Source: Phallusia mammillata (taxonomy: Eukaryota). From it: DNA of 64,000 bases. The position numbers and the translations under genes are program-made. The notes under the pieces are model-generated. The model had not been told where the DNA came from and ran no database searches. It worked only from the letters and a program-made list of their open reading frames with translations. Each line of letters opens with the position of its first letter. Within the stretch, counting starts at the first letter, position 1. The stretch is taken from contig OZ281498.1 of NCBI GenBank assembly GCA_965637545.1, positions 7,502,001 to 7,566,000 on the forward strand, written 5' to 3'. This document shows, piece by piece, positions 1 to 64,000 of this stretch.

Positions 1-1247
1 TGTGTAATTAAATTTTGTTGGACAATAGCAATAAAACAGACAAAACTAGCGAATGAAACACATGTGAAGGCAAACAGAACCAAAAAAGATTCAGTCGATT
101 CTGAAAACAAAGCTTTATACTTGTCACACAATGCAAATCAACAACGTGACAGAAATTCGTTGGTTTGCAAAAAGTGGGTTTGCTGCAAAACTAAGATTTG
201 TGCTTTTTTAAGCCACTTGTACGGCTCCAAACTCTGAAGAAAGTACATTATAACTATTTTTTCCTATATACCGCAAATTTTGGTTTCTAAGTGCCATGGA
301 ACCAATTTATCCATGCAGCACCAATGTGGCTTTATTTTTATGATACACTAACTAATTGGCTACTTTAAGGTTTAGTGACCATTGTGTAATATGAACGATT
401 GTATTGTGTACTGTAGAGTGTCATTAACGTGATGAAAAAGTCGCAAATGTGACGTAACACGTCTTGTAAGTGGTAATAACATTTCTGGAAGAGCAAACTA
501 TTGTTTACGCAGTACGTCTGGTAGCAATAATGTATGAGTGCCAACTTTATCGACGTCAATACCCGTATGAATAATAATAATAATGGATTGGTAACATTAT
601 TAGTGGATAAAGTAGTGCCAAATGCTAAATCAAATTTATGCCGAAAACAATCAATTTACTGCGTCATTCTGTTAATTGAGACTGATATTTACAAATAATC
701 CCTTGATTTGGCATAAATCGATATGAAGCAGGCATCATTGCTTAGGGCTGCTGAGAGAAAAAGTGGAAAACACCCTGAGGGCCCAAAAGTGCCAAAGTTA
801 GCATTATCCAGGATCACAGCGGGTTAAAAACCAAATTTATCTTTGCCAGGAATTCACCTAACGAGCGACTGGTTTAGCTGTGCATGGGTTATTAGAAAGC
901 CCCTTCAAACGCACAATGCGCCATGTTTGAAATGGGTATTTACTCTAAACCACAAAAACCCGTTTGATGTTTTCTTGTTTCGTTCGTTTGTCTCAATTGT
1001 CTGACATGGAGCTTAAAGAATGGTTTGAAACACGAAAAAGTTGGTAGAAAACACCCGTTACAGTGGTAGGAACACACCCGCTAGTTAACAGTTAAACGAA
1101 CAGTTTGAAACTGCGATTTTTAAACGGCTTTCAGAGATAACAATAGTAGGACACAACAAAGACATAAAACTGCTTCGTTTAAATTCAATAGTTCCAATTT
1201 AAGCCTGAAGCATGCATGGTTGGGGCAAAAAAGAAGATCCAACTCAC

Positions 1248-3943
1248 CATAGTAGATAAGTGCCATAATGTCCAGCGATCCAATACCGCCTTCCCCACAG
1301 CCACAGGGAATTCACTCGATTCACACTGAAATGTTCGACCACGTTAATAATAGGAAAGGGGAGTCCCCGTCGCAGTACGTCATCGATTGCCGCATCCGTC
1401 TCGAGAAAGTAAAATTCCTCGCTGAAGGTGAGATTACGACCGGGTACATCTGAATAAATTGAAGTTCGTGTTATTTCGGGCATTTCATGTTTTTGAAAAG
1501 CTAACTTTAAAAGGCGGAAGAGCTTGATCAGCATTTTTTGCATTAAACCCTAAGTTTAGTATGGCTGGCATATGTCATGCTACGTGATACAAAAGTTGTA
1601 ATATGTTACACGCGTTTACTCACGTTTTCGCTATGTTATAAAATATACAGGTGGCTCAATGATAAAGTATTTTATACAATAATGACCCTATTACTTTCAG
1701 CCAATCTTGCTTTTTTAGAAAAAAAGGAATAAGAGGGCAACGGAAAAATATGCCTTTGTTTTTGGTTGGAGTGAAAGTTTTAAGCAAATCTTTTCCCATG
1801 TCAAACAAAATTGGGGAACTAGCGACTACATGCCAGTCTTTCCAGAGTGAAACGAACTTACTACGATCACCCTAAAACCGATTGCTTTTCCAACCAATTG
1901 TAATAATGTATAACACGCCTTTTCAGTTCGGTATGGACCTGCAGTTAACAGTTGTTGCAATCTTTATTTACAATGTAAAAACCGGCATATAAAATCCAGA
2001 CAGGAATATCACGTCTGTCTTGCACAACGACCAAATCACGACTACCACGTGCATTCCCTGCCACGTCGAGTATCGCTACTTACAGAAAGCACACTGGGGG
2101 CGCCACAGAGCACATGTGACGTAATAATTATAACAATAATGCTGCGACAATTTGATAAGGGTCGATTGTTTTCGAAGTAAAAAAAATTGGAGGCAGATTT
2201 ACGATAAGCAAGTTTTTTGTCCATAAACTTGCTATAAATTAATCCTGGGGTCGGCAACCTTTTTTCTACCGCGGACCGTTTTTGAAACTAAAATTTTATC
2301 GCGGACCGGCCTTCGAAAAAAACAAAAACGCATAAATTAGTTTATCATCCCCGGGATGCATGAGCAAAATGTTTTAAAGCATTTAACGTGAAAAATTATA
2401 CGGCCCGCTAACGAACTGACCGCGGCCCGGCGGTTGCCGACAACTGATTTAAACAATCTGTTTTGAAGAAAACACGTTTTACAATAAGCGCTTAAAACGA
2501 TTGGCTTTCTATCAAATTTTAACGAGTTGGACTTGTTAACGTCAACCGTAGTGTAGCTCAGTCTAGAACAAATAAATAAACCAAAAACGGATATTTTCGC
2601 GTATTAACTCACCTCTTAGTGTTACATTGAACCGGGTCAAACCGATCATTAGACCCACTTTGAAAGAGACCATTTCTTGGTTATCTACTTTGTACGGCAA
2701 ACTTGCCTGCACCTTCCCACAATGCCAGGATACTCCCTGAAGACAAGCTGTAAAGCAAAATTAATTGTTATTATAAAATTAATCTCTATTAGTTCTCTAT
2801 CACATATTTTATCATTTTGTTAATTTGTGGGGTAAAAACAGAAAGAATATAAAAATAAAAAACATTTATAAAAACATTATCCACTAATGTAAATGTTTAT
2901 GGCATCATTAGTGATAAAATATCCATGATTTTAACGTGTATTTGAGCTTAAATTTCTGGAGTGCAGATACGTTTATAGTATTCCGAAGTCTGTTTTCGAA
3001 AACAAAAATGTTTTTTCATCGAAAATAATTTTAATTTAAAAACGACAATGAAACCTTTCGGAAGGGCAAAGTTTGGTACCAGTCACCAGGGCCTTATTTG
3101 TGCCATGTTTGTGGTTGTTTTGACAAGAAAACCAAAAGTCATCGCCAAAATTGCGATGTCCGACAACTTTTTGGGCACAACATGCAACGTTAACATTCGC
3201 TAATGATGTACACCGGATTTCCAGGCATGTAATAACACGGGAAAGGCGTAAATGCAAACCAGTAAGTGTCTGATGTGACATTAGAGCAGAAATGTCGCAA
3301 TCGACCGCAGGTACCAACTCACCAATTATAGAAGTTCCAATACAAATACTGATTAGCCATCGCACCAGGAAAAATATCCTCTGCAAAAATAACAATTAGA
3401 TTGTGTCGATTGAAGTTAAATTATAAGGTTCATTTTTAACATGGCTGTAACATTTTTTACTTAGGCTATTTATTCATTTTTTAATGTCACTTCAACATAG
3501 TTAACCTTTTTTAATGTTTTTACAATGTATTAATGCATTTTAACATTTCTACATATTTATTTGTTTCCAACAGAGCTACAACAGATTTATTTGTTTTTTA
3601 ACATTACTGCAAAAAAGGCTTTTCATATTCAACATTACTGCAACAAATTTATTCTGTTTTTAACTTCACTGCAGCAAACAACATAGCATAATAAAGTTAA
3701 CAAAAGCCAAAAATAAATACGTTAATAGGTCAAATACAAAAAAACAGCAGAAGCATCATATACGCTTGGCACAAAGCACATACAGGTGGGTCTTACCTCT
3801 TTACCGCGTACACCAGGCAAGACCAACAGCAGACCGATAAGAATAGCTGCAGCCGAATATGCGAGGTAAAGCTGGCTCGTTTCGACGATCGCCTCTGAAG
3901 GACGTTCGTCGTAAAATGGAGGAAAGCCGTCCCCGAGTGTCAT
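1248..3943 (-). CDS. DUOXA: Dual oxidase maturation factor (DUOXA); exons 3943-3797, 3380-3323, 2747-2613, 1449-1248; 3' exons not resolved (probably left of the window)
   Basis: Phase-consistent GT-AG splicing gives MTLGDGFPPFYDERPSEAIV...LLLVLPGVRGKE/RIFFLVRWLISICIG.../GLMIGLTRFNVTLR/...RRGLPFPIINVVEHF...YWIAGHYGTYLLW. This matches the DUOXA motifs MTLWNGVLPFYP, LPGIRG, KGLPDPVLYLAEKF and YHLAGHYA. Confidence 0.93.
2245..2446. mobile_element. Degenerate hAT (Charlie-like) MITE in DUOXA intron 3
   Basis: Ends CTGGGGTCGGCAACC ... GGTTGCCGACAACTG; imperfect 8-bp flanks AATTAATC/ATTTAAAC. Confidence 0.7.
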
Positions 3944-4964
3944 CCTTTTGATTTTTCTTGAGGTTTTTCTGGCAGTTGGCAAAAGGCACTACTAAACCCT
4001 AACCCACCGCTGACTGCGCAAAGCGCAAAATGATAACGATTGAGTATTATTGATAACGATTTGAGTATTCAAAAAAACAAATACGTGTGAAAATTTCGAA
4101 ACGCGTCTCGAGAAACGATCAGCGAATAATACAAATATCAAACAGTTAACGATTTCGAGCGTGCGTGACGGTCATGAACGTGTGCAAAAAAATGAATACG
4201 TGTGAAAATTTCGCAACGCGCTTCGAGAATCGATCAGCGAACAATAAAAATTTCAACAAGGTTTAACGATTCCGCGCGTGCGTGACGGCCGATGCAGACT
4301 TCACAAAAGATTGTTCATGTATTCAGATAACCTCACCCTTAATAAAGTAACTCTGTTTCCGCTTATAAGTGACAAACAATAAACTATAGGTATTGCGTAA
4401 TCTATTTAGCGGCACAGAGGGGGGAGGAATTGCTTTTACCGTGGCCTTTCTTTTAAAACTCAAAGGAGGGAACTAACTTGCCCATTTGCATTGTTTTTTA
4501 TGTACAGCCGTATACATTCCCTTACAATTAGTGGTTTTTCACCTTTAAACCACACACCGATCAAATTTTAATTCGCAAGATTATTAGTAAAATAGTGTAG
4601 CAAAAAGAGTCAGCAAGTCCAAGAACGCGCAATTAAAATGGTGAATTTTTTTCGGGGGGGTTACTTGTTATGGTTTCTAAAGAAGCGCATGTTTACAGAT
4701 GACTGGTGCTGATAAACAGTTGTTTATTATAATCAATCAGTAATTTTACAAATGCAGCGTTATAGAAAACAATGTTGCCTTCTGTTTTTTTTTATAATGA
4801 ACAATGCAAAAAACTAAACGTTGCACTGAAAAATCTCGTGACAGTAAAATAGCCTAAAAATCGGAATTTAGAATCAAACGCAAAAGTGAAAAAAAAACGG
4901 GTATTTTCTAAGCTTCTGTGGACCCGGGGCAACATATTTGAAACGGTTTGACGTACATCGCAAG
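3944..4964. promoter_or_regulatory. Candidate bidirectional DUOXA/DUOX promoter with a putative non-coding DUOX first exon ending at 4964
   Basis: CpG-rich region directly upstream of the DUOXA ATG. Consensus plus-strand donor AAG/GTGAGT at 4964/4965. Unpaired acceptor TTCTCCAG at 15317, 25 nt before the DUOX ATG. Confidence 0.5.
4031..4290. repeat. Tandem duplications upstream of DUOXA: a 20-bp dimer (4031-4069) and a ~115-bp dimer (4071-4290)
   Basis: TGATAACGATTGAGTATT occurs twice. ATACGTGTGAAAATTTCG..AACGCG...CGATCAGCGAA...TTAACGATT...GCGTGCGTGACGG starts at 4081 and again at 4196. Confidence 0.9.
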
Positions 4965-7900
4965 GTGAGTACGTTTTGAAACAATTTTCGCTTTTTTCTT
5001 GTGCAAGTTCGCATTTTAGGTAAAAAAAAACTATGAAAAAATAAAAGGTTCACTGAACCGAATAGTTTACTCCAAGATTAAGTAAAATGCAACGCTAAAG
5101 TCAAATTCAGTTGTGTACTTGAAACAATGGACTTTTTGGTAATTATTCCGCTAACTTTCATCGACATTAAAATTGGACAAAAGAAATTTCGAAATTTAAA
5201 CTTTTTATCCAAAACACGTCATCATGATTCAGTATGAAAAATTGTCCGTCTAAATAATTCTTAACCCCCAACAGGGTAAAATTTATCATGTCAACCACTC
5301 CCTAAACGCGTTCGTCTTGTCATCCCATTCCTATCAAAATCATAGTTGATCCAACGTACTTGGCAAATGCAAAGACATACACTTGATAAAGTCAATTGTT
5401 TTCACTCACTCCGTGAAAAACATCCGGCCTGTTTAACAAGCCTACGTCAATCGGTAAGCAAACTGCCTTCAAGGTTTAGTGCCTGCGCCTTTGCTAAGTT
5501 AACATTTGAGATCACGCGATTGCTAGGGTTTTGTTTAGGTAGACCGCGTTAAAATCTCGACGTTATGCGTTCGGGCGAATCGGATTTCGGAAAGTTGTTT
5601 CAGACATAGAATGCATAGCACAACTTTTAGTGCCCTTTTAGTCACAACCTTAGTGCCTCGTTTTGCTGCTGCTTGTGCTGAAATCAGAAATACCTGAAAA
5701 CTGATCACCACACACTAGCGCTCCCTTGTGGCAGCATTCGTTATGCCCATTGCCTTGACCAATAAAAGCGGTTTAGTGTTGTTCTGTGCAAAAAAGAATT
5801 GGCAAACCTAGGGACCAGTGTTTTGTGCCTGTTTTGGAAATTAAACATCAAATATTTTTGAGAAATAAAAAAGACTACTGCTACAACTAGCAAAGTCATC
5901 CAGGACGAAACCCTGTGGCAATACAAACACGGCAACAAATTCTAAGAGCTAGAAACGACACTGAATCTATGTTTGCCACATTGCAACTTTATGGATGAAC
6001 TAAACTTTTTTGGGAAGACACAACAAGTTGTACGCGACACCCGCTTTTACGTCTGTATTCTGTTTGTTTTTTTGCATTTTAAACGTTTATGGGCGACCTA
6101 ATTGGTATTTAGATCTCGTATGCGACCGAACTGGTGAAGTTAATGTTTACGATCAACAACAATATATTAAAAGAATACTTTAGAAATCGAAAATATCTGA
6201 AGAGTACCGTTAAGCCGATGCCACATATTGGTGCAGTATCACTTTCTATCAAGCGTTTGTTCATCCAAAAACCAAAACAAGACTAAATATGGACAACAGT
6301 GGACTGGATGTATATTAAAGCGATGTCTACAACCTGTTGTAAGACAAAAGAACATTCCAGTTTACGCGGGGTTAAAAGTTCCAGCAGCAACGTTTGCCCA
6401 CAACAGGAAATACTGATGTTGCTTTAAGCACGCGCATATGGAGTTTCATAAGCATTATATAGCACTGTGAACAGTTCCATTGTTTATAAGATCCAACACT
6501 ATAGGCTGTATTTCATTTCGAGGGCATACAGGCTATTTTCGGGTTGGGTTGTATCAACGTCTACATAAAACACAAACTGTCCAATCCATTGTTGCGCGAA
6601 AAAGCCTCATGGAGCCATTCTGTGTCTAAATTATAACAGAGGGTATGGGGAAAAACGCATATATTGTCTCATTTTTTACATACTGGAGAGCTTTAACGCC
6701 AGCGGCCTAAATGTTAGAACCCAAAAGTTTAATTCGATTTGGCCAATCAAAAACGCGTTTATTCGGGTAGCAAAGGTTTGGACAACTTGTGTTTTGCATA
6801 TATTTTAGGTTTTATAGGTAAAAGCACTTAATCCATTTCGAATGCCAAAGCGAATTCTTTTCCTCAAAGTTAAGTGCGTAAAAACCCATATGCCAGATAT
6901 GGGGTTGTTTTAACTAGATTGTCTGCAAACTTAAAATGCCAAATTGACTCAATTACAAGCAGTTTTACATATATAAGGACATTTTAGGGTAAAATACGAA
7001 AGAAACACTTAAAAACATGTTCTACCAAGCAAATTCAATTTTCGAAAGGTCCAATCTAACGCAAATACAAATGTAATACACTCCAAAAAAACCAATCGGC
7101 ATAGTTCAATCTCTTTGCATAATTTAAAGTCAAATAGTCCCACGTCAATTCAAATCAATATAGGCACTTTCAAAAACATGCCATTATATTTGGACAGTCC
7201 GAATTTAAAGTTTCGTACCGACGACGTGGACATTCAAAACAACACAACAAGCACCTACGTACTCGACAATTACAAACCAACAATTTGCGGTCATATTAAC
7301 GTAATTATGCCAAACGCTCCCCTAGTTTCGTAATACACCACAACATGCTATCAATGTGTCTGACAAATTTTACTGAAAAGCAAAAACTTTTTGTAACTTT
7401 TCTGTAAGCATTTTCGGCTGGGTGCTCGTTTTCGCAAAAGTTAATCCAGTTTCCGTTGTTAGCTAATCACGCGTTGCTAGGACAAGCAATTGCGTCATTC
7501 TGAGACATCGCATCGCCATATAAACGTGGTATTACGAACGGTTTGGGCAGTCATTTCTACAGCAATAAGGAAAATGCCTGCTACAAATCCACATTATTTC
7601 GACTGACCTTTAATATTAATTAAAACACTTTCAAAGACGCGTTTCAAGTACGTTTTTTGCATGACACTCTGCATTTTAAATGAAACAAAAAAAGCAAAAA
7701 GGTAACAAGGCATAACACTCATCACTAGCACTGTACTATATGCACTAACAATTAAACAAAACTTATATAAACACAACAGCAGCAAGAGCTTCGCAAATAC
7801 ACGTACGCCTATCATAAACTGACGCTCAGTCCGTTCCGAGGCATTAAATTCGACTGAAACGCGTTCCGGGTCGTCGGCGCTTTTAACCGACGCATGATCG

Positions 7901-9650
7901 GCGCACTTTTTTCTGCTCTGGCGCGTAAAGCGTAGGCATCAAACCCACAGACAGTAGAGCCGTCAGTTCGCGGCAATCCAGCTACAGGACGCAGCTCGCC
8001 TTTTTGCTAAGCCTGGCAAAGTGTACAACGCTATTTCGTAGGCGGCACGGTTTGAGAACTAGAGCTTTAGCCGAAAGTTGTGAGACAGTTAGCTTGTTAG
8101 TTACTGTGTGGATTGTTGGCGGTTTCTAGCAAGAATTTACGTTTGTAGCAAGAATTTTCAAGTCTTGTTTTCATAAATTTTGGGTCAAAATTGGGCGATT
8201 TTCATGCTCTGTCAGAAAAACGACTCAAACATGTTGTGGCTAGATTTTCCAAATGCCTTAACGGTAGAAGACACATCTTATGGTAAACAAGGCTTGTGCT
8301 AGAAGACTGTACGTTTGCGACTTAAAGTGCAAAAATGTAGCATTGTTCCAAACCGCAAATTCAATACACAAAATTCGTGTTCAGTCAAATATATGCGTTT
8401 TAGCTTCACAGACTATATCAGCGTTTGAAAGGATTAACGGATGTGCTTTGGTAGTGGGCCGCACTATTCGTAGCAAAGCCGTAATTAAACGTGTCAAATA
8501 GGTGGGTTTGTTACTGGACCTAACCCTTTGTATCTTGTCATGTGTTAAGTTAGGTGCTATATCTCAGCAAGCAATTAGCAAAACACCGCAATTTCCATTG
8601 CTAGGAGGGCTCCATTGGTAAATTTTGCATTGGTGTCAAACTGATGTAAAGGCTTTGATTATTGCAGCCAAACAGCTAATGACATCCGCTCGCAGAGCCA
8701 CAACAAAACAAACCGCAATGACAGCAGACAAAGCAGACAAAAATTAGTCAGATCTCTATAGTAAACAATTGATGGTCGCTTCCTGGTGTGCAGTCGAAAG
8801 TAAAGTAGAGAATGCTTGCATGGTGGTCCATACAAAACTTCAGTCATCATTTACGTGACAAAGACACTTTGCATTGGGGAACTGAACTGTTATAAGATGT
8901 GCTGTGAGTTTTGCGTGATATTCCTGGATGCGTTAACGCGCCTGGTTTAATGGCCCGGAAAATTTCTGTCACTAAGTCCATGCTTTGTTGGATAAACATG
9001 CGTTGAATTGCAAACGTCTTAACTTTAATTGATTTCAAAGCAAAACAAACTTGACTGGTAACAGGCCTCATTGGAGTTTTAAGACCTAAAGTTGTTTTTT
9101 ACGAGTTATTGAATTGCAAAAGCAACATAACTTGAGAGATAAAGGCGTCGTTATTGAAATAAGTACACTGTCGAGAAAGGTTTCAAGACGACCACAAAAG
9201 CCACATAAGCGATGGCGGCATTTAAAAGCTCTCGTCGCAGTTTGCAGGACGAGAGATTACATGCGCAGCGAGTACAACGTTCAAAAAGTGGCAAAAAATG
9301 ACCTAAACTTGCTGTTGTACAAATTTTATGTGCAGGAAATAGTAATATATAGTAATTACCAAGTGTGTTTTGCTGTTGATTGTCGACGTCTTTCTGATAC
9401 CAAAGAACTGTTCGCAGTAAGTAAGTCCTTTTTATACATAACTATCTTGTGCCGGAAAGGTTTTTGCCATTCTTTTTAAATATGTATTATAAATACGCCT
9501 GATTTAGTTAAGAATGGGCATATATGTGGGCGATTTTAGCAACACAAGATCGTTTAAAAAATCGCTTTAGGCGGACAAAGCGGTCTGAGTAACAAGTCAC
9601 GACTTGTTGCAATGTTGGTAAATAAAACCTATCACACATAACGTATAGAC

Positions 9651-9958
9651 CAGGGGTCGGCAACCCCAGGCACGCCTGCCAAGGTTGACACGCAAGGTGG
9701 TTTTTCATGGCACGCCAACCGATTTTCGTGGGTATCTTGAAGTCACAATTTACCTGTTACACTGCTTGTTTACAGTTTTTATCATGCCATTGTCCTAAAA
9801 TTCAGTCTTACATACACAAAACGCTTTGCTTTCTCTAAATTATTGATATCTGCTGGCACGAACCACTATTATTTAGAAAAACGTTGGCACGTGAGGCCAT
9901 TCACAAATGGAAATAACAAGTAAATTGGCACGCGTCGTCTTAAAGGTTGGCGACCCTG
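9651..9958. mobile_element. hAT MITE (308 bp)
   Basis: TIRs CAGGGGTCGGCAACC / GGTTGGCGACCCTG; perfect 8-bp TSD GTATAGAC (9643-9650, 9959-9966). Confidence 0.92.
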
Positions 9959-11029
9959 GTATAGACCCACAGTTCACTTTAGCAAAACTAATGTGTCCTA
10001 ATCAATTTCCTTGACGAACGCACCAGTTAAGAAAAGAAAAGACATATTGCAATGATCGAAATCAAAATAGGTGTTAACTGGTGGGACCGTTAAGAATAAG
10101 CTGTATATTGTTTCGATCATACAGAAAAAAGTGGTTTTTCAGTTAGGCATTGGCCCCTTAAACATATTTTTAGCGACGGTTTAGGGGCCCATGAAACCTA
10201 TATTTAAAAAGCTTGTCTTAAACTGTACGTAAAGCCAAGTGAATGTGTTTTTAACGCTAAATGAAATGTTGATGAGTTTTTGTCACAATACCGTACAGAC
10301 GCATTATGCACAAACAAAGCGGACAGGATGTTGTAACACAACTTGTAGGAAAGAACGTGACAACAGGAACGTGGTTGACACAAAAAGTCAAAACCATTAG
10401 ACACTCACCGCACTTTTGGGCATGTCAAATAGTTCATGAAAGAATAGCTATGCGACACTATTTTCTGCACCTTAAAGCACGCAAATGCACACATCGATTT
10501 TCTAATTAAAAATGTATGACCATGAAGTGATAATTAATGATCCAAAAACTTTTATATGCGCGGAAAATTCGAAAGGGCCAAAAAACGCAGCTAACCATCA
10601 TTACCTGTTCAAAAGTAATGTAAAACGAATCTTTTCTGTTTCTAAATCGAAGTTTGGTTGCAAGAAACTTACTTGAAAATGCATAGTAGATGCAGGACTA
10701 TATTGTGCATGCAAGAAGCGATACGAAACGTACGCACGTAGCAAAAACCATCATCCCAACATGGTTGTGATAGAGGTATTTCATTACACAAATAGCAAAC
10801 AAAGCATTGACAGGCTTAAGTCACTTTTCGGGAAAACGCTTTAGGCGCGTGTGAAAAGTGTGTGCTTACAACAATGCGATTAAGCAACGTTAAAACCATC
10901 TGGAATAGTTTATTTCAAAAAGGAAATGAACAAAAGCGTTCAATAAGAACACTGGCATACTCGTACGTTTTTCTAAGTTTGTATTCATGATCTGTCTTGG
11001 TGAAAGAAAGAAACAGTGAAGGACAGGAT

Positions 11030-11110
11030 TGGTGGATCATGGCTGAACGCGCTGCAGCTACATCGTATTACAAAGCGTTATGTGACTCACAAGAAAGTGA
11101 GGTTGGAGCT
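11030..11110 (+). repeat. Dispersed repeat (SINE-like), copy 1; homologous to 38969-39050
   Basis: Shared TGGTGGATCATG(G/A)CTGAACGCGCTGCAGCTA...TATTA...AGCGTTATGTG...GA(A/G)AGTGAG. Confidence 0.75.
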
Positions 11111-12784
11111 GCGTTGGTAAACACAATGTTGTTAAGTTTTAACTGCTACAATGTTCGTGTTTTTGTTATAACAGTCCTATGTTGGCTCGCGAAGCCATTA
11201 CCATTTTGACAAAACAAGTAAATTGACACGCGGTCTTGTGGTTTCTGACCGCTGTTTTAAAGGGATTGAAATATCAGTTTTGCTATTATAGTCATATGCA
11301 TTGGAATTGGATAAAATAACTGCGGTATATTATTGGAACTTTGTATCACAAATTTGCAGCACATACCTAGCCCTGTCCAGGTACAGATCCCAGCTAAGGT
11401 GTCCAATGAAACGGACGTTTGTACGCGAAAACACCTCCTACATTAAGTTAAACACGGTTACCATGCATCCCCACCATACAATAACAACAAAACATAGCAA
11501 CTGTACCGCATAATACACCTCCACCTGCAAGCTAATGTTATGTTACATAGCAAATGTGTTTTTCAAAGAAAAGAAACAGTGTTTCCAAAACCTTTTCATA
11601 AATAAAAAAAAAACATTGCCGATACTGTCGCTGGATTTAAATGGGCGAAACTCGTCGAACCAAGACCGTCGGTGCAACAGTGACGAAATTTCGCAGGCCC
11701 ATTTCGTCACCGCAAAGAGTCACGTATGCCAAAATGACACAAAGGGACGCTTCACCTTGCACACGCATCAAACGCTGGAAAGTCACGCAAAACGGCGTGC
11801 AGGATTTAGTTTCGCGGTCCTTTAGACTTTTGAAGTCCCCTGCTTGAAAAGTGAACCCCGAAAGCACATGTTTAGGCGAGCGAAGTTTTCCGTTCAGAAT
11901 GCCAGAGAATGTTTTGGGATGTAATTACAGAAGGTCTGTTTTCGATTTTGCGCTGTTTAGATTCCCTTACGCAATCTGTCAGATAAGGTAAATCGGATTT
12001 AAGCTATTCGATGCTTTTTTGGCGATTTTTTGTTATTTTAAACTATGCACCTGTCTTGCCTGGCTATTGCAATAGGCAAGTTTTGTTCTGAGCAAAAAGA
12101 TACGAGCCAGTATTTGAGTGTAAAACAACACAACGTAAAACTAACAGAAGGGATGTAACTTGGTGCCGCACAACAGTGAAGAAAATGGCGATTGTGGAAC
12201 TTGTAACTGGCTTGACCTTTTTGCTCAGAATATTTAGAACCGTGTATTTTTTACTCAAGGTCCATTGTTTTAAATTGAAAAATGTAACCGATTTTAATTT
12301 CAGTATTGCAGTTTAACTGACGTAGACATCGCACTTAAGGCTTTTTCGCAATCAAACAATCTTAAGAGTGTTCAAAAATACTTCTACTGTGTTGTTTTTT
12401 GTTCGCATAGCATCCCACGCCACCAACAAAGTCACGGTGATACGAAGTTTAGCTGCGGTTAATCTGCAAGGCTGGTTTGTACAGGACAAGGGCTGAAATC
12501 CGCTATTAGCCATTGATATTGACTTTGAGCGGCATCGGTCGTCTTGGTGTCGGGGGCTTAAAATAATTTTTTATAACAAGACCTTGAACTTGACGTAAAA
12601 AGTTTGTTTTTGGAATTTTCTAAAGCGCCGGTACTCGAACATCGAAAATGTCTGTTCTCAGTGTTGAGTTGACTACAAACCCTACGACGCATCAAACACA
12701 TTCAACACAATCAAGTGTCACAGAGGAAAATTTCAAAACCTTATACACGGATCTGTTTAGAAGTTTAAGGAAGAAAATAACTGC

Positions 12785-12895
12785 CCTACTAGACTTAAAA
12801 GGCGACACGCTTTAAAAATCAAACGTTTTGGCAAATGCTTATACCATCATCAGTGATATGAGCATTTGCTGAAACATCAGTGATATGAGCATTTG
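12785..12895 (-). mobile_element. Penelope-type repeat remnant with minimal hammerhead motif (copy A)
   Basis: Minus strand ATCA-CTGATGA-TGG..CC-AAAA-CGTT-TGAT (G12 changed to A). Homologous to 51256-51393 and 56545-56719. Contains an internal duplication of CATCAGTGATATGAGCATTTG. Confidence 0.65.
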
Positions 12896-15342
12896 ATTAA
12901 TAAAGCATGGCGCTTTTTAAGTCAATTTGGGACGTTATTTTCCTCATTAGCCTTAGGAACATTTTAGTTTTAAATACAAACATACCTGGGCAGGTGTATT
13001 AAAAAAAAAACATATGAAAGGCCCTCTTAAGTATGATTATGCGCAGACGAAGCATTGACGTGGATAGCTTGACGGAACAAGAAAAGTGGTTTTGGCATAA
13101 ATATCGCTGTTTTTTACTTCGTCTCACATTTCAAGGATACTCCTACCTTTTTTTCCTGTTGCCAATGACTCGTGCAGTTTTAGAGTGAACTTAGTTTTAC
13201 CCACATACCGGGTTAGTTTACACATGTCGTGTAGATCAAGTTGGTACAAACGATTACGAGGTGTCTTGTATTGTTCGGCATGCCGATTGCCAATGGAGAA
13301 ACAACGCATTCTTTCCCACAAAATCGTTAAATGCAATTTTTACCTATCATTAACCGAACAAAATTCATGTTACGACCCACACAAAATTATATGTAAGGTA
13401 CCTGCAGGTATAAAGGGTCACCTATAAACCATTCTCGACAACCAAAAAAATACATATTCTACACAACGAACAAGTAGCAAACTTCTAAAACATTGTGAGT
13501 ACATGAAAAATAATTCGATTAGTACAGCATCCTTTTTTTCGCTCGTTGAAACACATAAGTTTTCAGAGCCCTTTACGCGTTTTAGCGACAATTTTTGCAC
13601 TGTTTAATTTTTAACGAATGGGTGACTAGCTTTACAGCAGCCCAAATGTACAGCAAAATATTGTACCGCTGGTCATAGCACCATTTAGATGAAACTGAAG
13701 TCCACAAAAATCAATTTGTTTGTTTCAGAACGGAATATATTCCAGAAATTCGAGTGTATATCCATTAGTGTCAATTGCAATTTGCATGCATGCTTTTGGG
13801 CCCTGACCTCAATAACAAAAGGGTAATTTGTGCGGCATTTGGATTTTAATTATATGCTAAGAATTGCCATTGAATCATACAGCGAAGACATGTTGCACAA
13901 AAGGTCAGGCTGGTACATAATTCTTGTGTTAAAATATCACAAAAAGCTCACTTATTATATAAAGGAGAATGCTGAAACTGTGTACAGCTTTTTGCCGCTT
14001 ATCTGTTTACTTGCACAAAATCTTAGGACATCGCCAATGAATTAGCTCTTACCTAGCCCATTTATTCGGTTGATTGGACCATTTATTATCATTTAAGTAT
14101 TTTACTGCGGCAAACGGTTTAAAAACATCGATTAGATAAGCATTTACGTTCAACGCCACTGTTATGATAATATTTTGTTTTCGGTAATAAAGTATTCTTT
14201 GACAGTTCAGTTTTTGCTTGTTTGGTTTTCGGCGAATATGAAATTTCACCACTCCCAACAAGAACGCGACGCGTTTTAAAGCAACATCACCTTTTTTTCC
14301 ACTTGATCCACATCCAAAACAAACCCCCAAAGCGTTTTTGCAGGGTCATTGCATCTTAAGTACCACAGTCGTTGGCATTTTTGTGTTTAGGGTGAAGCCG
14401 CATAAATCACTCAACTTCAGTTGTATTAGCGCTTTTTGCTGTTATACTCGCGACTCTAATTGCATTGTTTTGGTCTCGCCTTTACTTAAGACAAGGTGTT
14501 TGGTCATGGTTACGACGCGCTAAGCAAATTCAACGCCTTTTGGTGTACTTAACAGCGCGCATGGTATGCAAGCAAGCCGGATGTTTAAAGTAAACGGGTG
14601 CTATCGGACTTTTAAGCCGTCAACACACTAAAGCAATTTACTACATTCAGCATATAGTTGAACATGTTGTAAAATTGTTTTTACTTGAGTGAAAAAAAAT
14701 AGTAATACATGGGATTATTAACTGACGATAGATGCGTTTCAGTGGCGTGAAAAGAAAACAGTGATATACAATTTGGGTGTTGCCTTTCGGACGAAATAAG
14801 CAGTAATAACAGTTTGTTTTAGGTCAAGTGCTAAGAAACGCCAACGCACATCCCTCATGCGCAAACAAACACAATGCTAAGGTTGGCAAAAGCTTTTAGT
14901 GGAAAACAAAATACCTCGTATACGCCACAATAACCATATGTCACCGTTACCAGCAAAAAAAACGAATACAAAAAGCAGTTATGATCAAAAATATCTAGGA
15001 ATATTAAGTATTTTTAGGTATCTGGTTGATGCACTACATTTGGGGTGGCAATTAGTATGACTTTTATTCAGGGGTGAAGAATTTTCGTTTAAGCAGGCAA
15101 AACCTAGCCCAACAAATACCGTCACATATACATACCGCAATAACTACAGTTTTTGGCTTGTTATCTCTAAGTCTAAAACATAACCAACGTTTTTGGCATT
15201 AGGCTAATGTTGCAACAGAAGGTCTCAACCTGACCCAAAATCCAAAACGCCACATGCGCCCAGCAAAACATCAGTACATAGTGCAAGCTAATGATAATTT
15301 GTTGTTTGATTCTCCAGGAAATCTGGTATCATTCGACAATCT

Positions 15343-18300
15343 ATGCAAGCTGTGATGGGAATAAAGGCGGAAAAGCTTGTGACGTGGGCGCTGACGTGTG
15401 TTTTGATTATTGTTCAACAATGCACAGGACAGCAAACAAGTAAGCACAGATTGTAACGACAGTCTATAATCACAGTCGCCACCTATTTAACGCTAGCTGG
15501 AAAACGAAATTTTATCAAGTTAAAACAGTCATAAATTTACCGACAAAGCACTTGCAAATAGAAGTTTACAATACATTGGCAATGCGTATGCAAAAAAGTT
15601 CACCAAATCATCATCACAAATCAATGTACATATTCAGTAACTGCAAACCAGCAGACAGCGGTTACAAAATTTCTCACAATTATTAAACCAAAACGAAAAT
15701 TAAACGAAATTTCGAAACGCAAGCGCACGTCATGACCTGCCGTTGCGTCGCTGACGTCATCCAGTTGCGTCGCCATTTCACGGAAGATCCACGTATCGGA
15801 CAAGCCGAGCTCGGGCAAGGCATAATTATGGGCGGATCGGGCACAAGTACTTTCCCCTACGCAAGCTCTAAATTTGTGACTACGTGGTTCACCGCACAAT
15901 TTTAATGACGACCACGGAAAGCGTGTTACGTCACAAGTTCCTCTGTCGTCATCTTTTACGGCGATGTTTTGTCACCCAACGCTTGATGAGTCAAAATCGT
16001 ATTTTCGACTGCAACTTTTGCACCCCATCGTGGTGACATTTAAAACTAATAGTTGCGTAATGGTTTTCGAATAAATTTAAATGTTAACTTTCCCTAACGA
16101 CAAATAATAATTCCAAACTAGCATGTAATCAATAATAATATATGCGATTTTTTTACATTTTAGCAAAACATTGTTAAAAGTGCAATACAGAAGCATGATT
16201 TAAGTTAACATAATTTCCACATTAGTATTAGGAAACAAATCTTTTTTTTTTCGGCTATCTGAAAACAACCTCTTATGAATTCGTAAATTTCGCTGAAGAC
16301 AAAACCAGACTTTAAATTCACACATTGCACTGCTCCATTTCAAAATACCTCCCTTTCGAAAAACCCTAACTTCAGGCTAAAATGTACTACCTACAAAAAA
16401 CGTCTCCAAATTCAAGTACCTTTTCATAAAAGCAACATAACAACGCCAACAATTTAAAAATATTAGCTACTCGTGGCATAACAAATGGCGCAGACAAAGT
16501 AAACGCTCCAGGTAAAAAAAAACTTCCACAAAATGAAGTACGTTTTCAGATTTGCAGTCAAAATTGCTCACAATTTAAAAATGTTAGCTACCCCTAGCAC
16601 ACCTTATGCACAGAAAAAGTACAAAAGCATTCCAAATGCAACCAGTATCTACAAAGCAAGGCATATCTACGCGTAACAACTCCTTGCTAACTAAGACAAC
16701 AAACGAAAGCCGCCCTAGCCTAGATCCTGTAAAAAAAACGTAAAACTCGGGATATCAAACCAGTTTTTCAGATTCTGTTGTGTATTTTTCAGGTGCCAGG
16801 AATCTTTTCGTAGAGAGGTTATCTCGAGTAGACGGATGGTACAATAACCTCGATCACCCAGACTGGGGCACACCGGGTAAGAACGCACAAAGACTTTCAA
16901 GTCCGCATGAAACCGCAATACAGAACATACCTATGTATCACACACGATTGTTCGCTGATTTTGAACGAAGAATATACGTTAGATAGACGTTAGGTAAAGA
17001 CGTGGCGTTCGTATTGCCGCTGATAACACAGTTCCTGCGGTTTACTAGATTGGAATAGACAAATGTGAGCGATAGGAGGCAAATATTACCTATTGAGAAA
17101 GGTAGAATGACCCTGACAGAGTTCAAGTCTGTTGAAAGAGATTATTCTTAACATTGTACTTGAATGGTGGACGTTATCTCAGTGAAGGTTTTGAACCTTA
17201 AAGCTCATTGTGGGAAAGTAAAATCAGTTAAAGCTCATTGTGGAAAAGTAGACCTGACTTACTTGCATAGGTAAACGCCTGTGATCTTCCCTAAATCGAC
17301 TTAAAGGCATTTTACTTGGCTTAATAAACCGTTACCTACATCAATCACGTTTTTGGGCACTGCTAAAGTGGGACCAAGTCTACTTATATCTAAAAAGGGC
17401 ACGCCCACGCCAAAACACGTTGTTCAAAATCCACGCCTTATTTTCCAACTAACAGCTAGTGTACATAACAAATTACTGTTCAGGAGAATGTAAGATTTAA
17501 CTAACAAAGCAATTAAATAGGAAACGCGAAACATATTGTAGGCTATGTTTAATGCTTTCACGCTAAAAGTAACAATACGACCCACTTGCTTAATCACGTC
17601 ATACTAATTGAACCAGTGTTTTTTAGTGTTTTCTTTTAATAGCAAGTTTAGTATTACACGGTAAATTGTAGTTTGAACACAACACCATTAATATCCCGCA
17701 TTGAAAAACTTAATAAATAAACCAACAATTTTGCAGCACTTGCATGTTTTAATTATGGGTGTCATCAAGGTTATGTTTGGGCAGAAGTAAAACAAACGTT
17801 TCACACGCAAATTTAAATATAATTAGATTAAACGTGACCACCAATGAAGTTGTAACGTCTGACATGGCATTTGTGCTTTTCAGGGACCGGATTGACAAGG
17901 AAAACGGGAGCACGTTACGCTGATGGGGTGAACAAGCCTGTAGATATGGGGCTGCCCAACCCAAAGGAAGTTAGCGACGCTATGTTCAAAGGCGAATCTT
18001 CGACACAAAGCGAACACTCCGTATTCTTTGCATATTTCGGTAAGAGTCGATTCAAAGACACGGTATTGTATCATATTTCTTAAAAAATGCAGCTTAAATT
18101 GTTATATAATTGGATTTCAAATGCCGATCTAAATGCTGTTCAGTGGTTGTTTAAGCTCGCTTTGGTTTAATGGGAAAAGTTTTTTTTTTTTACTTTACCC
18201 AAAAAACTGAACAAATCCAGTTATGGTTTTGTGGATAATCACCACGTGATAAGTACGTGATCAGTGCGTAATAAACACGTGATTATTGCGTGATTAGAGA

Positions 18301-21300
18301 ATGATCATTGCGTGATCACCACGTGATTAGAATCAGGATTGTGTTTTTATCGTTTTTTATGTTTGTGTACTTATTTGTGTTCTTCAAAGCATGAAAAGAG
18401 TGTGAAGAAACACCTGAACAAACCACTCGCATGGCTTATGGTTTTCGTTTAAACCAGTGGTTCCCAACCTTTCGTGGACCGTGGCGCCCTTAAAGTAACT
18501 TTTTGGCCTCGTGGCCCCCTTCAAGTTGCCATGTAGGACCTGTGGCCCCCTAAAATGTAGATTGAAATCCCGCGTTGGAATGCGGTATTAATTTTGGATT
18601 TAAACAGGTCTAATAGAGTAAATGAGCGTGACAAACCTCACTATAAACAAATGGTATGTGAAATAGTGGGTTAAATTCGGGAATAAAGTTAAAGTGAAAA
18701 ATCCCCCTGGGGGGGCCATGGGCCCTGGTTGGGAACCACTGGTTTAAACGATGTTTGAACCCCAAACCACCCGAATTTGATCCAGACTTTTAACCACGCC
18801 CTGTGAAGCGCCTCGCACCATTCGGCCAAACATGGAACAATTCTTCAACGCAATAATTATTTCTTTTATATTCGTAGGTCAGCATCTAGTGGATGATATG
18901 ATCGACACCCGGTCTGTGACCTGCCCAAACGAATATATCAACATCAAGTTTTACGAGAGGAAAAATGGTTCGAGAGTTGGAGGGCAACAAATCATGCCCG
19001 TGTATAGATCCAAGTACCAGAGCGGTTCAGGATCTTCAACAAACGCCCCGAGAATCCTGGTAAATTCGCGTTAATATAAGCCCGAGCAAAATAATGAAAC
19101 CCATTGGTAATCATATATAACACAGGTTTTGATAAGTGTTTGCACGCAATGCGCAAGGCCGTTTGTAGATTTATCATTAGTTTTTTATGCGTTTTCATCA
19201 AAATTTTAAGAGTAATGGATTAACGTTTATAAAAAATAATATTAGTTGGTTTTAATGCTAGATATATTTCGTTCAAACAGCATCATACTTAAAGACTCTT
19301 TTTCAAATCGATTTGAGTTGGATTTATAGACACTGAAGCGAAGTTTTTGACATAGGTAACAAAATTATCATATTTAACCTGGAAACTAACGTTTCTATGA
19401 ATGTGATCGTTTTTTGAACCAATCTGTTCCCGAAAGATATGTCAGTTTCCCTTTATCGAATAACGTGCTGGGCGATTCTATTTCAAAGTAAGATTACGAG
19501 ATTTTTTAGGCATTTACGTCATTGTACTATGACAACTAATGCAGCAATGAAGCTAAAAAGAAAATAACAAAAAAGTATTTTGCAATTTTAATGTAATGTG
19601 TGAAAGTGCAGGTGCTAACAATTAAATGTTCTTAAGTTGTCATAAACACCTGAATTTTGTCACCAAGTCCTAAAACTAAAGATTATCGTTCCAATATCCA
19701 AAATGATTTTTTCGCGGCACTTGGAAATCTTCACAAGTTTTTTTCGCGTAACAGTAGTTTAAAAAACGACTGGATTAGACATGAAACCGTGTGGCATCGT
19801 TTCCTTTGCTAGGAACAACAGCACGTTTTGGCACAATCTGTTGTGACCAAGTATGCATTACTGCATAATTCATGATGTGATAAACCTCATTTGGCGGGAC
19901 CGTCCCGTTCTATGACTAACCAATAAATGTAAATTGGAAATATTTTGGATTCGGCCTAATGCGTTATGTTTAAAACAGCCGGTTCCGCAACAAATAATGC
20001 TATTAGCGCACTGTATATATACGGAAATGCTATCTATATTTCTCAGACTATAGTGTCTAAGTCATAGGGAAGTAGGCCGTATACGGTTATGTGTATGTTG
20101 GTTGGAAAATTAACATGTAAACGAGATAATCTATATTAGTTAAAGCTGGGAGGGAGGTTTATTATTAATTATGAGGGTGTAAATTTAGTTTTCTTAACAA
20201 AAGCTACAAACCTGATTTGCATTTATATGCATTGCGTTGCAAAAATTGGTAATTCATTTGGGGTCTTTAATTTGTGATAATCTTGTCAAAGTCGTTTATC
20301 ACACGTATCAAAGATTGCAAAGCAACTTTTTACTGTTAAAATTGGTTTACAAATATAAAAAAATTCAACGTATGTACCTTTCAAGTACATTACACAAACC
20401 ATTAAACTTCCAAAGTGTAATGCATACAAAAATCATAAAACGAAATTTAAACATGTCACTAAATGCCTTAAAACTATTCCAATATGTTTAACGGACCAAT
20501 AAAATTTGCAACCAAAGTACCTTTTAAGTACAATATACAAAAACTTAATTTCCAAAGTTTCTAATGTTTACAAAAATCATGAAACAAAATTTAACCAATG
20601 CACACCACTGTTTACTAAATCATACAATTTACACAAGGTAGCATAAAAAACATGCCACAAAATGTTGCAAACCTATTCCAAAATGTTTAACAGACTAATG
20701 ATGTGACTGCATGGCTGGACGGGAGTGTGATTTACGGGGCAAGTAACTCATGGACGCAACACCTGAGATCCTACAGAGGAGGAAGACTTAAGGAAGAAGA
20801 CGGAGCTCCTGGGATTCCCTCATTTAACCGTAACGAGATCCCTCTGTATAACCCCACCATAGACCGTGAAAGACCACCCAAGACTCGAAACCCTGAAGAA
20901 CTGTTTAGTAAGTGATTTTGAAGGCGTGTTTGTAATTTCGGGTATCTGTGAGAACTGGAAGATTGAAAAACCAAGATATTTTGGGTTCATGGTGCACTTT
21001 TGATTAATTAAAATCTTTACCTTTAGTGAAATAAATTCAAGATGTGTTAAAAACAATTTGAATATTTAACAACAGGTGAAGGCAGCCTTTTAGTGAAATT
21101 CTACCTAAAGCAAACTGTATATAGCACTACACATAGAAAACGCTCAAAAAAATTAAAAACGACATCCCAACGACTCGTTAGACGTAATTCGTTGGGTTTT
21201 TTCTATATTTTGTTTCTATACACCAGTCATGTCATTTGTCAAATTGATCCCGTCAGCAATAGCAGCGTATTCTCACCATATATTCTACAAATTAAACACA

Positions 21301-24300
21301 GTCGTAAAATTAAAGTGGGCCAAATTGTGAGACATGTCTGACAAAGTTTCTTAGAAAACGCTTAGCTGCGCGTTGCACATATCACGTAGCAAAAATGCTA
21401 ACTAAATATAGTAGGGAGAACCCCACTAGCTATTACTGCAAAAATGTTCTCAGAATTTTTATTACAAGAAAAACAGTCAACCTCAAAGAAGTAAGTTGCT
21501 TCTTTTTATTAATGCGGTGTAAAAAATGCAGTTGTAATATTCATAAACACGGCTAAAGCGCTTTTTCTGTACAACGGTTGTACAGGTGTTGTTGTTGTAT
21601 TAACACAAAAACATGCTTTGAACCCAACACAAACAAGGTTTTTTCAACCTATTATCAAAATTAGTTGTCAAACAATAGTTGAACTGCAACGACCTTTTGC
21701 TGGCTTCAAGCGACAAATTGTTTACAAACTAGTTTGGCAATATGCCAAGGGAACCAATTTTAAGTAAAATCAAGTCTTTGAATCCACTAAGCACGGCCTG
21801 ATGAATGTTAATCGACAACGCATGCCTAATCAATGTTAATTAGCTCAAAATGGAGCATATATCTTTTGAATGACACGAGTTGTTTGTAAAAATTTGTACA
21901 GCTTTTCGGAAAAGGTAGATTTTCGCAACGGATTTTTGGTTTGGAATTACGTTTGAATAAAACGGGCTTTATGTGGGCCTGACTTCACACGAACATTTAA
22001 ACTTGGGATTGAAAACTTTCGGGGCGAGTCGGGCCAGATTTTGGGTTAAGGGACTAAATTTCAGACCGAGCTCAAATGGAAAGCCATCTTAAAATCATAT
22101 ATTTAAACATGAACTTTGCACTTGATACAAAATACTTATCCACACAGGTTTTGGCAACCGCAGAGGCAACGAAAGCCCGTTTCTTATTAGTGTCGGAATT
22201 TTGTGGTTCCGATGGCACAATTACCTTGCAGACAAGTTTGCAAGAGAAAACCCATCTTGGAACGACCAGAGAGTAAGCATATGTGACATTACTGTACACT
22301 GTATAATTATAGTAGATACGAATATTTGCATGAGGCAAACCATGGCCATGGTCATAATTAATTATTATAATTCGTTTCAAATGCGCATTTGTTTATCTGT
22401 AATTGACCAAAAACAGAAATAGATTTACGTCAAAGGAAAATTAATTGCGTACATTGACGATATAAATAACGATTAAACGTTTTGCAGAACAAACAAAATT
22501 TTCCAATTTTTAAGTCACATCGTTAAAGTTTCGGTTTTAGTTCAAACAAGCAAGCGGAAAATTTGCATTTTTTTTACTGAAGCTGTTCAACACCGCGCGA
22601 AGATGGACAGTAGCAACTTTTCAGAAGATTGTTATGTACGATTGGTTGAACGAGATTACAGGAGAAACATTGCCTCGTTACAACATCACAGGTAAATTAA
22701 TTACAGTCATGAAAACAATAGTGGCGGGGCATAAGAAGATCTCAAAACTCCTAAAAAGCCTAAATCGGGAAAAAATAACCAGTTGAAACAAGGGTTTTTT
22801 ACACAAAACTAACACGTTCACCCATACATAATCAAAAAGAAGGCTCGTTGCATGCGTTTAATACTGCTTTGGACGTTAACTTAATCAAATAATCACATAT
22901 AAGTTAACTGTATAACCAACATGGCTTTATTACTATACGATTCCGTTTTAAAGGATAGCATTCACAGCCATAGAAACCTCTAAAAGATTATTTTCTATTA
23001 AGGTTACAATTCGTTTCTCGACCCTGGTATCTCAGTCGAATTCTCTACCGCCGCCATGCGGATGGGTCACAGTCTTATCCCGAGTGGAGTTGTACTTCGA
23101 GACCCGGAGACTTGTAATCCTATTTCACCGCTACCTTCACAGTATGGTGCTTCTGCCGGCGAATCAGCTTTGAGATTATGCAACAGTTATTTTGCTTTGC
23201 AGGTGAGTTAACCGAAATAAAACAAGCGTTTAAAACGGAAACGACAGAAAAATCGATAAATTATTGTATTTGTAATCATTTCTTTGCATGTTAAAAATTC
23301 CTGTTCCTTTTCATTTTTGGCCGTTTATCTGCATTTTTGCGTGTTGTAAAGAAAAGCCATTGTGTTCTGCAGCATAGTATAGTATTATTAGCGGTTATGT
23401 GCAAGATATAAATTTAGGATGCTATCGTTCAAAACGGTATCGACGACATCATGTTGGGTATGACGTCACAAGCGGCGGAGAATGGTGACAGATTGGTGGT
23501 TGAAGATTTAACAGGTAAAGTGAACAAAACTCAATAAAATTCCGTTTTTGAAATTGTTTAATGAAAAAATTTGGAATGAAAGCATTTTTTCGAGTGAGTT
23601 AAATCAGTTTGCATTTAGTTAGCCGAAGGATGATAATTGCCTGTATTTCGTGTGTTTGTTTATTTGTTGTAGCGTATTAAAAATTTGTGTCCTTACACAT
23701 AATTAACAGTTGCATTTAAAATAGAATTTACGTACGGGCCTCTGAAGCGAACGCGGATGGATTTGGAAGCATTGACGATTCAAAGAGGTAGAGATGCCGG
23801 TGTCGCAAGTTACAACAACGCGAGGAAAGCATACGGGCTTAATCCTGTCAGCACATTCGCTGAAATTAATCCTGATCTGCCAGGCGATGTAAGTTGGTTT
23901 TGAACCAGAATAGAAATAAGAGCCTTTACAACAATTACCGGTAAAATAGGAAAACAAATCACAAATTTTTACAATTCACTGGAAATTGCGTTTATCCGAA
24001 ACTTTCTTAAACAATACACGTTGTTGACAAAAGTGCTAATTTACATCTTGTTGGCTAAATAAAGTTAAAATGACCCTTGTCTATGGTAAAACAAATGCTT
24101 TCTCTGTATGGTGTCGTCCAGAATAGAACAAATCACTCTCTCACCATTCGGTCAAATGACCCTCACCGCGTATTTTATTTTGCATTATCGGTAATGCATT
24201 TTACAGGTTGTGGCCAAGTTAGCAGAGCTTTACAACAACGATACTGAAAGAGTTGACATGTATGTTGGTGGAATGATGGAGAAAAAACAACGACTCACCG

Positions 24301-27300
24301 GAGAACTTTTTACAATGGTTATCAAAAAACAGTTTGAACGAACAAGAAATAGCGACCGGTTTTGGTTCGAAAATGTTGAAAATAGGTAAAACAATTGACT
24401 TTCTAGATTCTACCTATTTTTTCTAATTCAATAGGCACACCCCACTTAAAGCAATAAATTGAATTTAAAGGTCTTAACCATTTGGTATTTTTATAAACTC
24501 ACATAACAATTGGGGAAATGATAAGTACTCGGCAGCAGACTTGGACAACTAGATAATTCTAGTTGTCTAATTGGGCAAATTAGAGCAAAATGGCGATAAT
24601 TCTAGTTCTAATCTAATTTGGAATTATCGAGTAAGCTCTAATTTCAATTCTAATCTAATTCACAGTTTTCCCAAAAATGCTAGTTTGTCCAACGGCACTT
24701 TGAAGCATGTGATCTGAGCATGCATTTTGTAACCAAAGCGCACAAAACCATGTAATTTACAAGACCAAACTACATCACTGAAACTTGCTTTTCAGTTAAA
24801 TTTGGCACTATGACGAACAGTATCTATAAGATTTCGATTTATAAATCGTAAGCACTACCTCGTTGGCTGTTGTGGTATAACATAATTTGGTAATAAAAGG
24901 TAATACAGTTTGTACGTCAAATGAAAGAGAATTATGCGTAAAAAGTAAGCCTCATCACATTATAAAAACCAGCATCATCAGATTATGAAAACCAGTATTT
25001 TTTATAAAAAATACAGGGAAGCAAACTTAGGCATAGCTGCGTCAATCGCGAAGGACGAATACAATTGCAACTGTCCGCCGACGTAAAAAATCCAGCATTA
25101 TAAAAATCTCGGGTCAAAATAACGGACCATTTTCGAATTGATGCTTCTGAGAACTATACAGTTACACGTTTTAGACATGACGAATCGTATAGTTTTAAAC
25201 GTGCAAATCTACAATTCTAAATTTGAAACAAACTAAAGTTGGTTAGCCTAAATCTATAATTCTAGTTTGAATTCTAGTTTAATTTCTAGTTTTTAAGAAA
25301 ATTTTAATTCTAATTCTAATCTATTTAGTAAACAGATGAAATGCTCTAATTTTAATTCTAATCTAGTTTGAAAATCCGAAAAAAATCTAGTTGTCCAAGT
25401 CTGCTCGGCAGACAGCGCCCATTGTTTCGACCTTTCAGTCTCATCAGTGCAGCTGGTGGCAAGGCAGGTCGTATTGGGTAGAATGGCCATCTAATGGCAC
25501 TCCAGTTTGTTGGAAGTGACAGACAGAAAATAAATGCCTCACCAATTATGTTTGACAACTGGGCACAAAACACAAAAATCATTTATTGGCTTGATGATTA
25601 TTTTTTGTTACCATGTAGCCAATTTACCGAACAAGAAGTTAATGAGATACTCGACACAACAATCCGTGATATAGTGGAAATAGTTACAGGAATTCAAAAC
25701 AACACTCTACAACCAAATTTGTTCAAAATTGAAGGTAAACTTAACCATGGTTCATTAAACGTTATAAGAAACCAATGCTAATACGAAAACGACTCATGCA
25801 ACGAGTGACTTTTTTATAAAGCTGTTTCCATTACCAGTTATATCATTCAAAAACAAGCAAGGGTTATTTTTTTGAACATTATTCATGAACCTGTTCATAA
25901 ATCTAATAACTTATATAACGGTCACTTTTAATATCTATTTTTGGCCGTGATGTTCGTCATTAGATAATTATTTTGTGATTATAACACGTTTTATAACCAT
26001 TTATTAACAAACACCACCATGCTTTACAGGCTCGAGATGTCCCCATATAAGAGTGACACGTTCAAATTTTACGAAGCCGTGTACACCAAACGTTGGTATC
26101 GACTTTTTCGAGGGTTTCTGGGGCAAATACGTTGGCGTTGTTATTCTGCTACTGCTTTTCCCAACGGGTAAGCCAAAATTGTTGTTCGAAAAAAATTGCA
26201 TTACAAGCTTAAGTCAATTTGAGTTTACATTTGTCAATAGCGTTACTCGACCTACAAAACATCAAAATTTAGTAGATAAAACATACAAATCCCCCCAATG
26301 TTATGCTACTGTTCAAACCTGGTAAACAGTAAAAGCAAAAATCAATTGCAACAAAAAGATTTTTTACTCATAGAAAAACGTGTGATATTAGCATTTTTTA
26401 AATTACCACACCGTATTTCGTCATTGACCGGAATTAACGATACACTACAGTTTTGGGCTCCGTGTGCAATAACACGAACTTGTAACTAACCGGATTTTGG
26501 ATGTACTAACTGTACAAATCATATCTGTGTATATTTTAGTGGCGTATTTCATTATGTGCATCATCGCGTGGAAGCGACAGCGCGACACAATTCAGATCAA
26601 GAAGTCTTTGGTGCAAGTCGCCAAGCAGTCAGCAAAGAACACGAAACAGGGCACAACTGAAGGCGATGTATTTCCAGGTGCGTAACAATAACTACAACAC
26701 TATTATACACCCTTTGTGGTGACAAATCTCCTCAAAGCCACTGCCAAGGCACCACTGTAGACATAACTTTACTGTGATTAAAGTATTTCTGTTTACTGGA
26801 TATTATTGTGCTGCAGCGTTTGAAATAGAGGGAAAAAGTCGATCTCGGCGTGTACTTCTTGTCCTGGATGGAACTTGCATTACACTCCTAAGTATCAGTT
26901 CAGCGGAGCTAAGAAAAATTTGCGTGGCGCAGTTCAAGGTAAGTGATCTATCATTACAAATCAGTTATTTATATCTTTTGCTGCAATTTTTACACGAAGC
27001 TAAATCTCTAGTTGTAAAAGTTACACGCAGCATTGTTCAGTATCATTACGCGATTCTTTTGTGGCAGAAATCGTATATCTTCATATCCCGCAACAAAAAA
27101 CGTGATATCTTTGTGATAAGGATTCCTAAAGAATACGACGTGGTGTTGAGGTTTACTACAGGAGACGAAAGGTGAAAATATTATACAACTCCTTTCAACT
27201 GCAAATATATAACATTATAAGTAAAATATTTTCAACTTACAGCTTTGGTTGTTCTAATGCCGAATTATCGCAATACACGCGCCTGATAACCTTACCAACC

Positions 27301-30300
27301 TGCAATGCAGTGTTTATGCGATTGTAAAACTCGGCTTGCATAGTTTTCAACTCAGCAGTTTGTGCAACTTACAATTGTAGGGGGCTACATTTTAAAGTCA
27401 TGTCGATATTATTTCTGACCCGCCGTTTGGAATAAATTGACTTTCAAAATTATTTCCATGTGGACATTATAGGTCAACATACGTTCTGCTGGGTACAATT
27501 ATTTGCGAGACTAACAATAGTTGACAAATAGTTTTACCAGGCAACAACAGAAAAATGTGTTTTAATCCATGATATTTAACATCCAAGCATGACGATGAGT
27601 TACTTTATTTTTTAACACTTCAACATGCTGGTTACAATCGAGTAAATACGGCGCACAAAATGTTTGGTTAGTGTAGACGACTAAGGTTTGACGGTAAAAA
27701 AACGATTTACGATTGTTTTACATTTCATTTCAGGGATGCAGCGTTGAGACACGTTCAGACTTTCATGAAAGAAAATCATATCCAAACAGAAGTTTTTGAG
27801 ATGGACGAATCGGCGTTAAGGGAAGAGGCTGTTACAAAAGAAGCTCGCCAATCTTTGTTGGAGTCTTTCTTCCGACGCGCTTTCTCTGAAGTGAGTTTAA
27901 ACCGATAAGCTGATCGCTTCATTTTGAGTTTTTTGTACAGTTTGTCGTGTAAAACATAACAAATCCTTGCCAAAAAGTGAAAATGAATGAATAAGATCAC
28001 TTTTTCGCTTATCAATCTAGAACCAACGAACTGATAAGCATATTTTTGATAGGGACTGTAATAATACAGATACATTGAAGTTAACATCAACATAATCCGA
28101 AAAATCGGTCTAAAATTCGCAAATAAAAAACCAACACTTCCAAACGAATTTTTACGGTAATCATTAAACGCGAATTTAGGGGCAATAAACGCTGTCTCCA
28201 ACCTAACGTCTTTAACAGAGGTATTCCTCAATATTTTAGGTCCTTCACCTCGAAAACAGTGACGAGTGCAAAAAGAGCAACAAAAAAGACGATTCTAAGA
28301 AAACAAGACACAGGACGATGGAGATTGCAGACTGTGAACTAACCCAGGTAATCTCCTGCCTGATACACTGAATCTGATGCAAAACTATTTTCAGAACCAG
28401 CCATTAAGTTTAATACCAACTTCAAAAAGGCCAGTTTTTTCTTGCTATTAATCGGAATATGCAAACTAATGATATAAGCCACAGTGAGGATTCAAAATGC
28501 AATAAATCGGAATTTGCGATTGATCCGATGGTAATTTTATACAATGAGAGGAAATATGGCATGAGCACAAATCATGTTACGACTCAAATTGAGCTGCGTA
28601 TCATGTTTGCAGGCACTTGAAGCTTTTGTAATTTATTTTAAATATAAATCTTCTTTTATAGACGGAGCTAGCAGAAACAATGGGAATGAAACCCAACTCT
28701 CTGTTCGTGCAACAAATGTTTCAACTTGCAGATACCGACAATAGTGGATACCTGTCGTTCAGAGAATTCGCGGATCTCGTTATTCTGCTCATGAACGGTC
28801 AGTACTGTTCGAATTCGACGCATTTACGACAAAAAATAAATTGTATAAAGTTCACTACCTGTTAATAGCGAATCAACATTATCATTAGGTGTTTAAGAAT
28901 GCGGTAGGGTGGTCAATATGGAAATGTATACATGGGTCAAGCTGTGTGTGTAATTCACTGATTTTATTCAAATACAGTGTTCGAGGTTCGAGCTGTATTT
29001 TGTACACACTGTTTTGACCCGTGGGGTATAATCAGTGCAGCCGATGACAATACTAGCCTTGCTAAAACTAGCCTTTATGGCCATAGTGTACTGTCTGCAA
29101 TTAACTTGTCATCATAATGACCCAACATTTTCATGTCTTGCATAATATTTTTGCTTTTATTTTGCTTTTTATTATGCTTTTATGAATCTCCCAAATGCAA
29201 TTTAATGTAGAAAAAATCAGATAAGCAAAACGCAACGTCAAGGAATGACTATAAAGTCACTTCACGCTTCAATGCGTCATTCGTAACAAGACCACGACTT
29301 TGCTGCAAAAGGGTTGATAATCTCTCCTCTATAAATAGTGACGCTAAACAAATAATACAAAACGTTACAAAATTAGATAACAAAATTTCCCCAATACGTC
29401 GAAAAAAAACAAATAAAAAGTTCCATTACGTTTTTTTCTCATAAACATCGAACGATTATTTTTCTAGAAAAGCAATAAAATCTTATCTATTAATTTTTCA
29501 CAAACATATAACCCATATTTGCAATCGTTTGTTGCGATAAACAACCTGTTGTAAACCTTTTTGGATCATTTTACCAATGTGGCTTTAATTTAAAGGTTCA
29601 CCCGAACAGAAAGCACAGATGCTATTCGACATGTACGATGTGGACCACAGTGGTGAACTCAACAGAGAAGAAGGAACCAATATGATACGGTAAGTCTTAA
29701 GTCTACAAACATTATGTATTGGATACTTCATTGCATATTTGTCACAATACAGTCGAAGCTTATGAACATACACGTCAACTTACAACCAAGATTTTATAAA
29801 GTCACACCATTTAGGGCCGCGGCATATTCTTTCAAACGTTAAAACAAAAATAGATTTAATTAGCCCAGTTATTGTGATACACGACGAGTCCGGTTCAATG
29901 CATATCGGTTAATCGCATTATCCGTTGAATTACACAAGGAATTACAGCTTGATCGCATTTAAAAGCTTTGCAAAGTGGGTATGCAATTAACTGGATTCGT
30001 CAGTAATGGAATATGGTTAAAAACACAGCAATGTCCAAGGATGGTGCTTAAAGTAGATTAAGGCCGTTTAGGTCAAGTATATACAATTTGTACTTTATTC
30101 AATTTTATTACCCCAATCTGCCAAAATCAACCTCTATATATCAACTTTTGCTATTGAGAAATATTAGGGTAAATATTATTATCTCGCCGTTCTACAGATC
30201 ATTTCTAGAGATGGCTGGTGCTAAAGTTGGTGCAAATGACATTGATGCGGCGGTAGAGACGATATTTAAAGAAGCTGGGGTCGGACAGGACAAAGATTGT

Positions 30301-33300
30301 CTGACATTGGAGGATTTCACTTATGTTATGCTGAAAGAACACCGAGACGCATTTGAGGGTGCTCAACTGTCAATACCAGGTAGAATAAACTAAACGGTGT
30401 CCGTACAGCAGAGTTGCAAGCGGGCCCGAAATCTGAGCCCGAACCCGGCCCGAACCCGAAAGTATAAGCCCGAAGCCCGACCCGAACCCGAAACGTTTTT
30501 GAGAAGCCCGTTTAGGCCCGAAATTTTGATTGACAGGTCTATCCACGAAAGCCTTGCAACAAAGTATGAGAAAGAAAAAAAGAGAAAAGACAACAAACAC
30601 AATGAACAATAGTAGACAATGGGGTAAACAATACGTTTTAGACCAGGGTGGGCATTCGATCAAAGCGAGAGAATCGTTACTAAAAAATGACGGAAACGGA
30701 ACGTAAAGTCAGGCCCGTTTTGAGCCCGTTTTCTGACAAATACCTAAGCCCGAACCCGGCCCGAACCCGGCCCGAAAAGCCCGGCCCGACTTGCAACTCT
30801 GCCGTACAGTAACAAGTACACAGTAACAATCACGTCTACAAACAATATTTTTGACAACTTAAATTGTGAATATTTTGAAATGAAGGCTCTTGATACGGAA
30901 TCAAAACCATTTTTGTTGAAATCCAACGCTAAAGGCTCAAGAATACCCGAAAAAATTACCATAAGGCTGAAAATCTTTCAGATTCTATTTTTAGTATCAT
31001 ATTTTACAACATTATACGACATTTAGGTTACACACGTCCTGCAAAGAGGAGGCCGATCAAGTCACAGGGATCCGTTACCAACTTGTAAGTGAAACACCAA
31101 GTTTAAAAATATTTGCTTTGGAAAGTGTGACCATATTTTGTACACAAAAATGTATCACACACGGGAGGTGTTACATAAGCCTGAATGCAGACTCGTTATG
31201 TTCCTCGATTCTAAAACGCTTTACTTGGCGGTTTTGCTGTTGCCATATGCGAACTCAATATGATATTTTAATTGGTTCTGCTGATTTGCATATAATGTAC
31301 CGAGGGCGTATGTTGAAAAAAATACTTAACTAGTGACATGGATTAAAACTTGATATTTTAAAAATGATATCAGCATACTTGTCTGCTTTACAGCACCCCA
31401 TCAATTGAACCTAAATCGGAGCTGCGGAAGCGAAACGGTACAGGTGATAGCAAGGAAACAATAAAGTAAGTTACAGTTACTGCACATTATAGAAATGAGT
31501 TATAGACATTAAACTACTTTATGCAGTTGAATTTATATGCTCGGGCACATAGTGTCCTTTTTTTCGTTTGTAAACCTCATACTGTAGCAAAGTATGGAGT
31601 AACGATTTGTGAACAAATATACACAAGTTAATGAGAAATGACGACACATAAGCTGAAGGCTGGAAGAATTTGATTTTATTAGAATAGTTTTCAAATGTTA
31701 ACTTTATTTCCTGACAGCGAGGAAACAGAAAAGAAGGTTTTCTCAGAAGCGGCCGCTACAGAGGAAGAGAAGACTTGGTGGGGAAGATACTGGAAATCAA
31801 CCAAGCGATATGTTGAAAACTACAGAAGACATATCTTGTGCATGGTTGTGTTTTATGGCATAACTATAGCTCTGATGGTAGAGAGGGCCATTTGTAAGTG
31901 AAAGTTGATATTTTGCATAAAACCTGTGTGAATATCCGTAAACATTAAGCCAGCGAGTGTACGCCTTGATTTCAAGGCATAACACAACAAACCAATATTA
32001 GCCAACCTAAAACAAACGCTATATATTGTATGAGACAATTCAAGCATTATATCCACAAGTTCAATATAGGCACTAGTATCAAGCGCAGAGCTATCACATC
32101 AAAACATACAATCAAGAAAACCAATAATGATACAATTACGACATTAATAAGGTTATTTTTCCAACAAAACGACTATAAAAGTTCTTGCTCTGAGTCACGC
32201 AAAGTGCCATTCTAAACTCTACAACAACCCTACAAGTCAACAAATGTAAATCGAGCAAAAGTTACGTCTATTATTTGCCATGTTTAAAACTTTTCATAGA
32301 ACATCACCAAAGTTTTACGCCTTCTTATTTCGGTAGACTGCCAGTAGTTTACACCCTATGAAAAGGAAAACCATTTGTCCGCTAAAAGGCACCAACCATA
32401 ACTACACGTTCTTCCATACTGCTAAGTCAAGAAGTATTACACAAATCCAGTCCTTCAACACTACACATAGATTATGCATATTTGCGTTATAATCAAGTAC
32501 ATATTTTTACAGTCTATGCTTTCGGGGCTGAACATCAAGGCATCCGGCGTGTAACAGAATGGGGAATCATCATTAGCAGATCAACAGCAGCCGCTATGTC
32601 CTTTCACTACAGCTTTATATTACTGACCATGTCCAGGAATCTCATCACATTCTGTAGGGAAACTTTCCTCAAGAACATTATACCCTTCGACTCGGCTGTA
32701 GCGTTCCACAAGCAAATTGCCTACGTAGCTCTTGTCGAAACAAGTAAGGGACATAAAGCAATTGGAAAATGCTATTCGTGCAATAAGATAGCGTTTTGTT
32801 AATTTAACTTGTTTTTGCTTTGCAGTATTGCACGTCTTCGGCCATCTGGTGAACATCTACCATTTTAGCGTACACCCTCTACCAGTACTGGCCTGTTTGT
32901 TTCCCAAACTTTTCGTCGACGACGGGTAAGTTATGTGTAATCGATTTTGCACTTGCTAGAAAACAGGGTTTCTACACATTTTCCAATCTCGGACTATTTT
33001 CACCTCAGTATGATGAAATAATCGAAACAGATGAATTATAAAAGCTGTGGGGAGTAGAAAATATTATTAAATTTCAAGACATGGGTGGCAGACTCACGTA
33101 ACCATTTCAATAACTCAATGAAGTCCGCTAATTATAGAAACAGTATAGAAACACTATTATAAACTGAATGCTCAAAAGTATAGCACTACTGTAGGACTTA
33201 AATCCGCACCCAACAAATGACCCGAAATGTCAACCTTCCTTACAAGAGAAAAAGATTCGAAATGATGTGATGTTTTATTTAGGTCCGACCTGCCTAAGTC

Positions 33301-36300
33301 TGTAACGTGGTGGGTTTTCGAGACGATACCAGGAATGACTGGTGTTCTGCTCCTACTAACAATCGCCATCATATACGTGTTTGCTATGCAGTTCTCAAGA
33401 AGGTTTTGCTTCCGTGCGTTCTGGATCACACATCATATGTACAGTAAGTTAAAATTTATGATGGTGGAAGTGTTGACAAGTTTTCACATTATAAAAAAAA
33501 CTAGTCAAATTTCGACACGGCCAGCATACGTTGCACAATCTTTTGTTTGTATAACATATGAAGTCCAAAATCTGTTCTTCTATATGGTACTTGTTCCAAA
33601 ACATGAACACTAAAGCCAGAGGGAAAGATAAGATACAAAAAGCACATGGTTTCAAACAACAGGACACGAATATTACACGATTGTAAACCAGTTTCCTCTG
33701 TGGTTTATGGCCAGGTGTGGCATCGAACAGAATTGGAGAGGCATGACTTTCAGTCTGTTACTCCAAATAAACGTTTGCGGTTAGATGGATGCACTAGCCA
33801 ACATAGCCTGTGTCTTGTCACCAGCTGCACTGATGAGACCTTATGGGTTGAAGCAGCGTGCACTGTCTGCAGATTACTTAATATCAGACTCCCAACAGAA
33901 CAAAACAAGTACCAAACAATATAAAGTACATATATTTTGTTTTCAGCTATTATGTATGTATTGGTGATTCTGCATGGAAGTATGGCGATCGTGCAATCCC
34001 CAGTCTTCCACTTCTACCTTGTCGTTCCCGCTGTTATCTTCTTCGTCGACAAGATGATTACCATTGGAAGGTCAAAGGTCGAGATCAAGGTCGTCAAAGC
34101 AGAAGCATTGCCGTCAGGTAGCAAAACATAGTAGAAGACTGTAATTTTTCTTGCTGTTTATTAATAATGCTCAAGCATAAATCCATCTGAGCTCGGGGGT
34201 TAAAAACCCAGGGCTAGTCAAAAGTCCACAAAGTAATTCTGCTTAATGGTCAAATATGGCTGCTTTATTGCTGTTTTTTTACGGAATAAAAGTTCATAGC
34301 TTATAGTTTAAGTGTCATATTTTGGAAAAAAGAAGAAGAAATTACATTCCCAAATGACAAAATCTTGTTAACATGCAGGAGTTACCAATCTGGTGTTTAA
34401 ACGACCCACGGCGTTCGACTACAGATCAGGACAATGGGTGAAAATCGCGTCACTGGCACTTGGCCCAAACGAATATCATCCATTCACACTAACTTCTGCA
34501 CCACACGAGGTAAGACAATGAACCAAACCAGGGGTGGGGAACCTTTTCGTTTGTGAAGGCCGCCAAACGGTTTATCGACACTCGTTCAGGCCGCACAGAC
34601 TATTTCTCAGACCAAGGACAGTGGCATTCTTTTTGACTTACAGAATGGTTGGTGTGCTATTGGACTTACGGTCCAATCTAAATAAAATTCGTCACTACAT
34701 TTCCACCCTCACTACAACATTGAGGAATTTATTAACATAGAAACTCGCTTGTTTACCAATATCAATCTAAAAGCAGCTTGTGACATCACAGACGAGTTTA
34801 AGACATTCGATTATGGGCAAACAATTGTTCTTTTGCAACACAAGTAAGATTGTAGAACCTTGGTCTCTTGGCAGTTCTATGGATATCACTTTGTGTACCA
34901 GTACGCAAACATTTGGCTCTAGTTTCAAAACCTCTGCCCTAGAACCAATCAAATAGTAATATGGAATAAAGGTAAAAAAATACGTTTCTGTCTAGTTTTT
35001 AGCGCCTGGTGCAGTGTGTATTATCAACATCCTAAATTGTATTCTGACATCGAAGGACGCACTTAGTGCCCTAAAAGGCCGCCGGTTCCCCACCCCTGAA
35101 CCAAACCATGACTACATTACGCATACTGTTGTTACCAAAACAAAGGAAAAATTGTTGATTTTCATGACACATAAAACATAAGAGACCTGATTTGTTTGAA
35201 ATTAAAACGGCCCAACATTTTTTTTTCAAAATCGACAACCCTAATGTTTTCTTACAAAACAATGTTTAAACAATCAGTGCACAATATTTCTTAAACAGTT
35301 TTAAGGTGACATTTTTTATATAAGTAGAAACACATGGCCAAAAAATGACATAGTTGTTTAAACTCTTACAGCGCTACTTGTCTCTTCATATAAGATCGGT
35401 TGGCCCATGGACGACCAACTTACGAAACTTGTATCAAGGTGCTATTGACAGTCACGAAAGTCTGCCCAATGTAAGTAGCACTCAGTGACCATATACATAA
35501 AACGTATAAGTCTTTCAAAAGCAACAAGTATGATATCAACATAAGTTCCTGCACTAAAATGTATGCTTTACTTCATTATAATTTAGACCGTTTTAGGCGA
35601 CAATATATTGCTGCAGTATAATAACCAGTTTCGGTTAACCACTCGAAGTGCGTTGCGTACGAGTGCTCAAGGTGTTTATGTCTAACAACGCCAATATAGG
35701 TGTATTTAAAATCTGTTTTGTAGTTGTATTTGGACGGACCATTCGGAGAGGGCCACCAGGATTGGTACAAACACGATGTAGCGGTTCTGGTTGGAGCTGG
35801 TATCGGTGTCACCCCGTTTGCCTCAATTCTGAAAGACATCGTCAACAGAACGAGGACCGACAAAGGATTCCAGATTACTTGCAAAAAGGTTGAAAATGAC
35901 ATTGGCAATAAACAAACGCAAGCCAAACTGGTCTTTGTTAAGTGAAATACGGAGGAAATCGTTTAATCGGGATTCTAATGTGTCAAACGTATTGTTTCGA
36001 TTACTCCATGTGCGATTAACCGGTTTCGTCCCTATATATACAATATTAGTTGTGAATTACGTCTAAAGGTATGCAATAACAATTTACCGACTTTTGCCTT
36101 GGCAATTCTTTGACGCAATTATCAGTAAATTACGTTAAATGATTGTGCGTGATTGCGAGTCGACTTTGCGCGGTAAAATCTAGCCACAATGTGTATTTTT
36201 CTAGCCTACGCCTTGCCATATGGTGATGAATGCTTGGTGACCGGCTGATTCGGTATGACGCCTTTAATGGGCCTGGCGTACTGTGATTTTTTAAAATTGT

Positions 36301-37753
36301 CAACATTTGTGTGAACTGTAATTCTATGTATTGATGTTGAACTTTTTAGGTCTATTTTGTGTGGGTAACTCGAACGCAACGCCACTTTGAGTGGTTAACC
36401 GACATTATCAAGGATTTGGAGGAATCGGAGGGCGGCGATCTTGTGTCAACTCATATTTACATTACACAGTTCGCTAACAAGTTCGACCTTCGCACAACTA
36501 TGCTGGTGAGGAAAACAACCTAATAAAACCTTTAGAAAAACTGATAGATAAATACAGAAACCATTTTAAACCTATTCACGTTATTACTTAATAAACGGTA
36601 GATGACTTCACGCTTATTGAAGATTCAGGCTGATATATATTACACGTGACTGTTGTCTTAATTGCTCATACTAAGTCGCTGGTGACTTGTGAATATATAA
36701 TACGCTACACATAGTTTACACACGTTAGTAACAAACGGAACACCCAAACAATCGTAAACTGCCTAATAGCTTTCTACGAACAAAGCCTGGTTACGTTTCA
36801 ATTAGAAGCTTTATCGTTTTGATTACAAATCAAAATCGAGGTAAAACATCTCCTTACGTGCAGCACAACATCAGCTAGATATCTAAAATCTCTCCAATGT
36901 ATTCTTTACGTTACTTTTTTTACAGTACATATGCGAGAGATACTTCCAGAAGGTGGCGAACAAGAGCATGTTCACGGGTTTAAAAGCGACGACGCACTTC
37001 GGTCGTCCACAGTTCGAGCTTTTTCTTAATTCACTTCAAACTATGCATAGCGACGTAAGTATGCACAAATGACTTCATATATGTTTTGTACCACTCATAA
37101 CTCTAAACTAGAAACCTCGTTGGCCACTGACTGCACAACGAGAAAATATTTCTGAAAGCTGTTTTTTTTTCCTGGAAATTTTACAACTCATCTTTAGGTA
37201 ACAATTTCTAAGCGTTTGAGTGCTTGACGACTGCCTTTAATTAGATGATACACGCTTTTGGTTGACTAATTTCACAACCGGTTTGAGTGTAAACAATACA
37301 TGTTGTTTTGGATTAACGATTTCCATGCAATTAAACCGAGTGTTCCATTACCCGGAATCGTCGAATGAGATAATGAAGCTACATCATGTTTATACCCCTA
37401 CTAATCTCAACCAACACAAACGTGAAGTGATTGTTGAACACCAACAAATTCTTGTGCAAAAAATGGAAAAAAATTGCCAGGATTAAGCGAAAATTCGGAT
37501 TAACCGATGTCGATTAGCTCAAGCCTTACTACATTACAAATCATTTGTACCTCAAGTTTTATCTGAATTAGACGAAGATCAGAATTAACTGAATCCGGTT
37601 TACTGTTTAACACATTTTCATTTTGAACAGGTTCGTAGATTCGGTGTGTTTAGTTGCGGACCACCAGGCCTCACAAACGGTGTGGAAGATGCATGTAAAC
37701 AAGTCAACAAAATGCACAAGGCTCGGTTTAGTCATTTCTATGAGAACTTCTAA
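15343..37753 (+). CDS. DUOX: Dual oxidase (signal peptide, peroxidase-homology domain, TM, EF-hands, ferric reductase-like TM region, FAD/NADPH domains); 34 coding exons, 4674 nt, 1557 aa
   Basis: Exons: 15343-15439, 16793-16876, 17884-18039, 18878-19059, 20694-20907, 22148-22272, 22583-22691, 23003-23202, 23418-23514, 23725-23888, 24207-24385, 25619-25734, 26030-26167, 26540-26677, 26817-26938, 27068-27171, 27734-27890, 28240-28347, 28662-28797, 29596-29689, 30198-30379, 31027-31084, 31394-31465, 31718-31893, 32513-32743, 32826-32925, 33283-33443, 33947-34117, 34379-34509, 35372-35470, 35724-35888, 36350-36505, 36926-37054, 37631-37753. All junction phases are consistent. Motifs: [33 protein letters not shown]-hands [13 protein letters not shown] and [46 protein letters not shown]-terminal HFYENF. 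Confidence 0.97.
16408..16640. repeat. Degenerate ~120-bp tandem dimer in DUOX intron
   Basis: AAGTAC(C/G)TTTTCA and ACAATTTAAAAAT(A/G)TTAGCTAC each recur about 120 bp apart. Confidence 0.6.
18455..18741. mobile_element. hAT (Charlie-like) MITE (287 bp) in DUOX intron 3
   Basis: Perfect 15-bp TIRs CAGTGGTTCCCAACC / GGTTGGGAACCACTG; TSD GTTTAAAC on both sides. Confidence 0.95.
21958..22075. mobile_element. Decayed fragment of the CAGAGTTG hAT MITE family (cf. 30409-30801)
   Basis: AAACGGGCTTTATGTGGGCCTGACTT resembles the reverse complement of AAGTCAGGCCCGTTTTTGAGCCCGTTT near 30710; GTCGGGCC/CCGAGC motifs follow. Confidence 0.5.
24536..25403. mobile_element. Non-autonomous hAT element (868 bp) in DUOX intron 11
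   Basis: Perfect 19-bp TIRs CAGACTTGGACAACTAGAT / ATCTAGTTGTCCAAGTCTG; perfect TSD CTCGGCAG (24528-24535, 25404-25411); arrays of subterminal TTCTAG/TTCTAATCTA motifs at both ends. Confidence 0.93.
25404..25575 (-). ncRNA. Type I hammerhead ribozyme at the 3' end of a retrozyme-like unit (copy 1, intact catalytic core)
   Basis: Minus strand GCTGCA-CTGATGA-GACT GAAA GGTC-GAAA-CA ATGGGCGC TG-TC/TGCCG. Core CUGAUGA (25447-25441), helix II with GAAA tetraloop, GAAA (25428-25425), helix III, GUC cleavage triplet (25413-25411). Confidence 0.85.
29002..29085 (-). ncRNA. Degenerate hammerhead, retrozyme-like family copy 3 (DUOX intron 19)
   Basis: Minus strand TTGTCATCGGCTGCA-CTGATTA-TACC CCACG GGTC-AAAA-CAGTGTGTAC aligns to copies 1 and 2; core mutated. 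Confidence 0.65.
30409..30801. mobile_element. hAT MITE (393 bp) with GCCCGAACCCG subterminal repeats, DUOX intron 21
   Basis: TIRs CAGAGTTGCAAG / CTTGCAACTCTG; perfect TSD CCGTACAG. Confidence 0.95.
33700..33872 (+). ncRNA. Type I hammerhead, retrozyme-like family copy 2, in sense orientation within DUOX intron 27
   Basis: CTGCA-CTGATGA(33830-33836)-GACC TTATG GGTT-GAAG-CAG CGTGCA CTG-TC/TGCAG. Perfect 5-bp helix I; two core-adjacent substitutions. The ~170 nt unit is homologous to copy 1. Confidence 0.8.
34529..35098. mobile_element. hAT MITE (570 bp) inserted 19 nt downstream of the DUOX exon 29 donor
   Basis: Perfect TIRs CAGGGGTGGGGAACC / GGTTCCCCACCCCTG; TSD AACCAAAC (34521-34528, 35099-35106). 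Confidence 0.95.
36195..36283 (+). mobile_element. 5'-truncated copy of the SINE at 54184-54347
   Basis: TACGCCTTGCCATATGGTGATGAATGCTTGGTGACCGGCTGATTCGGTATGACGCCTTTAATGGGCCTGGCGTACT is nearly identical to the minus-strand body at 54184-54262. Confidence 0.8.
37480..37605. mobile_element. Decayed relative of the MITE at 59459-59629
   Basis: TTTTATCTGAATTAGACGAAGATCAGAATTAACTGAATCCGGTTTA matches the reverse complement of the left arm of the 59459 element. Confidence 0.55.
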
Positions 37754-38487
37754 CTTGCCTTCCTGCCTAGCGCCTGTACCAAGTCATCTTGCTGTAAAAA
37801 ATGTTTCACGCTTTTTGTTCGTTGCTTTCGTACTGCCGTGTTCGCAAAAAAATGTGTGCATCAAAAATTATACGTATTTTGAACCAAACTTTCGCCTGCT
37901 TTTTATGTGTGGTTTGTAGTAAGAACAACAACAAAGAACATTTACATTGCAACTTAAAGTACCTTGCTGTCAAACTACGTTTGAACACAAAGCTACACCG
38001 GTGTAAATAAAACGTTAAACATATTTACAATACTGCAACGCATATACTGTGTTTTTTTTTAATGTTAGAGTAATTGCAAAAACTCGGTATATTTATAAAC
38101 TTATGTCATAGGTTATCACAAAAAATACCATTTCACACATTTTTCACACTAAATTAGTTTTTTAAACTGCTTTCCTAAAGTTTTACACTCATTTTAACAC
38201 TAATAAAGACAATAAACTTCAATATGTTAGCATATATCCTTCAGTGAAAACAGTCTACGTCTTACTGATTTCGTGTACCAAGCTTTTCACAAATTTACAG
38301 TCATTTCTAGCCGATAAAAATTAAAGAAATATACATCTCAATGAACATACAAGTCCACATACGCAGCCTTGGGTTAAGCACAGCCACGTATAATAATATT
38401 CAGTAAGCACGAATTAAATCAAAGCAAAAAAGCACACATATGTACCTTGAAACTATACAGATCACCAGAACGCTTTAAGATTCCAAA

Positions 38488-41400
38488 TTAAATCCAATCC
38501 CCGTGTTTAATCTTGGTCGGTATGAAAACCTGACTGAGGTATTTTGCAGATAACCGCGTTAGAGCTTGAATCTCGGCTTTTTGACGATTCTCGGCCATCA
38601 ATGTTAACTGTAAGCATTAATTGAACCATAAGCATTAATTTACAGAAACTTATGCGGCCGGAAATACGTTGAATCACCTCGTTTCGAAGACGCGCAAAGT
38701 GTGCGACGTACGGTCGTGTGAGCATGTCTCTGCACTTGACTACAGCACGATTTGTCAGTGCTGTTACTACGTCCGCAGGCAGGTGAAGACTGTAACGGTA
38801 AAAATTGAACATTACAGTCGCAATTGAACCAATAAGTCCCTGCATATTTATTGAAATGAGTTTATTTCGCTAGGTAAAAGCACATATAGCGTCACAATGG
38901 CACTGAAAAAAAAACAAGCCTGTGCAATGTTGAAACGTTTTGAAGCGCAAAATAGTGGATGGCACACATGGTGGATCATGACTGAACGCGCTGCAGCTAT
39001 ACTGTATTATGGAGCGTTATGTGTCGCAAGCTCACCAGAGAGTGAGTTGTGGCTGGGGAAAAAACATTGGTGGGTTGTGGGACCTGCTGTAAGAGACCTA
39101 AAAGCTAACCACCAGTGTTGAAAGAGAGTGGAGTTTGTGATAAAGTTATAGTGAACTTTTAGTCGGTAATTGTTAAACATTTGTTGTTGATTCGCCTTTA
39201 TTATGTTATAGACATGCGAAGGTAATTTTAATACATATCTATTATACACGTATGTTCGAAATTTAAATGGGCAATTAAACAAAATGTTTTTCTCTTTTAA
39301 ATGCAATGCAACTGTCGTTTACGCTGGTTCTCTGGTGACATGTCACTTTACAATAAGGTATGCTACAGATAAAAAATGATAAGATTAACATTACCAATGG
39401 AGATCAATGGAAAAGTTGTATGAGTAAAGCAACAAAGTAATTCACACATATTATACACTTACCGCTTTATATCTGAAGGAAAAACTCCAATCCACTTTAA
39501 GAATGGGAGAGCAAGGCTTTGTGAATCATGGGACTGTGCCTTAACACACAAAACAATATTTAAATGGATGGTTAAAACACAAATTTGCACCATCAATAGG
39601 CACCACCATGGCTATTAAAATTCGTTACTTGTGGTAACAAGTATACACCAAAATATAATACTTTAGTTGAATTATCCACCAAAATTATTAACTTACCAAA
39701 GATCCAAATCGGTAAACACACATGATTTCAATCCCTGAAAATGATAACAACAAACATAAGTCGAACTACATTGAAATCACACAATAAACTGAACCACATT
39801 TATTACCATGAGGGTCTGCATCAAAAAGGCCCAGTACTGGAATCTGCAGAGCATTCCACATTTTCTTTATCATGAGACGAGTGTTGACATCTGGTACACC
39901 TTTTCCCTGAAAACAAGAATATTTAATTTTAATGTTTCATGCATTATATATAAAATAAAGCACAATGATAAACCATTTATAATAGAGTTAATTGAAAATT
40001 CCATTATATTGCACAAATGCGGTACAACAAAAGTTAAAAAAAAACTGATTATAAAAAAACATGCTCTTGGCTTAAGTGGGGAGCATTTATCAGTTAGTCA
40101 GAAGTATTAAACAATCAATATATATACTTAATGGTAAGAAAACATAACTTATGTGTAACTTAACATGCTAGACGAAAAAAATAAATCTCACAGTTATCAT
40201 GATACATTGCATGTTTGCAGCAAAACAGTCATCTTGGAGTCTTTGAAATGTTGCATCCTTCTCGACGACCAAAATAAATCTGGCAGTTTTACTCTCAAAA
40301 TTGTCAACAAGATCAACAAGAGTTGGCACCATTACTCCCTACACAATTCGATAGATTTAAAACTTATATCAAACTTTAATTTAAAATTTACTTGAATTTA
40401 AGCATGGCGTTGGCCTTTGCACCAACATACCGTCTGGCATTGCATTGGTGCACCTAAAGATGCTAAATCTTTAAAGACTGACTTTAATATACTTACCACA
40501 CACAGGTATGCTTAAACTTGCAAAATAAATCAGTAATAAATTGAAGTGTCTTTGACAATATTTTTGACCAAACGCAAAATTTAGTTAAGTTCAATTGCCA
40601 ATATTTTCACAATATATATATATTAAAACCCACTCCATAATAGCAGTCAAATAAAACCGAACAAAGATACAAACCAATACATAATGCATTTGTTTTAAAT
40701 CGCCACTAACTGAAACACACAAAAAACATGAGTCTACTGCACTGATTGAAACATGTTATAAGGTGGATTCGTTTAACTGCTACATACGTTTGTGCTTTGT
40801 GAACAATCCACTTGTTCCGCATCTGGACCAGAAAATGTAAGATCACCAACTAAACATCCTTTAGATGTTGCAACAACATTTAACCATCTCCGAGGGACTT
40901 CTAATAGACAAGCGATTTCATCAACCAACTGGTCCAATACAGTCTGTTTCTTGAAAAGCTAAAATACAACTAATTTATGAACATGAATAACCACATTCCT
41001 GCCAGTATGGTGCAGATAATTCAAGTTAATTTAACGTAAAGTTTTTTTTTTCTTGCACGTTACTAAATCAAATAAATAGCCAATGTTTTGATTCCTATAT
41101 GTTTCTGTATGTTATGTATGTTTGGCAACTTGTAAAAGTGCAAAGAAAAGAACATGTGAACATAATTCAGGACAGAAAAATACATATCATTAACATTGGT
41201 GTATATTTGTGAAAAAAATATGTTGTGTATATATGTGTGTCTGTTAAGTGCTGCCTAAAGTTACCAAGTTTACCTGTGGTTCCTCATAATACAGGTCTCG
41301 CTTTGTGGCAACTTGGTCCGTCTGTAAAAGTTTGTAAACCTTCGCCAAAACTTTCATGATTAATCCTATTACAGTAAACAAAAACAAATAACAACATACA

Positions 41401-42261
41401 TGTAATTGTAGGAAATCACATCATACATACCAAACTTTTCTCTTGTGCTGCTATGCCCAAATGCAATAGTTTTTAATGTTGGTTCATCACACATTTGCAG
41501 ACCTTCATTCGGAATATACACAGCGTTTTTCCAATTGGTCCTTACTCTGGTAAAAAAATCGCACAAAAGTTAAACCCTTCCACCCATCCTTTCTGTTCCC
41601 AATTAACTGTGTCTGCCAAGATTAGTATCAGTAGAACACCCGTTGAAAAAAGTATCAGTAGAACACACCTTGAAAACAGTATCAGCAGAACATACGTTGA
41701 AAAATGTATCAGTAGTACACACATAGAAAAAAATCAATAGTACACACATTGAAAAAAGTTTCAGTGGCAAACATTGAAAAGGGTATCAGTGGAACACACT
41801 TGTGACATTTCTGAAAAAAAAAAATTATCCAAGGAGCAGCACATAACTTTGAACTTACCTCAATTGAATGTATGGTTCAGTTGATGTTGATATTTGATAA
41901 ACGATTTGAACAATAACATCTTCTATTCTGCTAATAACCTCATCTCTGAATAAAACCAAATGAATTCAGCAAACACAACACAAATTCTCAGAAAAAAGTT
42001 TGACGTATGTTTTTCCATTTACCCATTCAAAAAATCACGGTCAATCAATCAAAAAATTGGCGGACAGAAAAATATTTTCGGCACAATAAATACGGTAAGT
42101 TATGGTTTTGATTCGTTGCACCGAATGCATTATTTTTCAATATCAAATGACTTGACTTACTTGGGAATTTCAGACATTTCCGCCACGCCGAAACAGGATC
42201 GACATATTGCTTGAAGTTGATCCAGTTCGGTCCAAAACGATCTGGAATATTCGTTGGACAT
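38488..42261 (-). CDS. SPO11: Meiotic recombination protein SPO11; 11 exons, 386 aa
   Basis: Exons: 42261-42161, 41945-41859, 41546-41431, 41365-41274, 40958-40788, 40338-40192, 39906-39807, 39734-39697, 39539-39463, 38789-38678, 38607-38488 (1161 nt, in frame). Motifs: catalytic TKRDLYY, VATSKG, Toprim ILVVEKDATFQRL, GKGVPDVNTR, DADPHGIEIMCVYRFGS, KAEIQAL, C-terminal GDWI. Confidence 0.96.
38969..39050 (+). repeat. Dispersed repeat (SINE-like), copy 2, in SPO11 intron 9
   Basis: Homologous to 11030-11110. Confidence 0.75.
41624..41806. repeat. Minisatellite, about 7 copies of a 25-27-bp unit, in SPO11 intron 2
   Basis: Consensus AGTATCAGTAGAACACAC(G/A)TTGAAAAA; units start at 41624, 41651, 41678, 41705 and continue with decay. 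Confidence 0.92.
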
Positions 42262-43210
42262 TTTGCAAACAATTAAAGTTTTAGTAAACGACAGTTTTAT
42301 CTCATCGATTTTCCCGCCCATTTACATCGGATGAGCAAAAGGAAATAATGTTCGATATTTACCAAAACATCGAAAAGAATTTTGTGTTTCCTATAACACT
42401 ACCACGTTGAAACTACAAACGCACATTAGTTCAAAAAGAAAGCCAGTGTTTTTACATTTTATAAAAATTAACACGATAGAACGGAAAAAATCTAATGCTT
42501 TAGTAAATAAAGCGGGGGAACTGTGAACGCATTTTTTCATGTTTCGGTGTTTTTGTTTTCAAACATCACCTGGGTGAACACAACTGTACCGCAGTACAGA
42601 ACAAAAACGCAAATGAAGTTCACAAGTGGCTAAGCAATCAACATGGTTATGTGGCGAGCGCCTTTTTTGACAAAACCTGCAACACTCAAAAATACCGATC
42701 TTCAAAACCGACTTTCAAGTTGAATAATATCCGGCTAAAAGAGCAACAAAATTAAGAAGTTTCATTGATCGGCCAAACTCCTTCGTTTGCGCACTTCTGT
42801 TACGCTTGATTAAGTAGTGGTGGAACAAGCATCATCTTCTGTGCAATGAACAAGAACAACCTTCCTGTTATGAAGTTGTGTCTCTTTTTGTTTTGAATTT
42901 TTTGAAATATTTTTCAACAAAGCGCACCTTGAGGCAAGTATTTCTATGGAAACAACAGGCCAATTGCGAGAGGTCTCCAAAAACGGAGTGTAGCATTGCA
43001 TTATGATTCAAATAAAGAGAAACTGGAAAACGGATGCGGTATATTAAGACTCTCAAGGCGCTATGGTCGATATAATAAAGTTTGAAACAGGTTTTCGTAT
43101 CAGGCAGCCACTTCACGAGGCACACGCGTTCAATGTTGTTTTAAGCAGCCTAAAGTGACCTGAAGTTAGTTTCAATTAAACAAATACTCGAAGAAAATTT
43201 ATATCCTTAA

Positions 43211-44211
43211 CCGGCACCGTAAAAGCTATTAAAATTCGAGTGATTCTTTTCTGTCTTTGTGTAGCAAAGCCGACGGTTAAAGTCAATCTACTTTCTTAAT
43301 AAAACAACCAAATTTTAATTAAACTTTTCTTCTGCTTCTTTATATACCTTATTTTCTCTCACCAATCAAAAACGGCCAGACGTATAATTAAATGATTTAG
43401 TGATGGACGTTGCCAATCAAAAAATCAACATGCAAATCAATTGGTAAAACCGTTATTTTTGCGCTGTTTAATTAACTTACATTAACAAATCCGTGTCATT
43501 ACCTTTTTAATTTAATCAAAATTTATGTTTTCCATTTTTAGTTGACCGATGCCCAAATGTTAATAACTTTGTTTTTTATTAGACGTAAAATGAGCACAAA
43601 ACTGAAACACAATAAAATTTTATGTCACTATGAAATGTAGGCCTACATGTCGTGAATAAAAGTATGCACATTTCCTCGTGAACATAAATGTTAAAGGCGC
43701 TACCTAATTTTGTCATGTTTTGTTACTTGAACACTTGCAAATATATTTACAGCGACATCACGAAAAAAACGCGTTACAATTTCTACTTGTGCGCTCAAAT
43801 TACAGACCGCGCATGCGTTGAGTCAATCCTAACCACTCAGTCTCGTTTGTCGTCTCAACAGGAAGACCTGGTCAAAATGGTCGCTCACAATTTGTTAGTT
43901 AAAGTAATTATGAACAGTGGTAGAGTGTTAGTTAAAGCGCAATAAATCAAAAATTAGAAATTAGAAACAATAACTCCGTTGGATGTCAAGATTTTAGGAT
44001 CAAAATATAATTAAAGTTTTTTCGCGTTTGTGTGTTTAAATGATTAACTTGACGACTGTGAATAAAGTTTGGAAAGTTATTGGTAGAAATTAACCGAAAC
44101 ATCGCGGTATATTCAAAAACGATTTTCTGCTTTTTAAATATAAATTGTTTTTTTATATTGAGTTGCATAGCGATAAAACAGTAACAACCACTTTAGCTGA
44201 AAACGTGCCGG
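43211..44211. mobile_element. Possible non-autonomous piggyBac-type element (~1 kb)
   Basis: TTAA/CCGGCAC-N6-AGCTA at the left end and its inverted counterpart TAGCT-N6-GTGCCGG/TTAA at the right end; TTAA on both flanks; AT-rich non-coding interior. Confidence 0.5.
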
Positions 44212-46557
44212 TTAAAAATTTTAAAAAATTAAAAATTATTATGAAAATTGCTGCGTTTTTTACCAATGAATTAATTGTGTCGAGTTTTCATCCCCAATTC
44301 AGGTGAAAGTTTGCTCTGAAATTGAACAGTTTTCTACATGACAAATATTTTCGCCAAAACTATTAAAAGTCATGTAAAAAGGTGGGTTGGCATAAGACAT
44401 GTTTCATAAGTCCATGTCCTAATCAGAACATTGCTATTGACCAAAAAAATAAACTATTTCGTTAAATTTAGCTGTTTCAAATTTGAGTTGATTTACTCAT
44501 TCTAAACAAACACCAGAAAGTTAATTCAAAATCCGCTCTCCAAAAAACTTTTAAGTCTATTAGTATGCGGTTAGAGACTAAATAAGTTCACGAGAAAACG
44601 AAACCAAATGTTGCTGGTCGAAAATGCGATGCTTCGTATACTTTGGGCTCAAAGCCAACCATGCACACAGCATAATTTGACATTGACTGAAAGCCTTTTG
44701 AACAGTAGCAAAACTTTGCCGTGCCAGGCGCATTAAATCGTATAGAGTTGCAGTTTCTGAATGACTTCGTAAGCTGGGAAACGCTGTAACGATCACTGAA
44801 CGGGAATTATGTATTGAGCGGGGTCGTTGCAATTGAACCGTGCCACCAGAACGACGTTTGTCTGACTAAATTATCGGCTCTTGGCAGCCAGAAACAATAG
44901 CATTCAGACTGGTTTAACGTTTGCTAACCTGGGAGAGAAAATGGATACAAAGAGCTCATATTATAAACCAAAGTCTGCGTTTTTTTTAATTTATTAGTTA
45001 ATCGTTTCGTAAAAAGTTTCGGATTGAAAAGAATTTCAAGTTATTTCGTTGAAATTTTGCAGGTGCAAGCCTTTGCGAAAGCGCATATAATTTAACATTT
45101 AAGTTTTGAGAAAGGCGAGGCTATCTATATATAGATGACAAAGCAGTTTTGTTTCCTCGTAAAAATAATCTTTTCGTCTTTGATTACCTAAAACATTGGC
45201 AGTCACGCATAAGTTTGAGGTGCTCATTGCCACAACTTTAGCACGGTGGACTGGTGTCCAAGGGTCATTAAAAAACGCTGCTTTGGTTGAAACTACCTTA
45301 AACGACGGGAACAAAGTGCAGTTTGTCACAGTTTTTTTACGCTTTTTACGCAGTATTTAGTTTCATTTTTGCACAGGTGTGCATACAGGTTGCCCACATC
45401 ACCCAGCAAGCTCAGGACATCAATAGACCTTGCAACACAGGTTGTATGTAACTTTAAAGTGGCCAGCCTCACGCGTCGCTACCAAGATCTGGTTTCAAAG
45501 AGATTTAACACTTAATCTTCACGACCGTGAACTTGCTAGCTACCGTGCTCAAAGTCTAAGTATCTCCGAACGCAGCATAACGGGCCATTGACGGCGTTAA
45601 CTAATACTGTAAGTTAATACAAGCACCGTTAATCTTGTGTGTGCATTTCTATGCAGCCGTTGGATAATGTATTGCAGTTGGTGTTTAGGTATACTTGAGT
45701 TACAAAGGGAACGGGACCACCGAGTGTTGTGTGTTAGCAGCTTGTGGTACATTGGCTGGCCTTGTAGAGGTTGTGTAATTGTAACAGTTGAAACCCCCTA
45801 ATGACAAGGAGAAAAGGCGGTTTTGCAAACTAAGCACAAAGTAACGATCAAACAGAGCATAAGATAACACGTAGAAGCCGGGAAAAATGTAAATGCCTCC
45901 AACAGTTAATTGCGCGTTACAATGCTACTTCTGTTGACTGATAAAAACATTACTTTGGCGTTGAGTTATCAGAACGACTTGAGTTTGGGCCAGTGTATGC
46001 CATTTTTGTACAACGGGAGCGATTGTAGAATGAGAAACTGGCTTTCGCAAGGTCAGGGTATTATAGCAATAATGGTAGTTAACTATTTTATTTATTTTAT
46101 CGCGAGCTAGAATCTAAAATATCGGATAGTCGCTATTGAGAAAACATTTTGTTATGAGTAAATCCTAATTTCAACTTTTTTTGTCTTCTACTTTTAAATG
46201 CTAAATAAATCTTTGTAAAAAATCATAGGTTAAACAAAAAGTCTAAACTTCTAAAAAAAACGGCAAGTTTTTAAGAATAAGTGATCATTTAATAGAGTCT
46301 TTCAAGCTGGCTATACTAAATTTCCTTTGATCTATTCTAAGTTATTGGAAAATAGTGGACAATGCAATGCAAAGCACTCTAAACACCCATTAACTAATAA
46401 TTAAAAAACGCCAGTTAGCGTAGGCTTACACCTTACAGGAACATGGCAAGATAGTTTGTGTTGGTTCCATAACTGTGTTTGTTGCGGCTCTACAAAATGG
46501 CTGAAAATAAATCGAACTTAATATTTACTCGCAGGACATTTGTAAAGCATAGACATA

Positions 46558-49500
46558 ATGAGTGGATTGGTTGCATATCCTGTAACTGAAAAGGGAGCAC
46601 GAAAGCCCAAATGTGCTCGGTGTCGTAATCATGGTGTCATCTCCTGGTTAAAGGGCCACAAGAGGCGCTGTCCCCACAGGGAGTGCAAATGCGCCAAATG
46701 CAATTTGATTGCAGAAAGACAACGCGTAATGGCGGCACAGGTAATAAAACTTACGATTTTATAAAAAAAAACGAAAAATAAACGTTTTTCTATTTTTGTA
46801 TATTTTCATTGTGGTTTTAGAATTAAAACTTAATCGCTTTTAAAGTCTTCTTGTGATTGGATATGTGACATGTCGGTGCATTCTATTTTGGCAATTAATT
46901 CAACAATTTAGGCAAAACCAAAATAATGACAAAATTTGGTTGTGAAGCGTACTTATACGTGTTTTAAGTTAGCCAAACTCGGTCGTGCGCCAAACTCATT
47001 TTCTTGTGAGCCCCCGTTACGTAACGCTTTATAGCGAGTTCAAGGATCTCTGCCTTGTGTGTACCTCTGCTGTGAACTATATTTCAAAAAGAAGAAATGG
47101 TACATGTGATAAATGCGTGGTGGACGTATGGCTATGTGGGGAGTTTTTACATTGTAGCTTGTCTCAGATTTTAATTGTACATTACATAATTTATGTCTAC
47201 ATGTCGAAATGTGCCCCCTCTGCCGGCGCCCGTGAGTGTGTAGCTACAGTACGGTTAGTCATGATCCTTTGTTTTGCGTAGCGCTTCAAGTCGCACAGCC
47301 ATTTTTGACTTAGTGATTGTTTCAATGCGTTTGCTTCGCTATGTGTTCTTACACCAAGCGAAATAAACTCAACTTTGAACTTACTAAACAATTCCAATTA
47401 GCCTACCTCAATTTTACTGATATGTAAATGAAGCAACAATTAAACAAACTCATCGCAAGATGTAAACTAAACAGCTTAATGAGATTTACTGAGATCAACT
47501 GAACAACAATGAAACTCACCTCAAACTTATGTTGAACATATTTAAACCATCCTTGTAAGTAGGTTCGAAACAGTCGATTGTTGCCCTTCAGGACCAGGTT
47601 TTTATCAACAGCGCTCTAATTAGAATGAATCAACGCCTAACGCACACGGCGTATCAAAAATTTAGAACAAAGATTTAAACGCATTGACATTTTTCAGGTG
47701 GCTTTGAAGCGTCAACAGGCCGCTGAGGATGCGATAGCACTTGGGCTTCTCTTGGTAACCAATGGCAACGAGAAGAACGCCTCGGATCACTCCATGGATA
47801 AGGAAGACGCGGAGATCAACAAGAGCAAAAATTCAGAAACCAAAAAATCGGCTCAACAGCAAGTTGTAGACATGACAAAAGACAAATTGGAAATTCAAGG
47901 TATTTAGGCATATCCACCCAACTGGTTTTACTACCGATTGTGTTGTGGGGGAAATTATATTTTGTCTTCTTGCTTTCGTTTTATCTATAAATATATGCTA
48001 CAAAAGCGCTTTGATTAAACTTTAAAAAAACAAACAAATTGCCAGCGATGTAAAATAAAACGTATTCATTTTATTATACAGATGTTTCGACAAAAACAAT
48101 TGTCATCATCAGTGAAAATATAATGTACAAGCGGAAAGAAACGCGTTTATATACACAGCAATTTAGTTTTTATTAAATCTACTATTTAAGATATATGTTT
48201 CGCCTTTACAGCATAATCACTATCTTATTTAGACAGAATTCAGAAATGTGTGTCTTAATCTTTTTGTGAACTATAAACATAAGTTCATTATAGTCTCCAT
48301 CCAGCATCGACCGACGAGCCGGGAGATTTGAGTGTTAAGTAAATAGTACAAGTAACTTATTGTAAAAAGCGTTTTCGTACAAACAACTTTTTGACGATAC
48401 TTTGAAAAAAGATATTTTTGCCTGCTTATAACTTCGTGTTGTTTTAACCTTCTTTATTTTTTGCAACCAATTTACTGCCTAAAACGCGTTTATTCATTGT
48501 TAAAATGCTGGAAGGCCTTTGAACAAGTCCTAAAGATCCAGGCTTGCGCAATTTTGTAGTGTTTTACCATAGTGGCTTACAAATTCAAGTTTTTAACTCC
48601 ATTTTGTGTGGACTTAAAATGTCGTGCGAGGCAAAATCCGCCAGGCTGAGGCTCTGTCACCTGATGAGTGTGTTCGACACAAAACAAGATGCAAAATGCG
48701 ATAATGGCCTATCCGGTTTCAACCGTTACTACACTGTCGCATCGGACTAGAGCATAACGCCAACATATCTCATGCGCCGGGGTCAAACCTTACCTGCCAA
48801 TAAGCCTGGGGGCCGCGTGGTAGGTTACAATAATATTTCGACACTCATAAAGGACCCCAACGGCCCCCGCGGGTCACTTGTGCGAGAGACAGGGTCAGGC
48901 TTTCCAGTGCCAATCGCAGTTACGTGAGAAATCGCCTCTGCCTTGTCCAGGAGGCGATTTCAGCCAGACTGGACATTATATTTCGTGGGAAGGGCTAAGT
49001 TTGTTTTTTCCTGTGTGTGTTAAGTTGCAGATATAAGCGACATGGCGTCGGCCTTAGGGGCGCTATTTTTTGGTAACTATGTGTTTCGTAAAGTTGTGGG
49101 GTCAAACGATGGTTAACGAGAATTTAGAACTGTCACACGGGAGCTGTCCAGTCGCGGAAACCATTATTTTTACATAATTATCGTGTACGTGGGAATTTGA
49201 AATCTGTATCTTTTACTGCGATAAATTTCTTTCATGCAACGGCCCTGTGGTCGAATATTTTGTCCTGTTTATTTTTAGATGCTTGTGATTGGTACTGAAC
49301 GGGATTATTTTGGCGAGCCAAAAATCGACCATCACGGGTTGACATAGGTTCTGTTTGATAAAGAATTTATTAAATACATACTCAATGGCGTGGCTAAGGG
49401 CCATGGACGCACACAATTTTAATTGCTTATCTACACAACCTGACTGATGACATCCAATGATAAAACGCATGCCATAAACGAGTATAATCTAAAACAATTT

Positions 49501-51107
49501 GCAATGGCATAGAAACCGTTGACCGTTTTTTTCTAAATTCGACAATCTCTAAAATTCAGATTATTTTCTCCCTACTGTTGGTTTTTTAAGTACATATAAT
49601 TTTGACAAGGTAATGAATACTCTAGCAGATGCCTTACACAAGAAACTTGTACAACTTCAAAGTTCAAAGGTCATTTACCAGTTTGCTATCTGCATTCGCA
49701 ACACGCAATTACTCTTCACAAGCGTCGTGCAAGCCCCACATATGCGACCCAAACTCCATGTGCCCCACACCAACCCCACTTTACATCGAGAGGGGGTCGT
49801 GACCTTTATGCTTTGCCCAATGCTGATTTTACACCCATGTAAACCAAATCCTCTCACGTCTCACTAACATCTGCTGTTATATGATATCTATGACCTGACT
49901 GATTGACGTCATAGCTCTTCAAGTTTGACCAATTGTTTACTTTTCAATCTACTTGGCTGTCAACATGTTATTTTATCGGCGATTGTTGTGTTTTTATTTG
50001 CGCTTTCGTTGATGTGCAATGCGTTTGGTACAATGAGTTGCCACATTGTTAAACGGCCTTTATAAGTATTGGCTTGTTTTTTTGTTGCTTTCGTAGTAAA
50101 TTACTATAAATTTTCATTCAAAGTTTACCCGGGACACTTGTTTTTTAGAAAGGAAAAAGCAAGTCAAGCCATTAAAGCGAACCTTATCACCAATCCACCG
50201 GTCGCCCACTTCCAAACAAGGCAAAGAAACGGCAAGTTTGCCGGAAAACGAGTCTCCAAAGCCGGCCAACCTGGGAGTAAACAACTCGATCGTGGAGTCT
50301 TTCAGACCGGGACGCCTCTCCAAGGATGAAATGCTGGAACGGCTTTTTCCGAAACAAAGAAGCAGCGTTCGAAAGTTGGTGCTCCAGGGCTGCAGCGGCG
50401 ACGTCGTAAAAGCCATTGAGCATTTTCTATCAGCTGAAGATTCTGGAGTCGTGGATACATTAGGCGAGAGAACTTCACCAAAACATACCCATGCTTCAAA
50501 CTTAAAGGATATTAATGCACCAATGCACACAGAGTCTGATGTTATCAAACGTGACGTAAAGACATATGACGTCATGATGACAAAGAGACATGCTGTCACA
50601 GTGACGTCGTCGTTGCCTAAATCGTCAAACCCGATACAAACTAGAGTACAGCCTGATAGTCAAACAAGATATAATCTAATACCAGAGCGCATTTATTCTG
50701 ATAAAAGTCCGGCTGCCCTATCCACAAACAGCTCGACAAGTGCGTTCGACTCATCCGATGTTGAGAGCCACATCCACGCTCCTCAGCCATTTATACCGGC
50801 ACCACATCACGACGACGATAAATATTTGCACCGGAATTCGAGGCTGAATTTCCCGCTGACTACATTTCCCGACTTGGGAGTTTACAAGGACCCGACATCT
50901 CGTTATTTTTTCCCGGCCAATACTGATGGGCGAACAAGTTTCGAAGGATTGCCCCCGCCAAATCTGTATTTCAATTTCCCAGGGATTGCGTCCCCGATAT
51001 ACAGTGGTAATTTTCGTTTTCCAAACGCTCTTCCACTTTCAGCGCCTTCAATGGGATCTCGCTTTAGCTTTGGTCACTACAAACCACCTTGCAGTGAATC
51101 AAGGTGA
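46558..51107 (+). CDS. Dmrt: DM-domain transcription factor with DMA domain, Dmrt93B-like; exons 46558-46740, 47698-47899, 50149-51107 (447 aa)
   Basis: DM domain [67 protein letters not shown] domain [33 protein letters not shown]. Splice phases 0 and 1 are consistent. Confidence 0.93.
48078..48118 (-). ncRNA. Minimal hammerhead-like motif (copy D) in Dmrt intron 2
   Basis: Minus strand TTCA-CTGATGA-T-GACAA TTGTTT TTGTC-GAAA-C-ATC/TG, followed by AATAAA. Core intact; helices I and III weak. Confidence 0.55.
48740..48980 (+). mobile_element. tRNA-derived SINE-like, GC-rich structured element in Dmrt intron 2
   Basis: A-box-like GTCGCATCGGACTAGAGC, B-box-like CCGGGGTCAAACC, and a perfect 11-bp stem GAAATCGCCTC / GAGGCGATTTC. 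Confidence 0.5.
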
Positions 51108-51255
51108 TTAATAAGTGTCTGTAACGTTACATATGCTCTACTCTAGTATTTCACTTTGAAATGTTATTACACAACCAACTTTGCTGTGTATTTTATGCAG
51201 GACCTAACAACAAAATTATCATTGAATTAAAACGTGGAAAAAATTAATTTGTACT

Positions 51256-51393
51256 TAATGATGAAAATAATGGCACCAATAGAAGTAAAAAGCGACATGC
51301 TTTATTTTTCAAACGTTTCGACAAATGCTCATGCCATCGCTAGTGGCATGAAGGCCACATCAGTTACACCCGTTTATATCCACTTGAGTCACT
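51256..51393 (-). mobile_element. Penelope-type repeat remnant (copy C) with degenerate hammerhead, in the Dmrt 3' region
   Basis: Flanked by the 16-bp direct repeat AAAATTAATTTGTACT (51240-51255, 51394-51409). Minus strand GGATATAAAC...CCA-CTAGCGA-TGGCATGAGCATTTGTC-GAAA-CGTT-TGA-AAAATAAA. Confidence 0.7.
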
Positions 51394-52685
51394 AAAATTA
51401 ATTTGTACTGAAATGCGTTTCTTTTTCGTAAATATTGCAAAACATAGCAAGCTTAAAAAGTATCAGTTTTGTATGTTTTCGAACACGCCATATCGTCTTC
51501 ATGATTTATTTGTCGAATTTTGAGCTTTCATTGCATTTAAAAAAAATCATCTTGCGAAACATATTGGATACAAAAACATAGCAACCTAAACCTTTTGTCC
51601 AAATTTACCATAGCAAACAGATTTTAACGCCTAATGGGCATTACTTCTTCCGTATGACATGTAACGAACAGACAAGTAGCAAAGAGCAGGTCCAAAGTTA
51701 CAGACAGCTACCGGTAATCGGCAAATCTCGAATCGCTGGGTTCATTTCTTTCCAGTGACCCTTTGCAGGCTTGCCATAATTTCTTCGCTCGCAACAAGAT
51801 TAAGGACAAGCAAGGTTGAAACCCTGGCCGTGCTGAATGACTGAAGGCCGACTTGGGCAGGGTTTTAGAGGTTTTGTGTCGATTTTTTGTGCTTCGTTCG
51901 CACGTGATTGGCTGCGCAAATCATCGTGACAGTTGCATTGGCGTTTTGGGCCCACGGATTTTGTTACAAGACAAATAGAACCGGCTACAAGCGAAAAACA
52001 TGAACGCCAAAAGTAGCGTAAGAAGTCAGACACTTACTAAACACAACATTGAAGCAATTACGTCACCTAACTTAATCGCAATTAAAACTGATTGGTCGAT
52101 TCAGCTTGCTCGGCAACATAGCGACGTCACGCATATATGACGTAATGATTTAATCTAAGCGTTTATTTCTAAATATATTAACAAATTTTTCATTCTTTTT
52201 TTCGATGTGATTGTCTGTTGAAATTGGGATAATGTGACGTCACATATGAATGACGCAATTCTTTTGTACAAGCGGTGTATTTTTTGTTTTTGAATACTTT
52301 TTCAGTTTAAAAAGAGCAATAGGTCCGCATACTGCATGTTGCGAAGCATCTACTAGGATTTTATGTCAATACTTCTTGCGTATAGTCCATTTCTAGTTTA
52401 AGCCTGATGTATCATGTGCGCATTGGCATTAAAAAATAATGATGTACACTTAAAGTGATAAGAAACTGAGAAAAAAATACGAAACAAAACAATAATTTCA
52501 GAAATTCTTGTTTTTTTTCACACACTGTCTGTTCCAATTCAAAGCGTCAAACATACAGTGCGATGCAAAACTACATTTTGTGAATTTATTGAGAGCATGC
52601 TCAGCACACGTGGATTTTTTACTTAACTTGATGTCAAAATAAATACACAATACAGATTCAGTGTCCATTGTCTAACTTGATCAGA

Positions 52686-55600
52686 TTACAGCTCCGTGTG
52701 TTCAGTTTTTGCTTCTGCTGCATTTTCTCCCACTGTTGTATCTAAATAAACACGTCGGCATGTTTACTCTCTATATATATATCAGTCGTAGATATGCACA
52801 ATAAACTTCGGGCAATCGTACGTTTCAGAACTAAGAGGTTAGTTTGTTTTTGAAACTTGTAAATTTATGTAAAGCAAATATCAAAACCACAAAGAAATTA
52901 TTGGATAACTTGATCAAGAACATGTGTGTTTAAAACAAACGGTATCTGTTATATATACCTTCTTCTTTGACTGGAACTGACTTTAACTCCAGCACAGCGG
53001 TTCCGCTTGCGTGCGGACCAATCACCAAATCGAATTCAACCACGTGATCATCTTTCTTCTCCTCTGAGGGGAATACGTCATAATCGAGTGGTTGTTTCAT
53101 GATCAAAGCCTCAGACGCGTCAGCAGCAGTAAGCGAAACGGTTCCGTTATTGTACGAAACGGAAAAGGCTGTAAACATGAAACAAATGATAAAAATGACA
53201 AAAAGAGTTGAGTTTAATTGAGTTTTGGTAATTTTTTACAAACCTTCGCTGATTTTATTCGTGTTAACACCAGACAAGCTGAAACTTCTCTGGCACGACG
53301 TGCTTCCCGTGTTCGCTACAGCGAATATAATGCGCGTTTTGCTCTTCAGCGCCACTGTGTGGCAAGTTTCAGAGTTACTCCACTGTTTCTTGATCGCAAC
53401 ACTTCCTAAAAAGAGAAAAACGATGTAACTTTCACCAACTTGAAGACTAATGTTCGATTAATGTTACTTGGTTTAGGGTTAGGCCAAGTTTGTATGGTAA
53501 GAAAGTGAAGTTTTGTACGGTTCACATTGGAAGAAAACGTCAAGATATGGCAATCTCAATAAATACCGTAACAAGTAGTAGTGTGGCAACTTTAGTTATC
53601 ATATCTTTGTGGGATTTTTTGTAAGAGCGCCTTACAGGCTTTAAAATGAGGTTTGTGCAACTAAAAATACATTACTGTTTTTAAAAAAAATTCTGAAAGA
53701 ATACAGGTTCAGAAAATTGGTCAACAGCGTGCTCGGCAGTCGACACACATTTGACAACACAAAGTTCGAATGGAAAGTGAACAAATAAATACGCGCTCAT
53801 TGCTTCAGAATATAATACTTGTTTATATTTAACTGAAACTTATAAGCTGAAAAAATGTCTTGGATCGTCACCTTCTTCTATATAGGGTAGGAAAGTTGAA
53901 AAAGAAGCGAATATTTGTTTGTGTCTGTCGAGTCTGTCGAAAATTCCTGGGCATGCGTATGACCAATTTTGATCGGCGATCGACTCGTAAACTGATTTTG
54001 ACACGCCCAGTGAGTATTGAAGGAACAAACTGGCGAGTAGACGAACTCCTGCAGTATAAAGGAGATTTATTATTGATATTGCCAATTAAGTGAGATAAAA
54101 GAGGTAACAAATTGCAAATAAATGATATGCAGACTATCGTATTCTGTAAAATAGGGTAGAAAAAGTTCAATTAAGAATATCTTAGTACGCCAGGCCCATT
54201 GAAGGCGTCATAACGAATCAGCCGGTCATTAAGCATTCACCACCATATGGCAGGGCATAAGCTAAAAAATTCTTGCCTGCGGTGGGATTCGAACCCACGA
54301 CAGGAGTCCTTTCGGTATTTAGGCTCTACCAACTGAGTTACACAGGCTGAAAGTCTAATCACAAGCATGATTTATATAGGATTGTGCCGTGATGGCTAAT
54401 CTGCATAGACGCTTCAGGTCTGATCCCGGTATTGAATATATGTTCATCTACTGATTAATAGTCGAACTGGCGAACCCCTACTGCAAAGCTGACATGTGCA
54501 GCATACAAAGGCTATTAACAAAACCTGGTACTTTAGTATGAAAAGGTATTACCCTAAAAATGAAACCTTTCAAAGGCTGTTAGTTTAGGCGTTGTACCAG
54601 AGAGTTTAGGCGTTGTACCAGACCCTTAAGGGTCAAATGCAAAGCATGGACAAACGATGCCTTTAAAACACATTAGATATTTTTAACTACTAACACTTCC
54701 GTATTAGGTAAACAAAACAGAACTGACCTGTTACTGGGGATTGTGGTACACTGTTTGGAATCGAGTCATTACTTGTTCGAAATCTGCCCATGATCTTTTG
54801 ATAACATTTGTCGATGTCGCCACTAAACTCCACGTCATCGAACGCGAGATTGAGCTCGGGGTGGTATTTGAACGAAGAGACGAAAATCTGCTTTTTGGGC
54901 CACGATTTGGGAATCATAGCCTAAATAAAGATAGAGCATTAAATTGCAAAATTTTTGGACCGAAAGTTAAAGGGTATTGATCAGCAATTAGGCCAGCGCA
55001 ACTTAATGCATTAACCGTTGAACGAAAAAAAATGGTCCAAAGAGATTTTGTTGAGCTATAAAAACATATTATCAGCGCAGAAGCGTTATATTTCTTGTAC
55101 GCCTAATTGTGTGTAAACACTGCGGAAAACAGGCACACAACGTCGCAATACAGATACTAGCGGCTGTTGGTGAAGTAAGGGCCTGTGATGCGACCGTCAA
55201 TGGCAAAAAGGTTGTATGCACTCCTAAACTAAAGTGTGCCGATATCGAAACTAAACTAAAAAAATTTACAAGACAAAGCAGCAAAAAAGCATAACCAAAA
55301 ATCTGTCCAAAACGTCGCTTTCCCAAAAAAATCTTGTTCGAATTCAATATCCGAATTAACTTTTCAAAGAAAAAAACATAAAATTGCCTTTAACAATTGA
55401 CGAAATCCATAAATTTCCATTTCAATTTCCTGTAGGGACTTTCCATCGTCGGTAATGTGAAAGTTCCACGCGTATAAGACATCGTATGCTTCTCTGTCTT
55501 GGCCTTTATTTAAAATAATCATTTATACAATCAAATGCTGTAATTAAACCCGATTTTCAAAACTTTTTTAACGATGCCAAACTAAGCACAATTTTTCGGA

Positions 55601-58563
55601 TCAAATTAAATTTGAACGATTTTGCAACACCATTTAAAGCACGTACGTTGACGTTTTTGTAGCATCCAAAACGAATTTGGTGTAAAACATTAAACAAATG
55701 AAAAGTTGTTTTGAAAATAAAACATGGTAAGACAGCTCTTACAACATTTTTTTTGGTACAACAACAGCGCCAAAAAGTATGGTTACCATAGTGTTTGTTT
55801 TAAATAAGTATTGCGTTCACTTTGTCCAGAACGCCATAACAAGCAGCCAAATGCAAACTAAATTCATTTTAAATTATCGCCTTTTTATACAGATGCTTTA
55901 ATAACCAAACTGCACCTAGTGCTTCAATGTAGGGTCCGGCTGCGGTCGGATGAGAGGAACCAGGTCCCACTATGCGATGTTTATCGTCGGATATATTACG
56001 TGCCTTCATCTCCTCACGTACTTTCTTCAATATTTCCACGTAATCTTGAGGCTCAACATACATGAAAACTTTGCTGTCCGGCTCGTACGACAGCTCGATG
56101 TATGGGAGACGCAATTCTATAAAGTAAGTAAATATAGAAGATTTTGTATGTGTGACGTCACACCAGAGAGTATGTGAAGTCATGTTCTTGGGTACTTGTT
56201 TTTAGCCAACTGAAATCGGAAATATGCAACGTCATAAACGGCAAATGACGTCTTTTTAATTGTCTTTAACTAGTAGTGACCTTTTCACCTAGGTTAAAAC
56301 AATGTTAAGATAGCTAATTGATTTTTTCTATATCACAGATTTTTTACACGGATGAAAAAAGTGAGTTTGTCTTACTTATTCCCTCCAGATACTCGAGCGA
56401 AGTCGCCCAGAACTTTGCAAAATCATTGATAAACTCGTTCATGAAAATTACTTGATCTTTCGTTTCGTCCTCTGCATCTTTTATGCCTTGCTCCGGAGTC
56501 CATTCCTCAAGCTCAACTTTAATCCCTTGCTGCAGACAAACAACGTTTAATAATAAAAATAATAGCCCAAATAGACGTAAAAAGTGTCAAGCTTTATTGT
56601 TCAAACGTTTCGGCAAATGCTCAGGCCCTTATCTGTGATATAAAGGGCCACATCAGTTACACCCGTTTATATCGACTTGCTTTTTACATCTATTTGGGCC
56701 GTTATTTTCATTTTTAAACTTATAAATAGATCCGTGTATAGTGTTCCAACGTTTAAAATTATTTTTTTAAATAAAACCTGAATTACAAAAGTCAAATTAC
56801 AAAGAAGTTTAATTCAAACGGTAAAACAACACATAAAACAGAAAGCGTTAATATGGGGGTCCTAACTGTGGAGAAACATCTTAAGGAGGAACTTTGTGTT
56901 TGCAAGAATTAAACTCCATAGTGTTTCATACCTTTTCCAATTCTTCTATTTCCCGAAACCTTTTAACGTTTTTGGGTGAAGAGTAATAGGTGTTGGGCGC
57001 TGTGATGGTCCCAGAAATAACCTGTACATTCATATCTTGAAGCGAGCGACTCATGTTCTGTGAAGAAATAAAACAGAGACTACATTATATGTTACTTTGC
57101 TGACTCACCAGCGTCGATGTATTAAATGAGTCAGAATTTTTTAAGGAACGGTTTAGAGACAATTAAGTTCCTATAGTTTTTGCGAGTCTGGATACACCAC
57201 AAGTCCCTTAAAGACCACTGCGAGCAACATCAGATGTACATATTATGATCACAAACAGAATTGCGTAGCATGTGTTCCTGTTGAAAATGTATTAAACATT
57301 AAGCAACGTAAAAGCAGTGCCAACATTTAACTCCCTATGGGCCAAATACCATCAACATACATAGACTACGGGCCGCACCTTTACATAACACAGTGTTACT
57401 TTGTTGTGTCTATATTGAGTACAAAACCTGTAAAATTCGTGATTCTACACGTTTTTTTATGTCACTGAATTTATTCGTATCTGCAGGCCACACGACTGAG
57501 GTGTAATAAAACTTGGTGCTTTACAAAAGAAAACAGTAAAAAAATTAGCCTAAACAAAACAGCACCCTTTTTGATGGTATCTTACCTCCATGGATTCAAT
57601 ATCGCCGGCCAGGTTCCAGTAAATGCTTCCCACCCATCTCGACATTTCATCATCATCGCATCTGCGCGGAGCGGGTGCCACACCTGAAACCTCCCACACA
57701 TTTTGCCAGTAGCCAGTCTTGAAAACCGGGCCGAACTTTTTGATCAGGTTCTCCTGTCTGATTCATACAAAGAGGAAAAACCTTCAATGCTTTCATTTTG
57801 AAACTTGCAATGAGCTTATTTAACATTCGTATTTGAAATTAAAATTTCACAATCTTGAGTTTCGACTTTCATATGGTATTCGTAACACAGAGTTGTAAAT
57901 CGGGCCGGGTTCGGGCTTGGGTTTCTTCAAAAAAAAAAACGGGCTTGATTCGGGCCGGACTTTACACTCTGTGTCAGTATTTAAAAAAAAAAATTTAACT
58001 GGCCAAGTAGCCAGTTGTTGGACCTGACCTAATGTCAAACAGCCCTAAAACGCCTTGTTTACGACAAATCGTCCATTGTTTTGTTGTCTTTGTCCTTCCT
58101 AAGGGTTCAATTTATAGGCCTGTCAATCAAACTTTTGGGCCTTCTCAAAAACGATTCGGGTTCTGGCCGGGTTTCGGGCTTGTACTTTCGGGTTCAGGCT
58201 CCAATTGAAGGCCCGTTTACACCTCTGTCGTAACAACAATTAGACGTCAATTTAAGGTGCAAAATACACAACAAAGCCGATCTTAACATATCAGATAGTA
58301 TCACAGCAGGCAGTCAATTACACTAAAAATAACGTCTTGATTTGCTCAAATTTTGAGGCTAGCGTTTTTTGCACATGATGCACTGACCTTGTGTGATTGA
58401 GTGTGTATAATTGTGCCCCAAACTCGATTGGCACAATAGATTGCAATTTCCGTACATCGACTTCAAAGAAGAAATCTGAAACCTCGTCTGTATCGAGTTC
58501 TGTTTCACCATGTGAAGTTGCAATCAGTGGCAAGAATAGCCACAAAAGACTCACGTATTTCAT
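52686..58563 (-). CDS. Secreted-pathway GH30-like (clan GH-A) glycoside hydrolase-fold protein with C-terminal HTEL; 11 exons, 602 aa
   Basis: Exons: 58563-58322, 57757-57586, 57057-56932, 56529-56376, 56116-55916, 55503-55388, 54920-54728, 54048-53872, 53405-53244, 53168-52959, 52741-52686 (1809 nt, in frame). N-terminal signal peptide MKYVSLLWLFLPLIATSHG. GH30-like order of motifs: IEFGAQ, ISGTITAP, IELSYEPD, RIVGPG, AWNFH, KQIFVSS, FSTFLPYIEEG, VALKSKTRIIFAVAN. The gene structure is solid; the family call is from motif pattern only. Confidence 0.72.
54184..54347 (-). mobile_element. tRNA-derived SINE: tRNA-like head (54347-54274) plus ~80-nt body; not a functional tRNA
   Basis: Head has a 7-bp acceptor stem GCCTGTG/CGCAGGC, an A box (TAACTCAGTTGG) and T arm GTGGG-TTCGAAT-CCCAC, but no anticodon stem. 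The body recurs at 36195-36283. Confidence 0.8.
56545..56719 (-). mobile_element. Fold-back Penelope-type repeat remnant (copy B) with degenerate hammerhead, in intron 3 of the GH30-like gene
   Basis: Inverted repeat GCCCAAATAGACGTAAAAAG / CTTTTTACATCTATTTGGGC (19/20), extending imperfectly to ~40 bp; the interior is homologous to copy C. Confidence 0.7.
57888..58227. mobile_element. hAT MITE (340 bp), same family as 30409-30801, opposite orientation
   Basis: TIRs CAGAGTTGTAAA / TTTACACCTCTG; perfect TSD TCGTAACA; CGGGCCGGGTTCGGGC motifs. Confidence 0.9.
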
Positions 58564-59458
58564 GTTACTGAAGTTTAGGTAAACTAATATTTGTAAGAAC
58601 TGGAAAATGTTTAAATGGCAGTACAAGGATGAACTTAAAAGAGTGCTGCGTTAATTGGTTTAATATTGATCTACAGCTGTCATTAAACTACATTTATGCC
58701 CTAAAAACTTAAAAATGTGGACAAGACACATTTCCACAGGCCTAGTTTTTTTTTACCCTTAGTACTTGTAATCTAAATATTTGGCCTAATTCAATGCTTA
58801 AATACACGAGATAACATTTAAAAAATGCACAACGTTTGCTTTTCGAATCAAAACTGATCTTTTGACTAGCCTAAGCCTTTTGACTGCAACCAAGAAAATA
58901 TAAACTACTTGTACTTAGAGACGAAAAAAATCATCCTTAATAGCCTAGTGGGTTTTGGTCGACTTATTACCTGCTGGTAACTTTATACTTATAAAAGCTA
59001 CTGCTACTAATAATGTACAAACTTTCACGTGTCCCAGTGTAGCTGATACAGTAGTGTGGCAGCCGCCCGGGATAACACGTCACAAACAAACTGGAACTGT
59101 TTGCTTGTGACGTCACATAGACCTTGTGCGTATCGGGCGATGGGAAAATTGCCACCTGCTATCTTGTACTGAAAGTTTGCCGGTTCTGTTTTCTTGCTGG
59201 GTGACGATTTTTAACTTAGATTTAGATTCACTTTACAGTTTGAAGCGAGTTTTTGAATTAAAGTGAAGATAAACTGTACTTAGCTTAAGCATGCTCTGTT
59301 TCTACAGAAAACAGAATACACTTAACCTCGGATACGCATTTGCGTTACAATTGCAAACTTGACTTGACTTATGTACACCAAATCATGTTGCAGTCGCGTG
59401 GCAGTTTATAACAACTGCTTCTTGTTGAATACTTGTTACACTGCACATTTTGCCACTA

Positions 59459-59629
59459 CAATAAACCTCGGTTAAACCGGATTCGGTTAATACGAAAAAT
59501 CGTCTAATTCGGACAAAATTTAAAATACAAATGATTTGTAATGTGGTTAGGCCTTAATAATCGACTCTGAATAAACCAGATCCGGACAAGATTTTGGTTC
59601 AACCGGCTTGGATTAACCGAGGTTTATTG
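59459..59629. mobile_element. Tc1/mariner-pogo (Tigger-like) MITE (171 bp)
   Basis: TA/CAATAAACCTCGGTTAA ... TTAACCGAGGTTTATTG/TA: perfect 17-bp TIRs with TA target duplication. Confidence 0.9.
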
Positions 59630-61637
59630 TAAACGTTTTGGTCAATCTCAAAACTTGCGTACAGCCGGACCTTGTTTATTTGCAACTAAAACAAAAAATT
59701 CCACAGCGAAATGCGTTCTAGTGGAGAAAATATACGTAAAGTTTGTACGAACATAAATACAGGAACACACTACAGTTCTTAAGCTATACGGAAGATCTCG
59801 AAAAAGATAAACTACAACCCAGCTTGAAAATTGGGCCGAATTTAATATTTCTTTTTCGTGTTATATTCAGTTTTGTGGTAGGCGCAAAATTTTAAAATAC
59901 AAGATTTCAAACAGAAAGCAAAAGGCTACAAAAACTTTGTTGGGTAAACATTGACCCAACCATATTAAAGACGCACAAAAAATCCGCAAAAACATAAATA
60001 CAAAGAAAAACAGCCTTGAAAAGAATTAAGAAGTGAAACAAAAGTAGAAAAGTGACAACATTCGGCTTTAGCGCTGTAAAAAGCTGATTTTTTTCGGGCA
60101 CTCAACTAACCAACTTGGAACTATCAGCACGAAAGTCCTAAAGCATGTAAAGTTACTTTGATGTTTAGTTTGCAAAATCAGTAAAATTAAAGAGCCAAAG
60201 CAATATAACGTAATATAACACTTTGTTTACTATTATCGATGTACAAACCGCGTTGCTGTGATTGCCAAGTCATAACATCATTACTTCAGCCATAAAGCTA
60301 TGCTGGAGTTTTTTTCCGTCTGTTTTTTTTTTCAAATTACCAAAACACGCCAAATGAAAAGTTGAAATTCTTTTTTACGCTTCCACCTTTAAATCATGCT
60401 AATCACCTAAACAAAATGCCCCAAACGCAAAAATCCTTAACCATGAGTGCTAAGACGTCAACTCACTGTTAAAACGTTTAAGTCTAATAATCACAAATAG
60501 AGACAGCATTAGGTACCCTAATTTCGGTTTGTCCAAAAATACCTTGTAACATTGCAATGCCAAATTCAATCAACAGCCTTTAATTATTTCAGGCGTGACA
60601 TCAAACCTTCTCGAGAACGCCATATTACATCATTCTCATGGCACGTCACACACTCGAATACGTCATTCTCATGACACACTTAAATACGCCTTACGTTCAA
60701 ACGTTATGATGAACTTTGTATGTGTGAGTTTGAATTTACATTGTCGTAACGCTATGTTAAGTGCGTGGTCACTTTATAAGTGAGAATGGTCTAAACCAGC
60801 TACAAATTCAACATACCGACAAGTACGGCTAGATTGTATTATAATGCAAAGTTTTTACTGGTCATCCAAAATTGCTTAACATGTTCAAGACACGTTTTTT
60901 ACTTTAAAACTTACAAACTTGCCTTATTCATAATAGTTATTATTTAGTATTAGAACCTCTGTAACCCAACAGTTGAAACTACGGGCATGATTCAGTTTAG
61001 GCGCATGTATAAAATTTAGGTTGCGCTAAAGTGTAAATATATCCAGGTATCTTTAACATTTTTGCTGCCAAAATCTAAATTTAGTCTGTTCAGTATTAAA
61101 CCGAGGCCACTTGTCCGTGCTATCGTCCTCTTGTGGTCATCAAATGTCGACAAAAGTATGATTTCTATTGATTGCTTTAGCGTGCGTTTTGAAATTGCAA
61201 AAGAAAACTTGAACATTAAGATTGGTGCAAATTTAGGTTTAGGGCGCGATTATTGTTTGTAACAGAAAAAGCAATAAACGAACGAAAGAAGATGAAAACG
61301 AAATTTGTTAAGCGTTTGGCTTTCTACCAACAACTAAATCTACAAAAAATTAAAATTGCTCAGTTCCGCAAATGAATATGGGGCCTCTTTAAAAAATAAT
61401 ATTCAGGTGAAATTGGTTTGTTTAAAGTTGACTAATTTAAGTTGGAACCACCAAAAAAAAGTATTAGTTACTTTTTTGCATAACAATAGCAACCACAATA
61501 TAACTTGACCAACGGTTTAATTTATAATCCTACCAACCCATTCACGACCGTTATAAGCCGCGCACCCTACTAAAGTACACAAAACAATGGCAAAATATTA
61601 ACCCGACCTTGATAGAACGAAATAGAACACTCATTAT

Positions 61638-63829
61638 TTACTCGGAAGAATCGCTATCAGTAAAATCAAGGCTGATCCTTCCATCAGCGTTTCGCTCGAG
61701 TCCGGATATCGCCGTACCGCTAGGTGGGGTTACAGAGCGACCAAAGCCCTCAGCAAGATCCAGTTCGTCTTGAAGCAGGAGCGTTGAACTTGAACTAGGC
61801 CGATCCTCAGAGGCGTTGGTGTTAAACTTGGCAATGGTGAAAGTGTCTGAAGCGCTAACTTGGGAAGGCGTCGTTTTTGATTCCTGTTTAGCTCTCGTGT
61901 CCAAATACCGAAGGCGCGCTTGCCGTACCATAGCGTCGCGGCGGCTTTTTAGAACAGTCTCGCGCTCGCTAGGAGCTTTGGAGAAACGCCCGCCCACCGA
62001 TAGATCGGCGTGGGACGGCCCAGGGGCGTCGATGGGGCCCTGAGGGGTGGGGATTTCCCCTTGGTGGGGTGTTGACGACGATGTCGGTGCGTTGGCAAAT
62101 GGATAAGTCGGTCTCGGTAAATCTATTATACACGTAATCTGTAACCTCCAAGTTTTGTTGTAAAAACATTGTGGAGCACCGTTAGATACAGGTTTCGAGT
62201 CGAGTTTAAAGTAAACATTATTTTTCATGCGTGCCTTTAATTATTTTAAGGGTTACTTTCAAACAAAACAAAGTCAGAAATAAATCTTAGAACCAATTTC
62301 ACAGACAAGCAAATAATATCGAGCCGAGTTTTATCCGGCGACGTTTGGTAATCTACACACTTTTATACATGACCTAAATCATTTGAAGGTCATTTCCGAA
62401 CGAGCACGAAAGTAAACGTAAAAATGTATGATAATTTAGCCGCAAGAGACCACAGAAAAGGAAATGACACAACAAACAAATATTTACAAACACGAATAAA
62501 TCAAACGTTTTCCTACATTTTATCTTTGTGCGAGAATTATGCTGCTGCATGTAATACTGGCAGCTGGTTTTAGTACTTGATTGTTTCAATGTTTTGTCGC
62601 TTTTTAGCGTTGTATTCGCTCACAAGAACTAAAGATGCCAAAAACTGTTGGTGAAATATATATTTTGTATATTTTGTGCCTTGTGCAAATTCTATGCACA
62701 ACGATTGATTCTGTTTTGGATTATATCGGTGAAGAGAATAGTAATCACAGGCGAACTGCGGTTGTAGGGTTGATTTCACTTCAAACCATACTTTATTTTT
62801 ATCCTGCCTGTGCATGCTTACATACAAAGTCGGGTCAGAACGTTTCACGAAAGCGGATATTCCCTTGTATATAAATAACCGTGTTTATTACCGGAGATAA
62901 TACGCAAGCATAGGTATTAACTGAGTACATTACACACACAGCGTACACATACCTTGCTCGGTGGTCACTTGCATGTCCGAGTCATCACGTGACGCTTGAC
63001 CGGTGTGACGTCGGCGCAATGACGTACCTAAAATTGTTTGGACCATAAGTTTAGTCATGATTTTTAAAGCCTTTAATGAACACGTGTACGCATATAAATA
63101 CAATTAAAGCAGACGGACTGTCCTTGCAGCGTCATGTTTGACGTCATTGTCTACGTTCTATGACGCATCAACCGAATTTATATGCAGTTTAATAAATTAG
63201 AGATCCAAAATTACCTTAGCTTTTGCAAACTAACAAGCATGCAATGATAAACACAGAAAAATCGATGCAAGGTTACTGAAAATAATTTTGTCGCTTTTAT
63301 ACCTAAAAACATAATTTTAGACTGCCTTATTTTTGTCCCAGCCCTTGTGGCCAATCATTAGATCATTATCTTGATTGTAAAAATGCCACACATCATTTTA
63401 AATCTTTAGCACTGAAAAAAAGAAAATTTCCCCTGTATTTACACTTATAAAACAACATAATATTGTAAACTGAAATATCTTCTTTTCAGCAGGGTACAAT
63501 ACCACTAATGTATTACCCAAAACTGGATTTCCCTGCATTATGTGAAGCAGCATTTGACAAACCTTCACTCCTGTATTGTTAAAAGTAAAATATATAACTG
63601 ATCTGTTTTAGTTGGATAGGAAAAATTCATTTTTACCTGGACTTGGTTCAGTGCGAGGGAGTGGTTGTACACCCTCGCTAACTAGGGGTGAAGGTGGTGG
63701 GGTTGGTTGGGGCATTCCACCCATCATTTGGTTAGGTGGGACCTGGATGCGTCCGTCAAGAATTCTTTCAGATGTTGCCTCCACAGACCCAGTCACTAAA
63801 AGATCACCTCTGATAAGTTGTGCAGGAAT
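61638..63829 (-). CDS. AMFR: E3 ubiquitin ligase AMFR/gp78, 3' part only; exons 63829-63637, 63027-62953, 62122-61638; 5' exons lie beyond the window
   Basis: CUE-domain segment IPAQLIRGDLLVTGSVEATSERILDGRIQVPP (human [31 protein letters not shown]). G2BR motif FSKAPSERETVLKSRRDAMVRQARLRYL (human FSKSADERQRMLVQRKDELLQQARKRFL). Confidence 0.9.
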
Positions 63830-64000
63830 CTGGAAACAAAACAGCACTTTTGGCAAGGCACAATTTGACAGGTTTTAATTGAAATTCTATGAAGTAAAAA
63901 GAATTTTAAATTGTAAAAGCAACTCTAACTTTCTGAGATTTTCTTGCAATTAACTGAATTATGCAATTAACCATAATATTTTCTTTACTAACATATGCAA

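What the first reader, a model, noticed from the sequence alone, without database searches (positions are those of the whole stretch)
52686..58563. ER-retained GH30-fold protein that seems to lack its catalytic nucleophile
Seen: a 602-aa protein with a signal peptide and C-terminal HTEL. The acid/base motif reads YEPD (Glu codon 56084-56082) instead of NEP, and the strand-7 motif reads KQIFVSSF, with Ser (54875-54873) where GH30 enzymes have the nucleophile Glu of (W/F)xTE. Known: clan GH-A enzymes need both glutamates; HTEL is a KDEL-receptor ligand (as in CES2); engineered Glu-to-Ser nucleophile mutants bind sugars or act as glycosynthases. Inference: an ER-luminal pseudo-glycosidase acting as a lectin/chaperone or transferase-like protein. 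I cannot match it to a named gene, and its pattern resembles microbial GH30 more than lysosomal GBA, so horizontal origin is possible.
Basis: partly seen in the sequence, partly recalled or inferred. Interest (0 to 1): 0.75.

Follow-up and report, generated by a model that had tools for sequence, protein, structure and literature searches.

The report
Tunicate ER-retained dead GH30-like glycosidase
This is a real, conserved sea-squirt gene for a protein with a bacterial-type sugar-cleaving (GH30) fold that has lost its key catalytic residue and carries an ER-retention tail, so it is probably a gene once acquired from bacteria and now used for something other than hydrolysis.

Summary
An intact 11-exon gene lies on the minus strand (58563-52686) and encodes about 580 aa, not 602, with a signal peptide and a C-terminal HTEL.

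- **Orthologues.** The Ciona intestinalis orthologue is 'uncharacterized protein LOC100183597' (47% identity). It has the same ten intron positions, the same neighbours (AMFR-like E3 ligase, DMRT) and also ends in HTEL. Two further orthologues, on eukaryotic contigs of metagenome assemblies, end in HSEL.
- **Active site.** All four lineages keep the acid/base Glu (xEPD) and have Ser where 17 bacterial relatives have the nucleophile Glu. They have also lost the Asn of NEP, a strand-2 Arg and three Trp.
- **Fold.** The AlphaFold model of the Ciona orthologue matches GH30 xylanases at Z 32.9 (379 of 386 residues). The Ser aligns with the nucleophile of a solved GH30 enzyme.
- **Relatives.** The protein alone matches nothing in Pfam, NCBIfam or PDB. 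Its only detectable relatives are a small bacterial family (profile-profile E 1e-36).

Best reading: an ancient, probably horizontally acquired GH30-like pseudoenzyme living in the ER lumen. Not shown: its function, its expression in this animal, and the transfer itself (no rooted tree). No paper was found that mentions it.

The parts
58388..58563 (-). Exon 1: start codon at 58563, signal peptide (about 58563-58507), start of the mature protein
   Evidence: The donor is AAG|gtcagt.
57586..57757 (-). Exon 2, holding the tunicate-conserved motif VWEVSG..PAPR
   Evidence: The donor is GAG|gtaaga. The boundary matches the Ciona exon 2.
56932..57057 (-). Exon 3, holding the tunicate-conserved motif APNTYY
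56376..56529 (-). Exon 4, holding DFAKFWA (the helix before strand 4)
55916..56116 (-). Exon 5: strand 4 and the motif IELSYEPD. The acid/base Glu codon is 56084-56082 (E221).
55388..55503 (-). Exon 6: strand 6 with WxxH. It is followed by a GC-AG intron whose donor GC is at 55387-55386.
   Evidence: The other three species have GT at this donor.
54728..54920 (-). Exon 7: strand 7 and the motif KKQIFVSSF. Ser codon 54875-54873 (S331) sits at the nucleophile position.
53872..54048 (-). Exon 8: helix 7, strand 8 and the retained D..W
53244..53405 (-). Exon 9: beta-sandwich side domain with C.RSFSLSG.
52959..53168 (-). Exon 10: beta-sandwich with YNNGTVSL, which contains a conserved N-glycosylation sequon
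52686..52741 (-). Exon 11: acidic linker, then HTEL (52700-52689) and the stop (52688-52686)
   Evidence: HxEL also ends the Ciona, L001 and L014 orthologues.
46558..51107 (+). Neighbouring DMRT-type gene (DM exon about 46558-46764, DMA exon 50238-51107), convergent with the GH30-like gene
   Evidence: Pfam DMA domain at E 9e-13. Synteny with Ciona locus L006.
61692..63835 (-). 3' exons of the upstream neighbour, an AMFR/SYVN1-like RING and CUE E3 ligase gene
   Evidence: tblastx colinearity with the Ciona gene that carries TPR_SYVN1_N, RING and CUE domains.

Best explanation
The gene encodes a soluble secretory-pathway protein of about 580 aa, built as a GH30-type (beta/alpha)8 barrel with the family's side beta-sandwich. 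It belongs to a family so far seen only in tunicates. That family's only detectable sequence relatives are a small group of bacterial GH30-like 'O-glycosyl hydrolases', so it was most likely acquired from a bacterium early in tunicate evolution and later gained ten introns.

In the tunicate lineage the catalytic nucleophile Glu became Ser. Several other residues that are invariant in the 17 bacterial relatives were also replaced: the Asn of NEP, a strand-2 Arg and three Trp. The acid/base Glu, a strand-6 His and a strand-8 Asp and Trp were kept. The classical two-carboxylate retaining hydrolysis is therefore not possible.

The conserved C-terminal H(T/S)EL should be read by the KDEL receptor and keep the protein in the ER lumen. 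There it most likely acts without hydrolysis, as a glycan-binding (lectin- or chaperone-like) protein.

- **Shown here:** the gene structure, orthology, fold, residue equivalences, and conservation of Ser and HxEL.
- **Inferred:** ER residence, loss of activity, the binding role, and the horizontal origin.
For: **The gene is real and old.**
- The 11-exon model is colinear with Ciona XP_018671384.1 at 47% identity.
- All ten intron positions are shared.
- The order AMFR-like | this gene | DMRT is conserved between the window and Ciona.
- Intact orthologues lie in two more eukaryotic contig sets.
- dN is 0.40-0.56 while synonymous sites are saturated.

**Fold.**
- AF2 model of the Ciona orthologue: pLDDT 77, pTM 0.80.
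- Foldseek: E 1e-19 to GH30_8 xylanases.
- VIA-align: Z 32.9, 379 of 386 residues, rmsd 3.0 Å. All 50 listed entries are GH30 family or GH30-like structures.

**Homology chain.**
- Tunicate profile against bacterial profile: probability 99.9%, E 1e-36, 366 columns.
- Family profile against solved GH30 structures: E 1.5e-17.

**Catalytic positions.**
- The family's 'iELfnEPD' aligns with 'ISIQNEPD' of PDB 9ywn, and 'KPifiTEfa' with 'KPIFQTEYD'.
- All four tunicate sequences have Ser where 17 of 17 bacterial domains have Glu.
- They also lack six other residues that are invariant in the bacterial domains.

**Secretory and ER features.**
- Signal-peptide-like N-terminus and no transmembrane segment.
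- Four tunicate-conserved Cys and a conserved NGT sequon.
- C-termini are HTEL, HTEL, HSEL and HSEL on otherwise unconserved tails.
- HXEL is the ER retrieval signal of the mammalian carboxylesterases CES1 and CES2 (PMC11845761).

**Origin.**
- Only tunicate and bacterial hits appeared among 1.84 billion representative proteins.
- The nearest Atlas clusters, by features and by shape, are all bacterial.
- The bacterial relatives come from Kiritimatiellota, Verrucomicrobiota, Gammaproteobacteria and Cyanobacteria.
Against: - **No expression evidence in this animal.** Contigs of four presumed RNA runs cover only intronic repeats.
- **One unusual splice site.** Intron 6 has a GC donor here, where the other three species have GT.
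- **The model is of the orthologue.** The structure is of the Ciona protein, not of the window's protein.
- **No 3D check of residues.** Residue equivalence comes from sequence and profile alignments and from strand positions, because no atomic superposition could be inspected.
- **Thin search for eukaryotic relatives.** The exhaustive search used only a 66-aa exon, and the full-length searches were limited by shared words. Distant eukaryotic relatives could have been missed.
- **No rooted tree.** Horizontal transfer was not tested against vertical descent.
- **The acid/base Glu is invariant.** This is odd for a purely non-catalytic protein.
- **Tunicate KDEL receptors.** That they read HxEL is assumed from mammals.
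Confidence: 0.6

Rival explanations
1. The protein is still an enzyme that uses a non-classical mechanism. Options are substrate-assisted catalysis, another carboxylate (for example the invariant Glu four residues before the acid/base Glu), or transfer from an activated donor in the manner of an engineered Glu-to-Ser 'glycosynthase'.
For: The acid/base Glu, the EPD motif, a strand-6 His and a strand-8 Asp and Trp are invariant in all tunicate and bacterial sequences. The Ser itself is invariant in four lineages rather than drifting. New tunicate-specific invariant motifs follow strands 2 and 3 of the model, on the loops that form the catalytic face in such barrels, which suggests a remodelled rather than decayed pocket. 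Klotho domains that lack one catalytic Glu have been reported with weak activity (PMC11696049).
Against: Seven residues invariant in the bacterial relatives are lost together, including the Asn of NEP, a strand-2 Arg and a strand-8 Trp. From general knowledge, no natural clan GH-A enzyme is known to work without a nucleophile carboxylate, and glycosynthases need artificial fluoride donors.
Confidence: 0.15
2. On origin only: the gene is an extremely diverged, vertically inherited animal GH30 gene that other animals lost, and not a horizontal transfer.
For: Animals do have GH30 (glucocerebrosidase), which matches the model at Z about 28. Tunicate proteins evolve fast. The gene has ten introns and stable synteny. 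The search for eukaryotic relatives was limited.
Against: The tunicate profile matches the bacterial family at E 1e-36. The combined family profile matches glucocerebrosidase only at about 4e-3, against 1.5e-17 for bacterial GH30_8. No non-tunicate eukaryotic hit appeared in the exhaustive exon search, although a bacterial protein at 38% identity was found.
Confidence: 0.2
3. In this particular animal the gene is decaying or silent.
For: Intron 6 has a GC donor where three other species have GT. No exon is covered by contigs of four presumed RNA runs.
Against: All 11 exons are open and in frame. Every conserved motif and the HTEL are intact. GC-AG introns are a known functional minority, from general knowledge. 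The RNA contig sets are small (16-34 million letters) and only guessed to be RNA.
Confidence: 0.07
4. The protein is secreted, for example into the tunic or the gut, and HxEL is not an effective retention signal in tunicates.
For: Tunicate-specific genes of bacterial origin described so far, CesA and GH6-1, act on the extracellular tunic (PMC10334666). HxEL proteins can partly escape the ER (PMC11845761).
Against: H(T/S)EL is the only conserved element of an otherwise variable last exon in four lineages. That pattern is what selection on a C-terminal retrieval tetrapeptide would produce.
Confidence: 0.1

Closest known systems
GH30 subfamily 8 glucuronoxylanases (for example Bacillus subtilis XynC, PDB 3kl0/3gtn; Clostridium papyrosolvens, 4fmv)
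   Same: The same two-domain fold: a (beta/alpha)8 barrel with a side beta-sandwich (Z 32.9, 379 of 386 residues). The acid/base Glu sits in an xEPD motif after strand 4.
   Different: Only 10-14% identity. The tunicate protein alone gives no direct sequence hit to them. The nucleophile Glu is Ser and the Asn of NEP is Tyr, Leu or Trp. There are large tunicate-specific insertions between strands 2 and 4. It has a eukaryotic signal peptide and HxEL.
Uncharacterised bacterial GH30-like family, called 'O-glycosyl hydrolase' in IMG (Tichowtungia MAG tandem-domain protein P0006, Aetokthonos hydrillicola P0017, and others)
   Same: The closest sequence relatives: 21-30% identity, BLASTP down to 3e-24, profile-profile E 1e-36. 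They share IEL.xEPD, GPG, WS.H, D..W and the C-terminal sandwich.
   Different: All 17 bacterial domains keep both catalytic Glu and the NEP Asn, Arg and Trp residues that the tunicates lost. None has a reported Pfam hit above the curated cutoff. Their substrate is unknown.
Klotho KL1 and KL2 domains (GH1, clan GH-A pseudo-glycosidases of animals)
   Same: An animal protein with a clan GH-A barrel that has lost one of the two catalytic glutamates and works mainly as a binding scaffold (PMC11696049).
   Different: A different GH family (GH1, not GH30), vertebrate and membrane-anchored at the cell surface rather than in the ER lumen. No bacterial origin has been proposed for it.
GH6 domain of tunicate cellulose synthase CesA, and GH6-1
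   Same: Tunicate-specific glycoside hydrolase genes regarded as bacterial transfers. The CesA GH6 domain lacks a catalytic Asp and is thought to be non-catalytic (PMC10334666).
   Different: An unrelated fold and family (GH6). Those proteins act in tunic cellulose metabolism at the epidermis. The present gene is not in the published tunicate transfer lists (PMC13390645).
HXEL-bearing ER-lumen residents (human CES1 HIEL, CES2 HTEL)
   Same: A soluble protein with a signal peptide and a C-terminal HXEL retrieval motif.
   Different: An unrelated fold (alpha/beta hydrolase), and those are active enzymes.

Membership tests
CAZy GH30 | (beta/alpha)8 barrel with a tightly associated side beta-sandwich domain | tested here: met
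   AF2 model of the Ciona orthologue: Foldseek E 1e-19, VIA-align Z 32.9 over model residues 26-553. All 50 listed entries are GH30 family or GH30-like structures.
CAZy GH30 | Significant sequence similarity to family members | tested here: inconclusive
   The tunicate protein alone gives no Pfam, NCBIfam or PDB hit. Similarity shows only through bacterial intermediates: tunicate to bacterial profile E 1e-36, and the combined profile to GH30 structures E 1.5e-17.
CAZy GH30 | Acid/base Glu after strand 4 (NEP motif) | tested here: met
   The Glu is kept in all four tunicate sequences and aligns with the NEPD Glu of 4fmv, 5cxp and 9ywn. The preceding Asn is replaced by Tyr, Leu or Trp.
CAZy GH30 | Nucleophile Glu at the end of strand 7 | tested here: not met
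   Ser in the window, Ciona, L001 and L003 where 17 of 17 bacterial relatives and 9ywn (QTEYD) have Glu.
CAZy GH30 | Retaining glycoside hydrolase activity | not testable with these tools
   This needs recombinant protein and substrate panels.
Soluble ER residents retrieved by the KDEL receptor | N-terminal signal peptide and no membrane anchor | tested here: met
   The N-terminus has a 13-residue hydrophobic core. The highest 19-residue hydropathy elsewhere is 1.2. This is judged by inspection, since no dedicated predictor was available.
Soluble ER residents retrieved by the KDEL receptor | C-terminal KDEL-type tetrapeptide, conserved among orthologues | tested here: met
   HTEL (window), HTEL (two Ciona assemblies), HSEL (L001) and HSEL (L014). 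HXEL is documented as a retrieval signal.
Soluble ER residents retrieved by the KDEL receptor | Demonstrated ER localisation | not testable with these tools
   This needs imaging or fractionation.
Horizontally acquired tunicate genes (criteria of Tamura et al. 2026, PMC13390645) | Lies on a chromosome, with orthologues in other tunicates | tested here: met
   In Ciona the gene lies on the 18-Mb record AP043567.1, with introns and conserved synteny. There are three further orthologous loci, but the taxon of L001 and L003 is inferred, not recorded.
Horizontally acquired tunicate genes (criteria of Tamura et al. 2026, PMC13390645) | Supported by RNA reads | tested here: inconclusive
   No exon coverage in contigs of four presumed RNA runs of this organism. 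Ciona RNA was not examined.
Horizontally acquired tunicate genes (criteria of Tamura et al. 2026, PMC13390645) | A phylogeny or distribution incompatible with vertical descent | tested here: inconclusive
   Only tunicate and bacterial hits were found.

The most novel reading that the evidence does not exclude
A bacterial GH30-like hydrolase gene entered the tunicate ancestor. It was then converted, by replacement of its nucleophile with an invariant Ser while the acid/base Glu was kept, into an ER-lumen protein with a new activity. It would be either a natural 'glycosynthase-like' transglycosylase that uses an activated sugar donor present in the ER, or a dedicated lectin for a tunicate-specific glycan pathway. 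That would make it a second case, after CesA and GH6, of foreign carbohydrate enzymes shaping tunicate biology.
Probability: 0.12. Interest if true: 0.85.

Novelty: new variant of a known kind. Interest (0 to 1): 0.62.

Why it matters
Tunicates are the textbook case of an animal lineage changed by a bacterial carbohydrate-enzyme gene (cellulose synthase). This would be a further, so far undescribed candidate. The most recent systematic survey of Ciona could not have detected it, because its BLAST threshold (1e-25) is stricter than this gene's similarity to bacterial proteins.

It also adds a new family to the short list of animal glycosidase-fold pseudoenzymes, such as Klotho. Here the location is unusual (the ER lumen) and the pattern is clean: the nucleophile is lost in every lineage and the acid/base residue is kept in every lineage. 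That makes it easy to test by changing the Ser back to Glu and by deleting the HTEL tail in Ciona, where transgenesis and knock-outs are routine.

Tried and rejected
- **Pfam on ten exon-sized reading frames:** no family reached significance; the only rows were two chance-level matches at E 0.12 and 0.23. Exons of 40-70 aa are too short.
- **PDB search with exon 5 alone:** only a chance-level hit.
- **RNA evidence:** the four runs laid are small contig sets. They matched only three intronic repeat patches (54180-54510, 56570-56710, 57930-58200), so the splice junctions could not be verified.
- **Word-indexed homologue searches:** run with the Ciona protein and with a mixed alignment, they returned only the Ciona protein itself. 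That says little about distant relatives.
- **First gene-model draft:** the first full build gave 584 aa because it used the wrong exon 2/3 junction; before that, a draft exon list had no exon 9 and needed a GC donor at intron 6. The Ciona-guided tblastn supplied exon 9 and exposed the GC donor; the junction was corrected, giving 580 aa.
- **Alignment with exon fragments (A2):** several fragments were misplaced, so it was not used for folding. A3, with full-length rows only, was used instead.
- **Genome scan with a 14-sequence alignment:** It was repeated with four close sequences.
- **Metagenome scan for more orthologues:** it found only further contigs that appear to be from the same organism as L003 (identical match statistics, near-identical exon translations), one of them the L003 contig itself.
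- **dN/dS:** not computable, because synonymous sites are saturated.
- **The window's own spliced protein:** it has no reference, so it could not be given to the fold, family or big search tools. The Ciona orthologue stood in for it.
- **Contamination:** rejected (introns, synteny).
- **GH39, GH5, GH79:** Atlas feature searches pointed to these families, all listed under Pfam accessions in those outputs. By structure and by profile, GH30 is clearly the best match.
Full report
**1. What is in the sequence.**

The region is AT-rich (about 37% G+C) and broken into short open frames, as expected for an intron-rich eukaryotic gene. Ten exon-sized frames gave no Pfam match.

An exhaustive phmmer search with exon 5 (66 aa, window:55917-56114:-) against 1.84 billion representative proteins gave six hits:
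- three exon-sized ORFs;
- one 574-aa protein, P0004 (48% identity, E 3.7e-13);
- one repeat-protein artefact;
- one 891-aa bacterial protein, P0006 (E 7e-4).

P0004 is Ciona intestinalis XP_018671384.1, 'uncharacterized protein LOC100183597'.

With P0004 as a guide I built an 11-exon model. The exons are 58563-58388, 57757-57586, 57057-56932, 56529-56376, 56116-55916, 55503-55388, 54920-54728, 54048-53872, 53405-53244, 53168-52959 and 52741-52686.
- The model gives 580 aa with no internal stop, and 267 of 571 aligned residues are identical to Ciona.
- Nine introns are GT-AG and one is GC-AG (donor at 55387).
- The N-terminus looks like a signal peptide and there is no other hydrophobic segment.
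- The protein ends in HTEL.

**2. The gene is real, old and under constraint.**

The Ciona locus L006 lies on an 18-Mb chromosome record. It has 11 exons whose boundaries fall at the same alignment positions as in the window.

The neighbours are the same in both genomes. Upstream on the same strand is an AMFR/SYVN1-like RING-CUE ligase gene. Downstream and convergent is a DM/DMA (DMRT) gene.

Two more orthologues were found as exon sets on eukaryotic contigs of metagenome assemblies. One is L001. The other is L003, extended by L014.

Pairwise amino-acid identity among the four lineages is 43-53%. dN is 0.40-0.56 with synonymous sites saturated, and every copy is open across all the exons seen. 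No paralogue lies in the window.

**3. Fold and family.**

P0004 by itself matches nothing in Pfam, NCBIfam or the PDB sequences. Three lines of evidence still link it to GH30.
- P0004 aligns to both halves of the bacterial protein P0006 at BLASTP E 1e-14 and 9e-12.
- A profile of the four tunicate sequences matches a profile of 17 bacterial domains with probability 99.9%, E 1e-36, over 366 columns. The 17 domains are the two halves of P0006 plus the relatives found.
- The combined profile A3 hits solved GH30 enzymes at E 1.5e-17 (5cxp), 2.5e-16 (4fmv) and 2.3e-15 (9ywn). It hits glucocerebrosidase only at about 4e-3.

An AlphaFold2 model of P0004 built on A3 has pLDDT 77 and pTM 0.80, with eight barrel strands and a C-terminal sandwich. 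Foldseek ranks GH30 subfamily-8 xylanases first at E 1e-19. VIA-align gives Z 32.9 with 379 of 386 residues aligned at 3.0 Å. All 50 listed entries are GH30 family or GH30-like structures, and human glucocerebrosidase scores Z about 28. Language-model and shape searches of the ESM Atlas return only bacterial GH39, GH5 and GH30-like clusters.

**4. Catalytic positions.**

In the profile-to-structure alignments the family motif 'iELfnEPD' lies on 'ISIQNEPD', 'ISVQNEPD' and 'LSLQNEPD' of GH30 enzymes. The motif 'KPifiTEfa' lies on 'KPIFQTEYD' of 9ywn. These are the acid/base and nucleophile motifs. In the model they follow strand 4 (residues 214-216) and lie in strand 7 (326-333).

The table below compares the four tunicate sequences with the 17 bacterial domains. 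The four states are in the order window, Ciona, L001, L003.

| Residue in all 17 bacterial domains | State in the four tunicate sequences |
|---|---|
| Acid/base Glu | kept in all four |
| Nucleophile Glu | Ser in all four |
| Asn of NEP | Tyr, Leu, Trp, Trp |
| Strand-2 Arg | Thr, Leu, Leu, Thr |
| Strand-8 Trp | Glu, Thr, Glu, Glu |
| Two further Trp | replaced |
| One Asp | replaced |
| One Gly | replaced |
| EPD, the Glu four residues upstream, a strand-6 W.xH, a strand-8 D..W | kept |

New tunicate-only invariant motifs appear (VWEVSG..PAPR, APNTYY, C.RSFSLSG, YNNGTVSL). Two of them follow strands 2 and 3 of the model, that is, on the loops that form the catalytic face in such barrels. 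The pocket was therefore remodelled rather than simply left to decay.

**5. Secretory and ER features.**

Four Cys are conserved only among the tunicates, and the invariant NGT sequon sits in YNNGTVSL. The last exon is poorly conserved except for its end:

| Orthologue | C-terminus |
|---|---|
| Window | HTEL |
| Ciona, both assemblies | HTEL |
| L001 | HSEL |
| L014 | HSEL |

HXEL is the ER retrieval motif of the mammalian carboxylesterases, HIEL in CES1 and HTEL in CES2 (PMC11845761). ER residence is an inference from this.

**6. Origin.**

The bacterial relatives are few and scattered: a Tichowtungia (Kiritimatiellota) MAG, a Verrucomicrobiota MAG, Luminiphilus, Aetokthonos, Microcoleus and an Enterobacterales MAG. 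All tunicate sequences are about equally distant from them (21-30% identity, E down to 3e-24), so no donor can be named.

No non-tunicate eukaryotic relative was found. The only exhaustive search, however, used a single exon, and no outgroup-rooted tree could be built. I put horizontal acquisition at roughly two in three.

The gene is absent from the 2026 survey of horizontally transferred Ciona genes. That survey required BLAST E below 1e-25 and also missed GH6-1 for the same reason (PMC13390645). The locus name occurs in no paper of the library.

**7. Mechanism.**

Without a carboxylate at the nucleophile position, and without the Asn, Arg and Trp that bacterial relatives keep, the Koshland double-displacement reaction cannot run. 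The most economical reading is a non-hydrolytic glycan-binding protein of the ER lumen. Precedents for the type:
- Klotho, a clan GH-A barrel in which each domain lacks one catalytic Glu (PMC11696049).
- The GH6 domain of tunicate CesA, bacterial in origin and lacking its catalytic Asp (PMC10334666).

The strict retention of the acid/base Glu and of the Ser keeps a catalytic alternative alive. I give that alternative about 15%.

**8. Caveats.**

- Expression in this animal is unproven. The four presumed RNA runs covered only intronic repeats.
- The GC donor of intron 6 is GT in the other three species.
- The structure is of the orthologue, because the window's spliced protein has no reference and could not be submitted to the fold or family tools.
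No sequence was taken for human.

Noticed in passing
window 55386-55387 (intron 55387-54921): Intron 6 of the gene starts with GC (AAG|gcaatt). The orthologous intron starts with GT in Ciona, L001 and L003/L014. It is either a functional GC-AG intron or a recent change that weakens splicing.
   Followed up: partly
window 54180-54510, 56570-56710, 57930-58200: Three intronic patches match many unrelated contigs of four presumed RNA runs at 90-95% identity, with loose ends on both sides. They behave like interspersed repeats or short transposable elements that are carried in many transcripts.
   Followed up: no
window 46558-51107 (+): A DMRT-type gene lies convergent with the GH30-like gene. Its DM-domain exon is about 90% identical at the protein level to the Ciona exon, and it has a DMA-motif exon (Pfam E 9e-13). 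The arrangement is the same in Ciona.
   Followed up: partly
window 61692-63835 (-): The 3' exons of an AMFR/SYVN1-like RING-CUE E3 ligase gene lie directly upstream, syntenic with Ciona. Ligases of this kind act in ER-associated degradation. Its conserved adjacency to a putative ER-lumen lectin-like protein may be coincidence, but it is worth a look.
   Followed up: no
L007 (Tichowtungia sp. MAG, JBFHEM010000037.1), protein P0006: The bacterial relative found with exon 5 is a tandem fusion of two GH30-like domains, 33% identical to each other. Each keeps both catalytic Glu. No Pfam model reaches its cutoff on it, so the bacterial family is itself unclassified.
   Followed up: partly
L001, L003/L014, L013, L015: Metagenome assemblies (ENA ERZ25067576, ERZ272417xx; JGI 3300027611, JGI24158/24159) hold long intron-rich eukaryotic contigs that carry this gene. 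They are presumably host (tunicate) DNA in host-associated samples. The species were not identified.
   Followed up: no
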